From an uncultured bacterium (GTDB lineage Bacteria; Planctomycetota; UBA1135; GCA-002686595): 64,000 nt of DNA. Below the pieces are notes generated by a model. It worked only from the letters and a program-made list of their open reading frames with translations. It searched no databases and was not told the origin of the DNA. How positions within the stretch are numbered: position 1 is the first letter of the stretch; the number at the start of each line of letters is the position of its first letter. The position numbers and the translations under genes are program-made. Positions 1 to 64,000 of this stretch are shown piece by piece. Location of the stretch: contig CALSNU010000002.1 in NCBI GenBank assembly GCA_943787795.1, forward strand, positions 64,001 to 128,000, given 5' to 3'.

Positions 1-348
1 ACCCGGGTTGCGACCCGTGATGAAGTTGGACCACGCCACCGGGCTCTGGGGCGGCGTGGACGTCCCGAGGGACAGCACGCCGCCCGCGGCGTCCGCGAGG
101 CGCTGGAAGTTCTTCATCCGGTCCGGATAGCGCTCCATCACCGAGGTGAGGATCTCCGGGTCCATCCCGTCGATTCCGAGCACGACCACCCGCGGGTGAT
201 CCGCGGGAGGCAGGGCCAGAGATCCGGACTCACGTGCCCCCCGTGACGCCTCGGCGTCGGTGGACTTGCGGAGCGTCGGGACGCCGGTCGCGAGCAACGT
301 CGCGATGACGGCGAGGGCCACGTAGGCCGTCCATCGGGGGAGATTCAT
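1..348 (-). CDS. Alkaline phosphatase superfamily (nucleotide pyrophosphatase/phosphodiesterase-like) protein, N-terminal part; runs off the window edge
   Basis: Not in ORF track. Hand translation from ATG 348: MNLPRWTAYVALAVIATLLATGV...PRVVVLGIDGMDPE...LGTSTPPQSPVAWSNFITGRNPG. ATGA overlap with the stop of the upstream paralog. Confidence 0.85.
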   Translation of the reverse strand, partial: MNLPRWTAYVALAVIATLLATGVPTLRKSTDAEASRGARESGSLALPPADHPRVVVLGIDGMDPEILTSVMERYPDRMKNFQRLADAAGGVLSLGTSTPPQSPVAWSNFITGRNPG

Positions 349-2510
349 ACCTTGGCTTGCTCCGTGCTCTGGAGGCGATCAGGCGCGGCGCCGCTGCTCC
401 CCATGGATCCGAACAGGCGCCTTCCCTTCATGTAGGCGGGGACGTCGACCCCGAAGAGGTCGAGCACAGAGGGCGCGATGTCCGCGAGGGTCGGGTCCTC
501 GACGTCGATCTTGCGGTTGCACCAGAAGACGCCGGGGACAAGCCGCGGGTCGACGCAGTGATCGCCTGACCAGCTCTTGGTGTTGTCCGAGAACGTCTCC
601 TTCGAGACGGCGCCCACGGCGCAGTCCCAGGAGTGGCGGAAGCCCCGGTGGTAGCCCACCAGCAGCTCCGGCGCCATGTCGGCGTAGGGGCCATCGTGGA
701 CCTCGGCGGTGAGGAAGACCTCGTTGACCGCGCGCTCCCCCGACTTGGGGTCGACGAGCGCCTCGAGCTTGTCCTTGATCTCCTTGCAGAGAGCATCGAG
801 CTCCTCGCCCGGCTCCACCTGGCCGACGCGCTCGCGGCCCTTGCGGTTGATGAAGATGCCGGTGAGGCCGAGGGTGAAGGCCTTGGTCTTCTCCCAGTCC
901 ACCGTCTCGAACCAATCGCCCGAGGTCTCAGCGCCGTCCTTCAGCACGAGGTAGCCCTCGTCTCGAAGCCACGCGTTGAGGTTCACGCCGCGCTGGAACG
1001 AGCAGAAGCCGTGGTCGGAGACGACCATCAGCAGCGTGTCGTCGTCGCCCTCGAGCTTGTCCATGACCTCGCCAATGAGGGCGTCGGCCTTGCCATAGAG
1101 TTCGGGGATCACGTCCACGAACTCGGTCGTGTCCTTGCCCTCGTTGGCGGGGTGGTCCTTCTCCAGGTAGCGCCAGAACATGTGGCTGACGCGGTCCGTG
1201 GTGTCGAAGACGACGGTGACGAAGCCCTTCTTGGTCTTGTCCAGGACGTCCCAGAGCTGCTTCTTGCGCTCGTCCATGATCAGGTACGCCTGATCGAGGA
1301 ACGCGGGCTCGTCGATCACCCGCTCGTTCAGCGCCCAGGTGTCCTCCGCGAGGCCCAGCGTCGAGAACTTGCCCAGCATCTTGGCCAGATAGATCGAGTA
1401 GACGAAGGGATGGCTCAGCGGCATCGCCGGCGACTCAGGGTCGATGTTGATCGGCGTGACGTAGACGCTGACGGCCTCCTCATCCCAGCGCTGAATCCGG
1501 AGGCGAGCGATGCCCTGGACGCCGTCGAAGGGGATCTCCATCCAGGGCGTGTACTCCCCGACGCCGACCTCCACGGTCTCCTTCCCGATGGTGATCGCCG
1601 CCTTGGCGGTCGCCGCGTCCATCCTGACCGAGAACGGGCACTTCATCGCGATGCCGTCTGCGCCCGGCGGGCCCTTGAGGTTGGACTCGATGGCCTCCGC
1701 CCGTCGAACGACGCGGAATCGCTGACCACCCGTCGCGGCGCCCAGCTTGCTCTCGTCGGAGGTGTAGAAGCTGAACGAACCCTGGGTGCCCTGGAGGTCG
1801 GGGACGCACATCCCTGAGAGCAGCGTGCCGTTCTTGAACTTCTGCGGCGGGAAGGTGATCGGCACCCGGATGATCGACGACCACACCATGTTGGCGCCCA
1901 GCAGCTTCCAGAACGGCTGGCTCTTCTGGAGGATCTTGTAGACGGCACGCTGACCGAAGGGGACCTTCGCGAAGCCGAGGTTGATGTTCCGGGGGACCGT
2001 GCGCGTGTCCGTGGAGGACAGCACCGGCATGTAGGAGCATGGATCCCTGGTCAGGAAGTCGTAGATGTTGTGACGCGAGGCGTCGACGCCAGTTGCGAAG
2101 GTGGACCAGGCCACCGGCGAGATCGAAGGGATCGATGTACCCAGCTCGGAGTGGCAGCCTTGCGCCTGGAGCCGGGCGAAGTTGGGCATGCGGTCCGCGT
2201 ACTTCGCCGCCATCTTCGGGTCGAAGCCGTCGAGCCCGATCACGACGACCCGCTTGACCTTGGCCTTGGTCTTCCCGCGGCGGTAGACCACCTTGATGGC
2301 GGCCTTGAACGGCCAGATCAGGATGATGCCGAACGCGAGCGCGAAGGTTCCCAGGAGGACTAGCAGCGACCCAGCGGCCGCGAACCCAGCCCCAGGGCCG
2401 ATGTAGGCGAGTGGCATCACCACGTGGTCGGTCCCCAGGACGGGGGCCTGGAGCGCCGTGAAGGTCGCCGCCCCACCTGCGAGGATGGAGAGGAGTCGTT
2501 GGGATCGCAT
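345..2510 (-). CDS. Alkaline phosphatase superfamily (type I phosphodiesterase/nucleotide pyrophosphatase) protein with N-terminal membrane anchor
   Basis: VVVIGLDGFDP, SPVAWSTFATG, TDRVSHMFW, VVSDHGF and SGDH motifs; N-terminal AYIGPGAG plus hydrophobic helix. Confidence 0.88.
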   Translation of the reverse strand: MRSQRLLSILAGGAATFTALQAPVLGTDHVVMPLAYIGPGAGFAAAGSLLVLLGTFALAFGIILIWPFKAAIKVVYRRGKTKAKVKRVVVIGLDGFDPKMAAKYADRMPNFARLQAQGCHSELGTSIPSISPVAWSTFATGVDASRHNIYDFLTRDPCSYMPVLSSTDTRTVPRNINLGFAKVPFGQRAVYKILQKSQPFWKLLGANMVWSSIIRVPITFPPQKFKNGTLLSGMCVPDLQGTQGSFSFYTSDESKLGAATGGQRFRVVRRAEAIESNLKGPPGADGIAMKCPFSVRMDAATAKAAITIGKETVEVGVGEYTPWMEIPFDGVQGIARLRIQRWDEEAVSVYVTPINIDPESPAMPLSHPFVYSIYLAKMLGKFSTLGLAEDTWALNERVIDEPAFLDQAYLIMDERKKQLWDVLDKTKKGFVTVVFDTTDRVSHMFWRYLEKDHPANEGKDTTEFVDVIPELYGKADALIGEVMDKLEGDDDTLLMVVSDHGFCSFQRGVNLNAWLRDEGYLVLKDGAETSGDWFETVDWEKTKAFTLGLTGIFINRKGRERVGQVEPGEELDALCKEIKDKLEALVDPKSGERAVNEVFLTAEVHDGPYADMAPELLVGYHRGFRHSWDCAVGAVSKETFSDNTKSWSGDHCVDPRLVPGVFWCNRKIDVEDPTLADIAPSVLDLFGVDVPAYMKGRRLFGSMGSSGAAPDRLQSTEQAKV

Positions 2511-2911
2511 CGTCGGGAGGGGGGGCGTGGGAAGTGCAATCGGCTGGGCCGAGCGCCGCTGAGTTTATCGGCAATCGGAAGGTCATCCATCCAGCCGAGG
2601 TGGCAGCAATTGCTGAGCGAGCGAGCCCAGGGCGCGATTTGACGCGGCTAGTCCCGGCCGCCGTCTGGGTACGTGCACGGGTGCGGGTACGTTCCAACGG
2701 CGCCACGGTGAGCAGCGGTCACACGCGGGGCGCTTGGGGTCGATGCGTCATCCAAGCCCCCTCTCGAGCGTTGACCGGCTCTGAATCGTCCAGGAACGGG
2801 ACTTGGGGCTCTCGCCAACGGAAGAGCGGCATCGGGACTGAAGTCTCCCGGCCCAAACGGTCGAACGCGTGTGAAGAAGGTGGCTTCCAAGGTCCCCATC
2901 TGAAGAACCCC

Positions 2912-3472
2912 ATGAAGACCAGCCCCAAACTCGCTGCCCGGACCCGCGGCCCGGCAGGACGAGGAGGATTCACCCTCCTCGAGGTCCTGATCACCGTCGC
3001 AGTGCTGATGGTGGGCCTCCTGGCCATGACGTCCACCTCGGTCGTCGTGAACTCGCTTCGCCGGAGCGCGTCCGACCGATCGCGCGCCCACGCCGCGGTC
3101 CAGGCCATCAGCCAGGACCTGCTCTCCGTGGCACGCGTCTCGAGTGAAGACCCGGCGCTCTGGGCCGGCCAGATCCTCCAGGCCTACGGGCCGGATGGTT
3201 CACCCGGGAACGAGCTTCCGATCACCGGGCTCGACCCATGGACGGGCTCAGATCACATCGCCACGGTCACGATCATCACCGACGAGACCGTCACGGACTC
3301 CGCGATCGGGACGGACATCGGCATGCCGCGGGACCTCGATGGGGATGGGCTCGCCTCCAACTCCGACGTCACGGGCAACGCGTCGCTCCTGCCCGCCATC
3401 GTCGACGTCCGCTGGCGCCACGGCGGCGGCGAGTTCGAGGTCCGCCAGGTCGTCTACCTGCTCCGGTTCTGA
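2912..3472 (+). CDS. Prepilin-type N-terminal cleavage/methylation protein (minor pilin/pseudopilin, PilV-like)
   Basis: ATG 2912; basic leader then G|FTLLEVLITVAVLMVGLLAM; DLDGDG motif. Confidence 0.85.
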   Translation: MKTSPKLAARTRGPAGRGGFTLLEVLITVAVLMVGLLAMTSTSVVVNSLRRSASDRSRAHAAVQAISQDLLSVARVSSEDPALWAGQILQAYGPDGSPGNELPITGLDPWTGSDHIATVTIITDETVTDSAIGTDIGMPRDLDGDGLASNSDVTGNASLLPAIVDVRWRHGGGEFEVRQVVYLLRF

Positions 3473-3474
3473 CC

Positions 3475-4518
3475 ATGAAGCCCGGCCCGTCTACTCCCAG
3501 TCGAGCCGATCAGGGTGGATTCACCTTGATCGAGGTCAGCATCGCCTTCTCGGTGATGACGGTCATCCTGCTGGCCACCTCGGCCGTGCTCCGCAGGGAG
3601 ACCCAAGGGATCACCGAGCTCCAGACCCTGGGGCAGTCGGAGCAACGAATAGAGGGCGCCTTCCAGAAGATCCTGAGGACGATTCAGTTTGCTCGGGGCT
3701 TCTCGCCCGAGACCAACCTCGTGAGCACCCTCAGTGCGAGCGAGACCGGCGAGGTGCTGATCGGCGCGATCGCCGGGTTTCCACAGAGCGGGTACCTCGT
3801 GCTGGACCGGGGACTCGAGAATGAAGAGATCCTCCGCTACGAGTCGCACGCCCCGACCGGCAGCCAGCTCTGGACCCTGGATCGCGGCGTGGAGGGCACC
3901 GTTGCACGGGGCCACAGCGCCGGGTCATCTGCCATCTGGAGCGGGCTGGCCCGCCCCATTGAGAACCAGACGGACCCTGTCCCCTCCGAGTACGACGGCC
4001 GGACCGACGACCTCAGAGGAGAGATCTACTTCATCGGTCGAGGCACGGGGCTCAGCTTCCAGGTGCCAGTTGACCCCGCGAACACCGGCAGCTACGTCAC
4101 GGGCTCCGGACCTCGCTGGGGAGCCCAGGTGTCCGGCGGAGACGTCGAGGGTGCCTATGGCGCCGTCACCTACATCGCCTCCACCGAGGTCGTCGAGTCC
4201 CAACGAGACTTCGACTTCAACGAGGACGGGGACCTGGACGACACCTTCGACCTGGGCCGAGTCGTCCTCCAGAGCTGGAGCAGTGACCCGGACGAGGCGC
4301 TCAGCATCGGCATGACCCCCTCCATCATCCTCCAGGAGAAGGGCGCCTATGGCAGCGACATGGACGACGACGGATTCGAGGACCCCATGTTCCTCTGGTC
4401 CTCCGACCAGGGCCGCGTCCGCCTCCGCTTCTTTGTCCTCGCTGGCACCATCAACGGCCAAGAAGTCGTCCGGCGCTTCGAGACCATTATCCACCTCTGC
4501 AACGGATCTGCGGAGTGA
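3475..4518 (+). CDS. Prepilin-type N-terminal cleavage/methylation protein (PilW/PulJ-like)
   Basis: ATG 3475, 2 nt after the previous stop; G|FTLIEVSIAFSVMTVILLA; acidic DxDxDG-like loops. Confidence 0.85.
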   Translation: MKPGPSTPSRADQGGFTLIEVSIAFSVMTVILLATSAVLRRETQGITELQTLGQSEQRIEGAFQKILRTIQFARGFSPETNLVSTLSASETGEVLIGAIAGFPQSGYLVLDRGLENEEILRYESHAPTGSQLWTLDRGVEGTVARGHSAGSSAIWSGLARPIENQTDPVPSEYDGRTDDLRGEIYFIGRGTGLSFQVPVDPANTGSYVTGSGPRWGAQVSGGDVEGAYGAVTYIASTEVVESQRDFDFNEDGDLDDTFDLGRVVLQSWSSDPDEALSIGMTPSIILQEKGAYGSDMDDDGFEDPMFLWSSDQGRVRLRFFVLAGTINGQEVVRRFETIIHLCNGSAE

Positions 4519-4559
4519 ATCGACCTGCGGCTCGGCGGCCGCACCAGACCCTGAGAATC

Positions 4560-5054
4560 ATGCACAAGCGTACGCGCAAGCTCATCAACAAGCCTCTCCA
4601 GCTGAAGCTGGTCGGGATCTTCACGGCCATGGGGGCGACGTGCGCGTTGTTCCAGGTGATCCTGATCAACACCACGCTTCTGGAGCTCGCACAGTCGATC
4701 CCCAACGGCGGTGAACAGCTCCTCCAGGAGTCCCGGGCCCTCGTGCTGAAGAACACGCTGTGGACCCTCGGGGTGCTCGTGCCGCTCATGGTCTGTGTCG
4801 GCATCGCTGCCACACACCGCGTCGCTGGCCCGGCGTATCGCATGACCCAGCACCTCAAGGCCATCGCGGAGGGCGGGGCGGTTCGCCACTGCAAGATCCG
4901 CAAGCACGACGAGTTCTCCGAGCTCTGCGATGCCCTCAACGGCGCGCTGGATCAGCTCGCTCCCGCCGCCGACCGCGGAGAGGAATTCAGCGAGGACTGG
5001 ACCCAGGACTCCCCGGCCCCGGCCGAGCAGGAGCTGAGGGACAAGGCGGCCTGA
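4560..5054 (+). CDS. Two-TM membrane protein with HAMP-like segment
   Basis: MHKRTRKLINKPLQLKL, two hydrophobic helices, HRVAGPAYRM...IRKHDEFSELCDALN; alternative start GTG 4515. Confidence 0.7.
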   Translation: MHKRTRKLINKPLQLKLVGIFTAMGATCALFQVILINTTLLELAQSIPNGGEQLLQESRALVLKNTLWTLGVLVPLMVCVGIAATHRVAGPAYRMTQHLKAIAEGGAVRHCKIRKHDEFSELCDALNGALDQLAPAADRGEEFSEDWTQDSPAPAEQELRDKAA

Positions 5055-5194
5055 GCGACCCCGCTGCGCCTGGCTGTAACTGGCTGCGCCCGGCCGCACC
5101 CCGCCGCACCCCGCCGCTCCGTGATCCGCGGCAGCGGTGGACCGAGGGCAAGTATGAGCTCCGGGCGGACAGCGCCCCTGGGGACGCAGGCCCG

Positions 5195-6067
5195 TCAGGG
5201 GAGCGGAGCGCCCGTCGAGGCGGTCCACAGGTCAAACCACTGATCCCGTGAGAGGGTGACCTCCGCCGCTCGTACGGCGCTGGCGATTCGATCCAACCGT
5301 CCCGTGCCGGTGATCGGCCGTAGGCGCGACGGGTGTCTGAGCAGGAAGGCGTAGGCGACCGTGTCGACGCTCTCACCGAGCTCGTCTGCCACCCTCGCCA
5401 TCGCTGCCCGGACCCGCACCTCCTGCTCCCCGTCCCCCGCGAAGAGCCGCCCCCCGCCGAGGGGCGACCAGGCCATGGGCCGGAAGCGACGCGCCAGAGC
5501 CTGGTCGAGGGTGCCGTCCACGAAGGGTTCAAGGTGGAGGACAGAGGCCTCAACCTGGTTCGTGACCAAGGGCCGCTCGAGGCGGCTCTGGAGCGCGTCG
5601 AGGCAGGACGGCGTGAAGTTGGAGACTCCAAAGTCCAGCACCTTGCCGCTGGCCTCCAGCGACGAGAACGCGGCGGCGACCTCGTCGGGGTCCATGAGCG
5701 GGTCCTGGCGGTGCAGCAGGAGCAGCTCCACGTGATCGGTCCCGAGGGCCTTCAGGCTGCGCTCCGCGGAGTCGACGATGTGCGCGCAGCTGGAGTCATA
5801 GCCGTGCCGGCGGTGGGCCGGCCGGCGCTCGGAGACCAGCTTGATGTTGCACTTGGTGATCAGCTTCAGCTCGCGGCGCAGGCCCGGATCCGCGCCCAGC
5901 GCCGCCCCGAAGGACTCCTCCACGGTATAGCCGCCGTAGATGTCCGCCAGATCGACGGTGTCGACCCCGAGGTCCAGGACCTCTCTTGTCCAGGCCGCCA
6001 GCGCGGCGCCTTCGAGGTTCCACTCCGGCTGCCGCCAGAGGCCCGCGATGATGTTCGAGAGTTCCAT
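5195..6067 (-). CDS. Aldo/keto reductase (YdhF/YcsN-like)
   Basis: DLADIYGGY, LITKC, LLLLHRQD, GVSNF, NQVE and AWSPLGGG motifs; start trimmed to ATG 6067. Confidence 0.9.
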   Translation of the reverse strand: MELSNIIAGLWRQPEWNLEGAALAAWTREVLDLGVDTVDLADIYGGYTVEESFGAALGADPGLRRELKLITKCNIKLVSERRPAHRRHGYDSSCAHIVDSAERSLKALGTDHVELLLLHRQDPLMDPDEVAAAFSSLEASGKVLDFGVSNFTPSCLDALQSRLERPLVTNQVEASVLHLEPFVDGTLDQALARRFRPMAWSPLGGGRLFAGDGEQEVRVRAAMARVADELGESVDTVAYAFLLRHPSRLRPITGTGRLDRIASAVRAAEVTLSRDQWFDLWTASTGAPLP

Positions 6068-6149
6068 GGGGAGAGCAGGAGAATAACCGCCGAAGAGCGT
6101 TCCCGTCGCAACCGTGCCTCGGTCCGGCCGAACCGCTAGCCTCTCCCCC

Positions 6150-7808
6150 ATGGATCCGTCCGAGCCGCGCACTGACGACGACGACGCTGCCCGCTCGTCG
6201 CAACCTCCCCCGGCCGCCCCGGCCGGGACCGGGAGCGGCGCCTCCATCGCGCGGATCTGGCTGCTCCCCGCCGCGCTTGCCATCGTGTTGGTCGCGCTCT
6301 TCCTGCGCGGGAAGGGCCTGGACCAGGGCCGGATGTCGCCGGACGACGGCGAGTTCCTCTGGTCCGCACAGATCCATCAGATCGACCTCGCCAGCGGCCC
6401 GGGCGCTTGGCTGGAGGAGGACAGGGAGTGGGCCGCGGACCTCGTCCGGGACTTCAGCCAGGACGAGGGGCGCTCGACCTATCCCCACGGCTACCTGCAT
6501 CAACTGAGCACCCGCTACGCCGCTCGGCTCGGCGCCAAGGCGGGCTTCGGTCGCGTGGCGGCCCTGCGCTTGGACCAGGCCATCCTGGGCGCGTTGACCT
6601 CCATCCTCGTGCTGCTCTGGCTTCGTCGCGTCGCGCCGGGGGAACCCCTGGTCGCCATCGCGGGGGGCGGACTGATGGCCGTCCAGCTCGGGCACGTGAT
6701 GGTCTCCCGCACGGGCTGGGGCCAGGCGGCCTGCACCTTCTTCCTCGTCTGGATGATCTCGATCGCCTGGCGCATGTACACGGAGGCGGGCGAGCGAGAC
6801 ACGCGGGCCCTCGCGCGCGGCGCCGCGGGGATCACGGCGACATCGCTGCTGGCGTACGGGTTCCACGAGATGGCCACCGTGTACACCTTCGTGCTCGCGG
6901 TCCTCGTGGTGCTCCTGTTCCGCACGGGCCCGACGGGCCAGAGCGTCGCTCCGTGGCGCTCACGCCGGGTCGCATGGGGCCTCGCGGCCTGCATCCCGGT
7001 GGGCGCCCTCACCGTCGGCCTGCTGTTCTTCAGCGAGTTCGCCCGGGACAAGTGGTTCTCCTCATCCCTCGACGCCACCTACGGGTGGTGGCAGCGGCGC
7101 GAGCTCGCCTTTGGCTACCTCCTCGACGTGGTGGCCGTCCCGCGGCAGATCTCCATCCCGGTGCTCGCCCTCGCGCTGCTCGGCCTCGCCGGCGCTCTGA
7201 CCCGCGACGCGAAGTGGCTTGTGTGGCTGGTCGCCTGGGCCGTCGTCCCCACCCTGCTGCTGTTCCTGCGCTTCAACTTCCCCGAGCTGGCGCGGATCTA
7301 TCTCCCCGTGGACGTGATCCTCGTGGTGCTGGCCGCGGAGGGGCTCGGCCTCCTCTGGACCGTGGCCCGGGGCCGACTCGGCGGCGCCCTCGCCGACGGC
7401 ACCGCGGCGCTGGCGGTGGTGTGGTGCGGCCTCGTGACCTGGTCGACGCTCTTCGTCGGCCCTGGAGCCGCCCTCCATGTCCCCGCGGTCCACCACCCTC
7501 TCCCCGAGGACGCCCATCCCGCCGGCTCCTTCGACGACATCGCCGCCACCCTGCGGGCCACCGAGATCACAGAGCCCGTCGCGGTCGCCTTCGTGTGGGG
7601 TCCCCTCTTCCGGATCCTGGACCTCGGCATCCCCGCTCGAATCGTCGAGCTGGATGCCCTCCCCGAAGGCGAGCCGGCGCCGCGCATCGTCGTCGCCCCT
7701 CGACGCTCCATGGAAGCTGGAGGGCGCATGCGCTCCGAGGGTGGGCCCTATGAGCTCGCCGCTCGGGACCGATACGATCACCTCGGCCTCTACGTCCTGC
7801 GCCGCTGA
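6150..7808 (+). CDS. Polytopic membrane protein, possible GT-C fold glycosyltransferase (ArnT/PMT-like)
   Basis: About 11-12 hydrophobic segments; DD/E acidic motif (SPDDGE) after the first TM; YPH and RIYLP motifs. Confidence 0.55.
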   Translation: MDPSEPRTDDDDAARSSQPPPAAPAGTGSGASIARIWLLPAALAIVLVALFLRGKGLDQGRMSPDDGEFLWSAQIHQIDLASGPGAWLEEDREWAADLVRDFSQDEGRSTYPHGYLHQLSTRYAARLGAKAGFGRVAALRLDQAILGALTSILVLLWLRRVAPGEPLVAIAGGGLMAVQLGHVMVSRTGWGQAACTFFLVWMISIAWRMYTEAGERDTRALARGAAGITATSLLAYGFHEMATVYTFVLAVLVVLLFRTGPTGQSVAPWRSRRVAWGLAACIPVGALTVGLLFFSEFARDKWFSSSLDATYGWWQRRELAFGYLLDVVAVPRQISIPVLALALLGLAGALTRDAKWLVWLVAWAVVPTLLLFLRFNFPELARIYLPVDVILVVLAAEGLGLLWTVARGRLGGALADGTAALAVVWCGLVTWSTLFVGPGAALHVPAVHHPLPEDAHPAGSFDDIAATLRATEITEPVAVAFVWGPLFRILDLGIPARIVELDALPEGEPAPRIVVAPRRSMEAGGRMRSEGGPYELAARDRYDHLGLYVLRR

Positions 7809-7957
7809 GTCGGCGGCCTCTGGATTCGCCGCCGCTGATCCGCCTCTGCTGGATCCGCCACGATTGGACCCGCCGGATCGGCCCGAAGCGCGACTCCGCG
7901 CCGATTTCCGGGAGCGGCCCCTTCGCGCCTGACCCGAGAGCGCCTATCACCTCTGGC

Positions 7958-8509
7958 ATGAACAGTGAGCTCTGGGGATCCCGCGCCGACGAACGGCTGA
8001 TGCTGGTGGACGGCGAGGACGCCCCCGTCGGCACGGACACCCGCGCGCGCTGCCACGCCGTGGACGGCCTGCGCCATCGTGCCTTCTCGGTCTACCTGTT
8101 CGACCGTGAAGGGAGGCTCCTGATCCATCAGCGCCACGACACCAAGCCGCTCTGGCCGGGGTTCTGGTCCAACAGCTGCTGCAGCCACCCGGTGGGCGAC
8201 GAGGACGTGGCCGACGCGGCTCGCCGACGCGTCCGCGAGGAGCTCGGTGCCTCGGTGGAGATCGAGCCCATCCACCGCTACGAGTACCGCGCCACCTACG
8301 GCGGCGTGGGGACGGAACACGAGGTCGTGACGGTCTTCATCGGCAGGGTGGAGTCCCACGACCTGCAGCCCGATCCCATCGAGGTGGCGGACTTTCGCTT
8401 CGTCGAACCCGACGTGCTCGACGCCGAGATCGGGGACGGGGACCGCTACACCCCCTGGTTCCAGCTGGCCTGGCCAGTGGTGCGAGAGGCCGCCTCGAGG
8501 CTGACCTAG
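7958..8509 (+). CDS. idi: Isopentenyl-diphosphate delta-isomerase (type 1)
   Basis: LRHRAFSVYLF, WSNSCCSHP, EELG, EHE, YTPWF. Confidence 0.95.
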   Translation: MNSELWGSRADERLMLVDGEDAPVGTDTRARCHAVDGLRHRAFSVYLFDREGRLLIHQRHDTKPLWPGFWSNSCCSHPVGDEDVADAARRRVREELGASVEIEPIHRYEYRATYGGVGTEHEVVTVFIGRVESHDLQPDPIEVADFRFVEPDVLDAEIGDGDRYTPWFQLAWPVVREAASRLT

Positions 8510-8593
8510 GCAGCGCGGGCAACGGGCCTGATCGAGGGCCTGGCGAAGTGCCCAGCTGGGGGCCCGGCTGAACGCTCAGCTGGGGGCCTCTCC

Positions 8594-9847
8594 TCAGGGC
8601 AGGGACACGTCGCCGAGCGAGACGCTGCCCCCCGGGGTGAACTCCGGGAGAGGGCGCGTCACGCCATCTCGTCGGCCGCCAATGCGCACGGCGGACCAGC
8701 GCTCGGCGCCCTCAGGCGCTGTGACCAGCCAGCGGAAGTCACCGTCCTGGCCGGTGACGAGCGTCCAGGTCGTGCTGGGTTCGCCCTCCACCACGGCCTG
8801 TGCCGACTCGAGGCCGCGGGCTCGACCATCACCATCCACCAGGCGGCCGGTGATGAGCACCCCTTGGTCCAGGGCGATCTCGCGCGCGGGCCGCGCTTCC
8901 TCCTCGCCCACGGCGGTGACCAGCTGACTGAGAGAACCGAGCAGCCGCTCGCCCTCGCCGTCCCCTTCGCTCACCACCAGAACAGCTCGCAGGTCCAGCC
9001 CGCGCTCGACGTGCCGCACGTTGGCGCTGGATCCCTCGACCTCGATGGCGAGGGTGACGTCGGAGCGGCTCCCGTTGCGGGCGGGGAAGAGCTGGAGCAC
9101 GCCCCCCCATTCAGCCCCAGGGAACCCTCGATGGGTCAGGCGGATGACGAGGTCCGCCGAGGGTGGAAGCGACGCCTCTCCGGTCCCCACCGGGTCGACC
9201 GGGATCGCCAAGGTCTCGCGGGTCGCGGCGCGAATCAGGGCCACGCGCTCCGTTCCCCGGGGGACGCGCCGCAGCCCGACAAGGGCCTCCGCCGGAGGCT
9301 CGTAGAGCACCGCCGTGCCGTCCGGACCCGTGACGGCCGTGACCGGCAACCGCTCGAGCCTCGGCTCCCCCGGGACCGCGAGGGTCAAGGGGACGCCCTC
9401 CGCCGGACGGCCGCTCGAATCGAGGACCCTGGCCCGGTAAGACGTGCGCGGTCGGAGCGACAGCACGAGCCCGTCACGGCCGATGGTGGGCACCTCGGCG
9501 CTCCCGAAGAGGGCCCCGCGGCGCGCCGCGATGAACGCGCCCCGGCCCACGGGCGCCAGGAGCCGCGCCCGGCCCTCGCCGTCAGTGCGCCGCACCTCGG
9601 TGGCCAGCTGCAGCGAGGTCGCCACCCAATCGCCCGTGATCCGGCTCGCCAGCACCGCCGCGTCCGCCCGCAGCGTCTGGCGGTCGAGGACCCACAGCTC
9701 GGCGTCGACGACGGGTCCCCCAGCCTCATCGAGCACCGTGATCACGGGGCCGCGTCCAGGGAGCTCCGCCCCCGCACGCGGCGCGGCGCAGGCCGCGACG
9801 AGGAGAAGGGCGCAGAGGACGAACAGGAGGCTGGCGTGGGCTCGCAT
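8594..9847 (-). CDS. Lipoprotein with carboxypeptidase-regulatory-like beta-sandwich repeats
   Basis: Lipobox LVAAC; repeated V.D..G.P.....V / TD.EG patterns. Confidence 0.65.
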   Translation of the reverse strand: MRAHASLLFVLCALLLVAACAAPRAGAELPGRGPVITVLDEAGGPVVDAELWVLDRQTLRADAAVLASRITGDWVATSLQLATEVRRTDGEGRARLLAPVGRGAFIAARRGALFGSAEVPTIGRDGLVLSLRPRTSYRARVLDSSGRPAEGVPLTLAVPGEPRLERLPVTAVTGPDGTAVLYEPPAEALVGLRRVPRGTERVALIRAATRETLAIPVDPVGTGEASLPPSADLVIRLTHRGFPGAEWGGVLQLFPARNGSRSDVTLAIEVEGSSANVRHVERGLDLRAVLVVSEGDGEGERLLGSLSQLVTAVGEEEARPAREIALDQGVLITGRLVDGDGRARGLESAQAVVEGEPSTTWTLVTGQDGDFRWLVTAPEGAERWSAVRIGGRRDGVTRPLPEFTPGGSVSLGDVSLP

Positions 9848-9996
9848 CGCGCACAGACGATACTTGCAAGCCGCGACGATTCCCGCACGCCGCGGCCCGC
9901 CTCTCTGCGGAACCCGCTGTTCGAGGGCGCTGCGACCCGGCCGCGCCAGCCCCGGGGACCGTCCGCATCAGCCTTCTCCCTGCCCGCACTGGCCTC

Positions 9997-10047
9997 CTGC
10001 CCGTACGCACCAGCTCCCTGCCCGTCCGCACCAGCTCCCTGCCCATC
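9997..10047. repeat. Short tandem repeat, 21-bp unit (cctgcccgt[a/c]cgcaccagctc), about 2.5 copies
   Basis: Read directly from sequence. Confidence 0.7.
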
Positions 10048-10124
10048 CGATCACCGGCCGCAGGGGCAGGAGCGCAGCCCCGCTCGAGGCTCATCCCAGG
10101 CCTGACCCGAGCCGCGCTGCTCCA

Positions 10125-10197
10125 TCAGCTGGGCCCATTCAGCTGGGCCCCTTCAGTTGGGCCCCTTCAGCTGCGTCCCTTCAGCTGTGCTCCTCAG
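10125..10197. repeat. Degenerate tandem array, 14-bp unit (tcagctgggcccct), about 5 copies, overlapping the rfbA stop
   Basis: tcagctgggcccat / tcagctgggcccct / tcagttgggcccct / tcagctgcgtccct / tcagctgtgctcc. Confidence 0.85.
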
Positions 10198-11062
10198 CCA
10201 GCTTCTTCAGGGTCTCGCCGTACTCGTTCTTGCCGAAGCGCTCGGCACGCTCGAGAAGCTGCTCGCGGGAGATCCACCCCAGCTCGAAGGCGATCTCGTC
10301 CGGAGACCCGACCTGCTGGCCCTGCCGCTCGGTGAGGGTGCGAACGAAGTTGCCCGCGTCCAGCAGCGAGGCGTGGGTCCCTGTATCCAGCCACGCGTAG
10401 CCGCGGCCCATGCGCTTGACGGAGAGTGAACCGTCGTTGAGGTAGCTCTCGAGCAGCGAGGTGATCTCCAGCTCCCCCCGCTCGGAAGGCGTGACCTGAC
10501 GGGCGCGCTCGGGGGCGCTGCCGTCCACGAAGTAGAGGCCGGTGACCGCGTAGTTCGAGGGCGGCTCGGGCGGCTTCTCGATGATGGCGCGGACGGTGCC
10601 GTCCGCGTCGAAGTCCGCCACGCCGTAGCGCTCCGGATCGGCCACCCGGTAGCCGAAGACCGTGGCCCCCGCGCTGGCCTTATCCGCCTCCTCCAGGAGG
10701 AGCGGCAGCCCCTGACCGAAGAAGATGTTGTCGCCGAGCACCATCGCCGAGGGCGCCCCGTCCAGGAAGTCCTCGGCCAGGATGAACGCCTGGGCGAGCC
10801 CGTCCGGGCTGGGCTGCACCATGTACGACAGCGAGATCCCCCACTGGCTCCCGTCCCCGAGCGTGCGCTCGAACTGATCCAGGTCGTGCGGGGTCGTGAT
10901 GATCATGATCTCCCGGATCCCCGCCAGCATCAGCACCGACAGGGGGTAGTAGATCATCGGCTTGTCGTAGATCGGCAGCAGCTGCTTCGACACCCCCGTG
11001 GTGATGGGGTACAGCCGGGTTCCAGAGCCGCCGGCCAGGATGATGCCTTTGCGTTGTGTCAT
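10181..11062 (-). CDS. rfbA: Glucose-1-phosphate thymidylyltransferase
   Basis: KGIILAGGSGTRLYP, SKQLLPIYDKPMIYYPLS, LGDNIFFG, RGELEIT, AWLDTGT. Confidence 0.97.
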   Translation of the reverse strand: MTQRKGIILAGGSGTRLYPITTGVSKQLLPIYDKPMIYYPLSVLMLAGIREIMIITTPHDLDQFERTLGDGSQWGISLSYMVQPSPDGLAQAFILAEDFLDGAPSAMVLGDNIFFGQGLPLLLEEADKASAGATVFGYRVADPERYGVADFDADGTVRAIIEKPPEPPSNYAVTGLYFVDGSAPERARQVTPSERGELEITSLLESYLNDGSLSVKRMGRGYAWLDTGTHASLLDAGNFVRTLTERQGQQVGSPDEIAFELGWISREQLLERAERFGKNEYGETLKKLAEEHS

Positions 11063-11450
11063 CGCTCTCTTTCGGTCGCCGCGGGGTCGCGGAATTTGGA
11101 GTCAGGGGAAAGTCGGGCCGAGTGCTGCCGTCTCGCCGGCGGGGGCCGGGCCGACAACGCGCTCAGGTGGCGCCTCGATCCACCGTCCCAGGGCGTGGGG
11201 AGCCAGCAGCCCGCGGCGGCGAGTCTCGTCGCGCTGGAAGACTAACCCGCCCGCGACAGCGTGTCGCCGCCTCCAGCCCGTCCGTTGACGTCGACGGGCC
11301 GAGGCGATCCCTCGTTGGGAGCCCGTGCCCCCCAAGCCGCCGCCAGGGTCTCTGCCCGGGACATCGCCCAGCACCTCGGCCGTCGCAGGAAGGTGCTCGT
11401 CCGGAAGGAAACCACCGGCGTGGTGCGAAGCAGGGCGCTACAACCTCTCC

Positions 11451-11996
11451 ATGGCCCCTTCGACGCCGCCCCCCCTCCTCGCATCCTCACCGCTGCGCCA
11501 CCTCGCCGGGCCGCTCGGTGCCGCAGCGATCTGGGGCGGTGGGATGGTCGCCGTCCCCATGGTCCCGGCCCCCATGACGCTCCAGACCCTGGCCCTGATC
11601 CTGGTCGGCGGCCTGGCCGGTGCGCGGGCGGGCGGCCTCGCCGGCGTGCTCTTCCTGGCCGCGGTCCTGGCCGGCGCCCCCGTCCTCTCCGGAGGGACCA
11701 GCGCTGCGGGCGCGTCGTTCCTCGACCTCGGCACCGCGGGCTTCGTGATCGCGTTCATCCCCGGTGGGACCCTCGCGGGGCTGGCGAACGGGCGCTTCCG
11801 CCACGACGCCGCGGTCTTCCTGGGGGCGCACCTCCTGATCCTGGTGGCCGGCTTCGCGTGGCTCTTCGCTCAGAAGGGCCTGCCCCTCGCGGAGGGGGCC
11901 TCATCCCTCGCCCTGCTCCTGCCTGGCGCTCTGGCCAAGAGCGGGCTGGCGGCGGTGGTCACGCGGGCCCTGCTCGGCGGCGGAGACGCCCCTTGA
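11451..11996 (+). CDS. bioY: Biotin transporter BioY
   Basis: VPMVPAPMTLQTLALILVGG..G...G, G.PV.SGG, GTAGFVIAF, LLPGALAK. Confidence 0.85.
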   Translation: MAPSTPPPLLASSPLRHLAGPLGAAAIWGGGMVAVPMVPAPMTLQTLALILVGGLAGARAGGLAGVLFLAAVLAGAPVLSGGTSAAGASFLDLGTAGFVIAFIPGGTLAGLANGRFRHDAAVFLGAHLLILVAGFAWLFAQKGLPLAEGASSLALLLPGALAKSGLAAVVTRALLGGGDAP

Positions 11997-12355
11997 GCCC
12001 GCGCCCGGTCCCTCGGAAGCGCGTCCTCACGGAGGCGGAGTCCCTCCAGGACGAGCGGGTGCAGCGCATCCTCGCCACGGTGGACTCCATCCCCGAGGGT
12101 CGCGTGGCCAGCTACGGCCAGGTGGCGGAGGAGGCCGGGCTCCCGCGGGCCGCGCGCTTCGTGGGGTCCGTCCTGCGGCGCTTCGTGGCGAACCGAGGCG
12201 TCCCCTGGCACCGGGTCCTGGGGTCAGACGGCACCATCCGCGTCGTCGGGGGCACCGCCCGGGACCAGGCCATGCTGCTCCGCGCGGAAGGCGTGACCGT
12301 GCGTAACGGCCGCGTCCGCATGGCCGAGGTCGGTTGGCAGCCCGACGAAGAGTGA
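11993..12355 (+). CDS. Alkyltransferase-like (ATL/YbaZ, MGMT family) protein
   Basis: SIPEGRVASYGQVA...ARFVG...VPWHRV (Trp replaces the catalytic Cys); TTG start overlapping the bioY stop is inferred. Confidence 0.9.
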   Translation: MSPRPVPRKRVLTEAESLQDERVQRILATVDSIPEGRVASYGQVAEEAGLPRAARFVGSVLRRFVANRGVPWHRVLGSDGTIRVVGGTARDQAMLLRAEGVTVRNGRVRMAEVGWQPDEE

Positions 12356-12418
12356 GCCGTGGCGCAGATCTGGGGCTCACCGCTCCCAACGCCGCCCCCG
12401 ATCTGATTTCCTTGGGCC

Positions 12419-13378
12419 ATGGATCAGCTCTCAGGACTCAAGGCCCACTCCCTCGTCGTCGCCGATACGGGCGACTTCGCGAGCATCAAGACCTTCCAGC
12501 CGCGTGACGCCACGACGAACCCGAGCCTGCTGCTGAAGGCGGCGGCCATGCCCGAGTACGCCGAGCTGGTGGATCGGACGCTGGACGGAGTACGCAAGGA
12601 CGGCGGCGACATCGACGCCGCCCTGGACGGCCTCGCGGTGGCCTTCGGTCGCGAGATCCTCGAGATCGTCCCCGGCAGGGTCTCCACGGAGGTGGACGCG
12701 CGCCTCAGCTTCGACACCGCGGCCACCTTGGCCAAGGCGAAGCAGCTCATCTCGCTCTACGAGGCCGCCGGCGTCGACCGGGACCGGATCCTGATCAAGA
12801 TCGCCTCCACCTGGGAGGGCATCGAGGCCGCGCGGCTGCTCCGCGAGGACGGCATCCGCTGCAACCTGACGCTGCTGTTCTCCTTCGCCCAGGCCGTGGC
12901 CTGCGCCAACGCCAAGGTGCAGCTGATCTCGCCCTTCGTGGGCCGCATCCTCGACTGGCACAAGAAGTCCACCGGCAAGGAGAGCTACCCCGCCGCCGAG
13001 GACCCCGGCGTCCTCTCGGTGACGCGGATCTTCGAGTACTACAAGAAGTTCGGGCACAAGACCGAGGTCATGGGCGCCAGCTTCCGCAACACCGGGGAGA
13101 TCCTCCAGCTCGCGGGCTGTGACCTTCTCACCATCAGCCCCGGCCTCCTGGAGGAGCTGCGGACCACCGAGGGCGACGTCCCCGCTCAGCTGACCACGGC
13201 CTGCGCCGAGGCCTCGGACCACGAGCCCCTGCGGCTCGACGAGCGCGCCTTCCGCTGGATGATGAACGAGGACGCCATGGCCACCGAGAAGCTGGCCGAG
13301 GGCATCCGCGCCTTCGCCGCCGACACCCGCAAGCTCGAGCACCTCGTCGCCGAGCGCATGGGCGCGCCGGTGAGCTGA
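12419..13378 (+). CDS. tal: Transaldolase
   Basis: [47 protein letters not shown]. Confidence 0.97.
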
Positions 13379-13453
13379 CCGGGGACGCGACGAATCCGGG
13401 ACCAGGGCCGCTGAGCTGCGGCGAGATCCGCGGAGGCCAACTAGGATCAGGGG

Positions 13454-16400
13454 GTGCTGATGCTCCCCTCCCTGATCGCCCTCGCGCTCGCCGCCGGCTC
13501 CACCGCCGGTGAGCTCTCCCACGACCCCGCCGCTCCGGGAAACTCCGCCGCGCCGGAGGGCACCATCTCTCGGGAGGGCACCATCGCTCGGGGGGACACT
13601 ATCGCTCGGGGGGACACTATCGCTCGGGGGGGCACTATCGCTCGGGGGGGCACTATCGCTCGGGGGGGCACTGTCACTCGGGGGGATACCGTCGACTTCG
13701 GTCGCGACGTCCGCCCGCTCCTCGCCGAGCACTGCTACGCGTGCCACGGGCCCGACGAGGCCGCCCGCAAGGGTGGGCTGCGGCTCGACGTGGGCGACGA
13801 AGCCCGCGCGGCCGGGATCTTCGACGAGGACCCCGCGGAGTTCGTGCGCCGCATCGACGGCGCGGACGACTGGGAGCTCATGCCGCCCCCTGAGGCGGAG
13901 CACCCCCTCGATGAGGCCGCCATCGAGGTCTTTCGCCTGTGGGTCGCCGCGGGCGCGCCCTACGAGGCGCACTGGGCCTTCGAGGCGCCCGAGGCCGCTC
14001 CAGCCCCCGAGGACGCGTGGGGCCGCAACCCGATCGACCACTTCGTCCTGGCTGGACTCACCGAGGCCGGCCTCGAGCCCTCCCCCGAGGCAGACAGGCG
14101 GACCCTCGCGCGGCGCCTCTCCCTGGACCTGACCGGCCTGCCCCCGGACCCGGCGGAGGTCGAAGCCTTCGTGCTCGATGAAGCCCCCGACGCCTACGAG
14201 CGACTGGTGGACCGCTGGATGGCGCGGGACACCTGGGGCGAGCACCGCGCCCGGCAGTGGCTCGACGTGGCGCGCTACGCCGACACCCACGGCATCCACT
14301 TCGACAACTACCGGGACATCTGGCCCTACCGCGACTGGGTCATCGGCGCCTTCAACGGCGACATGCCCTTCAACCAGTTCTCCATCGAGCAGCTGGCGGG
14401 CGACCTGCTCCCGGACGCGACCCTGGAGCAGCGCGTCGCCACGGGCTTCCTGCGCTGCAACATCACCACCAACGAGGGCGGGCTCATCGACGAGGAGTAC
14501 AAGGTCCTCTACGCCCGCGACCGCACCGAGACCTTCGGACAGGCCTGGCTCGGCATGAGCGTGGGCTGCGCCGTCTGCCACGACCACAAGTACGACCCGC
14601 TCAGCCAGCGCGAGTTCTACGAGCTCTCCGCATTCTTCGATAACACCACCGTCCCCGTGCGCGACGGCAACGTGAAGGACCCGCGGCCGATCCTGCGCGT
14701 CACGCCCATGGGCGAGCGGGACCGGCGGGCGCAGCTGCTGGCGTCCCTGGAGGTCGGGCGACGGAAGCGCGGCGAACGCGCGAACGCGGCCCGCGCCGAC
14801 CTCGGTGCGTGGCTCGCGGAGACGGGCGGCGCGGGCATCGGCGCCGAGGCGCCCCACCGCTCGTACGAGGCCCTCCACCTCCCCCTCTCCGAGGGCGCGG
14901 GCCAGTACGTGACCGCAATCGTCGACGGTGCCGCGGCCGCGTACCCCCTGGAGGGCAAGGCAGCCTGGTCCGCCCAGGGCCCCGGGGGCGTCGCCCTCAA
15001 GACCGAGGGGCAGGCGATCACCGTCCCCGACGCCGCCGACTTCGAGCAGGACGAGCCCTTCACCAGCACCGCCTGGGTCAAGGTCCGCAAGGGCGAGCCC
15101 ACCGGCGCCCTGTGGAGTCGCATGGACTCCCCGAGCGCCTTCCGCGGCTGGGACGTGTGGCTCCAGAACGGACGCGTCGGCACCCACATCATCCACGCCT
15201 TCCCGGAGGACTGGCTGAAGGTCGTGGCCCGGGATCCCCTCCCCGTGGACCGCTGGGTGCACGTGGCCGTGACCTACGACGGCAGCTCCAAGGCCGCCGG
15301 CGTGGCGATCTACCACGACGGCGTCCTCCAGCCCACCAGGACCGAGGCGGACAAGCTCACCGGCTCCACCCGCACCGAGGTCCCCTTCCGGGTCGGCACC
15401 CGCACCGGGGGCAGCCCCACCCGCGCCCACCTCTACGAGCTCCGGGTGCACCGGGGCGTCCTCAACAGCGCCCAGATCCAGGGGCTCGCACTCTCGCGCC
15501 TCGCGGCCACCGCCGCCCGCGCGGGGTACGACGCCCTCGACGCGGATGGCCAGGCGAGCCTGAATCGCTGGTGGCTCGAGAACCGCGACCTTGAGTGGCA
15601 GGGGCTCGACGCCTTCGTCAGGACGGACGAAACCGCGCTCGCCGCCATCGAGAACGCGAGCCCCACGGCCCACGTGTTCGGCGAGCGCGACGGCGCGCCC
15701 ATGGCCTACGTGCTCAACCGCGGCGAGTACGACCAGCGCGGCGAGCAGGTCGGCGCGGGGACCCCCGCCTTCCTCCCCCCCCTGCCGGAGGGGGCCGAGC
15801 GCGACCGCCTCGCCCTCGCCAACTGGCTCTTCCAGCCGGGCCACCCGCTCACCGCCCGGGTCGCGGTCAACCGCTACTGGCAGGAGGTCTTCGGCCAGGG
15901 CATCGTGCCCACCAGCGGAGACTTCGGGCTCGCGGGCGAGCACCCGACCCACCCCGAGCTCCTGGACTGGCTCGCCCTGCACTTCGAGGAGGAGGACTGG
16001 AGCGTGAAGCGGCTCTTCCGAACCCTGGTGACCTCCGCCACCTACCGCCAGAGCGCGCGCATGACGCCCGAGCGCCTGGAGCGTGACCCCGACAACGCGC
16101 TCCTCTCCCGGGGCCCGCGCTTCCGCATGGACGCCGAGATGGTGCGCGACACGGCCCTGGCCGCGAGCGGGCTGCTGGTCCCCACCATCGGCGGTCCGAG
16201 CGTCAAGCCCTACCAGCCCCCCGGGGTCTGGGAGGCGGTCGCCATGCGCGAGAGCAACACCCACAACTACGTCCAGGACCAGGGCGACGGGCTGCGGCGC
16301 CGGAGCATGTACACGTTCTGGAAGCGGTCGGCGCCGCCGGCCTCCATGGAGATCTTCGACGCCCCCAGCCGCGAGACCTGCGCGGTCCGGCGCGAGCGCA

Positions 16401-16759
16401 CGAACACGCCGCTCCAGGCGCTTGTGACCCTCAACGACCCCCAGTTCATCGAGGCCGCGCGCGCCCTCGCGGAGCGGGCCCTCGCGCTGGAGGCGCCGGC
16501 CGCCGGCACGGTCGACGACGGCGCGCGGATGGACCACCTCATGGCGCGCCTCACCTCACGCGCCCTGGCGGACGACGAGCGCGCGGTGTGCGCCGGGGTC
16601 CTCGCGGACCTGCGGGCCCACTACGCCGGCGACCCGGACGCGGCCGCCGCCCTGCTCGACGTCGGGGACAGCACCGCCGCCGAGGACCCGGCCGAGCTCG
16701 CCGCCTGGACGATGCTCGCCAACATGCTCATGAACCTCGACGAGGTGGTGAACAAATGA
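13454..16759 (+). CDS. Planctomycete cytochrome c / DUF1549 / DUF1553 (PSD1) protein with inserted LamG-like domain
   Basis: CYACHGPD and CAVCHDHK heme motifs; WLDVARYADT, HPLTARVAVNR, PTHPELLDWLA, TNTPLQAL; WVHVAVTYDG (LamG). Confidence 0.93.
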   Translation: MLMLPSLIALALAAGSTAGELSHDPAAPGNSAAPEGTISREGTIARGDTIARGDTIARGGTIARGGTIARGGTVTRGDTVDFGRDVRPLLAEHCYACHGPDEAARKGGLRLDVGDEARAAGIFDEDPAEFVRRIDGADDWELMPPPEAEHPLDEAAIEVFRLWVAAGAPYEAHWAFEAPEAAPAPEDAWGRNPIDHFVLAGLTEAGLEPSPEADRRTLARRLSLDLTGLPPDPAEVEAFVLDEAPDAYERLVDRWMARDTWGEHRARQWLDVARYADTHGIHFDNYRDIWPYRDWVIGAFNGDMPFNQFSIEQLAGDLLPDATLEQRVATGFLRCNITTNEGGLIDEEYKVLYARDRTETFGQAWLGMSVGCAVCHDHKYDPLSQREFYELSAFFDNTTVPVRDGNVKDPRPILRVTPMGERDRRAQLLASLEVGRRKRGERANAARADLGAWLAETGGAGIGAEAPHRSYEALHLPLSEGAGQYVTAIVDGAAAAYPLEGKAAWSAQGPGGVALKTEGQAITVPDAADFEQDEPFTSTAWVKVRKGEPTGALWSRMDSPSAFRGWDVWLQNGRVGTHIIHAFPEDWLKVVARDPLPVDRWVHVAVTYDGSSKAAGVAIYHDGVLQPTRTEADKLTGSTRTEVPFRVGTRTGGSPTRAHLYELRVHRGVLNSAQIQGLALSRLAATAARAGYDALDADGQASLNRWWLENRDLEWQGLDAFVRTDETALAAIENASPTAHVFGERDGAPMAYVLNRGEYDQRGEQVGAGTPAFLPPLPEGAERDRLALANWLFQPGHPLTARVAVNRYWQEVFGQGIVPTSGDFGLAGEHPTHPELLDWLALHFEEEDWSVKRLFRTLVTSATYRQSARMTPERLERDPDNALLSRGPRFRMDAEMVRDTALAASGLLVPTIGGPSVKPYQPPGVWEAVAMRESNTHNYVQDQGDGLRRRSMYTFWKRSAPPASMEIFDAPSRETCAVRRERTNTPLQALVTLNDPQFIEAARALAERALALEAPAAGTVDDGARMDHLMARLTSRALADDERAVCAGVLADLRAHYAGDPDAAAALLDVGDSTAAEDPAELAAWTMLANMLMNLDEVVNK
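13556..13699 (+). repeat. In-frame 18-bp tandem repeat, about 8 copies, encoding (E/G)(G/D)TIAR
   Basis: gagggcaccatc(t/g)ctcgg, ggggacactatcgctcgg x2, gggggcactatcgctcgg x2, then diverging into GDTVDF. Confidence 0.95.
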
Positions 16760-18202
16760 ACCTGCCCGGCACCGACCCCCTCGCGCCCCTGCGCGAGACC
16801 CTGACCCGCAGGCACTTCCTGCGCTCCGGCAGCCACCTGCTCGCGGGGGCCGCCATGGCCCGGCTCGGTGGCGCGTCTCCGCTGGGCGCGTCGCCGCTCT
16901 CCCTGGCGCCCAAGGCCAAGCGCGTCATCTACCTCCACATGGTGGGCGGCCCGCCCCAGATGGACCTGTTCGACCCCAAGCCCCAGATGGCGGAGTGGTA
17001 CGACAAGGACCTGCCTGAGTCGGTGCGGGACGGCCAGCGCCTGACCACCATGACCTCGGGTCAGACGCGCTTCCCCATCGCCCCGAGCCGGTACCGCTTC
17101 GACCGCCACGGGGAGTGCGGCATGGAGATGACCGAGCTGCTCCCGAACCTCGGCAAGTCTGCGGACCGCATGTGCCTCGTGCGCAGCGTCCACACCGACG
17201 CCATCAACCACGAGCCGGCGATCACCTTCCTGCAGACCGGCAACCAGGTCACCGGCCGGCCGTGCCTTGGGGCCTGGGCCTCCTACGGGCTCGGCTCCAT
17301 GAACGAGGACCTGCCCACCTTCGTGGTCATGGTCGCGCGCCCCACCAACCAGGAGCAGATGCAGGCCATCTCCGCCCGCCTGTGGTCCTCGGGCGCCCTG
17401 CCCGGCGCCCACGCCGGCGTGTCCTTCCGCACCAGCGGCGACCCGATCCTCTTCCTCGAGAACCCCAACGGGGTGAGCGACGCCGTGCGGCGGCGCACCC
17501 TGGACGGGATCGGCGAGCTCAACCAGCGCCTCCTGGACGACATCGGCGACCCCCAGACCCGCACGCGCATGGAGCAGTACGAGCTGGCCTACCGCATGCA
17601 GTCGAGCGTCCCCGACCTCGCCGACCTGAGCGTGGAGCCCGACCGCACCTGGGAGATGTACGGCGACGCGGCGCGCAAGCCCGGCACCTTCGCCAACACG
17701 GCCCTCATGGCCCGGCGCATGGTCGAGCGCGGCGTACGCTTCGTGCAGATCTACCACAACAACTGGGACACCCACGCCAACGTGGCCGGCCGCCTTCCCG
17801 ACCAGTGCCGGGACGTGGACCAGCCCTGCCACGCGCTCCTCACCGACCTCGAGCAGCGCGGCCTGCTCGACGAGACCCTCGTGATCTGGGGCGGTGAGTT
17901 CGGCCGGACCATCTACTCCCAGGGCGGCCTCTCCAAGGAGAACTACGGCCGCGACCACCACCCCCGCTGCTTCTCCATGTGGATGGCCCGGGGGCGGCTT
18001 CCGCCCGGGGCACGTGCACGGCGAGACCGACGACTTCTCCTACAACGTGGTCAAGGACCCCGTGAACGTGCACGACCTGCACGCCACCCTCCTGCACCAG
18101 CTGGGCCTAGACTCCGAGCGCCTCAGCGTTCGCCACCAGGGCCTCGACCTGCGCCTCACCGGCGTCGAGCCCGCCCGCGTCCTGCACGAGCTCCTGGCCT
18201 GA
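16756..18202 (+). CDS. DUF1501 domain protein (Tat-like RRHFL leader), interrupted by a +1 frameshift near 17987-17994
   Basis: [43 protein letters not shown]. The expected C-terminus ([15 protein letters not shown]...[14 protein letters not shown]...RLTGV) is in the +1 frame; removing one C gives 481 aa. Confidence 0.9.
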
Positions 18203-18264
18203 GGCCGGGCGGCCCTCGATCGCAGGGAGCGGCGGAGGGACAGGGTCAGCGGTATCCTGTGGCC

Positions 18265-19431
18265 ATGCTCGCGCTCGCCCTCCTGCCCCCCCTCGCACCG
18301 CTCGTCCCCGTCGTCGCGAGCCAGAACGTCGACTTCCTGGACACGGTCGAGGCCATGCTCGTCGCCGACGTGCTGGACGTGGCAGCGCAGGTCGAGCAAT
18401 GGGTCGCGGACCTGCCGCCCGTTGAAGCTGGGGCCAAGGCGCCGAGCGCGGAGAGCGCTGCGGCCTTCGAGGCCTGGGACGAGGACTGGCAGGCGCTGAT
18501 GGGCAGCAAGGACTTCGAGTCGGACATGGCGAGGGTCATGGTCGAGGGGCTCGCCCTCCGGCGCAGGTGGAGCGGCGCTCCCTGGTCCGAGTTCGAGGAG
18601 CGCTCGACCCGCCTCCGGCGGGAGGGCTCACAGGTCCTCGTCATGGCGCTCCTGCGGCTGGAGCTCCTGGAGCGCAGCCCGCCGGAGCGGCAGGGGGAGT
18701 TCGCCGCGGAGTGGCTTCGATCCGGCCAAAGTGGCCGGAGCGAGCAGCTGGAGTCCCTGTTCAAGGCCGAAGGCGCGGTGGTCGAGGGGCTGGGCGCGCT
18801 CCGCCCCGGGCGAGGCAGCGTCCAGGACGCCGTCCGCAACCACCGATACGGCTCCCGGCGGGTGCTCGATGACCAGGTGAAGGCGGCGATGCCGCGCGGC
18901 TTCGATCATCGGCTCCAGGAGGCCCTCGCGGTCCGCTGGCTCGTTGATCACGCCAACCCCGACCGGCACGACCTCCTGGTGAAGGCCGCCGCCGCGGTGC
19001 AGGAAGAGCGCTGGACCCGCACGCCCCTCTACTTCGATGCGTGCGTGCGGATGGGAACCCTCCCCGCCCTCGAGGAGTGCGTCGACGCGCTGGGGCGGAT
19101 CGAGGACCTACGCGACGAGCTGGAGCGGGAGCGACGCCGCGGGAGCAAGCTCGTCAAGAAGCGTGCGCCCCGCGACTGGGAGCTCTCGAAGGACGACTGG
19201 GCCGTGCTGCGCGAGGCGGTCATTGCGGACCACGAGCGCGTCGTCGACCGGCGCGCGGCGGCCCTCGACGGCTACGCGCGGGCGGCCGAGGAGCGCCTCG
19301 CGGCCTTCGCCAGCGCGCTGGGGACCGATGCGCCCGAGCCCGGGGGCGCGAAAGCTCACGCGGCCTGGAAGAGGTGGCTCAAGGGAAGCCGGTCGTCCCT
19401 GCCCGAGGGCCTCACCGAAGAGGCAAGATGA
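18265..19431 (+). CDS. Hypothetical exported helical protein
   Basis: ATG 18265 with signal-like MLALALLPPLAPLVPVVAS; fused to DUF1501 in the ORF track only because of the frameshift. Confidence 0.7.
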   Translation: MLALALLPPLAPLVPVVASQNVDFLDTVEAMLVADVLDVAAQVEQWVADLPPVEAGAKAPSAESAAAFEAWDEDWQALMGSKDFESDMARVMVEGLALRRRWSGAPWSEFEERSTRLRREGSQVLVMALLRLELLERSPPERQGEFAAEWLRSGQSGRSEQLESLFKAEGAVVEGLGALRPGRGSVQDAVRNHRYGSRRVLDDQVKAAMPRGFDHRLQEALAVRWLVDHANPDRHDLLVKAAAAVQEERWTRTPLYFDACVRMGTLPALEECVDALGRIEDLRDELERERRRGSKLVKKRAPRDWELSKDDWAVLREAVIADHERVVDRRAAALDGYARAAEERLAAFASALGTDAPEPGGAKAHAAWKRWLKGSRSSLPEGLTEEAR

Positions 19432-20438
19432 ACCGCAGGCTCCTCGCGTCGATCCTCGCGCTCGCGGCCTGCGCGGGCCCGGTCCGCCGTGGGCCTGACC
19501 CGTTGAATCCAGGTCGCGGCCTCGTCGGCCTGCGGCCCATCCCTGCGGACGAGGCAGGGACCAAGCACAACCACGGCGGGTCATGGGAGGGGATGCCCAC
19601 CTTCGAGCAGCAGAAGGGCCGCTACCCCTTCGTCGCCGAGCACATCGACACACTCTTCGGCTGGGTGCCCGATGGTGACTTCGAGACCCGACGCGTTTTC
19701 TTCGAGTACTACTGGGGCCTGAGCGAGCAGCGCGACGACCTGGCCCCGAAGAAGAACGGGCTCATCCGGGCCATCCGCCGATGGGAGGAAAGGGGCGCCA
19801 CCGTCGGGCACATCCTCATCTGCCGGGAGGCGCGACTCGCGGTCCAGCGCGGCTGGCCGGACGCCGAGCTCGGACCGTTCGAGGAGGACGGGCGGATCCT
19901 CTCCGCGAAGGACGTCACCGCCATCCGCGCGATGTTCCGCGAGGCCCACGCCGAGGGGTTGACCCTGCACGAGGACTACCGCCTGCTCATGCTGGTCGAG
20001 GACCCCTCCTTCTTCGCCACCGATCCCGAGGCGAACAGGGTCATCAAGCTGACCGAAGGCGTCGCCTACGAGGCCCACCAGTTCAACCGCCACTGGCCGC
20101 TGGAGACCGGGTGGTCGAAGCCTGGGCCGGTGGTGGAGGGTGCGAAGTGGGCGCTGGAACAGGGGCTCGAGTACGTCCTCTATTACGGCCCGGTCCTGTG
20201 GGAGCCGTCCGAGCACTACAAGCCGTTCATCGAACGCGAGTGGCTGCAGGCCTACTGGGCCGCCGGGCTCCCCAAGCATCACCCGAAGATGCACTACTTC
20301 CTGAACACCTTCCCGCACCACACGGGGCGGGGCCGCCCCGTCGGCCCCGAGTCCGATCCGCACTCCGTGCTCGGACTGACCAAGTGGCTGATCGAGGAGA
20401 TCAAGACCCCTTCCTCCGAGGCCGGCCAGGCGCGGTGA
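19428..20438 (+). CDS. Hypothetical lipoprotein
   Basis: ATGA coupling; MNRRLLASILALAAC lipobox; aromatic-rich globular sequence. Confidence 0.75.
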   Translation: MNRRLLASILALAACAGPVRRGPDPLNPGRGLVGLRPIPADEAGTKHNHGGSWEGMPTFEQQKGRYPFVAEHIDTLFGWVPDGDFETRRVFFEYYWGLSEQRDDLAPKKNGLIRAIRRWEERGATVGHILICREARLAVQRGWPDAELGPFEEDGRILSAKDVTAIRAMFREAHAEGLTLHEDYRLLMLVEDPSFFATDPEANRVIKLTEGVAYEAHQFNRHWPLETGWSKPGPVVEGAKWALEQGLEYVLYYGPVLWEPSEHYKPFIEREWLQAYWAAGLPKHHPKMHYFLNTFPHHTGRGRPVGPESDPHSVLGLTKWLIEEIKTPSSEAGQAR

Positions 20439-20612
20439 TGGGGTCGAAGCCGCGGGTTCGGGCGCGGCGCTGCACCTCCGGCGAACCGAAGAAACCCTGA
20501 CCGCAGCGTGCCCAGGTGCGGCGCAGGCCTCGGACCTGGTACCGGACGGTATCCGCGGCGCGCGGCGGCACTAGGCTTGGCATCGCCCTCCGACCCCCGG
20601 TTGGCTACTCCG

Positions 20613-22085
20613 ATGATCGACCTCCTGCCCCTGGCCCTCGCCCTCCTCACGCCCGCGGCCGCCCACCAGGAAGCCGCCGGCAACGTCCAGGTGGTGGACG
20701 CGACCACCGGCGAGCCCGTGGCGGGCGCGGAGGTGCTGGGCGTCCGTGAGATCGAGGTCCCCGTGTTCGGCGTCACCTGGAGCGAGGCCCGCGACGTGAC
20801 CGACGCCGAGGGCTGGGCGACGCTGCCGCCGGTGACCTCGAAGCAGGAGTACCAGTGGCTCATCGTGCGCGCCGAGGGGTACGGCGTCGCCGGGCAGATG
20901 GACGTGCCCAGGTCCGATGGCTGGGTCGTCGAGCCGGTCGCGCTGCACCCGGAGGTGCCCGCCGGCATTCGGGTGCTCGACTACCTGGGGCGGCCCGTGG
21001 AGGGGCTCCACCTGGGCCTGTGCGTTGGCTGCGGGCACACCCCTGACGTGGCGAGCGCGGTCACCGGCACGGACGGCCGCGCGACCCTGCCCGGTGTAGG
21101 GCGCGAGATCGACGGCATCGCCGACGTGTACCCCGTGGGGGAGGGGGTCCTGACCGACTACCTGCACGTGGACTGGGACGCGGCGCGGGGCGGCGTGTAC
21201 GAGACGGTGGCCGAGCCGGGCGGGACTCTCGAGGGACGCCTCTTTCGCGCCGACGGGTCGCCGGCTGCCGGCTATGGCGTCGGAGTCCCGGCGCGGCACC
21301 GCGGCCCCTGGACCGTGACGGACGTGGAGGGCCGCTTCCGATGCCGGGGCCTCGATCCGCGCTTCGCGTCCTACCTCCAGGTGAAGGCCCCCACTGGGGA
21401 GACCATCGCCGGGTTCGAGGGGTCTCGAATCGGCGTCCAGCGCACACTCCGCCTGCCCGCCGAGTTCTGGGGCGACACCGAGCCCGCGCGGGACGCCGAG
21501 CTCGCCCTCTCGGTCTACGTCGAGGGCACGCCGAAGGGCGACGGTGACTCCATCTGGCCGCTCGGAGTGCCGGTCCTCGCCACCCACCTCGGCACCGGAT
21601 GGTGCGCCCAGTTCCACGTCGCGCTCGCCGAGGAGACCCTCCTGGAGCTCCCGAGCGGTCCGTACCGGATCGAGGTCGGCGGCGGCGCGAGTCCCTATCC
21701 CTTGAAGAGGGTGGACGCGATCGAGCTCTCTCCCGAGCTGAAGACCCCGGAGTTGGAGCTCGAGATGCCTCGGCCCCAGCTCGTGCGCCTCGAGATCGAG
21801 GGGGTCCTCGAGAGCTCGAAGCTCCAGATGGCCTGCGCCGACGGCCAGGTCCGCAAGCTCAAGCTCGACCGGGTCGAGCGCGCGCCCGGGGCCGCTCGCG
21901 GGCTCGGCGTGGTGGAGCGCGTCGCGCTACCGGCGGAGCCCTTCGGGCTGTGGCTCGACAGCGAGGATGAACCCGAAGCCGCGGGTCGTTCAGCGGTCCT
22001 CATGGAGCTCTCCGAGCCCCGCTACCGGAAGGACCCCGACGAGGGCGCCGTCCGCTTCGTGCGGGCCACCCGACGCCCGCGCTGA
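20613..22085 (+). CDS. Secreted protein with carboxypeptidase-regulatory-like repeats
   Basis: Signal peptide; VVDATTGEPVAGAEV, TDAEG, TGTDGRA and TDVEGRF repeats. Confidence 0.7.
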   Translation: MIDLLPLALALLTPAAAHQEAAGNVQVVDATTGEPVAGAEVLGVREIEVPVFGVTWSEARDVTDAEGWATLPPVTSKQEYQWLIVRAEGYGVAGQMDVPRSDGWVVEPVALHPEVPAGIRVLDYLGRPVEGLHLGLCVGCGHTPDVASAVTGTDGRATLPGVGREIDGIADVYPVGEGVLTDYLHVDWDAARGGVYETVAEPGGTLEGRLFRADGSPAAGYGVGVPARHRGPWTVTDVEGRFRCRGLDPRFASYLQVKAPTGETIAGFEGSRIGVQRTLRLPAEFWGDTEPARDAELALSVYVEGTPKGDGDSIWPLGVPVLATHLGTGWCAQFHVALAEETLLELPSGPYRIEVGGGASPYPLKRVDAIELSPELKTPELELEMPRPQLVRLEIEGVLESSKLQMACADGQVRKLKLDRVERAPGAARGLGVVERVALPAEPFGLWLDSEDEPEAAGRSAVLMELSEPRYRKDPDEGAVRFVRATRRPR

Positions 22086-22093
22086 ATCGCCCC

Positions 22094-23038
22094 TCAGGGG
22101 ATCGAGCGCGCGGCCGCCGGCCCACGGGCCGCCTCCCGCGCCCGGCACGCGAGGTCGGGGTCGTCCACGAAGACGGCGTCCGCGGGGAAGCGCTGGAGGA
22201 ACTCCGTCAGCGCCGCCTCGTCCCCGCGGAAGGTCCACACGAACACCTCGAGCCCGAGCTCGTGCGCACGCTGCAGGAGGCCCGGGCCCAGGGCGTCCGG
22301 GCCCTCGAAGGTCGCCCGCGAGAGACCGATGCCCGCGAGGCCCTCGGTGTGCTCCTCGAGGTCATCGGGGGACGGGAGAGATCCCGACAGGTTCCAGACC
22401 AGCCTCGCCGGGCAGTCCGGAGCCCCTGCTGCGGTGCGCAGCGCCTCACGATCGAAGCTCTGCACCACGACCGCCGCCCCCGGGTTCTCCTCGCCCCAGC
22501 GAGCCAGGACCTCCAAGACCGGCCCCGCGAGGTCGACCCCCTCCGCCAGGTGCCACGCCGGCTGCTTGAGCTCGGGGACGACGCCCACCGACCGGCCCGA
22601 TCGTTCGTTGAGGCGCGTGACAAGGTCGAGGGCATCGGTGAGCCGCGCGAGGCGATAGACGGTGTCGTCCCCCTCCGGGCCGCTCACCCCCAGCCCCTCC
22701 AGCTCGCTCCAGTCGAAGTCGCGGGCGTACCAGCGGCCATCCGATCGGGCCCTCCCCGGGAACCGCGCCGCCGCATCGGTGACCCGCTCCAGGGTGAGGT
22801 CGTGAAGGCAAACGAGGACGCCATCCCGGCTGCAGACCACGTCCGGCTCCACGAGGTCCGCCCCCTGGGCGTGGGCGAGGGCATAGGCCTCGAGGGTGTG
22901 CTCGGGGAGGTACGCGCTCGCACCCCGGTGCCCGAGGATGAGCGGACGCCCGGGTTCGCCGAGGGGAGCCGATGGCGGGCCCGGGGCGTGAACGCAGCCC
23001 GCGAGGACCGCGAGCCCGATGAGGAGAAGTCGGCGCAT
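22094..23038 (-). CDS. Glycerophosphodiester phosphodiesterase (lipoprotein)
   Basis: Lipobox LAGC; GHRGASAYLPEHTLEAY, EPDVV.SRDG..V..HD, ELK, QSF, VWT. Confidence 0.92.
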   Translation of the reverse strand: MRRLLLIGLAVLAGCVHAPGPPSAPLGEPGRPLILGHRGASAYLPEHTLEAYALAHAQGADLVEPDVVCSRDGVLVCLHDLTLERVTDAAARFPGRARSDGRWYARDFDWSELEGLGVSGPEGDDTVYRLARLTDALDLVTRLNERSGRSVGVVPELKQPAWHLAEGVDLAGPVLEVLARWGEENPGAAVVVQSFDREALRTAAGAPDCPARLVWNLSGSLPSPDDLEEHTEGLAGIGLSRATFEGPDALGPGLLQRAHELGLEVFVWTFRGDEAALTEFLQRFPADAVFVDDPDLACRAREAARGPAAARSIP

Positions 23039-23266
23039 GGTGAGAGTCTGCACGACCGGCGGCCCGTTCGCTGGACCCGCCGCACCGGAGCCGCCGCACC
23101 CGACCCGCACAACGCGGCCATGGGAGATTCCCGCCTCGCCTTCTGGCGCCGCCGGTTGTTCTCCCCGGGGTGCCTCCCTAGGATCCGCCGCCCTTTTGCC
23201 CGCCCGCGCCCGTTCGCCGGGCCGAGCCCCCTCGCGCGGCCGGCCCGTCTCTCCCCCCCCATCCCC

Positions 23267-24157
23267 TTGAACGTCACCCTCAAGAAGCTCTCCGAGGTCC
23301 GCCTCACCAACCAGTACCTGCGCACCGATACGGACGTGGAGGCGCTGAAGAAGAGCCTGGAGAGCGTCGGGCTGATCCACCCGGTGACGATCAACGGAGA
23401 GGGGGAGCTCCTGGCCGGTGCCCGCCGCTTCCAGGCCGCGAGCGAGCTCGGCTGGGAGGAGATCCCGGTCCAGGTTGTGGAGCGGGACTTGCTTGAGCAG
23501 GAGCTCATCTCCATCGATGAGAACCTGGTCCGCGCGCCCCTCAACTCCCTCGAGCTGGAGCGGTACCTGAACCGGGGCCGTGAGATCTACGAGCAGCTGA
23601 ACCCCGAGGCCAACAAGGTCGACCTCTCCTCCGAGGAGCTCAAGGGCGAGGCCAGGCAGGAGAAGAAGGAGATCGAGGAGCAGGACGAGAGCTCCTTCGC
23701 CGCCGTCACCGCCGAGAAGACCGGGCTCTCGAAGTCCATCATCCGCGGCGCCATCAAGCGGGACGAGCTCGCGGCGGACGTGGTCAAGGAGGCCCGCAGC
23801 CAGGGGGAGCTGAACGCCACCCAGACCAACGAGATCATCAAGCTCGAGAAGGAGACCCAGGCGGAGGTCCTGCCCCTGATCGCAGACAAGACGGTCAAGG
23901 AGGCCCGCAAGATCATCGCCGCGGCCCAGACCGGCGGCGTCGAGGCCGCCGTGGAAGAGTCCGAGAAGGTGGTCCCGCTCCCCCGCGAGTACGGCCAGAT
24001 CCTCAGCCCGGTCCGGCGGGTCAACAAGAACATCAGCCGCATCCTGGTGGAGGAGCTGCGCTACGACGGGCCCGAGCGGAAGAAGATCCACCAGGAGCTA
24101 CGGGCGCTGAAGGACAACCTGGTGCAGTTCTTCGACATGGTCGGAGAGGGCGAGTAG
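23267..24157 (+). CDS. ParB/Srx N-terminal domain protein with HTH (ParB-like)
   Basis: LKKSLESVGLIHPV, LLAGARRFQA, DENLVR, HTH-like TAEKTGLSKSIIR; TTG start inferred. Confidence 0.85.
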   Translation: MNVTLKKLSEVRLTNQYLRTDTDVEALKKSLESVGLIHPVTINGEGELLAGARRFQAASELGWEEIPVQVVERDLLEQELISIDENLVRAPLNSLELERYLNRGREIYEQLNPEANKVDLSSEELKGEARQEKKEIEEQDESSFAAVTAEKTGLSKSIIRGAIKRDELAADVVKEARSQGELNATQTNEIIKLEKETQAEVLPLIADKTVKEARKIIAAAQTGGVEAAVEESEKVVPLPREYGQILSPVRRVNKNISRILVEELRYDGPERKKIHQELRALKDNLVQFFDMVGEGE

Positions 24158-24184
24158 GGGGCCAGCGCTCCGCCTGGTCCTCTG

Positions 24185-24254
24185 CCCGATCGCTGGGTCC
24201 CGATCGCTGGGTCCCGATCGCTGGGTCCCCATCGCTGGTGCCCCATCGCTGGGG
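24185..24254. repeat. Tandem array, 14-bp unit (cccgatcgctgggt), 5 copies
   Basis: Three exact copies followed by ccccatcgctggtg and ccccatcgctgggg. Confidence 0.9.
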
Positions 24255-24455
24255 CCCGGGACGCCGCTCGGTCCTCGTGGCGGTCGAAGGCCAGCCGGCT
24301 GATCCGGCCCCCGGCTCCAGAGCCGACCCGACGGAAGGCCAGGATCCCGCATCGGGACGAACGGGCGCCGTAAGTCCGGCGTCTCCCGTCGCCTCGTCCT
24401 GCCGGAACGCGTGGTCGGACGTAGCCTGTGGGCTCCCCCACCTGCACCGAGACCC

Positions 24456-27431
24456 ATGCTGCGACACCTCTCCTTCACGGCCCTGTTCACCCTCTCCCTC
24501 GTCAGCGCCCGCTCCGCACACGCGCTCCCGCAAGACATCGACGGGGCCGCCGTGCCCAGCGAAACGACCGGCGAGACGCCCGGCGAGGCGCTCGGCGAGG
24601 GCGACACGGTCCAGGCCGCCGTCACGCCGCGCCTGACGACGGAGGCCGACTGGGGCCAGTGGGAGCGCCTGGGCGCCGACGTCCTCTCCCCCGACGGCCG
24701 CTGGATCGCGTACACCATCCGCCGGAACGACGGCACGAGCGAGCTCCGGCTGCGCGTCATCGCCACCGACTCGACGGAGGTCTTCGAGCAGGGCGGCAGG
24801 CCGACGTTCTCCAGCGACGGCAAGTGGCTGGCGTTCTCCATCGGCAAGTCCGAGGCCGAGCGGGAGGAGCTCGCCAAGGGCAAGAAGCCCGTGGAGAACG
24901 ACCTGGGTCTGTTCGACCTCGTCGGCGGTGAGGAGGACACCATCGAAGGCGTGAGCACCTTCGCCTTCAGCGAGGGCGGCGCCTTCCTCGCGATGCAGCG
25001 CCACGGTGAGCCGGGCGACGATCACGGCGCCGACCTCGTCGTCCGCGACCTCGCGAGCGGCGTGGACACCCACTTCGGTCGCGTGGGTGCCTTTTCGTGG
25101 AGCGAGAAGGGCGCGTGGCTCGCGATGACCATCGACGCCCCCGACCAGGCCGGCAACGGGCTCCGCGTGGTCGACGCGCGTACGGGCAAGATGCAGACGC
25201 TCGACTCGGGCGAGGCGGACTACGTGGGCATGACCTGGCGCGACGACGCCGCGGACCTCGCGGTCATGCGCAAGCAGGCCCACGGGGACGACGAGGACGC
25301 CACCTTCACGGTGCTCGCCTGGCGCGGGCTTAACAAGAAGGCGCCGCGGTCCTCGCGCTACGACCACCTGGACGACGAGGCGTTCCCCGAGGACCTGCGG
25401 GTCGTCGACTTCGACGGCCTGACGTGGTCCGACGAGGGCGACGCGGTGTTCTTCGGCCTGAAGGCCTGGGAGACCCGACCCGCCGGGCTCGACGAGGACG
25501 ACGAGGAGGGAGCCGGCGACGAGGAAGGTGTCGACGAGGACGCCGCAGCGCCCGAGAGCAAGGAGGCCGCGGGCGAGGCGGCTGAGGAGCCCCAGGGTCC
25601 GGACGCCGAAGGCGAGAAGGCCAAGTCCATGCGGGAGAGCCTCGACGAGGCTCCCGGCGTCGAGATCTGGCACGCCAAGGACATCAACATCGTGCCCCGA
25701 CAGAAGCGCACCGAGTCTGAGGACGAGCGCGACAGCTTCATGGCGGCCCTCTGGCTCGATGCCGGCACGCTGGTCCGGCTGGAGGACGAGGCGGTCCCGG
25801 ATGTGGTCCTTCTCGAACGTCAACGCATGGCGCTCGGGAGCGACGAGGCGCCGTACGAGGAGGAGCAGCGCTTCTCGGCAACGCTCGTCGACCTGTACTC
25901 GGTGGACGTCATGACCGGCGAGCGAGAGCGAATCCTCGAGCGCGTCAAGTACACGATGGAGGGCGACCCCCGAGGGACGCGATTCCTGTTCGTGCGCGAC
26001 GGGCACATCTGGGCTTACGACATGCAGGCCCGCGCCGCGACGAACCTCACGGGCGACGTCGAGGCCGCGTTCACCGACCAGGAGAACTCAAGCCTCACCG
26101 ACGAGAAGCCGCCGTACGGCGTCGCGGGGTGGACGAAGAAGGGCGACCGGGTCCTGCTCTACGACCGCTACGACATCTGGTCCTTCGCGCTCGACGGCAG
26201 CTCGCACAAGCGCCTCACCCAGGGCGCGGAGGACTCGATCCGCCACCGCCGGTTCGTCGTCGCCGCGGACCCCGACGCCGAGCAGCGCGACATCATCCCG
26301 TCGGGGGGCTTCTACGTCAGCCTCTACGGCGACCTCACGAAGGAGTCCGGCTACGGCTTCCTCAAGCCCGGCCGCGCCCTGGACCGGCGGGTCTGGGAGC
26401 CCGCGCGCATCTCCGGCCTCGTCCGCGCGGAGGACGCCGACGTGTTCGCGTTCACCGCGGAGCGCTTCGACGACTCACCGGACCTGTTCGTCGGCGGACC
26501 GGCCCTCGAGGACGCCAAGCAGGTCAGCGCCACCAACGCGTTCGCCAGCGACTACCTCTGGGGGCACTCGGAGCTCGTCGACTTCGAGAACTCGAACGGC
26601 GTGCCCCTGCAGGGCGCCCTCTACTACCCGGCGGACTACGACGAGACGAAGACCTATCCGATGGTCGTGTACATCTACGAGCTGCGCTCGCAGTCGCTGC
26701 ACCAGTACATGGCCCCCTCGGAGCGCAACCCGTACAGCACGTCCGTCTTCACCCAGAACGGGTACTTCGTCTTCCAGCCCGACATCGTCTACCGCGCCCA
26801 GAACCCGGGGCTCTCCGCCGTCGAGTGCGTGGTCCCCGCGGTGCGCAAGGTGCTCGAGTCCGGCAAGGTGGACCCCGAGCGCGTCGGCCTCGTGGGCCAC
26901 TCCTGGGGCGCGTACCAGACGGCCTTCATCGTGACGCAGACCGACCTCTTCGCGGCGGGCGTCGCCGGGGCGCCGCTGACGAACATGATGAGCATGTCCA
27001 TGAGCATCTACTGGAACTCGGGGCAGACCGACGCGTACATCTTCCACGAGAGCCAGGGCCGCATGGACCGCCCCTTCTGGAGCGACGTCGACACCTACAT
27101 CGCCAACTCGCCGATCTTCTCCATCGAGGACCTCAACACGCCGCTGCTCGTGGCCTTCGGGGACGACGACGGAGCCGTGGACTGGCAGCAGGGCGTGGAG
27201 ATGTACAACGCGGCCCGCCTGGCCCAGCGCCCGTTCGTGATGCTCGTCTACCCCGGCGAGAACCACGGCCTGCGCAAGAAGCCGAACCAGGTGGACTACC
27301 ACCACCGGGTGCGAGAGTGGTTCGACACCTACCTCACCGGCAAGGAGGCTCCCGAGTGGATCTCCGACGGCGTCCCGTGGCTCGACCAGAAGAAGGCGCT
27401 TGAGGAGGTCGGGGGCGGCGACAAGGACTGA
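24456..27431 (+). CDS. Secreted S9 family peptidase (prolyl oligopeptidase/acylaminoacyl peptidase-like)
   Basis: Signal peptide; beta-propeller SPDGRW repeats; GHSWG nucleophile, DGAVD, GENHG. Confidence 0.92.
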   Translation: MLRHLSFTALFTLSLVSARSAHALPQDIDGAAVPSETTGETPGEALGEGDTVQAAVTPRLTTEADWGQWERLGADVLSPDGRWIAYTIRRNDGTSELRLRVIATDSTEVFEQGGRPTFSSDGKWLAFSIGKSEAEREELAKGKKPVENDLGLFDLVGGEEDTIEGVSTFAFSEGGAFLAMQRHGEPGDDHGADLVVRDLASGVDTHFGRVGAFSWSEKGAWLAMTIDAPDQAGNGLRVVDARTGKMQTLDSGEADYVGMTWRDDAADLAVMRKQAHGDDEDATFTVLAWRGLNKKAPRSSRYDHLDDEAFPEDLRVVDFDGLTWSDEGDAVFFGLKAWETRPAGLDEDDEEGAGDEEGVDEDAAAPESKEAAGEAAEEPQGPDAEGEKAKSMRESLDEAPGVEIWHAKDINIVPRQKRTESEDERDSFMAALWLDAGTLVRLEDEAVPDVVLLERQRMALGSDEAPYEEEQRFSATLVDLYSVDVMTGERERILERVKYTMEGDPRGTRFLFVRDGHIWAYDMQARAATNLTGDVEAAFTDQENSSLTDEKPPYGVAGWTKKGDRVLLYDRYDIWSFALDGSSHKRLTQGAEDSIRHRRFVVAADPDAEQRDIIPSGGFYVSLYGDLTKESGYGFLKPGRALDRRVWEPARISGLVRAEDADVFAFTAERFDDSPDLFVGGPALEDAKQVSATNAFASDYLWGHSELVDFENSNGVPLQGALYYPADYDETKTYPMVVYIYELRSQSLHQYMAPSERNPYSTSVFTQNGYFVFQPDIVYRAQNPGLSAVECVVPAVRKVLESGKVDPERVGLVGHSWGAYQTAFIVTQTDLFAAGVAGAPLTNMMSMSMSIYWNSGQTDAYIFHESQGRMDRPFWSDVDTYIANSPIFSIEDLNTPLLVAFGDDDGAVDWQQGVEMYNAARLAQRPFVMLVYPGENHGLRKKPNQVDYHHRVREWFDTYLTGKEAPEWISDGVPWLDQKKALEEVGGGDKD

Positions 27432-27569
27432 CGCCACGGCCAGCCGGCTCGCCGGAGCCTCCCCCACGGAACGGGCTTCCCCGGCAGGACGGCTCTCCCC
27501 GCCAGGACGGGCCTCCACTGAACCCGCGGATCTCGTCAGGTCCGCGGGTCTCTCTTTGCTGGAGTCCCC

Positions 27570-29258
27570 ATGACCCGTCTCTCGCTCGGCACCCCTGCCC
27601 CGACTCCGGCGCCCCTCCTCGGCATGAACCCTCACTCTCCAAACGGCCCCTCGAACGCCCCGCTCTGCCAAGGCCTGGAGCCTGCGTCCACGCCGGTCTC
27701 CGAGGTGAAGCGCTGCGGGCGCGTCGCCCTGGCCGTCCTGGGACGCCTCGCCGGCGCCCTCGGGCTCGCGGGGCTCGCTGCGGGCCAGGGGACGCTCAGC
27801 GTCGATCGTGCGTTCGGGGATCACATGGTCCTCCAGCGCCGCCAGCCGATCCAGGTCTGGGGCCTCGCTGCCCCTGGCACGACGGTCCAGGTACGCCTGG
27901 CGGAGGAGCGCGCCGAGGCGATCGCTGGCGCGGACGGGCGCTGGCGGGCGGAGCTCGGCGCCATGGAGGCCGGCGGCCCCCACTCGATCACGCTGCGCTC
28001 GGAGGGAGAGGTGGTGACCCTCGAGGACATCCTCGTCGGCGAGGTCTGGCTCTGCGCGGGCCAGTCCAACATGCGCTGGACTCTCGGTCAGAGCGCCGCC
28101 GCCGAGGAGATGCTCGCCGCCTCCTCGATCCCACAGCTGCGCCTGCTCGACTTCGTGGGCGAGGCCTACCCCAGCTCCCGCGCCTGGACCGACGAGGAGC
28201 TCGCGAAGTGCTCCCCCGAGCGCTACTACCGGACGTCCGGCTGGGCGGTCTCCAGCCCCGCCTCGGCACGTCCGTTCTCCGCGGTCGCCTGGGCCTTCGG
28301 CCGCGACCTCCAGGCCCGGCTCGGCGTGCCCGTGGGCCTCATCCACAACGCCATCGGCGGCACCTGCACCGAGGCCTACATCAGCCCCGAGCGGCTCCGC
28401 GCCGAGCCGGAGCTCGCGGACGGGGAAGGGTGGCTGAAGGACCCCCGCGCCCCCGAGTGGCCCCGGCAGCGCGGCCGGGAGAACCTCGCGCGCTGGTTCG
28501 CTGCGCCCGAGGGTCCCATGCCCGGCCACCCCTTCCAGCCGGGCTTCCTGCACGACGCCGCCATCGCCCCCCTGGCGGGGCTCGGCCTCGCCGGAGCCAT
28601 CTGGTACCAGGGCGAGTCCAACGCGACCCTGGCCGACATGCAGGTGGCCGCGGACCCCGCCTGGTGTCGGACGAGCCTGACCGCGCTCATCGACGATTGG
28701 CGCGACACCCTCGCGAGGCCCGAGCTCCCCTTCCTTATGGTCCAGCTCCCGGGCATGGGGCGCGCGTGGATGGCGTACCGGGAGGTCCAGCGGCAGGTGG
28801 CCAAGCTCCCCGGAGTCGGCCTGGCCGTCACCCTCGACCTGGGCCACCCCACCGACGTCCATCCGCGCCGCAAGCGCGAGGTCGGCGCGCGCCTCGCGGG
28901 CCTCGCGCTCCACGGGGTCTACGGCCAGGACCTCCCGCGAAGTCCCGCCGCCCAGGGGGCCACCGTCGGGGAGCTCAGCTGCATCGTCCGGATCTCCAGC
29001 GCGGACGGCGAGCTCCGCACCCGGGGCGGGGCGCCCGTTCGAGGCGTCGAGGTGCTCGGTGATGACGGGATCTGGCGCGCCGCTGGCGCCGTCATCCAGG
29101 GCTCCAACCTGGTGGTGACCTCTCCCGGGACGCCCAAGCCGATGTCCGTGCGATACGCCTGGGCGCCGATCCCCGACGGCAACCTCGTGGGGAAGACAGG
29201 GCTCCCGCTGGGCCCGTTCATGGAGCCTCTTCGCGGCCGCTCGACGGAAGGCCGGTAG
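27570..29258 (+). CDS. Sialate O-acetylesterase (SASA/SGNH) family protein
   Basis: FGDHMVLQR, GEVWLCAGQSNM, PVGLI, IWYQGESN, DVHP; true start may be GTG 27705. Confidence 0.9.
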   Translation: MTRLSLGTPAPTPAPLLGMNPHSPNGPSNAPLCQGLEPASTPVSEVKRCGRVALAVLGRLAGALGLAGLAAGQGTLSVDRAFGDHMVLQRRQPIQVWGLAAPGTTVQVRLAEERAEAIAGADGRWRAELGAMEAGGPHSITLRSEGEVVTLEDILVGEVWLCAGQSNMRWTLGQSAAAEEMLAASSIPQLRLLDFVGEAYPSSRAWTDEELAKCSPERYYRTSGWAVSSPASARPFSAVAWAFGRDLQARLGVPVGLIHNAIGGTCTEAYISPERLRAEPELADGEGWLKDPRAPEWPRQRGRENLARWFAAPEGPMPGHPFQPGFLHDAAIAPLAGLGLAGAIWYQGESNATLADMQVAADPAWCRTSLTALIDDWRDTLARPELPFLMVQLPGMGRAWMAYREVQRQVAKLPGVGLAVTLDLGHPTDVHPRRKREVGARLAGLALHGVYGQDLPRSPAAQGATVGELSCIVRISSADGELRTRGGAPVRGVEVLGDDGIWRAAGAVIQGSNLVVTSPGTPKPMSVRYAWAPIPDGNLVGKTGLPLGPFMEPLRGRSTEGR

Positions 29259-29307
29259 TCCACGAGCCGCCATTCAATGGAGCACGGGCAGGAGCCCCTG
29301 CTCCGCG

Positions 29308-32300
29308 TCAACGCCGCCGGAGCGCCGCAGCCGTGGCGCCCTCCGTCAGACCGTCCGGCGGCCCGGACGCCACGAGGCTCCCGCCGCCCGCGCCGCTGGA
29401 AGGGCCGAGGTCGATAACGTGGTCGCAGGCCGCGATGAGAGAGAGGCGGTGCTCGGCCATGAGGATCAGGTCGCCGCGGTCCGCGAGGTCTCGCAGGACC
29501 TCGACGAGGCGCCGTACGTCCTCCTCGTGCAGTCCTGTGGCGGGCTCGTCCAGCAGGCGCAGGGTGGGGCCAGCCTTGGCGAGGAGGCCCATCGCGAGGG
29601 TGAGGCGCTGGACCTCGCCGCCGGAGAGCTCGGGGACGGCGCGGCCGAGCGCCAGGTGGCCGAGGCCCAGTCGCCCGAGGCCCTCGATGCCCCTGAGCAG
29701 CTTGCCAAGCGAGGCCGCCCCCTGCAGCGCCCCCTCCTGAGCCCCCTCCAGAACACCGTGCAGCTCGTCCACAGGCGCGGCCATGAAGTCGGCGATGGAC
29801 CGGCCTTCCCAGCGGACGCCGAGGACATCGGGCCGGTAGCGCCGCCCGCCGCAGTCGGGACACGCGAGGTCCAGGTCCGCCATGAAGTCCATGGGGATCC
29901 GCTCCCGTCCCGTGCCCCGGCACGCCGGGCAGCGGCCCGCCGGGCTCGTGAAGGAGAACGCCCCGCGGGCGAGGCCGCTGCCGCCAGCCTCGGCGGCGAA
30001 CAGGGACTGCACGGCGCCCATCAGGCCCAGCGCGGTGACGACGGTGGACGCCTCGGTCGCGCGGCGTGAGCTCTGGACCTCCGCGAAGGTCGCGGGCGCC
30101 GCGCGCCCTCCGGTCCCTCCCATGACCATGCACTGCACGGGGGCGCCAGATCGAACGCTCGGCTCGATCACGTCGAAGAGCAGGCTCGACTTGCCGCTCC
30201 CCGAGACCCCGGTCACGGCCACGAGGCCCGCCGCGGGCAGGGCCACGTCGATGCCCTTGAGGTGGTGGGCCCGGCAGCCCTCGAGGACCCAGTCCAGGCG
30301 CGGCGCCTCGCGGCTGACCTTGAGATCGGCGCCGGCCGCGAGCGCCCGCGCGGTCGGTCCCTCGCCGGCGAGGACCTCGGACGGTGCGCCGATCGCCACC
30401 ACCTCACCGCCGGCGTCGCCCGCGCCGGGCCCGAGCTCGATCAGGTGATCGGCGGCCCGCAGGACGCCGGGGTCGTGCTCCACGAGCACCACGGTGTTCC
30501 CCTCCGCGGTGAACTCCCTGAGCAGCCCCATGAGCCCCTCCACGTCACGAGCATGGAGCCCGCTCGTGGGCTCATCGAGCACGAGCGTCACGCCCGCGAG
30601 CCCCGCGCGGAGCACGCTCGCGAGCCGCGTGCGCTGGAGCTCGCCGCCGGAGAGCGTCGGGCTCTTGCGCGAGAGCTGGAGGTGCCCGAGCCCCAGGGAC
30701 ACCAGCGACCCCACGCGCTCCCGGACCTCGGGCATCAATGCCTCGAGAACCGGCGATTGCCGCCCGTCCAGCTCGAGGGAACCGAGCTCATCCAGCAGGC
30801 GGTCGACGGGGAGGTCGAGGAGCTCCGGCAAGGTCCGCCCTCCCAGGGTCACGCTCCGCGCGCGCGGCCCGAGGCGCGTGCCGCCGCAGTCCTCGCAGGG
30901 GCCTGGGGCCAGGGGTTCCGCCCAGCTGATGAAGCTCTTCTGCTTGACCCGACGCTGGGCCTCGCGCTCGGCGAGGGCCAGCATGCCGTCCCAGGTCGCC
31001 TCGAACTCGTGGGTGCCCTTCCCCTCGCCCGCCTGACCGCCCTCGGCGAGCTCCCACCGCACCAGCAGCACCTCGTCTGAGCCGGCGCCCCTGAGCGCGA
31101 GCTCTTGAGCCACCTCGTCCAGCTCGGCGAAGGGCAGGTTCCAGTCCACCGACGGCCCCGCGGCCCGCAAGGTCGCGAGGAACTGCCCGTCCGCCTCGCC
31201 CAGGTACTTGCCCACCCGCGTCCCATCCATGGCCCCCGCGGTGATCGGGCGCGAGGGATCGGTGACGAGGCGCGCCGGGTCGCAGCGCGACACGGTCCCC
31301 TGGCCCTCACAGGTGGTGCAGGCCCCGGCCGCCCGATCCGGGCTGAAGTGCTCGGCCTGGAGCTCCACGGGCTCGCCGTTGAGCGTGCCCGCGCGGGAGA
31401 AGAGCAGGCGCAGGAGCGGGCCGAGCTCGCTCTGGGTCGCGACGGTGGAGCGCTGGCCCGCGCGGGCCTGCTGCTGGCGGAGCGAGATCACCGGGCCGAG
31501 GCCGTCCGCTCGGTCGAGCTCGGGCCGCGCGAGGCGCTTCATGTGGCGGCGCACCTGGAACGGGAGGCTCTCCGAGAAGCGCTGCCACGCCTCCCCCGCC
31601 AGGGTGTCGAAGGCGAGCGAGCTCTTGCCGCTCCCGGACACCCCGCAGACCGCGGTGATGGCCCGGCGCGGGAGGTCCACATCCACCGAGCGCAGGTTGT
31701 GGGTGCGGACGCCGCGGAGCTGGATGTGCTCGGGGAGGCGCGCCGGAGGCCGGGGGGCCCGGCCGGTCGCCGGGGCGTCGCCGACGCCGGGCGCTATCTC
31801 CCGCGCGACCCCATCCACCACGTCCACCCGCCGGTCCGCCGCGGCCCACAGGCCCCGGTGGTGGCTGATGGCGAGCACCGTGTGGCCCGCGTCGATGAGC
31901 CGGCCCAGGCTGCGCACCAGCCGCTCCACGTCGACGGGGTGGAGGCCGCGGTCCGGCTCGTCGAGCGCCACGAGGGTGGGCGCGCTCCCCGCCTCACCCA
32001 GCAGGGTCGCCAGCTTGACCCGCTGGGCCTCGCCTCGGCTGAGCCGGTTGGAGGGGAAGCCGAGGGGGACGTGCCCGAGCCCGAGGTCGTCCATCGCGGC
32101 GCACAGGGCCAGGGCCGGCGGGTCGTCCGCGAAGAAGTCCCGCGCCTCGGCGACGGTGAGGGCGAGGACCTCGGCGACGGTCTTCTCTCGCAGGAGCGCG
32201 GTCAGGGACTCGGACCGGTAGCGGGCGCCGCCACACGCGTCGCACTCGAGCTCGAGGTCCTCGAGCAGGTGCAGGCCGACCCGCTGCACGCCGAGCCCCT

Positions 32301-34071
32301 CACAGGCGGGGCAGCGCCCCTCCTTGGAGTTGAAGGAGAAGTGGCTCGCGCCGAGGCCTGCGGCGGCAGCCTCCTCGGTCGCGGCGAAGCGCTTGCGGAT
32401 CAGGTCCATCAGCCCCGACCAGGTGGCGGGGGTGCTGCGCGGCGTCCTCCCGATGGGGCGCGCGTCCACCGCGCGGACCCGCTGGCCCTGCGCGCCCTCG
32501 AGGCGCTCGAAGGGGCCGCCCGCCGCTCCCGCGAGCGCGGGGAGCAGGGTCCCAAACACCAGGGAGGACTTGCCCGCGCCCGAGGGACCCGTGACCACCT
32601 GGAGGGTCCCGAGGTGCACCGTGAGCTCCGCGCCGCGCAGGTTGTGGAGCGTCGCGCCCACCAGCCGAAGCGCTCCGCTGGGTTCACGACGCGGCTCGTC
32701 GTTCACGAGCGGCTCGCCGAGCGGCGCCCCGGACATGGGCGCGCTGCGCACGATGAGGCCGCCCTCCGGCCCGGCCCCTGGCCCGACCTCCACCACATGG
32801 TCCGCCTGGCGGACCATGTCCGGGTCATGCTCCACCACCATCAGCGTGTTGCCCCGGTCCCTGAGCTCATCGAGCACCGCGGTCATCCCCGGCTGACCAG
32901 ACGGGTGGAGCCCGAGGGTGGGCTCATCCATCGCCACCAGCAGCCCGCCCATGGGCGCGGCGAGCTGGGAAGCGAGCTGGATCCGCTGGGCCTCGCCGGT
33001 GGAGAGCGTCGTGCTCTCGCGGCCGAGGGACAGGTGACCGAGCTCGAGCAGGACCATGCGCTCGAGCCGTCGATGCAGCTCGGGGAGGATCGCGCGGGCG
33101 ACCTCGCTCCCCCCGACTCCGTCCACACCGTCGAGGGCGGGGCCCAGCTCGCGCGCGGAGAGCCGGAGCAGCTCCGGCAGGCGGCGGCTCCCGATAGCCG
33201 CCTCACGGCCGGGCCGTGAGAGGCGGGCGCCGTCGCACTCGGCGCAGGGGACCGAGCGGGCGAAGCGCAGGATGTTCGGGTTGCGGTTGCGCTTGAGGGT
33301 CTCCTCGATGACGGGGATGAGGCCGCGGTAGTAGCCCTCCTCCCGCGGCCGCGCGGTGATCCCCTCCCACCTCATGCGGGACTCGATGCTGTGCTTGCCG
33401 AAGGGGACCTTGAGCCGGCGCGTCCCCCGCAGGATCACGCCTCGCTGCTCGTCGCTGAGCTCTCTCCACGGTGTCTCCACGTCGAAGCCGTGGGCCCGGC
33501 AGATGGTGTCCATGACCTCCAGGGTCACCTGGGAGTAGACGGTGTAGCCGCTCTTGAGGGTCGGCTTCAGGGCGCCAGCGCGGATGCTCCTCGAGGCGTC
33601 CTCCACCAGGAGGTCCTCGCTCACCTCGTCCTCGACGCCGCTCCCGCCGCAGCGCTCGCAGGCGCCGACCGGGTGGTTGAAGCTGAAGTGACTGCGCGTC
33701 AGTGAGACCCCACCCGGGTCGTGCGCGACGCGGGCGTAGAGGAGACGCAGGAGATCGAGCGTGCCCGTCAGCGTCCCCACCGTCGAACGGGCGCTGGCCC
33801 GCGCGTCCGAGGAGCCCATGGCGATGGCCGGCGGCAGGCCGTCGATGGAGTCCACCGCCGCGCGCCCGAGCTTGCCGAAGAACTGACGGGCCCGGGCCGA
33901 GAGGGCGCCGAGGTAGCGCCGCTGCCCCTCACGGACGACGGTCTCGAAGACCAGCGACGTCTTGCCCGATCCGGACGGGCCAGTCACGGCGACCCACTGG
34001 CCGTGGTCCAGGTCGAGGTCGACGCCGCGCAGGTTGTGCTCCCGAGCGCCGCGGATCCGAAGCTCGCTCAC
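29308..34071 (-). CDS. Double-length UvrA-like ABC ATPase (two fused UvrA units, four Walker A motifs), about 1587 aa
   Basis: GAREHNL; Walker A motifs GPSGSGKT, GPSGAGKS and GVSGSGKS x2; LSxGExQR x4; CxxC pairs; GTG 34071 overlaps the ogt stop. Confidence 0.92.
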   Translation of the reverse strand: MSELRIRGAREHNLRGVDLDLDHGQWVAVTGPSGSGKTSLVFETVVREGQRRYLGALSARARQFFGKLGRAAVDSIDGLPPAIAMGSSDARASARSTVGTLTGTLDLLRLLYARVAHDPGGVSLTRSHFSFNHPVGACERCGGSGVEDEVSEDLLVEDASRSIRAGALKPTLKSGYTVYSQVTLEVMDTICRAHGFDVETPWRELSDEQRGVILRGTRRLKVPFGKHSIESRMRWEGITARPREEGYYRGLIPVIEETLKRNRNPNILRFARSVPCAECDGARLSRPGREAAIGSRRLPELLRLSARELGPALDGVDGVGGSEVARAILPELHRRLERMVLLELGHLSLGRESTTLSTGEAQRIQLASQLAAPMGGLLVAMDEPTLGLHPSGQPGMTAVLDELRDRGNTLMVVEHDPDMVRQADHVVEVGPGAGPEGGLIVRSAPMSGAPLGEPLVNDEPRREPSGALRLVGATLHNLRGAELTVHLGTLQVVTGPSGAGKSSLVFGTLLPALAGAAGGPFERLEGAQGQRVRAVDARPIGRTPRSTPATWSGLMDLIRKRFAATEEAAAAGLGASHFSFNSKEGRCPACEGLGVQRVGLHLLEDLELECDACGGARYRSESLTALLREKTVAEVLALTVAEARDFFADDPPALALCAAMDDLGLGHVPLGFPSNRLSRGEAQRVKLATLLGEAGSAPTLVALDEPDRGLHPVDVERLVRSLGRLIDAGHTVLAISHHRGLWAAADRRVDVVDGVAREIAPGVGDAPATGRAPRPPARLPEHIQLRGVRTHNLRSVDVDLPRRAITAVCGVSGSGKSSLAFDTLAGEAWQRFSESLPFQVRRHMKRLARPELDRADGLGPVISLRQQQARAGQRSTVATQSELGPLLRLLFSRAGTLNGEPVELQAEHFSPDRAAGACTTCEGQGTVSRCDPARLVTDPSRPITAGAMDGTRVGKYLGEADGQFLATLRAAGPSVDWNLPFAELDEVAQELALRGAGSDEVLLVRWELAEGGQAGEGKGTHEFEATWDGMLALAEREAQRRVKQKSFISWAEPLAPGPCEDCGGTRLGPRARSVTLGGRTLPELLDLPVDRLLDELGSLELDGRQSPVLEALMPEVRERVGSLVSLGLGHLQLSRKSPTLSGGELQRTRLASVLRAGLAGVTLVLDEPTSGLHARDVEGLMGLLREFTAEGNTVVLVEHDPGVLRAADHLIELGPGAGDAGGEVVAIGAPSEVLAGEGPTARALAAGADLKVSREAPRLDWVLEGCRAHHLKGIDVALPAAGLVAVTGVSGSGKSSLLFDVIEPSVRSGAPVQCMVMGGTGGRAAPATFAEVQSSRRATEASTVVTALGLMGAVQSLFAAEAGGSGLARGAFSFTSPAGRCPACRGTGRERIPMDFMADLDLACPDCGGRRYRPDVLGVRWEGRSIADFMAAPVDELHGVLEGAQEGALQGAASLGKLLRGIEGLGRLGLGHLALGRAVPELSGGEVQRLTLAMGLLAKAGPTLRLLDEPATGLHEEDVRRLVEVLRDLADRGDLILMAEHRLSLIAACDHVIDLGPSSGAGGGSLVASGPPDGLTEGATAAALRRR

Positions 34072-34820
34072 CGCTTCGCTCCCGTTGCGTCGACGAGGGC
34101 GGCCCCGATCTTCGCGAGGTCGTGACCCGCCGGGAAGCGGAGCACCGCCACCTCCGGGCCAGCGCACCCGGCGGCCTCTGGCCCCACCTCGTCGAACCTC
34201 ACGCCGCGGGACACGAGGGCCTCCACCACAGCCTCGAGCTCCGCGGGGGACAGGGTGAGCAGGCCGGAGCCATCAGGCTCCGCGATCAAGGGTGGGACCG
34301 AGGCCGCGGCCGCCTCGAGGTCGAGGAGCGCACGCTTGCGGTCCACGCCTGCGGCGTAGCCCGTGAGCTGCCTCCGAGCGCCGACCACACGGTGACAGGG
34401 CAGCGCCACCAGCAGCGGGTTGCGGCCCACGGCGGCGCCAACGGCCCGGACCGCGGCGGGCCTCCCGAGGCTCGCTGCCAGCTCGCCATAGGTGACGACT
34501 TCCCCATGGGGGATGAGGCGCAGGGCGCCCCAGACCTCCTGTTGAAAGGCTGTGCCGGAGAGCTGCGCGGGGACCGTGAAGGGATCGCGCGCGCCGCGGA
34601 GGTAGGCCCGCAGCTCCTCGTCGAAGAGGGCAAGGTGCGCCGCGGCCGCGTCCCGCCCGCCGGACTCGTCGGCCGCCCCCCCGGCCCTCGAGGGTCCATC
34701 CACGAAGCGCACCCCGGTCAGCCCGCCTGCGGTGGCCTCTGCTTCGACCCATCCCAGATCCGGGTCGCCCGCCATGGGCAGCTGACGTCGAGCGAAGGGT
34801 GAATGGGGGGGCGTGGGCAC
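34068..34820 (-). CDS. ogt: Methylated-DNA--protein-cysteine methyltransferase with C-terminal extension
   Basis: GTAFQQEVW, IPHGEVVTYGELA, RAVGAAVGRNP, PCHRV active site; start uncertain (34820 or 34775). Confidence 0.9.
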   Translation of the reverse strand: MPTPPHSPFARRQLPMAGDPDLGWVEAEATAGGLTGVRFVDGPSRAGGAADESGGRDAAAAHLALFDEELRAYLRGARDPFTVPAQLSGTAFQQEVWGALRLIPHGEVVTYGELAASLGRPAAVRAVGAAVGRNPLLVALPCHRVVGARRQLTGYAAGVDRKRALLDLEAAAASVPPLIAEPDGSGLLTLSPAELEAVVEALVSRGVRFDEVGPEAAGCAGPEVAVLRFPAGHDLAKIGAALVDATGAKR

Positions 34821-34868
34821 GCCGGATCATAGGTCCTCCTGCGCCCGGGCGTCCGGCCCGCCCTGCTA

Positions 34869-34908
34869 CGGAAGCGGCCGGCACCCCGAGGGGCGCCGGC
34901 CGCTTCCG
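34869..34908 (-). terminator. GC-rich hairpin downstream of cysC
   Basis: cggaagcggccggc...gccggccgcttccg inverted repeat; no clear U tract. Confidence 0.6.
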
Positions 34909-34959
34909 GATCGACCCCGACGGGCTGCGCCCGAGGGTGGTCGAAGGTCGGTCTGAAGA

Positions 34960-35520
34960 TCAGGCCTGAGCGGCGGTCGCGGCGATCAGGCCGCGCTCTT
35001 CGAGGTAGCCGAGGATCTTGGCCGCCGACTCCTCGATGGACTCGTCGCCGGTGTGGACCGTGATCTCGGCGTTGGTCGGCGCCTCGTAGGGGTCGCTGAC
35101 GCCGGTGAAGTTCTTGATCTCGCCGGAGCGGGCCTTCTTGTAGAGGCCCTTGGTGTCACGCTCCTCGACGACCGCGAGGGGCGCCTCGACGTACACCTCG
35201 ACGAACTCGGCGCGGGCCGGGTCGACCATGCCGCGGCACTGATCGCGAACCTCCTGGTAGGGGGAGATCGCGGCGGTGATCGAGCAGCAGCCGTTGCGCG
35301 CCAGCATGTTGGCGACGAAGCCGATGCGGGCCACGTTCGTGTCGCGATCTTCCTTCGAGAAGCCGAGGCCCTTCGAGAGGTTGGTGCGGACGACGTCGCC
35401 GTCGAGGACCTCGACGTTCTTGCCGCGCTCCATGAGGACGGGCGTGAGGTACTCGGCGAGGGTGGACTTACCGGAGCCTGAGAGGCCGGTGAACCAAAGG
35501 ACAAAACCCTTCTGGGACAT
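34960..35520 (-). CDS. cysC: Adenylyl-sulfate kinase
   Basis: [46 protein letters not shown]. Confidence 0.96.
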
Positions 35521-35577
35521 GGTGATGGTTGGTTAGTTGGAGGAAGAAAATTGTTGATTGAATAGCGGGGTCCGGCG

Positions 35578-36540
35578 CTACCGGATCATCCCCTCGAGGT
35601 AGGGCACCTCGAAGCACTTCTCGTGCATGATCGGGCCGTGGCCGAAGTAACCGGCCTCACCGAACAGCTCGCCGTGGTCGGCGGTGACGATGATGTGGGT
35701 GTTCTTCGGGACCGTGTCATAGAGCTGCTCGAAGACGCCGTCGAGGTAGCGGACGGTGTCGATCTGCCGCTCCTTGAGCTCGTCGAGCTTGTCCTGGTCG
35801 AAGAACTGGAAGTCCTCTTTGAACTTGCTCTCCTCTTCGCTCTCGGCGATCTGGTCGTTCATCTTCCGGAAGACCCCGTTGACCCCGCTGATGCGCGGCC
35901 ACATGGAGGAGTCCTCGTCCGGCTTGGCGTAGGGGTAGTGCGTCTCCCCGACGTTGAGCAGGTAGAAGTGCGGACGCGGGCCGTCGAACTTCATGGTGGG
36001 CAGGATCGCCGCCATGTCGTTGTGGCTGTCCATCAGCTGGAAGCTGTCGAAGGCGCGGTTGATCCCCGTCTTCGGGTTCAGCACGGGCAGCGAGACGCGG
36101 GCGTGCGTGTCGTAGCCGAGCTTCTGCTGGAGCAGACCAGGCAACCAGAGCCCCGGGACCATGGCGCCGAAGTCGATGTCGGTGCCCTTGGAGCCGAGGC
36201 GCTTGTTGTAGTTGTAGAAGTCCTCCTTGTAGTACTCCGACGCGTACACGTTCTCCGGGGAGGTGTGCGGCAGGAGGCCCGTGAGGAGGTTGTAGTGGGA
36301 GGGCGCGGTCCACGAGGCGTACGTGTACCGCTTCTCCACCTTGCCGCCCGACAGCTTCGTGATCGTCTTCGTCTCCGCCGACATGAACGCGTCGTAGCGG
36401 CAGGAGTCGAGGATGATGATGATGAAGTGGTTCTCGGCCTGGGGGTCAGGCTTCTGGACCATCCCCGGCCGCATCGGGAGACGCGGCATGGGACGCGGCG
36501 GGGTCGCCGGCTTCTTCTTGAACTTGTCGAACAGGCCCAT
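35578..36540 (-). CDS. Cytoplasmic sulfatase-like hydrolase/transferase (AlkP superfamily)
   Basis: IILDSCRYD, ASWTAPSH (no CxPxR), ETHYPY, TADHGE, FGHG, VPY. Confidence 0.85.
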   Translation of the reverse strand: MGLFDKFKKKPATPPRPMPRLPMRPGMVQKPDPQAENHFIIIILDSCRYDAFMSAETKTITKLSGGKVEKRYTYASWTAPSHYNLLTGLLPHTSPENVYASEYYKEDFYNYNKRLGSKGTDIDFGAMVPGLWLPGLLQQKLGYDTHARVSLPVLNPKTGINRAFDSFQLMDSHNDMAAILPTMKFDGPRPHFYLLNVGETHYPYAKPDEDSSMWPRISGVNGVFRKMNDQIAESEEESKFKEDFQFFDQDKLDELKERQIDTVRYLDGVFEQLYDTVPKNTHIIVTADHGELFGEAGYFGHGPIMHEKCFEVPYLEGMIR

Positions 36541-36544
36541 CAGG

Positions 36545-37804
36545 TCACTCTCCCTTGGTCTTATAGAAGTCGACGAGGATCGCGGCGGTGGTCTCGCGCA
36601 TGATCCGGGGGTCAGGGTTCTCGCCGCTCACCAGCTGCTCGCGCACCTTGGTGCCGGAGATGAAGACGGACGTCTTGTCCTTGTTGGCCTCCATGAGGCC
36701 GACGCGGCCGAGCTCCTCGAAGTACGCGGCGAAGCCGACGTTGACGGTCTTGATGGCGAGGTCGCCGCCGAGCTCGTCGAACACGGTCTGGGCGTCAAAG
36801 TCGCCCCAGATCGCGGTCTTGTCGTCGAAGGGCGCGTCCGCGTGCTTGCGGCCGATGATGAAGTGGGTGAAGCCCAGGTTCTGGCGGTAGATGGCGTGCA
36901 TCACGGCCTCGCTCGGGCCGCCGTAGTACATGCGCATGTCCAGGCCGACGAGCTCGAGCTGGTCGTTGAGGTCCTGCCCCTTCGACTCCCAGAGCTCGAC
37001 GTCCTTGTCGCCTTCGCCGAGGAGCCGGTTCGACACGAGCGCCTCGTAGGTGTCCATGCGGGTCGAGGCCGGGACGTCGTCGCCCTTGAGCTGACCCACC
37101 AGCGGGTTGAGGATGACGCCGGTCTTCTTGCCGTTGTCGCGCAGGATGACCTCGGCCCCGTAGACCAGCGCGTACTCGTGGGCGCGGTGGAGGGGGTTGC
37201 GGGTCTGGAAGGCGATGGACTGCTCCCAGCCGCGGTCCATGATCAGGCTGCGGGTCTGGGTCGGGCCCATCACACGGCCCGCGAACGGGCGGGTGTCCTC
37301 GGCGGGCGCGAGGGTGATGGTGCCGCCGACGAGCTTGGTGCGCTCATCCGCGGTCCACAGGCGCGCGCCCGGGTGGTCCGTGCGCTCGGTGCGATAGACC
37401 GCCTTGATGAAGGCCGCCTTGTCCCAGTCATAGGCGCCGCCGTCGACCTCGAGGACCCCGAAGACCTCGCCGTCGGAGCAGAGGGCGATCCTCGCCCCGC
37501 CGGTGCACGCGGCGGCCTCGGCGTCGGTGACCGGGAGGATGATCGGGATGGTCCAGGCCCACTTCCCGCCGTTGCGCTCGATGGCCTGCTCGGAGAGGAC
37601 CGAGTCGTAGTCCGCGCGGGCCATCGGCCCCTCGAGGGGCGAGAGGGTCCCGTCCGCGATGCGGTAGAGCGTGGTGCGATCCACCTCGTTCACGTCCACC
37701 TTGGCGAGGTCCGCGCCGGCGCTCGCTGCGGCGGCGTCGATGCGGTTGACAGGGGCCTCGAGGCCACCGTGGACGGGAAGAATGGAAACGTTGGCGGCAG
37801 TCAT
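36545..37804 (-). CDS. sat: Sulfate adenylyltransferase
   Basis: LSPLEGPM, FQTRNPLHRAHEY, GPSEAVMHAIYRQNLGFTHFIIGRKHA, ISGTKVR. Confidence 0.96.
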   Translation of the reverse strand: MTAANVSILPVHGGLEAPVNRIDAAAASAGADLAKVDVNEVDRTTLYRIADGTLSPLEGPMARADYDSVLSEQAIERNGGKWAWTIPIILPVTDAEAAACTGGARIALCSDGEVFGVLEVDGGAYDWDKAAFIKAVYRTERTDHPGARLWTADERTKLVGGTITLAPAEDTRPFAGRVMGPTQTRSLIMDRGWEQSIAFQTRNPLHRAHEYALVYGAEVILRDNGKKTGVILNPLVGQLKGDDVPASTRMDTYEALVSNRLLGEGDKDVELWESKGQDLNDQLELVGLDMRMYYGGPSEAVMHAIYRQNLGFTHFIIGRKHADAPFDDKTAIWGDFDAQTVFDELGGDLAIKTVNVGFAAYFEELGRVGLMEANKDKTSVFISGTKVREQLVSGENPDPRIMRETTAAILVDFYKTKGE

Positions 37805-37844
37805 GTTGGTGGGGATTGGTGTGGGCGAAGCCCAGTGCTGGTGA

Positions 37845-38084
37845 TCAGAGGTAGCCGAGGTTCTCGAGCTTGCGCTTCACGTCGTCGAGCTCTTCCTGGG
37901 TGTAGTCAGAGCCCTCCACCCCCTCCGCGGGAGCGGCCTGGACGGAAGGCGTATCCCCCATCAGGTCTCGGAGCACGAAGACGATGAAGTCCGTGGGCGA
38001 GTTGAATCCGGACCCGTCGACCACCTGTTGGATCTTTCGATACAGGGGCCTGGGGATCTTGACGGTGACTTTGGACTCTCTCAC
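37845..38084 (-). CDS. Ribbon-helix-helix (CopG/Arc/MetJ-like) protein with acidic linker and C-terminal LENLGYL tail
   Basis: KVTVKIPRPLYRKIQ..V...GFNSPTDFIVFVLRD beta-alpha-alpha pattern. Confidence 0.82.
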   Translation of the reverse strand: MRESKVTVKIPRPLYRKIQQVVDGSGFNSPTDFIVFVLRDLMGDTPSVQAAPAEGVEGSDYTQEELDDVKRKLENLGYL

Positions 38085-38123
38085 GGCGGCCTACTGGATG
38101 CGACTTGGTAGCGAATGAGGGAC

Positions 38124-38221
38124 CGATCAGAGCGAACCCAGGGGGCTCGACACTCCAATCGCACTCTGATCGTACTCCTATCGGAGCCCCAGGGGTCGAA
38201 CTTGAGTGCGATTGGAGTGTC
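38124..38221. promoter_or_regulatory. Interleaved inverted-repeat element in the divergent intergenic region
   Basis: Perfect 18-bp IR gacactccaatcgcactc (38149-38166) / gagtgcgattggagtgtc (38204-38221), plus two further IR pairs; function inferred from position only. Confidence 0.55.
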
Positions 38222-38404
38222 CCGCCTTGGGATCGTCCCGCCTCCCCCTCTCTCGACCCGGGCGCGCAGCTCACGCTCCACGCCCCGGGCCCGTAGCCGC
38301 AGTAAGCTACCCCCGGAGGCCGTTCAGGCCCTCTCAGGCGCCTCCACCAGCCCACCTTCCCGGCCAGCCCGTCCCTCAGCCAACCACGGGCGGCCCCCAA
38401 TCCC

Positions 38405-38881
38405 ATGCAGTTCAAGAACATCCTCCTCCCCCTCTCGCTGACGTTCACCCTCGCCGCCTGCTCAGGCGAGGAGTCCGCTGATCCGTCCCAGCTCATCCAA
38501 CAAGGCCAGTACGACGCGGCCATCGAGGCCTCCGAGAGCCAGCTCGCGTCGGTCGAGACGGGCTCAGCCGACCACAAGGAGCTCGTCATCGTCTACGCCG
38601 AGGCCCTGGCCGAGAGCCGCGCCGACGAGTCCCGCGACGCCTTCCTGGCCTTCGCCAAGGCCCACCCGGACATGGTCGAGCCCAGGGACTACAAGTACGT
38701 GGTCAGCGGCCTGAGGACCCACGCCGCGTACCTGCAGGCCATCGATGTCATGGACGCCGGCAAGAAGCGCTGGGCCGAGGACAGCACGATCGACGAGCTC
38801 GTCGAGGCCCTCAAGCAGGACATCGCCAAGTCCGGCGACGCCGACAGCATGGCCAAGATGAAGGGCCTGGGCTACATGTGA
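38405..38881 (+). CDS. Helical (TPR-like) lipoprotein ending in KMKGLGYM
   Basis: Lipobox LAAC; LIQQGQYDAAI / YAEALA TPR-like helices. Confidence 0.8.
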   Translation: MQFKNILLPLSLTFTLAACSGEESADPSQLIQQGQYDAAIEASESQLASVETGSADHKELVIVYAEALAESRADESRDAFLAFAKAHPDMVEPRDYKYVVSGLRTHAAYLQAIDVMDAGKKRWAEDSTIDELVEALKQDIAKSGDADSMAKMKGLGYM

Positions 38882-38944
38882 GCCGGAAGGGCGGCGCTCC
38901 TCCGCCCCCTCTTCCGCACCCCTCATACGCCCCCTTCTTACTTA

Positions 38945-38983
38945 CGCGCGGGGCCGCGCCGCACTCCGGCGCGGCCCCGTGCG
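38945..38983 (+). terminator. Hairpin downstream of the lipoprotein gene
   Basis: cgcgcggggccgcgccg-cactc-cggcgcggccccgtgcg. Confidence 0.6.
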
Positions 38984-39090
38984 CGTTCACCGGCACATGG
39001 GCCCAGGCGCATCATCACACGCGCCTCGCTCCTGACGACGAGCGCGCCGCGACTCTCGGCCAGGCCGCCTGGCTCCGCCCTCCTGAACCC

Positions 39091-39846
39091 ATGAACGGCC
39101 CCCTCCGAGCCTCAGCCGCCGGTGCCCTCGCGGCGCTGCTCGCAAGCTGCGCGGCAGCTCCCACGCGCTCCCGCGCTACCGGTACCGCCATCGCTGCAGG
39201 TCCCTCAATCGCCACAGGTTCCTCCACCGCCACAGGCTCCTCCACCGCCACAGGCTCCTTCACCACCACAGGGCCCTCCACCGCCACCGGGCAGTCGCCC
39301 GCGGCAGGGGACTACTCTCAGCCCACCTCCGGCCGCCTCACGTTCACGTTTGGCCAGCGCCGGCTCGGCCGGGACTTCGCGCCCACCGATGAGCCCCAGG
39401 CGTTCGGCGTGGAGTTCTCCAGGATCTCCGCCGGCGGCTCGCCGAGCTTCGGATTGGGCTTCGAGTTGGGCTTCCAGTTCGCAGACGATCGCGCGCGCGG
39501 CGCCCGGCTCTCCGGGGGCGGAACCGGGAACCTCGACCTCTTCCAGAGCGAGTTCTACGCCGGGCTCCGGGCCCAGGCCGGGGAGGGCTCGCTACGCCCT
39601 TACCTGGGCGCCGGCGCCACCTGGATCACCAACGACACGCGGGTGACCTCGGGCGGGCTCCAGGCACGAGAGAGCAGCAGTGACCTGGGTGCCTACGGGC
39701 ACGCAGGCCTCCTCCTCGAGGTCTCGCGCTCGGTCCACGTCTTGATCGACGGTCGCATGACCTTCTTCACCGATCACTCCATCGACGGCACCGACTTCGA
39801 CAGCGACTACTCGCAGGTCACGATTGGCGTGGGCGCCAGCTACTGA
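39091..39846 (+). CDS. Outer-membrane beta-barrel protein (OmpW/OmpA-TM-like) with lipoprotein-like leader and Ser/Thr linker
   Basis: LLASC; alternating strands, RPYLGAGAT, aromatic C-terminus VTIGVGASY. Confidence 0.78.
   Translation: MNGPLRASAAGALAALLASCAAAPTRSRATGTAIAAGPSIATGSSTATGSSTATGSFTTTGPSTATGQSPAAGDYSQPTSGRLTFTFGQRRLGRDFAPTDEPQAFGVEFSRISAGGSPSFGLGFELGFQFADDRARGARLSGGGTGNLDLFQSEFYAGLRAQAGEGSLRPYLGAGATWITNDTRVTSGGLQARESSSDLGAYGHAGLLLEVSRSVHVLIDGRMTFFTDHSIDGTDFDSDYSQVTIGVGASY
39187..39294 (+). repeat. In-frame 18-bp tandem repeat, about 6 copies, encoding STATGS-like units
   Basis: tccaccgccacaggctcc x2 plus variants. Confidence 0.9.
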
Positions 39847-39885
39847 GGGCTGGCGCGTCCGGCTCGATGTGCCGGACGGAGTCGC

Positions 39886-42333
39886 TCAGTTTCCGATGGG
39901 CGGGAAGACTCGCCCAGGATCCCGGTCGACCCAGATCGTCGGGACATCGTCGGTCCCCGCGGGCCCCGAGGGGTCATTCGGGTTCGAAGACCCCAGCGCC
40001 CAGATGGCGCCGGACTGCAGGACGCGGACCACGCTCCCCGACTCGAATGAGTCGTCGGCGCTCGCGCCGTCATCGATGAGGAAGCCGAGGAAGTTGTAGG
40101 CGCTGGAGAGGATCCCGGTGGTCCCGAACGCGAAGACGGCGAGGTCGGTGTGCCCCTCGGCGTTGTTCCGCTGGCCCGCAACGATGAGAGTCCCGTCGGG
40201 CCCGATCGCGAGGGACCTCAGGCTGGTGTCACGTCCAAAGTCGATCTCAGGATTATTGGTCGACCCATCGCGCAGCGTCACCACGCCGGTCCCGGAGGTC
40301 GGCGAGGAGAGGCTCCCCGCAAACGTGGTGTCGGGGTTGCCGTCGGGCAGGAGCCGCCAGAGCGCCGGCTGATCGCGGACCACCGCGCCGCCGAAGGCTC
40401 CGGTCAGGGAACCCGCGAGGACGAGATTCGAGGCGCCGTCGAGGCTGGCCTCGCCGCAGTAGGCGCCGTACGTCGCGCCGCCGAAGAAGCGCAGGGGCTC
40501 GACGGTCCCTCCCCCGAAGCCCGCGATAGCGCTGCCGGAGGTAGGGTCGAGGGCGAGGACCCGGATCCCGCCAGCGGCGTGCCCGATCACGTAGAAGCGA
40601 TCGTTCCCCGCCACGACGCCCGTGGCGCCCTCGTTCCCAACCTCCGGGATCGCCGGCGCGTACACGACGCCCGCCGCGCCAAAGCCCGGGTCGAGCGTCA
40701 GGTCCGGGAGCAGGCTCCACGTGGCGTAGCTCCGGGAGCCGATGCCCTGGAATCCCACGGCCACGAAGCCGCCGGAGGCCGCGGGTGCCAGGTCGAGGAC
40801 GGCCTGATCCGTGATCGAGGGGTTCGGAAGATCCACCCGAGTCGACCCGCTCCCATCGGACGCCACGCGCCACAGGGAGGCCTGAGAGAAGCCGCTGGAG
40901 GCGCTCGCGCGGGCCCAGCCACCGACGATGACGTCCCCCGTGGTCCCATCCACCGCCAGGGACGTGGCCCCGCTCACCGCGAAGGGAGGCACCTCGAGCA
41001 CCTGCACCCCCGAGACACCGAAGTCCGGGTCCAGCCGCCCGTCGGGGAGGTTGGAGCCGACCTCGGATGCGGGGCTCGCGCGGAACCGGGCGACGAACGC
41101 CGTCGAGGGGGTGCCGCACCCGGGCTCAAGGCAGTCGTCGGTCCGCCAGCCGCAGGCGAGGACCTCGCCGGAGGCCAGCTCCACCGCGTCCGCGATGAAC
41201 GCCCGCGCTCCCGCGCCGCCGAGCTCGGGGTGGTTCTTGATGTCGAGGAAGGCACAGCCCCCACCGAAGTACCTGGCGTCGAAGGTGAACTGGGCGTCCG
41301 CCGAGTTGTTCGGTTGCGGGAGCACAGAGATCCGCAGGCTGTTGATACCGCTCGTCTTCGGCGAGCAGTAGCTCAGGAAGTAGAAGCTGTTGGCGAGGTC
41401 TCGGACCTGCCCGCCGATCTGCTCGAAGGCCTCGGCGAGCTCACCGAACTCCGTGGCCGTGGCCGTCCCGTTGGGCCCGAGGGCCGCGAGCACCGCCGCG
41501 TCGTATTCCTGGCCCACGCCGATGGTGAACGCGGTGTGCTCGGTGCCCTCCGGGCTGACGCTCTCGATGGCGTCTGTGGCGTCCTGCAGGGTGACCGCCG
41601 GCCCCGCCTGGTGCGTCCCGTCCGTGAAGGTCACGAGGGTGAGGGACCGGTTCTCCACGCCGCTGTTGGCCGAGCTCGTGTCCACCTCATCCAGCGCGCT
41701 GATGCCGTCGACCACCGCCCCGTAGAGGTTCGTCGAGGTGCTGAACGGCGGCTCGTCGTTCAGAGCGTCCACGGCTGCGAGCAGGAGCTCGCGGTCGTTG
41801 GAGAACCCGAAGTCATAGCCGGAGATCTCGTGGATCATCGGCGAGCCGTCGAACCAGCTGACCTTGACGTAGTTCTCGGGCTCTGCCGTGACCGCCTCGA
41901 TGAACTGCCGCGCTCCCTCCTGCACCTCGGCCGCGCCGGCTGACTGGACGCTGTTGCTCCGGTCGAGGATCAGGTGCAGATAGGAGCGGAAGACCTGGGG
42001 CTGGGCCACCAGGCGCTGGGCGCTCTCCGTCTGGGAGACCAGCTGCTCGTTCTCGTAGACGTTGAAGTCGGACCCGATGAGATCCGCCGCGGGAGACCCG
42101 TCCCCCTCGGTGACCTTCAGGAAGACGCTCACCCTCCCGGGCAGGTCCACTCGCGCGTCTGGCGAGAGGGCCGTGACCGTCGCCGGAGTTCCAGCGCCGG
42201 GAGCCTGGCTCCCGCCGCCGCCCCCCCCGCATGCGGTGAGTGGCAGCAGGGCGAGAGCGCCCGCGACCAGCAGTCCGAGGGAGCGGGAGCGGCCGCGTTG
42301 GGCCAACTCAAGAGCGGTGTGGATCTTCGACAT
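39886..42333 (-). CDS. Lipoprotein with VWA domain and C-terminal delta-60-like beta-propeller repeats
   Basis: LTAC lipobox; MIDAS DRSNS, T and TDG; LPDGRLDPDFG, LPDLTLDPGFG and LPDGNPDTTF repeats. Confidence 0.8.
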   Translation of the reverse strand: MSKIHTALELAQRGRSRSLGLLVAGALALLPLTACGGGGGGSQAPGAGTPATVTALSPDARVDLPGRVSVFLKVTEGDGSPAADLIGSDFNVYENEQLVSQTESAQRLVAQPQVFRSYLHLILDRSNSVQSAGAAEVQEGARQFIEAVTAEPENYVKVSWFDGSPMIHEISGYDFGFSNDRELLLAAVDALNDEPPFSTSTNLYGAVVDGISALDEVDTSSANSGVENRSLTLVTFTDGTHQAGPAVTLQDATDAIESVSPEGTEHTAFTIGVGQEYDAAVLAALGPNGTATATEFGELAEAFEQIGGQVRDLANSFYFLSYCSPKTSGINSLRISVLPQPNNSADAQFTFDARYFGGGCAFLDIKNHPELGGAGARAFIADAVELASGEVLACGWRTDDCLEPGCGTPSTAFVARFRASPASEVGSNLPDGRLDPDFGVSGVQVLEVPPFAVSGATSLAVDGTTGDVIVGGWARASASSGFSQASLWRVASDGSGSTRVDLPNPSITDQAVLDLAPAASGGFVAVGFQGIGSRSYATWSLLPDLTLDPGFGAAGVVYAPAIPEVGNEGATGVVAGNDRFYVIGHAAGGIRVLALDPTSGSAIAGFGGGTVEPLRFFGGATYGAYCGEASLDGASNLVLAGSLTGAFGGAVVRDQPALWRLLPDGNPDTTFAGSLSSPTSGTGVVTLRDGSTNNPEIDFGRDTSLRSLAIGPDGTLIVAGQRNNAEGHTDLAVFAFGTTGILSSAYNFLGFLIDDGASADDSFESGSVVRVLQSGAIWALGSSNPNDPSGPAGTDDVPTIWVDRDPGRVFPPIGN

Positions 42334-42581
42334 GGTGGGGACTCCACGGAGCGCCGAGGACCCCCGCCCCGGCCCCGCGCGGGCTCCCAAGACTGTGGAG
42401 AAGTGCAGGGGGGAGACTCAAGGGAAGTCCCCCCAACGTGAGTGCATCCTTCGAGGTTGCTGCGCAGGGCGACCCGGCTCCCTGACCTCTCGGCTGCCGG
42501 GCCTCCCCTTCTGGATCCAGCCGCTCGGCCTGGACCCCGCGCGCCCGGGCCCTCGCTTTGGCCCTGGCAAGGACGCAGGCC

Positions 42582-43700
42582 CTAGCCCTGGCCCAGGGCC
42601 TCGCGCAGCGCCGCGAGGCAGAGCTTCACGTTGCGCTCGGTGGAGCCGGCGCCCATCAGGCCGACGCGCCAGGTGTTGCCCTTCATCGGGCCGAGCCCGC
42701 CGCCGATCTCCAGGCCATAGTGCTCCAGGAGGTGACCGCGGACCGCGGCGTCGTCGACCCCGTCCGGGATGGCGATGGTGGTCAGCGGCGAGAGCCGCTC
42801 GGCCTCCGGGACGCGGGCGCTGAGCCCCAGAGTCTCGAGGCCGGAGCAGAACATCTGCGAGTGGAGTCGGTGGCGCTCGATGCGTGCGTCGAGCCCCTCC
42901 TCAAGCACCAAGCGGAGCGCCTCATGGAGGCCATAGAGCATATTGATCGGAGCCGTGTGATGGTAGCTGCGCTCTTCGCCCCAGTAGCCCTGGATCAGAG
43001 AGAGGTCGAGGTACCAGGACTGCACCGGGGTCTTGCGCGCGCGCATCTTCTCCACTGCGCGCGCGGAGAAGGTGACCGGCGCGAGGCCGGGCGGACAGGA
43101 GAGGCACTTCTGCGTGCCCGAATACGCGGCGTCCACGCCCCATCCGTCGATCTCCACGGCATGGCCCGCGAGGGAGGTCACGCAGTCGATCAGGAGGAGC
43201 GCGCCGAGGTCGTCCGCGAGCTCACGAACGGGTGGAACCGGCTGCAGCACGCCGGTGGACGTCTCTGCGTGGACGACCGCCACCAGGTCGTAGCGGCCGT
43301 GCTGCGCGCCGGCGCGGAGCGCCTCGGCATCGAAGGCGCGGCCCCACTCTCCCTTCACCTCGGTCACCTCCGCGCCGCAGCGGCGCGCGACCTCCGCCAT
43401 CCGCGTGCCGAACACCCCGTTGACCCCCACGAGGACACGGTCCCCAGGCTCGAGGAGGTTGACCATGCAGGTCTCCATCCCCGCCGATCCGGTCCCCGAC
43501 ATGGGCATGGTCAGCTCGTTCTCCGTGCGAAACACCGCCCGGAGCATCTGCCTGAGCTCATCCATCACCTCCAGGAAGCGAGGGTCGAGGTGGCCGAGCG
43601 TCGGGCGGGCCATCGCCGCCAGGACCGCGTCGTCCACATCAGAGGGTCCAGGCCCCATGAGGACGCGGCGGGGAGGTGTGAGGGCGCTGGGTACTCGCAT
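42582..43700 (-). CDS. Alanine--glyoxylate/serine--pyruvate aminotransferase (class V PLP)
   Basis: [48 protein letters not shown]. Confidence 0.93.
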
Positions 43701-44003
43701 GGGCGTCTTTGACTCGGGGTCCGATGAGCGGGTCCGCCATCTTCGGTCAACGAACGCCGCCGTCCAGAGTCGGCGCTCAGTTCCGCCTTCCGAACGGCGA
43801 AGCGGCGAGCCCGCAGGCCCCTCCTCAGGACCGGGACGTAAGGCGAGCGGCCCCCGATTCAGCCCGCCTGGCTCGTCTCGGGACGATGCACACACCCCTC
43901 TACGGTGTCGCCACTGGCGGTCCCTTCGCGCTCCCCGCAGAAGTTCGATAGCCTCGATGCAGCGGCGAGCCGGCCGCGCCCAGAACCCCTTCCCCGAATT
44001 CAA

Positions 44004-45074
44004 ATGAACCGTCTGCTCTACGGACTCGCTGCCGCGATCGCCACAGGTGGCGTCACCCTTGCCCAGCAACCCTCCATCTACGTCGATATCGGCAGCGTTT
44101 CTGGGGGAGCAGGCACCCCTGCCACCACCTTCGGGGCCGCCGCGTCCGTCGGCGGATTCTGGAACGATCTCGACCTCGACTTCGTCGCTGGACCGGTCCT
44201 CGTGAGCCCGCCGCTCAACGACATCAGCAGCAGCCCAACCGCCGTGACGCTGACCTGGGACGGGCTCGGTACGGACCCGCTGCCGCTCTTCTTCGACGAG
44301 CTGTGCACGACAGGCGACGACCAGGCGCTCATGGACGACTGCGGGTACATCGGCGGCTCCAGTCAGTTCCGCTTTGACGGCCTGCCCGGCGGGACCTACA
44401 CGGTCCTGACCTACGCCATGGCCCCGGACAGCGCGGCCTTCCTCACCAACGTCAACGTCCCGGGATCTCTCGACCCGGCGCAGGACGTGGGCGGCGACTT
44501 CTGCCTCGGCTACGCCCTGGGAATCACGCACTCACAGCACACGGTGACCGTGGGTGTGGGCCAGCCCCTGGTGATCGACGTCTCCGTCACCGCCTCGTTC
44601 GATAGCCTGAATGGCATCCAGATCTTCCCGGGTACAGGCCCGAGCTTCGGGACGAGCTACTGCGGACCGGCGGTGACGAACTCGTCGGGTGCGCCCGCGG
44701 TGATCAGCGTCACCGGGACGCCGCTCGTCTCGCTGAACGACTTCAACCTCGTCTGCAGCTCTATGCCCTCGAACTCCTTCGGCTTCTTCCTGGTCAGCCA
44801 GTCCCAGGGCTTCGTCGCCAACCCGGGTGGCAGCCAGGGCAACCTCTGCCTGGGCGGGGCCATCGGCCGCTACGTCGGCCCCGGGCAGATCCTCAACTCG
44901 GGATCAGCAGGCACCATCACCCTCCCCGCGGACCTGACCATGATTCCCAGCCCCACAGGGTTCATCGCCGCGGCGCCCGGTGACGTGTTCAACTTCACCA
45001 CCTGGTTCCGGGACTCGTCCATGGGCGTGGCGACCTCGAACTTCGCCCAGGGCGTCGAGGTGACGTTCCAGTAG
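44004..45074 (+). CDS. Secreted beta-rich protein with a roughly 140-aa Cys-containing C-terminal domain
   Basis: Signal peptide; C-terminal GTSYC..AVTNSSG...GFF...[15 protein letters not shown]...F..WFRD...SNF. Confidence 0.8.
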
Positions 45075-45137
45075 AGCCCGACGTGAGGGAGCGAAGAGCC
45101 CCTCATCCTGGCCCTGCGGGATCGCCCGTAGACGAAC

Positions 45138-45175
45138 GAAGGAGGCCCCGCAGCGAATGCTGCGGGGCCTCCTTC
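45138..45175. terminator. 17-bp stem hairpin between convergent genes (probable bidirectional terminator)
   Basis: gaaggaggccccgcagc-gaat-gctgcggggcctccttc. Confidence 0.8.
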
Positions 45176-45207
45176 TCGATGGGGCGCCGCGAACGGCGCC
45201 GCGGGCA

Positions 45208-45552
45208 TCAGAGCGTCGCCGAGAAGCGCGTGCCCTCGAAGGCGGCGATCAGCGCCTTCGGCTCAACGTTCGCTCCTGCGCAATCGACCGTCGCGGTCTT
45301 CTTGTCGTAGTCCACCACGACATCGGACTCTTCGATTCCGTCGAGCTCAGCAAGTGCAGACCGCACTTGCGGGGGGCAGCCCGCGCCTCATGTCATGCCC
45401 GTGAGCCGGAGCGTCACGGTCTGGGCTTTGGCGACGCCCATGCCGGCGGCGTTGCCGTCGGCCGGGGCGTTGGTCGTGTCGATTTCGGTGGTCTCGGCCG
45501 TGCAGGCCACAAGGCCAAGCGCGAGCGCCGCGGGAAGTAGGGTCTTGAACAT
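45208..45552 (-). CDS. Probable selenoprotein: heavy-metal-associated (HMA/MerP/CopZ-like) lipoprotein, 114 aa, Sec at codon 55
   Basis: Not in ORF track. MFKTLLPAALALGLVAC...TVTLRLTGMT-TGA(45388-45390)-GAGCPPQVRSALAELDGIEESDVVVDYDKKTATV...; the HMA pattern continues in frame across the TGA. Confidence 0.85.
45350..45370 (-). promoter_or_regulatory. Putative bacterial SECIS hairpin
   Basis: mRNA GCAAGUGC-GGUCU-GCACUUGC; stem starts 18 nt after the UGA, loop at +26 begins with GG. Confidence 0.8.
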
Positions 45553-45667
45553 GTTGATCTGGGTGATGGTGAGGGGACCACACTAGTGTAGCTCAAGTCC
45601 GCCGGACCCCACATGCCGGCAAGAGCGCGCCTGCCCCCCCCTGCCTGGTCTCCCTGAGCCGTCCCGC

Positions 45668-46342
45668 ATGATGCCCCGCGACCTGGAAGGCCGGATCCTG
45701 CTCGAAGCGGGAACTGTCCTCGTCATCGACAAGCCCCCCGGCCTCCCGTCCACTGGCCGAAGCCTGGACGATGACGATTGCCTCCAGCACGCGGTGATCC
45801 AGCGCGCCGGAGGCATGGTCTGGGCCATCCACCAGCTCGACGCCGACACGAGCGGCGTCAACGTGTTCACCACGGAGCGGCGCCATGTCGCCGCCCTGAA
45901 GGGGGCGCTGTCCGCGCCCTCGGCTCGAAAGCACTACCTCGCCATGGTCCACGGGTGTCCCCCTTGGGAGACCCGGATCGTCACCGACCCCATCGGGATG
46001 GTGGACGGCACCAGCCTGGGGGTCACCGCCCATGGACGCTCGGCCCACACGGAGTTCGAGGTCCTCGATCGGGGCCCGGAACATTCCCTGCTGCGCGTCA
46101 GGATCCTGACCGGGAGGACCCACCAGATCCGGATCCACGCCGCGCACCTGGGCCATCCGCTGGTTGGAGAGGAGTGGTATCGCTCTCCTCCGTGCGCGGC
46201 GCACCCCCGCCAGGCCCTCCACGCGAGCCGGCTCGCCCTTGAGGGAGACCTCCGCCTCGACGTGGCGGCGCCTATCCCCGACGATCTCAGAGAGCTCGCC
46301 AATGGGCTCGGCCTCTGCCTCGACCGCGCCACGCCCTACTGA
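45668..46342 (+). CDS. RluA family pseudouridine synthase
   Basis: IDKPPGL, HQLDADTSG, KHYLA, TGRTHQIRIH, GHPLVG, ALHA. Confidence 0.92.
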   Translation: MMPRDLEGRILLEAGTVLVIDKPPGLPSTGRSLDDDDCLQHAVIQRAGGMVWAIHQLDADTSGVNVFTTERRHVAALKGALSAPSARKHYLAMVHGCPPWETRIVTDPIGMVDGTSLGVTAHGRSAHTEFEVLDRGPEHSLLRVRILTGRTHQIRIHAAHLGHPLVGEEWYRSPPCAAHPRQALHASRLALEGDLRLDVAAPIPDDLRELANGLGLCLDRATPY

Positions 46343-46418
46343 CCCCCCGGGCCCCGCATCGCTCCAAGCACGCCGGACGAACGCCCGCCCGCAACGCGTC
46401 CGCGCCCCCTCCAGTCCC

Positions 46419-47651
46419 ATGAATCAGCAACCCCGACACCGAGCCGCCGCGCTCATCGCCCTCTCCCTCGCGGCGAGCTGCGCGCCAGAGTCCCCGCAGA
46501 GCGCGAGCGCCGCAGGGGCCGGAGCTGAGCGGGCCGCCCCCGTCGAGGTCGCTGACATCGAGATCGGACCCCTGACCGAGCGGCGCGTGTTCACCGGAAC
46601 CCTCGAGGCCTCGGCAGAGGTCGTGGTCGCACCGCGCGTCGCCGGCAACGTCGAGCGCCTCTCCGTGGACATCGGCGACCCCGTCGAGAACGGCCAGGTC
46701 ATCGCGTGGATCGACGACGATGAGCTGGTGCAGGCCGTGGCCCAGGCGGAGGCGGATCAGGCCGTCGGTCGGGCCACCCTTGAAGAGGCCGAGGCCTCAG
46801 CGAATCTGGCCAAGCGGGTCCTCGCGCGCCAGGCGCAACTCCAGCAGGAGGGCATCGCGTCCTCGGCCGAGTTGGAGAGCGCCGAGGCCGCCGACGCCGC
46901 CAGCCGAGCCATGGTCGCCGTCGCGAAGGCCAGGGTCGTACGGAGCGAGGCCTCCCTTGAGACCGCGCGCGTGCGCCTGGGACAGACACGGATCGTGGCC
47001 GAGTGGGAGGCGCCCGCCGCTTCGATCCACAAGGACCGCCCCGCCGGCGACGGCTCGGGGGCGCCCGCCGGCCCGTCCAGGTACATCGCCGAGCGCTTCG
47101 TCGACGTGGGCTCTATCGTCAACTCGAGCACGCCGATCCTCTCGCTCGTCGCGCTCGACCCCATCGTCGCCGTGATCTTTGTCCCCGAGCGCGACTTCTC
47201 GAGGCTCGCCGTGGACCAGCGAGCGAGCTTCACGACCGACGCTTATCCGGGCCAGTCATTCGAGGGGCGCGTGGCGCGCATCGCGCCCGTCTTTCGACGG
47301 AGCACCCGGCAGGTCCGCGTCGAGCTCGAGGTCGACAACGCCGACCTGCGGCTCCGACCCGGCATGTTCGTCCGCGCCACGCTCGAGCTTGATCACGCAG
47401 AAGACGCGACCATCGTGCCCGTGGACGCCCTGACGGCGCGCGACGGCATCGAGGGCGTCTTCGTCCTCCCGCTCGGCGCGAAGACCGTCCGATGGGCCCC
47501 GGTCCAACGCGGCTTGCAGGAGGACGCCAGGGTCCAGGTCTTCGGCGACGGGCTCTCCGGCGGGGTCGTGGTCCTTGGGCAGGAGCTCTGCGATGACGGC
47601 AGCGAGGTGAGCGTGTTTGACGCCGGGCCCAACGCCAACGGCGGGCGATGA
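46419..47651 (+). CDS. RND efflux periplasmic adaptor subunit
   Basis: Lipobox LAASC; VDIGDPV..GQ, coiled-coil hairpin, LRPGMFVR. Confidence 0.92.
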
Positions 47652-50600
47652 GCCTCCCCGCCGCCAGCGTCCGGCGCCCGGTCTTCGCGACCATGGTGTC
47701 GCTCATGGTCGTGGCCCTCGGCGTCTTCGCCCTGGGCCGCCTGAGGATCGACCTCCTGCCCGAGGTGGAGATGCCCTCGTGCACGATCCGGACCACATAC
47801 GAGGGCGCGAGCCCAGAGGTGGTCGAGCGCCTCGTCACGCAGATCATCGAGGAGGTGGCCGCCACGGTCCCCGGGGTGGAGGAGATCGAGTCCACGTCCC
47901 TGGAGGGGTCGAGCCGCGTCACGGTCCGCTTCGGGTATGGCGTCAACGTCGACGCCGCGGCCATCGACCTGCAGGCCCGCGTGGACCAGGAGGTGGACGA
48001 GCTTCCCGACGAGGTGACCCGCCCCCGGGTCCAGAAGTTCGACATCGGCAGCTTCCCCATCGTGATCCTGGGGGTCAGCAGCAAGCTCGACCCCGTGGCC
48101 CTGACCCAGCTGGTGGAGGACCAGATCCGCTTCCGCTTCTCGCGGATCCCCGGCGTGGCCCAGGTGGACCCCTGGGGCAGCTTCACGCGCGAGGTCCGGG
48201 TCGAGCTCGACCCCCAACGACTCAACGCCCTGGGAATCCCCCTCGACCGCGTGCTCACCGCGCTGCGGGAGGCCAACCTGGACCGCCCGGCCGGCCAGCT
48301 GGAGGAGGGTCGCTACGAGGTGACCCTGCGGGCGCCAGCGGAGTTCCAGACCCTGGACGAGATCCGAGACACGGTGATCCTCGAGCGCGGCGACGGCGCC
48401 GTCACCGTCGGTCAGATCGCCGTGGTGAAGGACACCTACGAGAAGCTTGATCGCTACGTCCGCGTGGACGGCGACCTCGGGCTCAGGGTGGCGATCCGGA
48501 AGCAGTCCGACGCCAACACCGTCGAGGTCGCCAAGGCCATCCTCGAGGAGGTGGAGCGCGTCAATGTGGCTTACCCCCAGCTCAACGTCGTCGTCACCTC
48601 CAACCAGGGCGACTTCATCCGCCGCTCCATCGACAACGTGGCGAGCTCGGTCCTCTACGGGAGCGCGTTCGCGATCCTCGTGCTGCTCTTCTTCCTCCGG
48701 AGTCTGCGCAGCACCCTCGTCATCGCGGCGTCGATCCCGATCTCCATGGTGGCGACCTTCGCCCTCCTCGAGCTCGGCGGGCTGACCCTCAACCTCATGA
48801 CCCTCGGGGGCCTCGCTCTCGGCGTCGGCATGATGGTGGACAGCTCGGTGGTCGTCCTGGAGAACATCTTCCGCCGGCGCAGCGAGTATGGAGAGGACGC
48901 CGTGACCGCCTCGGTCACCGGCGCCGAGGAGGTGGCCAGCGCCATCCTCGCGAGCACGATCACGACCCTGGTCATCTTCCTCCCCCTCGCCTTCATCGAG
49001 GGCGTGGCCGGCGCGCTGTTCGGCGAGCTGGCCCTCGTCGTCGTCTTCAGCCTGATCTGCTCGCTGCTCGTCTCCCTGAGCCTCGTCCCCGTCCTCGCCT
49101 CCAGGCTCCTCGCGCGGCCGAGCTCCCAGGGCTCCTTCGCTGCCTTCGCCGAGCGCGGGTTCCAACGCCTCGATAGCGCCTACGCTGGGCTCCTACGACG
49201 CGCCGTCCGCCGGCCCCTCGTGGTGGTCGCCCTGTCCGGCGCGGCGCTCGGTGCCAGCCTGCTCCTCTACCCCCTCATCGGGACCGAGTACCTGCCCCCC
49301 AGCGACGAGGGCGAGGTGCGAGTCACCGGGGAGATGGCCGTGGGCACCCGGCTCGACCTCGTGGACCGCCAGACCCGCCGGATGACAGCGCTGGCCATGC
49401 CGCTGGTTCCCGAGCTTGTGTCCAGCGTGGTCTCCGTCGGACCCGGCTGGCGCGGCACCGTCTCGGCCCAGGGAGACATCCAGATGTCTCTCGTCCCCGC
49501 GCGGGAGCGCACTCGGTCCAACGCCGAGATCGCGGACGCCCTTCGAGCCGCCCTCTCGGGGCAAGTCGCCGGCATGTCGATCCGGACCCGCGCACCCGAG
49601 GGGCAGTTTCTCTTGCAGCGCGTGCTCGGGAGCGAGGGCGGCGTGGAGATCGAGGTCCGCGGCCCTGACCTTGACGTCCTCGAAGGCCTCGCGGCCCACG
49701 CCGCGCGCATCGCCGAGGAGACGCCCGGCGTGACCGACGTCACGGTCAGCCGGCGCGCCGGGACGCCCCAGCAGGAGATCCTCGTGGACCGGGGCAAGGT
49801 GGCCGACGTCGGGCTCTCCGTCCGCGACGTGGCGCGGGTCCTGGAGGTGGGCTTCGCCGGCGCTCGAGCGGGCGAGTTCCGCGCGGACGGTAACTCGTAT
49901 CGGATCCTCGTCCAGCTGGAGGACGCCGAGCGACGCTCCATCGACGAGGTGCTGGACATGACCCTGAGCACCCCGGGGGGCGACGCGGTCGCCTTGCGGA
50001 ACCTCGTCGACGCCAAGCCGAGCCGCGGCCCCCTCGTGATCGAGCGCAAGGACCAGCAGCGCGTGGTCACGGTCTCCGCCAATGTCGCAGGCCGGCCCGA
50101 AGGGTCCGTGGCCCGAGACCTGCAAGCCGAGCTCACCGCGCTTCCGCGGCCCCGGGGGCACGCGGTCGAGGTGGCGGGCACGTTCGAAGAACAGGAGAAG
50201 GCGACGCGCGAACTCGTGCTGTCGTTCCTGCTGGCCATCGCCCTGGTCTACATGGTGCTCGCCTGCCAGTACGAGTCCCTGCGCGACCCCCTGGTGGTCA
50301 TGCTCTCGGTCCCCTTCGCGGCCATCGGCGTCCTGGTGACGCTGCACCTCACCGGTACGACCCTCAACATCCAGAGCGCCATTGGCTGCATCGTCCTGGG
50401 CGGGGTTGTGGTGAACAACGCCATCCTCCTGGTCGATCAGGCCGGGCGCCTGGTCCAGGACGGCACCCCCGTGCGCGAGGCGGTGGCCGAGGCCGGCCGT
50501 CGCCGCCTCCGACCGATCCTGATGACGACGCTCACCACGGTCCTGGCGCTCCTCCCCCTGGCCTTCGGGATCGGGGAGGGCGCCGACGCCCAGGCGCCCC

Positions 50601-50710
50601 TGGCGCGCGCCGTGGTCGGCGGACTGGTCGGGTCGACCCTGATCACCCTCTTGCTCATCCCGGCCGCCTACACCCTCGTCCGACGCTCCGAGGCCCCCGA
50701 GCCCGCCTGA
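47648..50710 (+). CDS. RND efflux permease (AcrB/AcrD/AcrF family)
   Basis: [35 protein letters not shown]; 1020 aa. Confidence 0.96.
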
Positions 50711-50750
50711 GGCGGCACGGTGCTCGGGAGCACGCGTCGTATCGGTCCCG

Positions 50751-50888
50751 CCTGACGGGCCCTGCCTGAGCGGCCCTGCCTGAGCGGCTCTGCCTGACCG
50801 ATCTGGCCTGAGCGGCCCCCCTGACTGGCCTTCCTGACGGGCCCAGCCTCACCGGTCCGGCCTCACCGGTCCGGCCTGGCGGGTCTCG
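50751..50888. repeat. Degenerate tandem array, 13-14-bp unit (cctgagcggccctg), about 10 copies
   Basis: cctgacgggccctg, cctgagcggccctg, cctgagcggctctg ... cctcaccggtccgg x2. Confidence 0.85.
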
Positions 50889-51009
50889 CTCGGCTGGTCC
50901 CGGCTGGCCGGGCACCCCCGGACGAATGACCCTCGAAGCCGGCACTCCACTCGCCCACTCCGGTCCGCGCGCCGCACTCAAGGCAGCAGCGCCCAAGAGG
51001 GATCAGCGG

Positions 51010-53301
51010 TCAGCCGTCGCCGCCGCCAAGGAGGTGCTCCTGAATGAGCGCCCACTCGGTCTGACGCGAGTGCCAGGCGAGGTCGCGATCGCGGATCCCG
51101 TGACGCGTCTGGGGGTAGGCCATCATGGACCAATCGGTCTTGCCAGCCTTCATGAGCGCGTGCGCCATCTGGAACATGTTCTGCACGTGCACGTTGTCGT
51201 CCATGATCCCGTGGTGCATGTGGAGGAAGCCATTGAGGCCCTTCGCCACGCCGAGGACGCTGGTCGCCTCGTAGCCCTCGAGGTTATCCGAGGGTGTCCG
51301 CATGTAGCGCTCGGTGTAGATCGTGTCGTACATGCGCCAGTCGTAGACGCCGCCCCCGGCGACGCCGAGCTTGAAGCGATCCGTTCGACACAGACAGTTC
51401 GCGGTCATGGTGCCGCCGAAGCTGTACCCCGTGATGCCCACGCGGTCGCCGTCGGCCCAGGGGTTCGCGGTGAGCCAGTCCAGGACGTCGACCATATCGT
51501 CGACCTCCTGCAGCCCCACGCGTCGATAGAGCGCGGAGGTCGCGTCGTGGCCGCGGCTGGTGGACGAGCGCACGTTGGTCTGCAGCACGAGCACGCCCTG
51601 CTGCGCGAGGAACTGGAAGAAGGTGCTGCTGTTCCAACGGTTGCGCACCGACGGCGCAGCCGGTCCCGAGTAGGTGGAGATCCACACGGCGTAGGAGCGC
51701 GCGGGGTCGAAGTCCGCCGGCTTGAGCAGCGCCACGTCGAGCTCCACGCCGTCCCGCGTGGCGACCCGATGGAGCTCCCAGGCACCGATGCCGTAGTCCT
51801 TGGCCGGCGCCTCCGCCCGACCGAGCTCCTTGACGATAATCCCCTCCGCGTCGCAGACCCGGACCACGCCGGGGTTGGTGAGGCTGGAGAAGCGGTCAAT
51901 GAAGTAGGTCCGCGCCTCGTTGAAGGAGACCGAGTGGGACCCCTCATCCGACGTGAGGCGGACCAGCCCGGTCCCGTCGAGGGCGACCCGATAGAGGTTC
52001 GAGTTGATGTCCCCGTCCGCGGTGGACTGGAACCAGACGTGACCCGGAGAGTCACCCTCCGGGGCGTCCACGTGCTCGACGCCCCGGAGGTTCCAATCCC
52101 CAGAGGTGACCGCGCCCAGCAGCTCGCCGTCGAGCCGATAGCGGTAGAGGTGGTCCGTGCCCGTCCGGTGGCTCTGCCAGAGGAACGTGCCATCGCCCAG
52201 CCAGATCGGAGGCTCCGGGCGCTCGGTCCAGGTGGAGGATTCCTCGCGGATGAGCACCTCTCCCTTGCCCGTCTCCGGGTCGACGCTCAGGAGGTCCATC
52301 CAGGTCTGGATGCGGTCCTGGACGTAGACGAGGCAGCGCCCGCCATCCGGCGTCCAGCCCACCCGCACCACGAGGATCTCCTGCCCGTCGTAGGCCGAGA
52401 GATCGACCCAGGCCGTGGCCGCGGTGTCCGCGTCGGTGATCCCCACTCTGACGATAGGGTTCGGGTCACCGACCTTCGGGTAGTTGGTGACCTCCGACTT
52501 GACCCGGAAGGTCGAGTCCTCGATGTGGTCCACCACCGTGAACTCGTAGACGGGGCTCTCGTCGAGGGCCAGGAACGCGAGGTGCTCGGAGTCGGGGGAC
52601 CAGAAGTGCCCGAGGAAGTTGCCGCGGCCGTAGATCTCCTCCTGATAGACCCAGTCGAGGATGCCGTTGAACTGGTCGGGTCCGCCGTCGCTGGTCACCG
52701 GAGCGACGTCCCCGGTCGCGGTGTTCACCATGTAGAGGTCGTTCCCACGGACGAAGGCGAGCGCCTTTCCGTCGGCGGACATGCGGTCGTAACGAATCTC
52801 CCCGTCTACGCCGCGGGCGAGGACCCTGGGCGCCTCACCAACCCGGTGGAACCACAGCTCCTCGTTCAGGTACGCCATGCGCGCCGCGCCGTCGTCCGAG
52901 AGCTGCTCCGGGCGCTTCTCGAGGCCCCTGGCGATGCGCTGAGCCTCCTTCTCCGATCGGCCCCCCTGGGCCTGAATCAGCTCCGCGAGGCCTGCGAGCG
53001 GAGCGGCCTCCTGGCTCCCCTCCTCCACAGGCTGGCCTGCGGGCTTGCCCATCTCACCGGTCCGAACATCCAACCAGAGGGCATTCTCGCCTCGCCCCAC
53101 CTCCACGTGCTCGCCGTCCCAGGCCCAGCGGGCGCGCGGGAGCGAGGGAGAGAGGTTGATCGGCTCGCTGCCCGGCCTCCGGCTCGTCTGTTCCAGGGTG
53201 ATCCTCTTCTCGGAGGCCTGGGCGGGAGCCTCCACGGGAGCCTCCACGGGAGCCTGGAGGCTGGAGGTGGCCGCGCTGAGGAGCAGGATCGTGAGGAGCA
53301 T
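51010..53301 (-). CDS. Dipeptidyl-peptidase IV-like S9B peptidase
   Basis: Signal peptide from ATG 53301; DWVYQEE, YPKVG, GYSFGG, YDTIYTERYM, DDNVH, H. Confidence 0.93.
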   Translation of the reverse strand: MLLTILLLSAATSSLQAPVEAPVEAPAQASEKRITLEQTSRRPGSEPINLSPSLPRARWAWDGEHVEVGRGENALWLDVRTGEMGKPAGQPVEEGSQEAAPLAGLAELIQAQGGRSEKEAQRIARGLEKRPEQLSDDGAARMAYLNEELWFHRVGEAPRVLARGVDGEIRYDRMSADGKALAFVRGNDLYMVNTATGDVAPVTSDGGPDQFNGILDWVYQEEIYGRGNFLGHFWSPDSEHLAFLALDESPVYEFTVVDHIEDSTFRVKSEVTNYPKVGDPNPIVRVGITDADTAATAWVDLSAYDGQEILVVRVGWTPDGGRCLVYVQDRIQTWMDLLSVDPETGKGEVLIREESSTWTERPEPPIWLGDGTFLWQSHRTGTDHLYRYRLDGELLGAVTSGDWNLRGVEHVDAPEGDSPGHVWFQSTADGDINSNLYRVALDGTGLVRLTSDEGSHSVSFNEARTYFIDRFSSLTNPGVVRVCDAEGIIVKELGRAEAPAKDYGIGAWELHRVATRDGVELDVALLKPADFDPARSYAVWISTYSGPAAPSVRNRWNSSTFFQFLAQQGVLVLQTNVRSSTSRGHDATSALYRRVGLQEVDDMVDVLDWLTANPWADGDRVGITGYSFGGTMTANCLCRTDRFKLGVAGGGVYDWRMYDTIYTERYMRTPSDNLEGYEATSVLGVAKGLNGFLHMHHGIMDDNVHVQNMFQMAHALMKAGKTDWSMMAYPQTRHGIRDRDLAWHSRQTEWALIQEHLLGGGDG

Positions 53302-53431
53302 GGAGATCGGGGGTGGACGGGAGACGGCAGTTCGCGGAGTGCCTATTTTAGGCAGAGCCCGTGAATAGACGGGCGCTCCGCTCGTACGGACGCTGAAAGG
53401 TTTCACAAGGCACCCAATCCACCCCTCGATC

Positions 53432-55190
53432 ATGCTCGCCCTCACTCCTCTTGCGCTTCCCCTGCTCCTCTCCGCCGGCGGGAGCCCCCAGCCTGCGACA
53501 TCCGACCTCCTCGCGGCCATCCCCGAGGACGCCCTGATCGCCGTCCACGTCCCGGACCCCCGCGCGATCATCGCGGCACGTGAGACCAACGCCATGGTCG
53601 GCTTCATGCTCGACCCGGAGTGGGAGTCCATCGCCGCGCTCTTCATGGGCGAGGACGAGGGGAGCGTGCGCATGCTCGACGAGCTGAAGGGGCTCCGCCA
53701 GCAGGCCATCGAGGCCATGTCGGACGCCGCCGGGCTCGTGGCCTTCGCGACGGCGGCCCCTGAGACGGGTGAGGACATGACGATCGGGGTCGTCGCCCAG
53801 GGCGGACCGAAGGTGGCCGCGATGATCGAGGAGATGTTCGTCGGCGAGTCCGCCTCGACGCTCCAGCTCTCGCCGTCGCTGATCGCGAGGGTCACCCCGG
53901 CCGCCGAGGGCCGCATGGCGCGCGCCTTCGCCACCACCGGCAACCTGGTGGTGGGGATCGAGTCCGAGTCCGGTGAGGCCGTGGCGAGAGAGCTCGCGGC
54001 CAAGTGCCTCTCCGGCGGGGCCGAGCGCCCCGGCGGGCCCTTCGGCGTCCCCGGCGTGGCGGTCGAGCGGCGCGAGTGCGCCGTCGAGATGGCCGTCAAC
54101 CTCGGGCCCATCTGGGATTCGGCGCGGGCCGAGGGCTTCAACAGCCCGATCGAGGAGCAGATGTTCGAGATGATGGTCGGCGGGTACCAACTGGATGTAC
54201 GGCTACGCCTCCCTCGGGAGCGGCGAGAAGATCGACTCCGCGGTCGTCCTCCCCTACCTCGAGGAGTCCGACCTCGCCGGCCTCTTCGCGAACTTCGGCA
54301 GCGCCGACCTCTCGACCTTCCGCAGCGTGCCCGCGAACGCCCACACGGCCTCCGCCATGTCCCTGGACCTCGAGGGCATCTTCGACTGGGCCATGGACCT
54401 CGTGAAGGCCGACTCCGAGGAGGGCTACGAGCAGGTCATGGGCATGATCGGAGGGGTCACCGAGATGTCGGGGATCGACCTCATCGAGGACATCCTCGGC
54501 AACATGACCGGGCAGTTCCTCACCTTCTCGGCAGTCAAGTCCGAGGACGACGCCGCGAGCACCGAGCCCAGCCTCATGGACCTCGCCATGGCCGGCAACC
54601 TCGCGGGCGATGACGTCACCATGATCGCCTTCGTCGAGGACACCGAGGTCCTGCTCGAGGCCATCGAGTTCGCGCTCGATATGAGCGGGATGGGTGAGAT
54701 GGTCGAGTCCGGCAGCATGGAGGGCGGCGAGACCGGCTCCTTCGAGACCTGGACGCTCGACCCGGACATGGGGATGGGCTCCATGAAGATTGCTCTTGGC
54801 GCCGGCCGACTGATCTTCTCTAGCAACCCCGCGCAGTTGAGCGACTACGTCGCGGGCATCGGCACCGAGCGCGCCTCGTCGTTCGGGGCGGACAAGAAGG
54901 TGGCCGCGGCGCTCACGCAGCTCTCCGGGGCCGCTGTGAACGTCCAGAAGACCGGCAAGGTCCTGGAGTCCATGGCGAGCTCCCTGAAGATGATGGGCTC
55001 GATGTTCGGCGAGATCACCCTCGCCGATCCGGGCTCCGACATCGACAACAGCATCAACGCGATGTTCGCGCGCATGGCGCTGGCCTCTGACCGCGTGGTG
55101 GAGCTCGGCCGCCGCTACTTCGAGGGCACCACCTCAGGGGACATGGTCATGGAGGCGGGCAAGATGCGGTTCCGCACGAGCAGCCGCTGA
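53432..55190 (+). CDS. Hypothetical exported protein (possibly DUF3352-like), split by a +1 frameshift near 54182
   Basis: Signal peptide then LLAAIPEDAL; natural-looking sequence switches frame at MMVGG|TNWMYGYASL; removing one G gives about 585 aa. Confidence 0.65.
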
Positions 55191-55253
55191 TCCATCTCCC
55201 TGCGAGCCAGACCCCTGCCCGGCGGGTCCCTGCCCGGCGAGCCCAGGATTGAA

Positions 55254-55291
55254 CGCGCCCCGCGCCCCCCTAGAGGAGGTCGCGGGGCGCG
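55254..55291. terminator. Hairpin between convergent genes
   Basis: cgcgccccgcg ... cgcggggcgcg inverted repeat. Confidence 0.55.
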
Positions 55292-55328
55292 CCCGTAGAG
55301 GTCTAGCCTGGCGGCATGGCGACCCCGG

Positions 55329-56666
55329 CTAGCCGCGCTGCCGCTTGTATTGCTCGAAGGGGTCCTCGAGGGGCTGCTGCTCGCCGCCGACCTCCTGGGT
55401 GGGCCCGTCATTGGGCAACGCAGGCTCGGGGCTCGGCTGCAAGCCGAGCGCGGGTGCGGGAGGGGGAGCGGATGCGGGGCCGGGGGCGGCTGAGTAAGCC
55501 TCTCCGTGCTCGGGGGTCATGTCTGCGGGCATGTCCATCGGCGCCGCCGGGAGCGGGCTGGCGGGCATCACAGGCTGTCCGACGACCCCGGGCTGCCAGT
55601 GCACGCCCGCGGCCTGAAGGCTGTCCACGAAGCCGTCCTTCTGGATCGACTTGGAGTACGCCTCCTCGGGCGTGACCTCGCCGCTAACGACCAGCTTCGT
55701 GAGGGCGTCGTTCAGGAGGACCATCCCGGACTTTCCACCCATCTGCATCACGCTCATGATCTGGTGAGTCTTGCCCTCGCGAATCAGGGAGCTGACCGCG
55801 CTGTTCACGGCGAGCACCTCGAGGGCCGCCACCCGGCCGCCCGCCTGCCTCTTGCAGAGGGTCTGCGCCACGACCCCCTTGAGCGACGAGGAGAGCATCG
55901 TTCGGATCTGCGCTTGGCGGTCGGCAGGGAACTGATCGATGATCCGGTCCACGGTCGACGGCGCGGTGGTGGTGTGCAGCGTGCCGAAGACCAGGTGACC
56001 GGTCTCTGCGGTCTCGATGGCGATCTCGATGGTCTCGAGGTCCCGGAGCTCGCCGACGAGGACGATGTCCGGGTCCTCGCGCAGGGCGGCCTTGAGGGCG
56101 CGCTTGAAGGAAGCGGTGTGCTGCTTCACCTCGCGCTGGTTGATCAGGCACCGCTGGTCCTGGTGCACGAACTCGATCGGGTCCTCGATCGTGATGATGT
56201 GGTCAGGTCGATTCTTGTTGATGAAGTCGATCATCGCAGCGAGCGTCGTCGACTTGCCGCTCCCTGTCGGACCCGTCACCAGCACGAGCCCCTTGGAGAG
56301 CATGCAGAAGTCCCTGGCGACATCGGGGAGATTCAGCTCCTCGAAGGTCAAGAGCTCCTCTGGGATGACCCGAAAGGTGGCCGCCGGGCCTCGACTGTCC
56401 ACAAAGAGGTTGCCGCGGAAGCGAGCGAGACCCGGGATCTCGTAGGCGAAGTCCGCGTCGAAGGTCGCCTCATAGGTCTCCCACACGGACGGGATGCAGA
56501 TCTCCTTGAAGATCAGCTGCATCTGATCCGGCGGAATGGCGTCACACTCCTTCACCGGCACGATGTCGCCGTGCAGCCGAAACTGCGGCTTCGTGTTGGA
56601 GGTCATGTGAAGGTCAGAGGCGCCCACCTCGACCATTCGTTTGAACAGCGCGTCAATCCAGGCCAT
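55329..56666 (-). CDS. pilT: Type IV pilus retraction ATPase PilT with Pro-rich C-terminal extension
   Basis: GASDLH, GLVLVTGPTGSGKSTTLAAMID, TIEDPIE, ALREDPD..LVGELRD, AETGHLVFGTLHT, LIREGK. Confidence 0.95.
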   Translation of the reverse strand: MAWIDALFKRMVEVGASDLHMTSNTKPQFRLHGDIVPVKECDAIPPDQMQLIFKEICIPSVWETYEATFDADFAYEIPGLARFRGNLFVDSRGPAATFRVIPEELLTFEELNLPDVARDFCMLSKGLVLVTGPTGSGKSTTLAAMIDFINKNRPDHIITIEDPIEFVHQDQRCLINQREVKQHTASFKRALKAALREDPDIVLVGELRDLETIEIAIETAETGHLVFGTLHTTTAPSTVDRIIDQFPADRQAQIRTMLSSSLKGVVAQTLCKRQAGGRVAALEVLAVNSAVSSLIREGKTHQIMSVMQMGGKSGMVLLNDALTKLVVSGEVTPEEAYSKSIQKDGFVDSLQAAGVHWQPGVVGQPVMPASPLPAAPMDMPADMTPEHGEAYSAAPGPASAPPPAPALGLQPSPEPALPNDGPTQEVGGEQQPLEDPFEQYKRQRG

Positions 56667-56766
56667 GTCTTCTTAGGGTTGTGTTCCAGCGGGGATCGCC
56701 GGCCTTTGGGTCCACGAGCGGCTATCGGCAGGAACGGGACAATCCTCAAGCCGATACGCTCATCGG

Positions 56767-58116
56767 ATGACGCGTCTCCATCCCGACGACACATCGTGGT
56801 CGCTCGCTCCCTCCTCCAGGGCCTCCCAGGCGCCCTGCCTCGGTCCTTCCCGGCCCTCCGCGCGGGTCGGTCCAGCGACGCTCTGGGTGGGCGCCATCGC
56901 CGCCCTGGGCGCCCTCCACGGCTGTGGAGACCCTCCGGAGCCGAGCCCGTCGACCCGCCCGTTGGCCCCCGGCGCCTGGCGGGCGACGCTCGCCAGTCCG
57001 GGCGGAGCGATCACCTTCGGGCTCGACCTGGAGGAGTCCGAGGGGGGCCTGCGCGCCGTACTCGTGAACGGAGCAGAGCGCCAACCTGCCGGCCTGCTCG
57101 AGGAGGCCGGCGAGCAGGTTCGATTCGAGCTGCCCCCCTATCGCTCGGCGGTGGTCGCGACGCCTGACCCGGACGGGCGCGGCCTCACGGGATACTGGGA
57201 ACGGGACGTCGGCGAAGGCCCCGTGCCGCTGCTGCCCTTCGCGGCGGTGGCTGGTACGGACGCGCGGCCACCCGCCCTCCCGGACGCCACCACGCCCGGC
57301 CGCCTCTCTGGGACGTGGCGCGTCCGCTTTGAAGGGGATGAGGATGACGCCATCGGCCTCTTCCAAGTCGAGGCCACAGGGCGCGCGTCCGGGACCTTCC
57401 TCACGACCCTCGGTGACTATCGCTACCTCAGCGGTTGGTTCGATGGAGCGGCCCTGCGCCTCGCGTGCTTCGACGGCGCCCACGCGTTCCTCTTCGAGGC
57501 CAGCCTGAACGACGCGGGCGACCTCTCCGGAGACTTCTGGTCACGGGACTCCTTCCACACGACCTGGACGGCGACTCGCGACGAAGGAGCGAAGCTCCCC
57601 GACGACTTCACGCTGACCCGCTGGGCCGAGGGTGAGGACCTCGAAGCGCTGACCTTCCCGGACGTGGAGGGCGAGCGCAGGACCCTCGGCGAGCTCTTGC
57701 CCGCCGAGTCGGCCGGGCTCTTGGTGGTGTTCGGCACATGGTGTCCGAACTGCAACGACCTGACAGCGACGCTCGTGGAGCTGCAGCGCCGGTACCCAGA
57801 CCTCCGCATCGTGGGAGTGGCCTTCGAGCTGGGTTCGGATCCCGTGAAGCACCGAGAGGCCGTCCGCGGTTACATCGACCATCACGGGATCGAGTATCCG
57901 GTCCTCATCGGGGGCAGCGCCTCGAAGGCACTCGCCAGCGAAGCCCTGCCCATCCTTGACCGCGTCCGTGCCTATCCCACGACCGTCTTCCTGGAACGAG
58001 GTCGGCGCCCCGCAGCGGTCCACACGGGCTTCAGTGGCCCGGCCACCGGACAGCGATACGAGGCCCTTGTGGCACGCTTCGAGTCCGAGATCCAAACGCT
58101 GATCGGCTCGCGGTAG
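56767..58116 (+). CDS. TlpA-like thioredoxin-fold lipoprotein with N-terminal beta domains
   Basis: LHGC lipobox-like; GDYRYL, FDGAHAFLF; GTWCPNC; AYPTTVFL; start uncertain. Confidence 0.85.
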   Translation: MTRLHPDDTSWSLAPSSRASQAPCLGPSRPSARVGPATLWVGAIAALGALHGCGDPPEPSPSTRPLAPGAWRATLASPGGAITFGLDLEESEGGLRAVLVNGAERQPAGLLEEAGEQVRFELPPYRSAVVATPDPDGRGLTGYWERDVGEGPVPLLPFAAVAGTDARPPALPDATTPGRLSGTWRVRFEGDEDDAIGLFQVEATGRASGTFLTTLGDYRYLSGWFDGAALRLACFDGAHAFLFEASLNDAGDLSGDFWSRDSFHTTWTATRDEGAKLPDDFTLTRWAEGEDLEALTFPDVEGERRTLGELLPAESAGLLVVFGTWCPNCNDLTATLVELQRRYPDLRIVGVAFELGSDPVKHREAVRGYIDHHGIEYPVLIGGSASKALASEALPILDRVRAYPTTVFLERGRRPAAVHTGFSGPATGQRYEALVARFESEIQTLIGSR

Positions 58117-58305
58117 CGCCCCGCTCGGGCACCAGGAGCCCGGTGAAGGGTCCGGGAGCACGGACCCTGAGAGCGCGCTCTGAGAGCGGCTCCTGGCAAG
58201 GGGCCCTTCAAGCGGCCCCTCAATCAGGGTCACATGGAAGCACTCTCGCCCTCCAGGGGGGTGAGAGGGGAGGAACCGCCAGCCGAAACGTCTTATCATC
58301 TGGGC

Positions 58306-58776
58306 ATGCCGTTCCTCGTCCTGCTCCTCCTGATCGGTGGCGTCATCGCCGCGCCAGGCGTCCTTCTTGATCGCTCATGGAAGGTGGGAGGTCAGGTCCA
58401 GGCTGCGATGGAGCGCGGCGAAGCCCCAAGCAACGAGGTCGTCGAGGTCTCCATCCTCCGCCTCAAGAATGCGCGTTACCGGAAGGGCCGGTCCCTGCCC
58501 GAGTGGGTCCAGGAGCTGGACGGCAAGAAGATCAGCCTCTGGGGCTACATGGCCATCGGGACCCTCGAGGGGCTGGGAGAGTTCGAGCTCGTCCCCGAGT
58601 CCTGCGAGTGCGGCAAGTCGAAGGTCAACCACTTCGTCCAGGTGACCCTCGACGACGACGTCACGCGCTTCATCCCCGGCCGGATCACGCTGGTGGGAAC
58701 CTTCAGCTGCGGCGAGGTGGAGGAGGACGGCTTCATCACGAGCGTCTACCGCCTCTCCACCGACCAGCTCCCCTGA
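58306..58776 (+). CDS. DUF3299-like protein
   Basis: VQELDGKKISLWGYM...EFELVP..CECG....NHFVQV...I.LVG.F. Confidence 0.7.
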   Translation: MPFLVLLLLIGGVIAAPGVLLDRSWKVGGQVQAAMERGEAPSNEVVEVSILRLKNARYRKGRSLPEWVQELDGKKISLWGYMAIGTLEGLGEFELVPESCECGKSKVNHFVQVTLDDDVTRFIPGRITLVGTFSCGEVEEDGFITSVYRLSTDQLP

Positions 58777-58796
58777 GCGGGAGCCGCCCGCGCGCC

Positions 58797-60137
58797 ATGA
58801 ACCGACTCGTCCGCCTCGCCGCCGTCGCGGCCCTCGCCCTGTGCCCGTCCGTCTCCGCGCAGGCCCAGGAGACCCCCGCGCGCCAGTACACGCCCGAGCA
58901 GATCGACCGGCTCATCGTCCACGCCCAGTCGGGCTCCGCCGTCATCCGCCCCCAGGCCGCAGAGCGCCTGGCCCGGATCGGCAAGCCGGCGGCCGATCGC
59001 CTGCTCGCCATGGCGGGCACCTCCCTCGGGGAGTTGGCTCTGCTCGGCCCGAGCCTCATCGAGGTCCTTGGCCGCTTCGATGACCCGCGCTTTCGCGCGC
59101 TCCTCTGGCCGGCGATGGAGGACGCGGAGTTCCCCTGGCGACCGGCGGTCTCGCGCTCCCTGGCTCACCGCCCGCTGCCTGCGGAGTGGGGCCGCCTCCA
59201 GGGCTTCCTCGAGGATCCCATCGCGCCCGTCCGCCTCGCCACCCTGGACGCGCTCGCGCTCTTGTCGAGCGATGGCGATGCAGCGCGAGCGGTCCCCTTC
59301 GAGCCGCTCGCCGTCGCGCGCCTGACTGACGAGAACGACGTGGTCCGTCGGAGAGCCGCTGTCCTCCTCGACGGCCGCGGCCACAGCCGCGCGCTCCTGT
59401 GGCTGCTCGAGGACCTGCAGCGCACCGACACCTACTTTGACCTCCCGACGGGCGAGGCCGCCCGCTACGCGGCCGCCAACGCGCTCCAGGCCCTGGACAT
59501 CGACCTCGCCGGCTTCGAGGCGTACCTCCCCCCCACCAAGGAGACCAACCTGGCGGCCCTCGGATCGCTCAAGGAGCGCCTGCTCGCCCGCGCCCGCGCC
59601 TCCGAGGCCAAGCTCCCCGACGCGACTCGAGCGCTTGTCCCCCGGACGGTCCCCGCCATCGCACGGGTCGGCGGCCCCGTCGAGGGCGCCCGGCTCGGGC
59701 TGCTGCTGAAGTCCTGCCGGCGCGGTGATTACTACCTGCGTTGGACCGACGACGACCAGCTCATCATCGGCTACGGCAACCCCGCCCGGGTCAAGCTCCC
59801 CGAGGGCACAACGCGGCGCCTGATGGCAGCCGCAGACACGGCCCAGGAGGCTAACCCCGGCAAGGTCTACTGGGGCCGCCCGGGCTGCGACATGGAGAGC
59901 TTCCGCATGCCCCGCGTGGGCCAACCCGACGCCCGCCTGCAGCAGCTCATCCTCTCCAAAGATGAGCGGCCCGCGCCTGACCTGCGCCCCGCCGCCCTCT
60001 CCACCCTGGGCGCCGCGATGGCCGCGTCGATCCCGACCGACGATGTGCTGGACGCCAGCGACCCCCGAACCCGGGAGCTTGCGCAAAGGGTGCGCGGAGC
60101 GTTCGCGTCCATCGGCGGGCCGGTCGCGCCCCGCTGA
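58797..60137 (+). CDS. Secreted HEAT-repeat-like protein
   Basis: Signal peptide; LEDPIAPVRLATLDAL and LTDENDVVRRRAAVLL repeats. Confidence 0.72.
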   Translation: MNRLVRLAAVAALALCPSVSAQAQETPARQYTPEQIDRLIVHAQSGSAVIRPQAAERLARIGKPAADRLLAMAGTSLGELALLGPSLIEVLGRFDDPRFRALLWPAMEDAEFPWRPAVSRSLAHRPLPAEWGRLQGFLEDPIAPVRLATLDALALLSSDGDAARAVPFEPLAVARLTDENDVVRRRAAVLLDGRGHSRALLWLLEDLQRTDTYFDLPTGEAARYAAANALQALDIDLAGFEAYLPPTKETNLAALGSLKERLLARARASEAKLPDATRALVPRTVPAIARVGGPVEGARLGLLLKSCRRGDYYLRWTDDDQLIIGYGNPARVKLPEGTTRRLMAAADTAQEANPGKVYWGRPGCDMESFRMPRVGQPDARLQQLILSKDERPAPDLRPAALSTLGAAMAASIPTDDVLDASDPRTRELAQRVRGAFASIGGPVAPR

Positions 60138-60180
60138 GCCGCCCACTCGACGCTCGGCCCCGCGCCTCTCCGGAGTCTCC

Positions 60181-60226
60181 GCTCTCGGGCTCGGCTCTTG
60201 GGCTCGGCTCTTAGGCTCAGCTCTCG
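60181..60226. repeat. 13-bp tandem array (gctcttgggctcg), about 3.5 copies, spanning a stop codon
   Basis: gctctcgggctcg / gctcttgggctcg / gctcttaggctca / gctctcg. Confidence 0.8.
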
Positions 60227-61434
60227 AGGACGTCGAGCGAGTGCTCGCCCGTGGCGCGGAGGCGCCGCACGAGCTCATCACCGAGGGCCGTCGTCGGCGT
60301 CAGGACACCGCCCTCCCCGGCCACCAGCGGTCGCTGCACGAGGGCCAACCCTGTCTCCACCAGGATCCGAACGGTGGCCGCGTTCCCCGGGTCGCCCCGC
60401 ATGTCCTGTCGGACCTCGATGGTCCGCCCGTCCGAGAGCGCGAAGTGGGTGGTCGAGCGGGTGACGCCCCCCGAGAGCACGCGCTCCGAGGGTCCCTCCC
60501 CGGGCGAGGGGCCGAAGCGCCTGAAGAGCGCTCGCCCGGCGGCGGTGGAGAGCAGCATCTGACCTGCCCCAAGCGTGAGGGTCGTGGTCCTCGCGGCCAG
60601 CCAGCCCCGGCCGCTCGAGACCGATTGGAACTCGTCGTAGCGGAAGCCCTCACCCAGCGACATGGGCGCCCCGCGCTCGGCGCGCAGGTGAGCGGAGCGC
60701 TGAACGACCCGTCGATTGATGGGCCCCATGAAGAACGGCACCACCCACCGGCCCCCCACCCCATCAAACTCGGGCCACTGGGGGTCCCTCTGGAGGCGGC
60801 GCTCCTCCCCGGTGGACACGTGACCCGGGATCAGCGCGAACGGGTCCGCGAGCTCCCTCGGCGTCGCGGACTCGAAGATGTGGAGCACCGACGCGAGGGT
60901 CCCGCCGTTGAGCCCACCGCGGAGGCGGTAGACGGTGCGGCCGGACTCGAGGTGGAGCCCCTGCTCGGCGGCGTAGGCCGACGCCAGGTAGACGGCCAGG
61001 TCGGCGGGCGCGGAGTCGAAGCCGGAGGCCGGCACCAGCAGCGCGCCGCTCCCGGTCGCCGCCGCGTGGTGGCGCTCGATGATCCGGCGCATCCAGGGCA
61101 CCTCACCGGTCAGGTCTGCGTAGTGCGTGGATGCCGCGGCGCACGCGTCCACCACCGGGTCGCCGTGGATGGCGAAGGGCCCAGCGGTGGAGAGCAGCAC
61201 CCGGGTCGAGCGCGCCATGTCCTCCACCGAGGCCCGGTCGCCCACGTCCGCCACCACCATGTCCATGCCGAGCTCTCCGGCGAGCTCACGCAGGGGCCCT
61301 TCGCGCCGTCCTGCGAGGGCGACCGTGAGTCCGTCCGGTCGGACCTCCGCCAGCCGGCGAGCCGCTCGCTGTCCCGTGAACCCGGTGGCACCGAAGAGCA
61401 CCAGGTCGAAGCGTCGACCGTCGTGGTCGCTCAC
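60217..61434 (-). CDS. Saccharopine dehydrogenase-like oxidoreductase (trans-acting enoyl reductase family)
   Basis: FDLVLFGATGFTG, AGP, HYADLTGE, GFDSAPAD, GGTLAS, GGVLTP; GTGA coupling at 61431-61434. Confidence 0.9.
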   Translation of the reverse strand: MSDHDGRRFDLVLFGATGFTGQRAARRLAEVRPDGLTVALAGRREGPLRELAGELGMDMVVADVGDRASVEDMARSTRVLLSTAGPFAIHGDPVVDACAAASTHYADLTGEVPWMRRIIERHHAAATGSGALLVPASGFDSAPADLAVYLASAYAAEQGLHLESGRTVYRLRGGLNGGTLASVLHIFESATPRELADPFALIPGHVSTGEERRLQRDPQWPEFDGVGGRWVVPFFMGPINRRVVQRSAHLRAERGAPMSLGEGFRYDEFQSVSSGRGWLAARTTTLTLGAGQMLLSTAAGRALFRRFGPSPGEGPSERVLSGGVTRSTTHFALSDGRTIEVRQDMRGDPGNAATVRILVETGLALVQRPLVAGEGGVLTPTTALGDELVRRLRATGEHSLDVLES

Positions 61435-62261
61435 TCTTCGTGGGCGTCGGTGGCCTTGATGGCGAAGGCGCCTGTGGCGTAGCCCGCCTCGTCGCTCTGT
61501 CCCGCCAGCGTGAAGGTGCCGCGCACCACGACCGGGACGTAGGCCCAGTAGGTCGTGCCCTCGGGCGCCATGTCCACATCCACCCACTCGTCCGGCTCGG
61601 GCGCGCCGCCGAAGCAGCACTGCAAGAGGTCCCGCACCAGCATGAAGTGCGGCACCTTGTTCTGGTCCCAGCGCAGTGGGATCATGTAGCCCGTGAGGGC
61701 CACCTCCTCGCCGTCCAGCGCGCGGATCCGATCCGGGAAGCGAATGTCCTCCCCCTCGTACTCCTCGGGATAGACCAGGGCGTCCAGCAGCAGCTCCTTG
61801 TCCGCCTCCGCGAGAGAGAGGTCGCCGTAGCCGATGATCCAGTGCCCCTCGTCGTCCTTGACCCAGTCATAGGACGCCGGATCGAGGGGGTCGGCCCCCT
61901 CGGCGAGCTCGAAGGGCTCGCTCTTCACGGTCCCGATGCGCAGCGGGTTCGCCGCCAGGGCCTCGGGGGTGAGCATGGCCGGATCCACCGAGCCCGCGAG
62001 CCCCTCGATGCCGGTCATCGACCGGGCGGCGGCGCGCGCCCGCACGCTCGCCTCCGCCGTGCTCATCTCCTCGGCCACCGCCTCGGAGGTGTCCGTGAAG
62101 GAACGCCCCATGACCTCGTCCGAGGCCGCGGAGGCCAAAGGCTCTGCGGTGCCGTCCACCGGGGAGGCCTCGGGCCCGCCGCAGCCCCCGGAGAGCAGCG
62201 CGGCCCCCAGGCAGAGCGCGATCGCGGACCGGAGGCTCGGGCGCGACTCAGCCCTCCTCAC
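61431..62261 (-). CDS. DUF3299 domain lipoprotein (ZrgD/PA4066-like)
   Basis: LSGGC lipobox; ALDGEEVALTGYMIPL...FMLV...CCFGGAPEPDEWV; GTG start inferred. Confidence 0.82.
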   Translation of the reverse strand: MRRAESRPSLRSAIALCLGAALLSGGCGGPEASPVDGTAEPLASAASDEVMGRSFTDTSEAVAEEMSTAEASVRARAAARSMTGIEGLAGSVDPAMLTPEALAANPLRIGTVKSEPFELAEGADPLDPASYDWVKDDEGHWIIGYGDLSLAEADKELLLDALVYPEEYEGEDIRFPDRIRALDGEEVALTGYMIPLRWDQNKVPHFMLVRDLLQCCFGGAPEPDEWVDVDMAPEGTTYWAYVPVVVRGTFTLAGQSDEAGYATGAFAIKATDAHEE

Positions 62262-62916
62262 CCTCTCCCTCTCCGTCGTGGTCGTGGTCGTGGTCATGGT
62301 CCTCACCGTCGTGATCATGGCCCTCGCCTTCGTGGTCGTGATCGTGGTCCTCGCCGTCATGATCATGATCGCCCCCGTCGTGGTCGCCGCCCTCACCCGC
62401 AGCGGGCAGGTCGTAGTCGAACTTGACGTTCGTGAACTCCGTCCCGAGCACGGTGACGGCGCGGATCAACCCGTGGAAGTGATGGGCCCCGACCAGCGTC
62501 TCGTCCTTGGCCACGAAGTGGGAGGAGTCCCCCACCGTCTCACCGGACAGCTTGCTCGCCTGCGCCATGAGCTCAAGCTCCAGAGGCGCGTCGCCGTGCA
62601 TGTCGATGGAGACGACCACGGACTCGGAGGGGGAGCGGACGGACTTGTCCGCGTGCCCGCCCCACGTGTACATGGTCAGCTGCCCGGCCTCGGGGTCGAG
62701 GACAAACTCTGCGTTGGCGAAGTGATCCCCGAGCTCCACGAGAATCCCGCCCTCGTCGGCGTGCGGGGCGACGTGAACGTGGCCTTCGTGCGAGTTGCCG
62801 TCGGCGTCTCCGTGATCATGATCATGATCATGATCGTGGGACCCTCCGCAGGAGACGAGGGCCGCGTAGGAGACGAGGAGGAGCGAGGCGCCGAGGCGCG
62901 TGGGTTGAATGGGCAT
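62248..62916 (-). CDS. His/Asp-rich metal-binding lipoprotein
   Basis: LVSC lipobox; HDHDHDHDH after the Cys; APH..GG.LVELGDH; long HD-rich C-terminus. Confidence 0.85.
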   Translation of the reverse strand: MPIQPTRLGASLLLVSYAALVSCGGSHDHDHDHDHGDADGNSHEGHVHVAPHADEGGILVELGDHFANAEFVLDPEAGQLTMYTWGGHADKSVRSPSESVVVSIDMHGDAPLELELMAQASKLSGETVGDSSHFVAKDETLVGAHHFHGLIRAVTVLGTEFTNVKFDYDLPAAGEGGDHDGGDHDHDGEDHDHDHEGEGHDHDGEDHDHDHDHDGEGEGEEG

Positions 62917-62948
62917 GAAAGTGTCCTTGTGAGGGGGTGGCGCCAAGA

Positions 62949-64000
62949 CTACGCGAGGGTCCGCGCCACGTCCGTGGAATAGGCCTTGATGGCCGGAATC
63001 ACGCCTGCGAGCGCCCCAACGGCGACCATGCCCAGGGGCGTCCAGAGGAGCGAAGGGTGCACCGAAGTGACGTCAAGCACCACCCCGGTCTGCTCGCGGA
63101 TGATCATGGCGGACCCGTACAAGATCCCGCCGTAGACGAGGTACCCCACCAGGCTGCCGAGCAGGGCGATGGAGCTGGCCTCGAGCACGATGGCCGAGAA
63201 GACCGTCCGCTTCCGGGCGCCGAGGGCGCGCAGGATCGCGAACTCCCGACGGCGCTCGTTCATGGTGTTGTAGATGCTCGCCAGGAGGCCAAACCCGGCG
63301 ACCACGACCACGAGGTAGGCGACGTAGAGCAGCACCTTGGTGATCCAGCCGATCTTCAGGAAGAATGTGCCGAGCACGGACGCGATGGGCCACGCCAGCG
63401 TCGCAGAGTCCCCGCGCCGGATCTCGTCCTGCATGAACTTGCCGCGGATGGGGCTTGAGTACTTCAGCATCACCGCCGAGACCTCCTTCCACTCGTCCGG
63501 GATCGCGGCGCCGCGCTCGACCTCCTCGGTGCCGCCGGCGAGCTTGTGCCCGTCCATGCGGAAGATGCCCTCGATAGGGATCCAGATCACGCCGTCGTTC
63601 GCGGTGTTGGTGGGCTCGAGGACGCCGGTGATGGTGTACAGCTCCTGGTGCGGCGCCGAGCCCGGCATGTACTGGAGGCCGTGGTAGGGCCGGAAGGTGT
63701 CGCCACGCTTCAGCCCCAGCTTCTCGGCCACCACGCTGCCGAGCACCGCGGTCTGCGAGCCCTCGTCGAAGGGCTCTCCGTTCCCCTGGAAGGTGAACTT
63801 CTCGCCGTCCTGGAACTCGAACACGTCGAAGATCTCGTGCGTGGTCCCGACGATGCGGTAGCCGTAGAGGTTGTCGCCCAGGGCGTAGGGGATCGCGTAG
63901 CGCACGTCGCCCCGGCCCTTGACCTCCTGGTAGAGGCTCCAGGGGATGTTCCCCGGCGAGGTCTCCAGGTGGAAGACGGTGTTGAGCACGAGCTGGAGCT
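62949..64000 (-). CDS. ABC transporter permease (FtsX/MacB family, ZrgC/PA4065-like); 5' end beyond the window
   Basis: IPYALGD..GYRIVGT, YNTMNERRREFAILRALGA, AGVIPAIKAY. Confidence 0.9.
   Translation of the reverse strand, partial: LQLVLNTVFHLETSPGNIPWSLYQEVKGRGDVRYAIPYALGDNLYGYRIVGTTHEIFDVFEFQDGEKFTFQGNGEPFDEGSQTAVLGSVVAEKLGLKRGDTFRPYHGLQYMPGSAPHQELYTITGVLEPTNTANDGVIWIPIEGIFRMDGHKLAGGTEEVERGAAIPDEWKEVSAVMLKYSSPIRGKFMQDEIRRGDSATLAWPIASVLGTFFLKIGWITKVLLYVAYLVVVVAGFGLLASIYNTMNERRREFAILRALGARKRTVFSAIVLEASSIALLGSLVGYLVYGGILYGSAMIIREQTGVVLDVTSVHPSLLWTPLGMVAVGALAGVIPAIKAYSTDVARTLA

Follow-up and report, generated by a model that had tools for sequence, protein, structure and literature searches.

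A predicted exported selenocysteine-containing HMA-domain lipoprotein with a UxxxC site in marine Planctomycetota

Selenocysteine (Sec) in the metal-binding site of an HMA domain is already known. According to the accessible text of the sources, a P1B-type ATPase ('cation-transporting ATPase E1-E2') carries Sec at the first Cys of the HMA GMT-C motif (PMC2398784, PMC13188914), with the sequence GMTUSSC in the GOS set of 2008 (PMC2398784), and a review from 2026 lists, in the sections available, a UxxU metal-binding protein (NF041115), a UxxC cation-transporting ATPase and a MerT-type protein, and calls the role of selenium in metal binding unresolved (PMC13188914). In the ATPase the HMA domain is fused to the transporter and cytoplasmic. 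NF041115 ('putative mercuric reductase') is a 74-position model of a small HMA selenoprotein with two Sec residues in UxxU and no room for a signal peptide, and NF045683 (MerT/CopZ fusion-like) describes a Sec-associated, membrane-tied HMA domain with a MerT part. MerP (TIGR02052) and the periplasmic CopZ-like proteins are exported single HMA domains; signal-bearing CopZ-like genes are noted in Bizionia in the accessible part of PMC11213822. The original prediction for the locus described here had allowed that Sec-bearing HMA proteins may already be catalogued, which the ATPases of the 2008 set and the NCBIfam models bear out.

Sec machinery and 13 candidate selenoproteins have been reported from two planctomycetes in 2016 (PMC4807772, Table S9); in the available part of that source none is named HMA and one is 'hypothetical'. 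An exported UxxxC HMA protein is absent from Table 1 of PMC13188914, with which PMC9312934 agrees in its accessible text, and no such family appears in the available portions of the Haft and Gwadz preprint, PMC1976440, PMC12013277, PMC1794560, PMC5029168, PMC13326102 and PMC11213822. The GOS 'MerP' selenoprotein was considered as a possible member of the same family and set aside, as it is given in the accessible text as a 33-residue UC peptide, unrelated to the protein at this locus (PMC2398784). No description of an exported UxxxC Sec-HMA family was found in the full-text literature searched, a scope that excludes Haft and Tolstoy 2025 and the BSepDB sequences. Within what was searchable, neither the exported UxxxC form with its lipid anchor, nor its spread in Planctomycetota, nor the U-only paralogue described below appears to be catalogued.

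The gene analyzed here lies in a 64-kb stretch of DNA (the window) from a planctomycete whose genome assembly is 4.7 Mb long and 85% complete; all 14 DNA runs that contain most of the stretch are marine. On the minus strand from 45552 the sequence reads MFKTLLPAALALGLVAC..., continues through the linker and TVTLRLTGMT to TGA 45390-45388, then GAGCPPQVRSALAELDG... and the stop at 45210-45208. Downstream of the UGA there are GAGC and 55 further residues (59 in total) before the stop. The start codon, lipobox, TVTLRLTGMT, post-UGA segment and stop of the original prediction were all re-read in the sequence, and the TGA falls, as claimed, exactly at HMA Cys1, giving GMT-U-GAG-C with U as residue 55. 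The consensus promoter/terminator scan called no promoter for the gene and returned nothing relevant, and the inverted repeat 3' of the stop was not flagged by it. The features are collected in Table 1.

Table 1 Features of the selenoprotein locus (window coordinates)
Feature	Position	Strand	Basis or detail
Selenoprotein gene, 114 aa: lipoprotein signal, flexible linker and HMA domain (predicted)	45208..45552	-	start ATG 45552, stop TGA 45210-45208
Signal peptide, lipobox LVA|C17 (C codon 45504-45502)	45502..45552	-	pattern match; C17 invariant in 21/21 aligned relatives
Low-complexity linker; length varies among relatives	45421..45501	-	pLDDT ~50
HMA (ferredoxin-like) domain, residues 45-114	45211..45420	-	AlphaFold, Foldseek, PF00403
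In-frame UGA, predicted Sec55, at HMA Cys1	45388..45390	-	contigs of two DNA runs; TGA conservation in relatives
Cys59, second ligand (predicted) of U-x-x-x-C-P site	45376..45378	-	invariant in 21/21 aligned relatives
SECIS-like hairpin, 8 bp, GGUCU loop at +26..+30	45350..45370	-	rare codons, pairing and covariation
16-bp G+C-rich inverted repeat 3' of stop; probable terminator common to the convergent gene	45139..45174	-	sequence and fold
TACACT, possible -10 box, 33 nt 5' of ATG	45585..45590	-	TACACT/TAGACT in 6 of the closest relatives

Against PF00403 (HMA; cut-off 24.8) the 114-residue product, its U entered as C, reaches 39.2 bits, and it gives the only PF00403 match in the host genome. 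The AlphaFold model, based on a 21-row alignment, has pLDDT of 84-95 across residues 41-114 and a disordered linker; the model and the Foldseek matches agree on a ferredoxin-like beta-alpha-beta-beta-alpha-beta fold, the best matches being the metal-binding domains of ATP7B, MerP and PacS (rmsd 1.6-2.0 A). The canonical HMA CxxC spacing is not found: the U-x-x-x-C loop is one residue longer than C-x-x-C in the PDB HMA sequences compared, an insertion that matches the atypical spacing noted originally. A Cys follows the hydrophobic signal by pattern match and is invariant in the relatives aligned (n=21), and the lipobox makes it very probable that the protein would be exported and lipid-anchored. 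Binding of a soft metal by U55 and C59 is likely to judge from the modelled fold.

The host encodes selA, selB, selD and tRNA-Sec (selC), each above its family cut-off, so that the implied Sec machinery is present, and its selD itself has an in-frame UGA. Of 1910 long coding-like ORFs 1604 stop at TGA, and tRNA-Sec is the sole UCA tRNA among the 45 tRNAs; the genetic code has therefore not been reassigned. Nor is the TGA an assembly error, since in DNA runs X6 and X9, from two studies unmarked as possible source, the contigs that span the codon show it unchanged, as TGA rather than TGC or TGT. Both runs are one base shorter in a G run at window position 45634, upstream of the gene and outside any coding frame, probably a homopolymer error or a strain difference. 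The RNA runs X15 and X16, from a possible source study, cover the gene only piecewise, like its neighbours, and give no expression evidence. Decoding of the in-frame UGA as selenocysteine is strongly supported on sequence grounds.

The hairpin GCAAGUGC-GGUCU-GCACUUGC at 45370-45350 comprises 8 Watson-Crick pairs with no bulge and, beyond a 17-nt spacer, begins with the 18th nucleotide 3' of the UGA, just as it had been described. It is written in A/T-ending codons whose relative use in the host genome is indeed low (CAA 0.08, TCT 0.04, GCA 0.05, CTT 0.04). Among 20,000 synonymous re-codings drawn by genome codon use, 8 pairs arose in none and 7 pairs in 918, and a comparable stem follows about 0.7% of 10,785 sampled genomic TGA triplets. 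The rare codons are retained in the genus-level genes, with GCA for Ala+11 in 15/15 (host use 0.05), TCT or TCA for Ser+10 in 14/14 and CTT for Leu+12 in 13/15; over the 15 genes the share of rare codons is 58% within the hairpin vs 15% outside. Of 44 distinct segments with the UGA, 38 to 42 retain the five inner pairs, 43 conserve the apical G+27, and the pair +20/+36 alternates between A-U (20) and G-C (13). Pairing and covariation in these 44 rows lie above all 500 shuffles and every slid control, a test that the relatedness of the rows inflates. Conservation of the hairpin, which the original prediction had set as a check, is clear in the 44-row set only: pair counts on 24 rows were weak (66/500 shuffles equally high), RNAalifold gave no consensus for the first 24-row alignment, and whole-region folding of the 61-nt region was no better than shuffles (z -0.55).

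The likeness to the E. coli fdhF SECIS proved partial. The fdhF tip had been given correctly; its sequence is TTGCAGGTCTGCAC, and GGTCTGCAC is common to fdhF and the selenoprotein gene; however, the fdhF loop lies at +19..+23 instead of +26..+30, and fdhF has a bulged U where the present hairpin has no bulge. The GGUCU loop also occurs in the host's own FdhA and SelW-type genes, at differing distances from the UGA. As a genome scan, the literal fdhF-like loop motif gave 117 matches, mostly by chance, and was abandoned for a coding-score screen.

A strong orthologue is present in 14 of the 17 other genomes of the genus, and the codon is TGA in 14 of the 15 strong genus-level orthologues and TGT in one, which answers the check proposed for homologs. 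The protein is matched in 34 of 61 related genomes. Thirty loci of relatives, two of which gave no row, yielded 31 domain rows, with TGA in 28, in one more on re-inspection, and Cys in 2. A search of 201 class genomes, using a profile built partly from sequences it then matched, returned 66 matches below 1e-16, 63 of them with one TGA, and 29 loci from this search contain 37 domains (35 UxxxC, 1 CxxxC, 1 without the motif). The frame beyond the UGA is conserved, with HMA homology, across many genera. A profile search of 1.84 billion representatives was dominated by multi-HMA ATPases. In the single-sequence database search all 6 proteins found end at ...GMT, as expected for a gene invisible to ordinary gene callers, and two further database proteins have W at the Sec position; the family is hidden from annotation because its entries stop or are altered in this way. 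Four of the five close database matches are labelled Planctomycetota.

The Cys-coded versions occur in the relative genomes G004 (locus L013, TGT) and G033 (L025, TGC), both with the hairpin retained and selA present; overall selA was found in 59 of the 61 relatives, both Cys carriers included. The host (G000) and G004 proteins, natural U and C versions, are 89% identical, and the G004 hairpin is identical to that of the window, which suggests a recent codon change.

In the phylum, 159 of 301 genomes have some HMA match, many being ordinary ATPase domains, and the exported relatives show UxxxC, UxxC, UxxxU, UxxU, CxxxC and CxxC sites, in adjacent gene pairs or triplets and in two- or three-domain tandem forms. 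Paralogous HMA lipoprotein pairs or triplets are seen at L024/L127, L147-L150, L153, L155 and L168; one neighbouring paralogue at L127 lacks both ligands, and L168 has UxxxC, UxxC and CxxC side by side. At L077:1474-2154 (-) and L078:917-1324 (+) MerT-like membrane proteins are fused to UxxxC or UxxxU HMA domains and score under all NCBIfam cut-offs. All Sec-HMA relatives inspected have either a signal peptide or a MerT fusion.

The host itself has a more distant U-only paralogue at C4:265189-265836 (-) (L048:1690-2337), an exported protein of 216 residues with two UGAs, each followed by a SECIS-like hairpin, in the sites GKG-U-SAG and GLT-U-SDT of tandem HMA-like repeats with no second Cys. 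It is matched in all 17 other genus genomes and has no Pfam or NCBIfam match; profile comparison relates it distantly to the selenoprotein family (94.9%, E 4.5e-8). Its model, built with no alignment, has pLDDT 65, with HMA domains as the top three Foldseek matches at E > 0.001, and a wide structure search gave generic ferredoxin folds only. The U-only paralogue is possibly more novel than the UxxxC lipoprotein.

The selenoprotein gene is solitary, divergent from an RluA-type gene and an RND pair and convergent with a gene that belongs to no known family. The convergent neighbour (window 43905-45074, +) has no Pfam or NCBIfam match; its product of ~350-390 residues is 75-84% identical in close relatives and looks exported. 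The RND adaptor and permease (window 46164-50710, +) stay near the selenoprotein gene in close relatives only; they are of multidrug type and score under the family cut-offs for CusA, and the pump was rejected as a partner on that score. RND genes near four more distant homologues were likewise rejected as orthologues of this pair (~30% identity, best hits elsewhere). A Pfam scan of 186 neighbouring ORFs of relatives (100 + 48 + 38, chosen through a composition filter from flanks of mostly 1.5 kb) revealed no recurring metal gene; a P1B-ATPase (G045), a Fur gene (L069) and a pyridine-nucleotide oxidoreductase (L038) each occur in a single case, and the neighbourhoods scanned showed no conserved association with genes for oxidases, SCO proteins or transporters.

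Genes missing from the host are given as 'not found' rather than absent because its genome is 85% complete. No P1B-ATPase, CusA, PCuAC or multicopper oxidase was found in it, and no MerA above cut-off; MerT was found neither there nor in any of the 17 genus relatives. The host has genes for heme-copper oxidase subunit I and for SCO proteins, two of each. Among the 15 genus-level gene carriers a P1B-type ATPase was found in 7 and not found in 8; the latter, the host and 7 genus relatives with genomes 80-90% complete, include the host with its heme-copper oxidases. PCuAC was found in none of 105 family genomes, with or without the selenoprotein gene, and in 7 of 201 class genomes. Replacement of PCuAC by the selenoprotein was considered and is unsupported by the distribution: there is no complementary pattern, because 5 of the 7 PCuAC genomes also match the selenoprotein family.

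A coding-score screen of the host genome gave 255 read-through candidates, mostly adjacent genes, from which 19 were chosen by eye besides SelD and the selenoprotein gene. NCBIfam models match 13 of the 19, and four are above cut-off (FdhA, SelW-type, ArsC-type, AhpD-type). This marine planctomycete with heme-copper oxidases has ~20 selenoprotein candidates genome-wide (L049-L065), among them FdhA, SelD, SelW-type, ArsC-type and AhpD-type proteins, a SelL-like protein, a DsbD fusion and a number of exported proteins of TlpA/thioredoxin-like type. No NCBIfam family was matched by four read-through candidates that are exported and have good hairpins, C2:619320-620618 (-), C2:427086-428411 (-), C6:580997-582637 (+) and C2:247214-248380 (+); across them the motifs W-U-C (in an FG-GAP repeat protein), C-T-U-G, I-U-I-C and GVPGVW-U-PG occur, and they may represent further new selenoprotein families.

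We propose that SelB bound at the downstream hairpin would bring Sec-tRNA, so that the UGA is read through as selenocysteine. The product would be exported and lipid-anchored at Cys17, the flexible linker holding the single HMA domain outside the cytoplasm, where the usual HMA loop, to judge from the fold, would offer a soft metal two-coordinate ligation by Sec55 and Cys59. Cu(I) may be caught and buffered at the surface or in the periplasm before being handed on, e.g. to SCO proteins and heme-copper oxidases. With selenium, the first ligand of the site would stay deprotonated and readily re-reduced in an oxidising compartment. A housekeeping extracytoplasmic carrier or buffer of Cu(I) is the role we consider most likely, with somewhat more confidence than doubt, the metal and its acceptor being presumed. 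In its favour are the strong orthologues in 14 of the 17 other genus genomes, the lack of a recurring metal gene among the neighbouring ORFs scanned, and the extracytoplasmic copper demand to which the two oxidase subunits I and two SCO genes point. The periplasmic or surface soft-metal (Cu/Hg/Ag) chaperone of the original prediction is upheld in its HMA fold and lipobox, but a MerP-like resistance role is disfavoured because no mer or cop partners were found and the gene is steady in the lineage. The copper reading stays uncertain since there is no genomic tie to oxidase assembly, and the departure of UxxxC from CxxC, together with the P1B-type ATPase in 7 of the 15 genus carriers, would also speak against it.

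The strongest alternative, still rather unlikely in our view, is a redox protein on the HMA scaffold, in which a selenenyl-sulfide cycle of U55 and C59 would reduce peroxides or oxidised envelope proteins and would be recharged by the exported Sec-thioredoxin and DsbD-like proteins of the host. That most of the other host selenoproteins are thioredoxin-like would fit such a role too: the NCBIfam matches of the 13 scanned candidates are mostly to thiol-redox types, many of them exported. A structure of oxidised MerP exists (title of 1osd), no metal-gene context surrounds the gene, and most uncharacterised selenoproteins are held likely to be redox proteins in the accessible section 7 of PMC13188914; yet the GMT-x motif and the entire HMA fold are retained, UxxxC/UxxxU domains are fused to MerT-like membrane parts in the phylum (L077, L078), and one relative adjoins a P1B-ATPase (G045).

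An improbable reading is that of a surface or periplasmic sink, which would hold toxic soft metals (Hg, methyl-Hg, Ag, excess Cu) on selenium without hand-over to a transporter and so replace missing efflux. The affinity of Hg for Se is high, the nearest exported HMA model is MerP, a P1B-ATPase was not found in 8 of the 15 genus carriers, and a one-ligand substrate, e.g. methyl-Hg, would match the U-only tandem paralogue. No merT or merA partner was found, however, the lineage keeps the gene steadily, with no patchy distribution, and stoichiometric use of scarce selenium would be costly.

It is very improbable that this small exported protein, like its tandem relatives with several Sec residues, mainly holds or shuttles selenium. 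The richness of the host in selenoproteins and the 2 to 4 UGA codons in single genes of some relatives would agree with a store or carrier, but here 114 residues contain a single Sec, neither the second Cys nor the loop varies, and G004 and G033 encode Cys versions although both retain selA. That the UGA is a true stop, whether in a pseudogene or at the end of a 54-residue peptide, or is decoded as Cys or Trp is hardly credible, since the HMA-homologous frame beyond it is conserved across many genera, TGA is the main stop (1604/1910 long ORFs) with tRNA-Sec as the only UCA tRNA of 45, and the hairpin covaries and is maintained by rare codons, even if some selB-dependent E. coli SECIS features (bulged U, loop at +19) differ.

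As a speculative and on the whole doubtful proposal, a lineage-wide set of exported Sec-HMA proteins in Planctomycetota (UxxxC lipoproteins, UxxU/UxxxU, tandem and U-only forms) might constitute a selenium-based route of soft-metal capture and trafficking outside the cytoplasm, in streamlined marine members without CopA, CusA, PCuAC and mer, tying ocean Cu (or Hg) handling to selenium supply. Selenium supply would affect the trace-metal physiology of marine planctomycetes should Cu or Hg be what the protein handles. The analysis adds a well-supported selenoprotein family, cut at the UGA by gene callers and claimed by no NCBIfam model, which is common in an aerobic marine lineage, whereas Sec-metal proteins are otherwise mostly listed in anaerobes. 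The U/C pair of the host and G004 and the site series CxxxC, UxxxC, UxxxU and U-only offer a natural test of the role of selenium in metal binding in an oxidising compartment.

Compared with the known systems (curated families of NCBIfam, June 2026), the selenoprotein shares with the Sec-bearing P1B-ATPase the position of Sec, but it is a free lipoprotein with UxxxC from a host in which no P1B-ATPase was found, and it has no ATPase fusion, the gene ending at residue 114 ahead of a terminator-like hairpin. NF041115 is its best NCBIfam match (45.2 bits vs cut-off 95) and differs by UxxU; its cut-off was reached in none of the 301 phylum genomes. NF045683 matches in the HMA part only (37.2 bits vs 375), the selenoprotein having no MerT part, which the fused UxxxC/UxxxU relatives in the phylum do have. 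The fold of MerP is the same (1osd, rmsd 1.8 A), but the score against TIGR02052 is 39.2 bits vs 92.55, and the selenoprotein differs by its lipid anchor, Sec, extra loop residue and lack of a mer operon, its neighbours being the RluA-type synthase and the no-family protein, with MerT and MerA not found in the 85% complete genome. None of the NCBIfam cut-offs was reached by 19 relatives. Nearest among the non-Sec groups found are the Cys-only CxxxC lipoproteins of Bacteroidota type (e.g. P0166, Flavobacterium sp.), for which no functional study was found in the literature searched; like the selenoprotein they have a lipobox, a linker and GMT-C-xxx-C, but Cys only. They group with the selenoprotein family, apart from CxxC domains (96/97 support), in a tree of few columns (72) that omits P0177 (no motif match) and is not used for the direction of change. 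The selenoprotein is an HMA-domain protein and a member of neither MerP, NF041115 nor NF045683, and it would work like an exported HMA metallochaperone.
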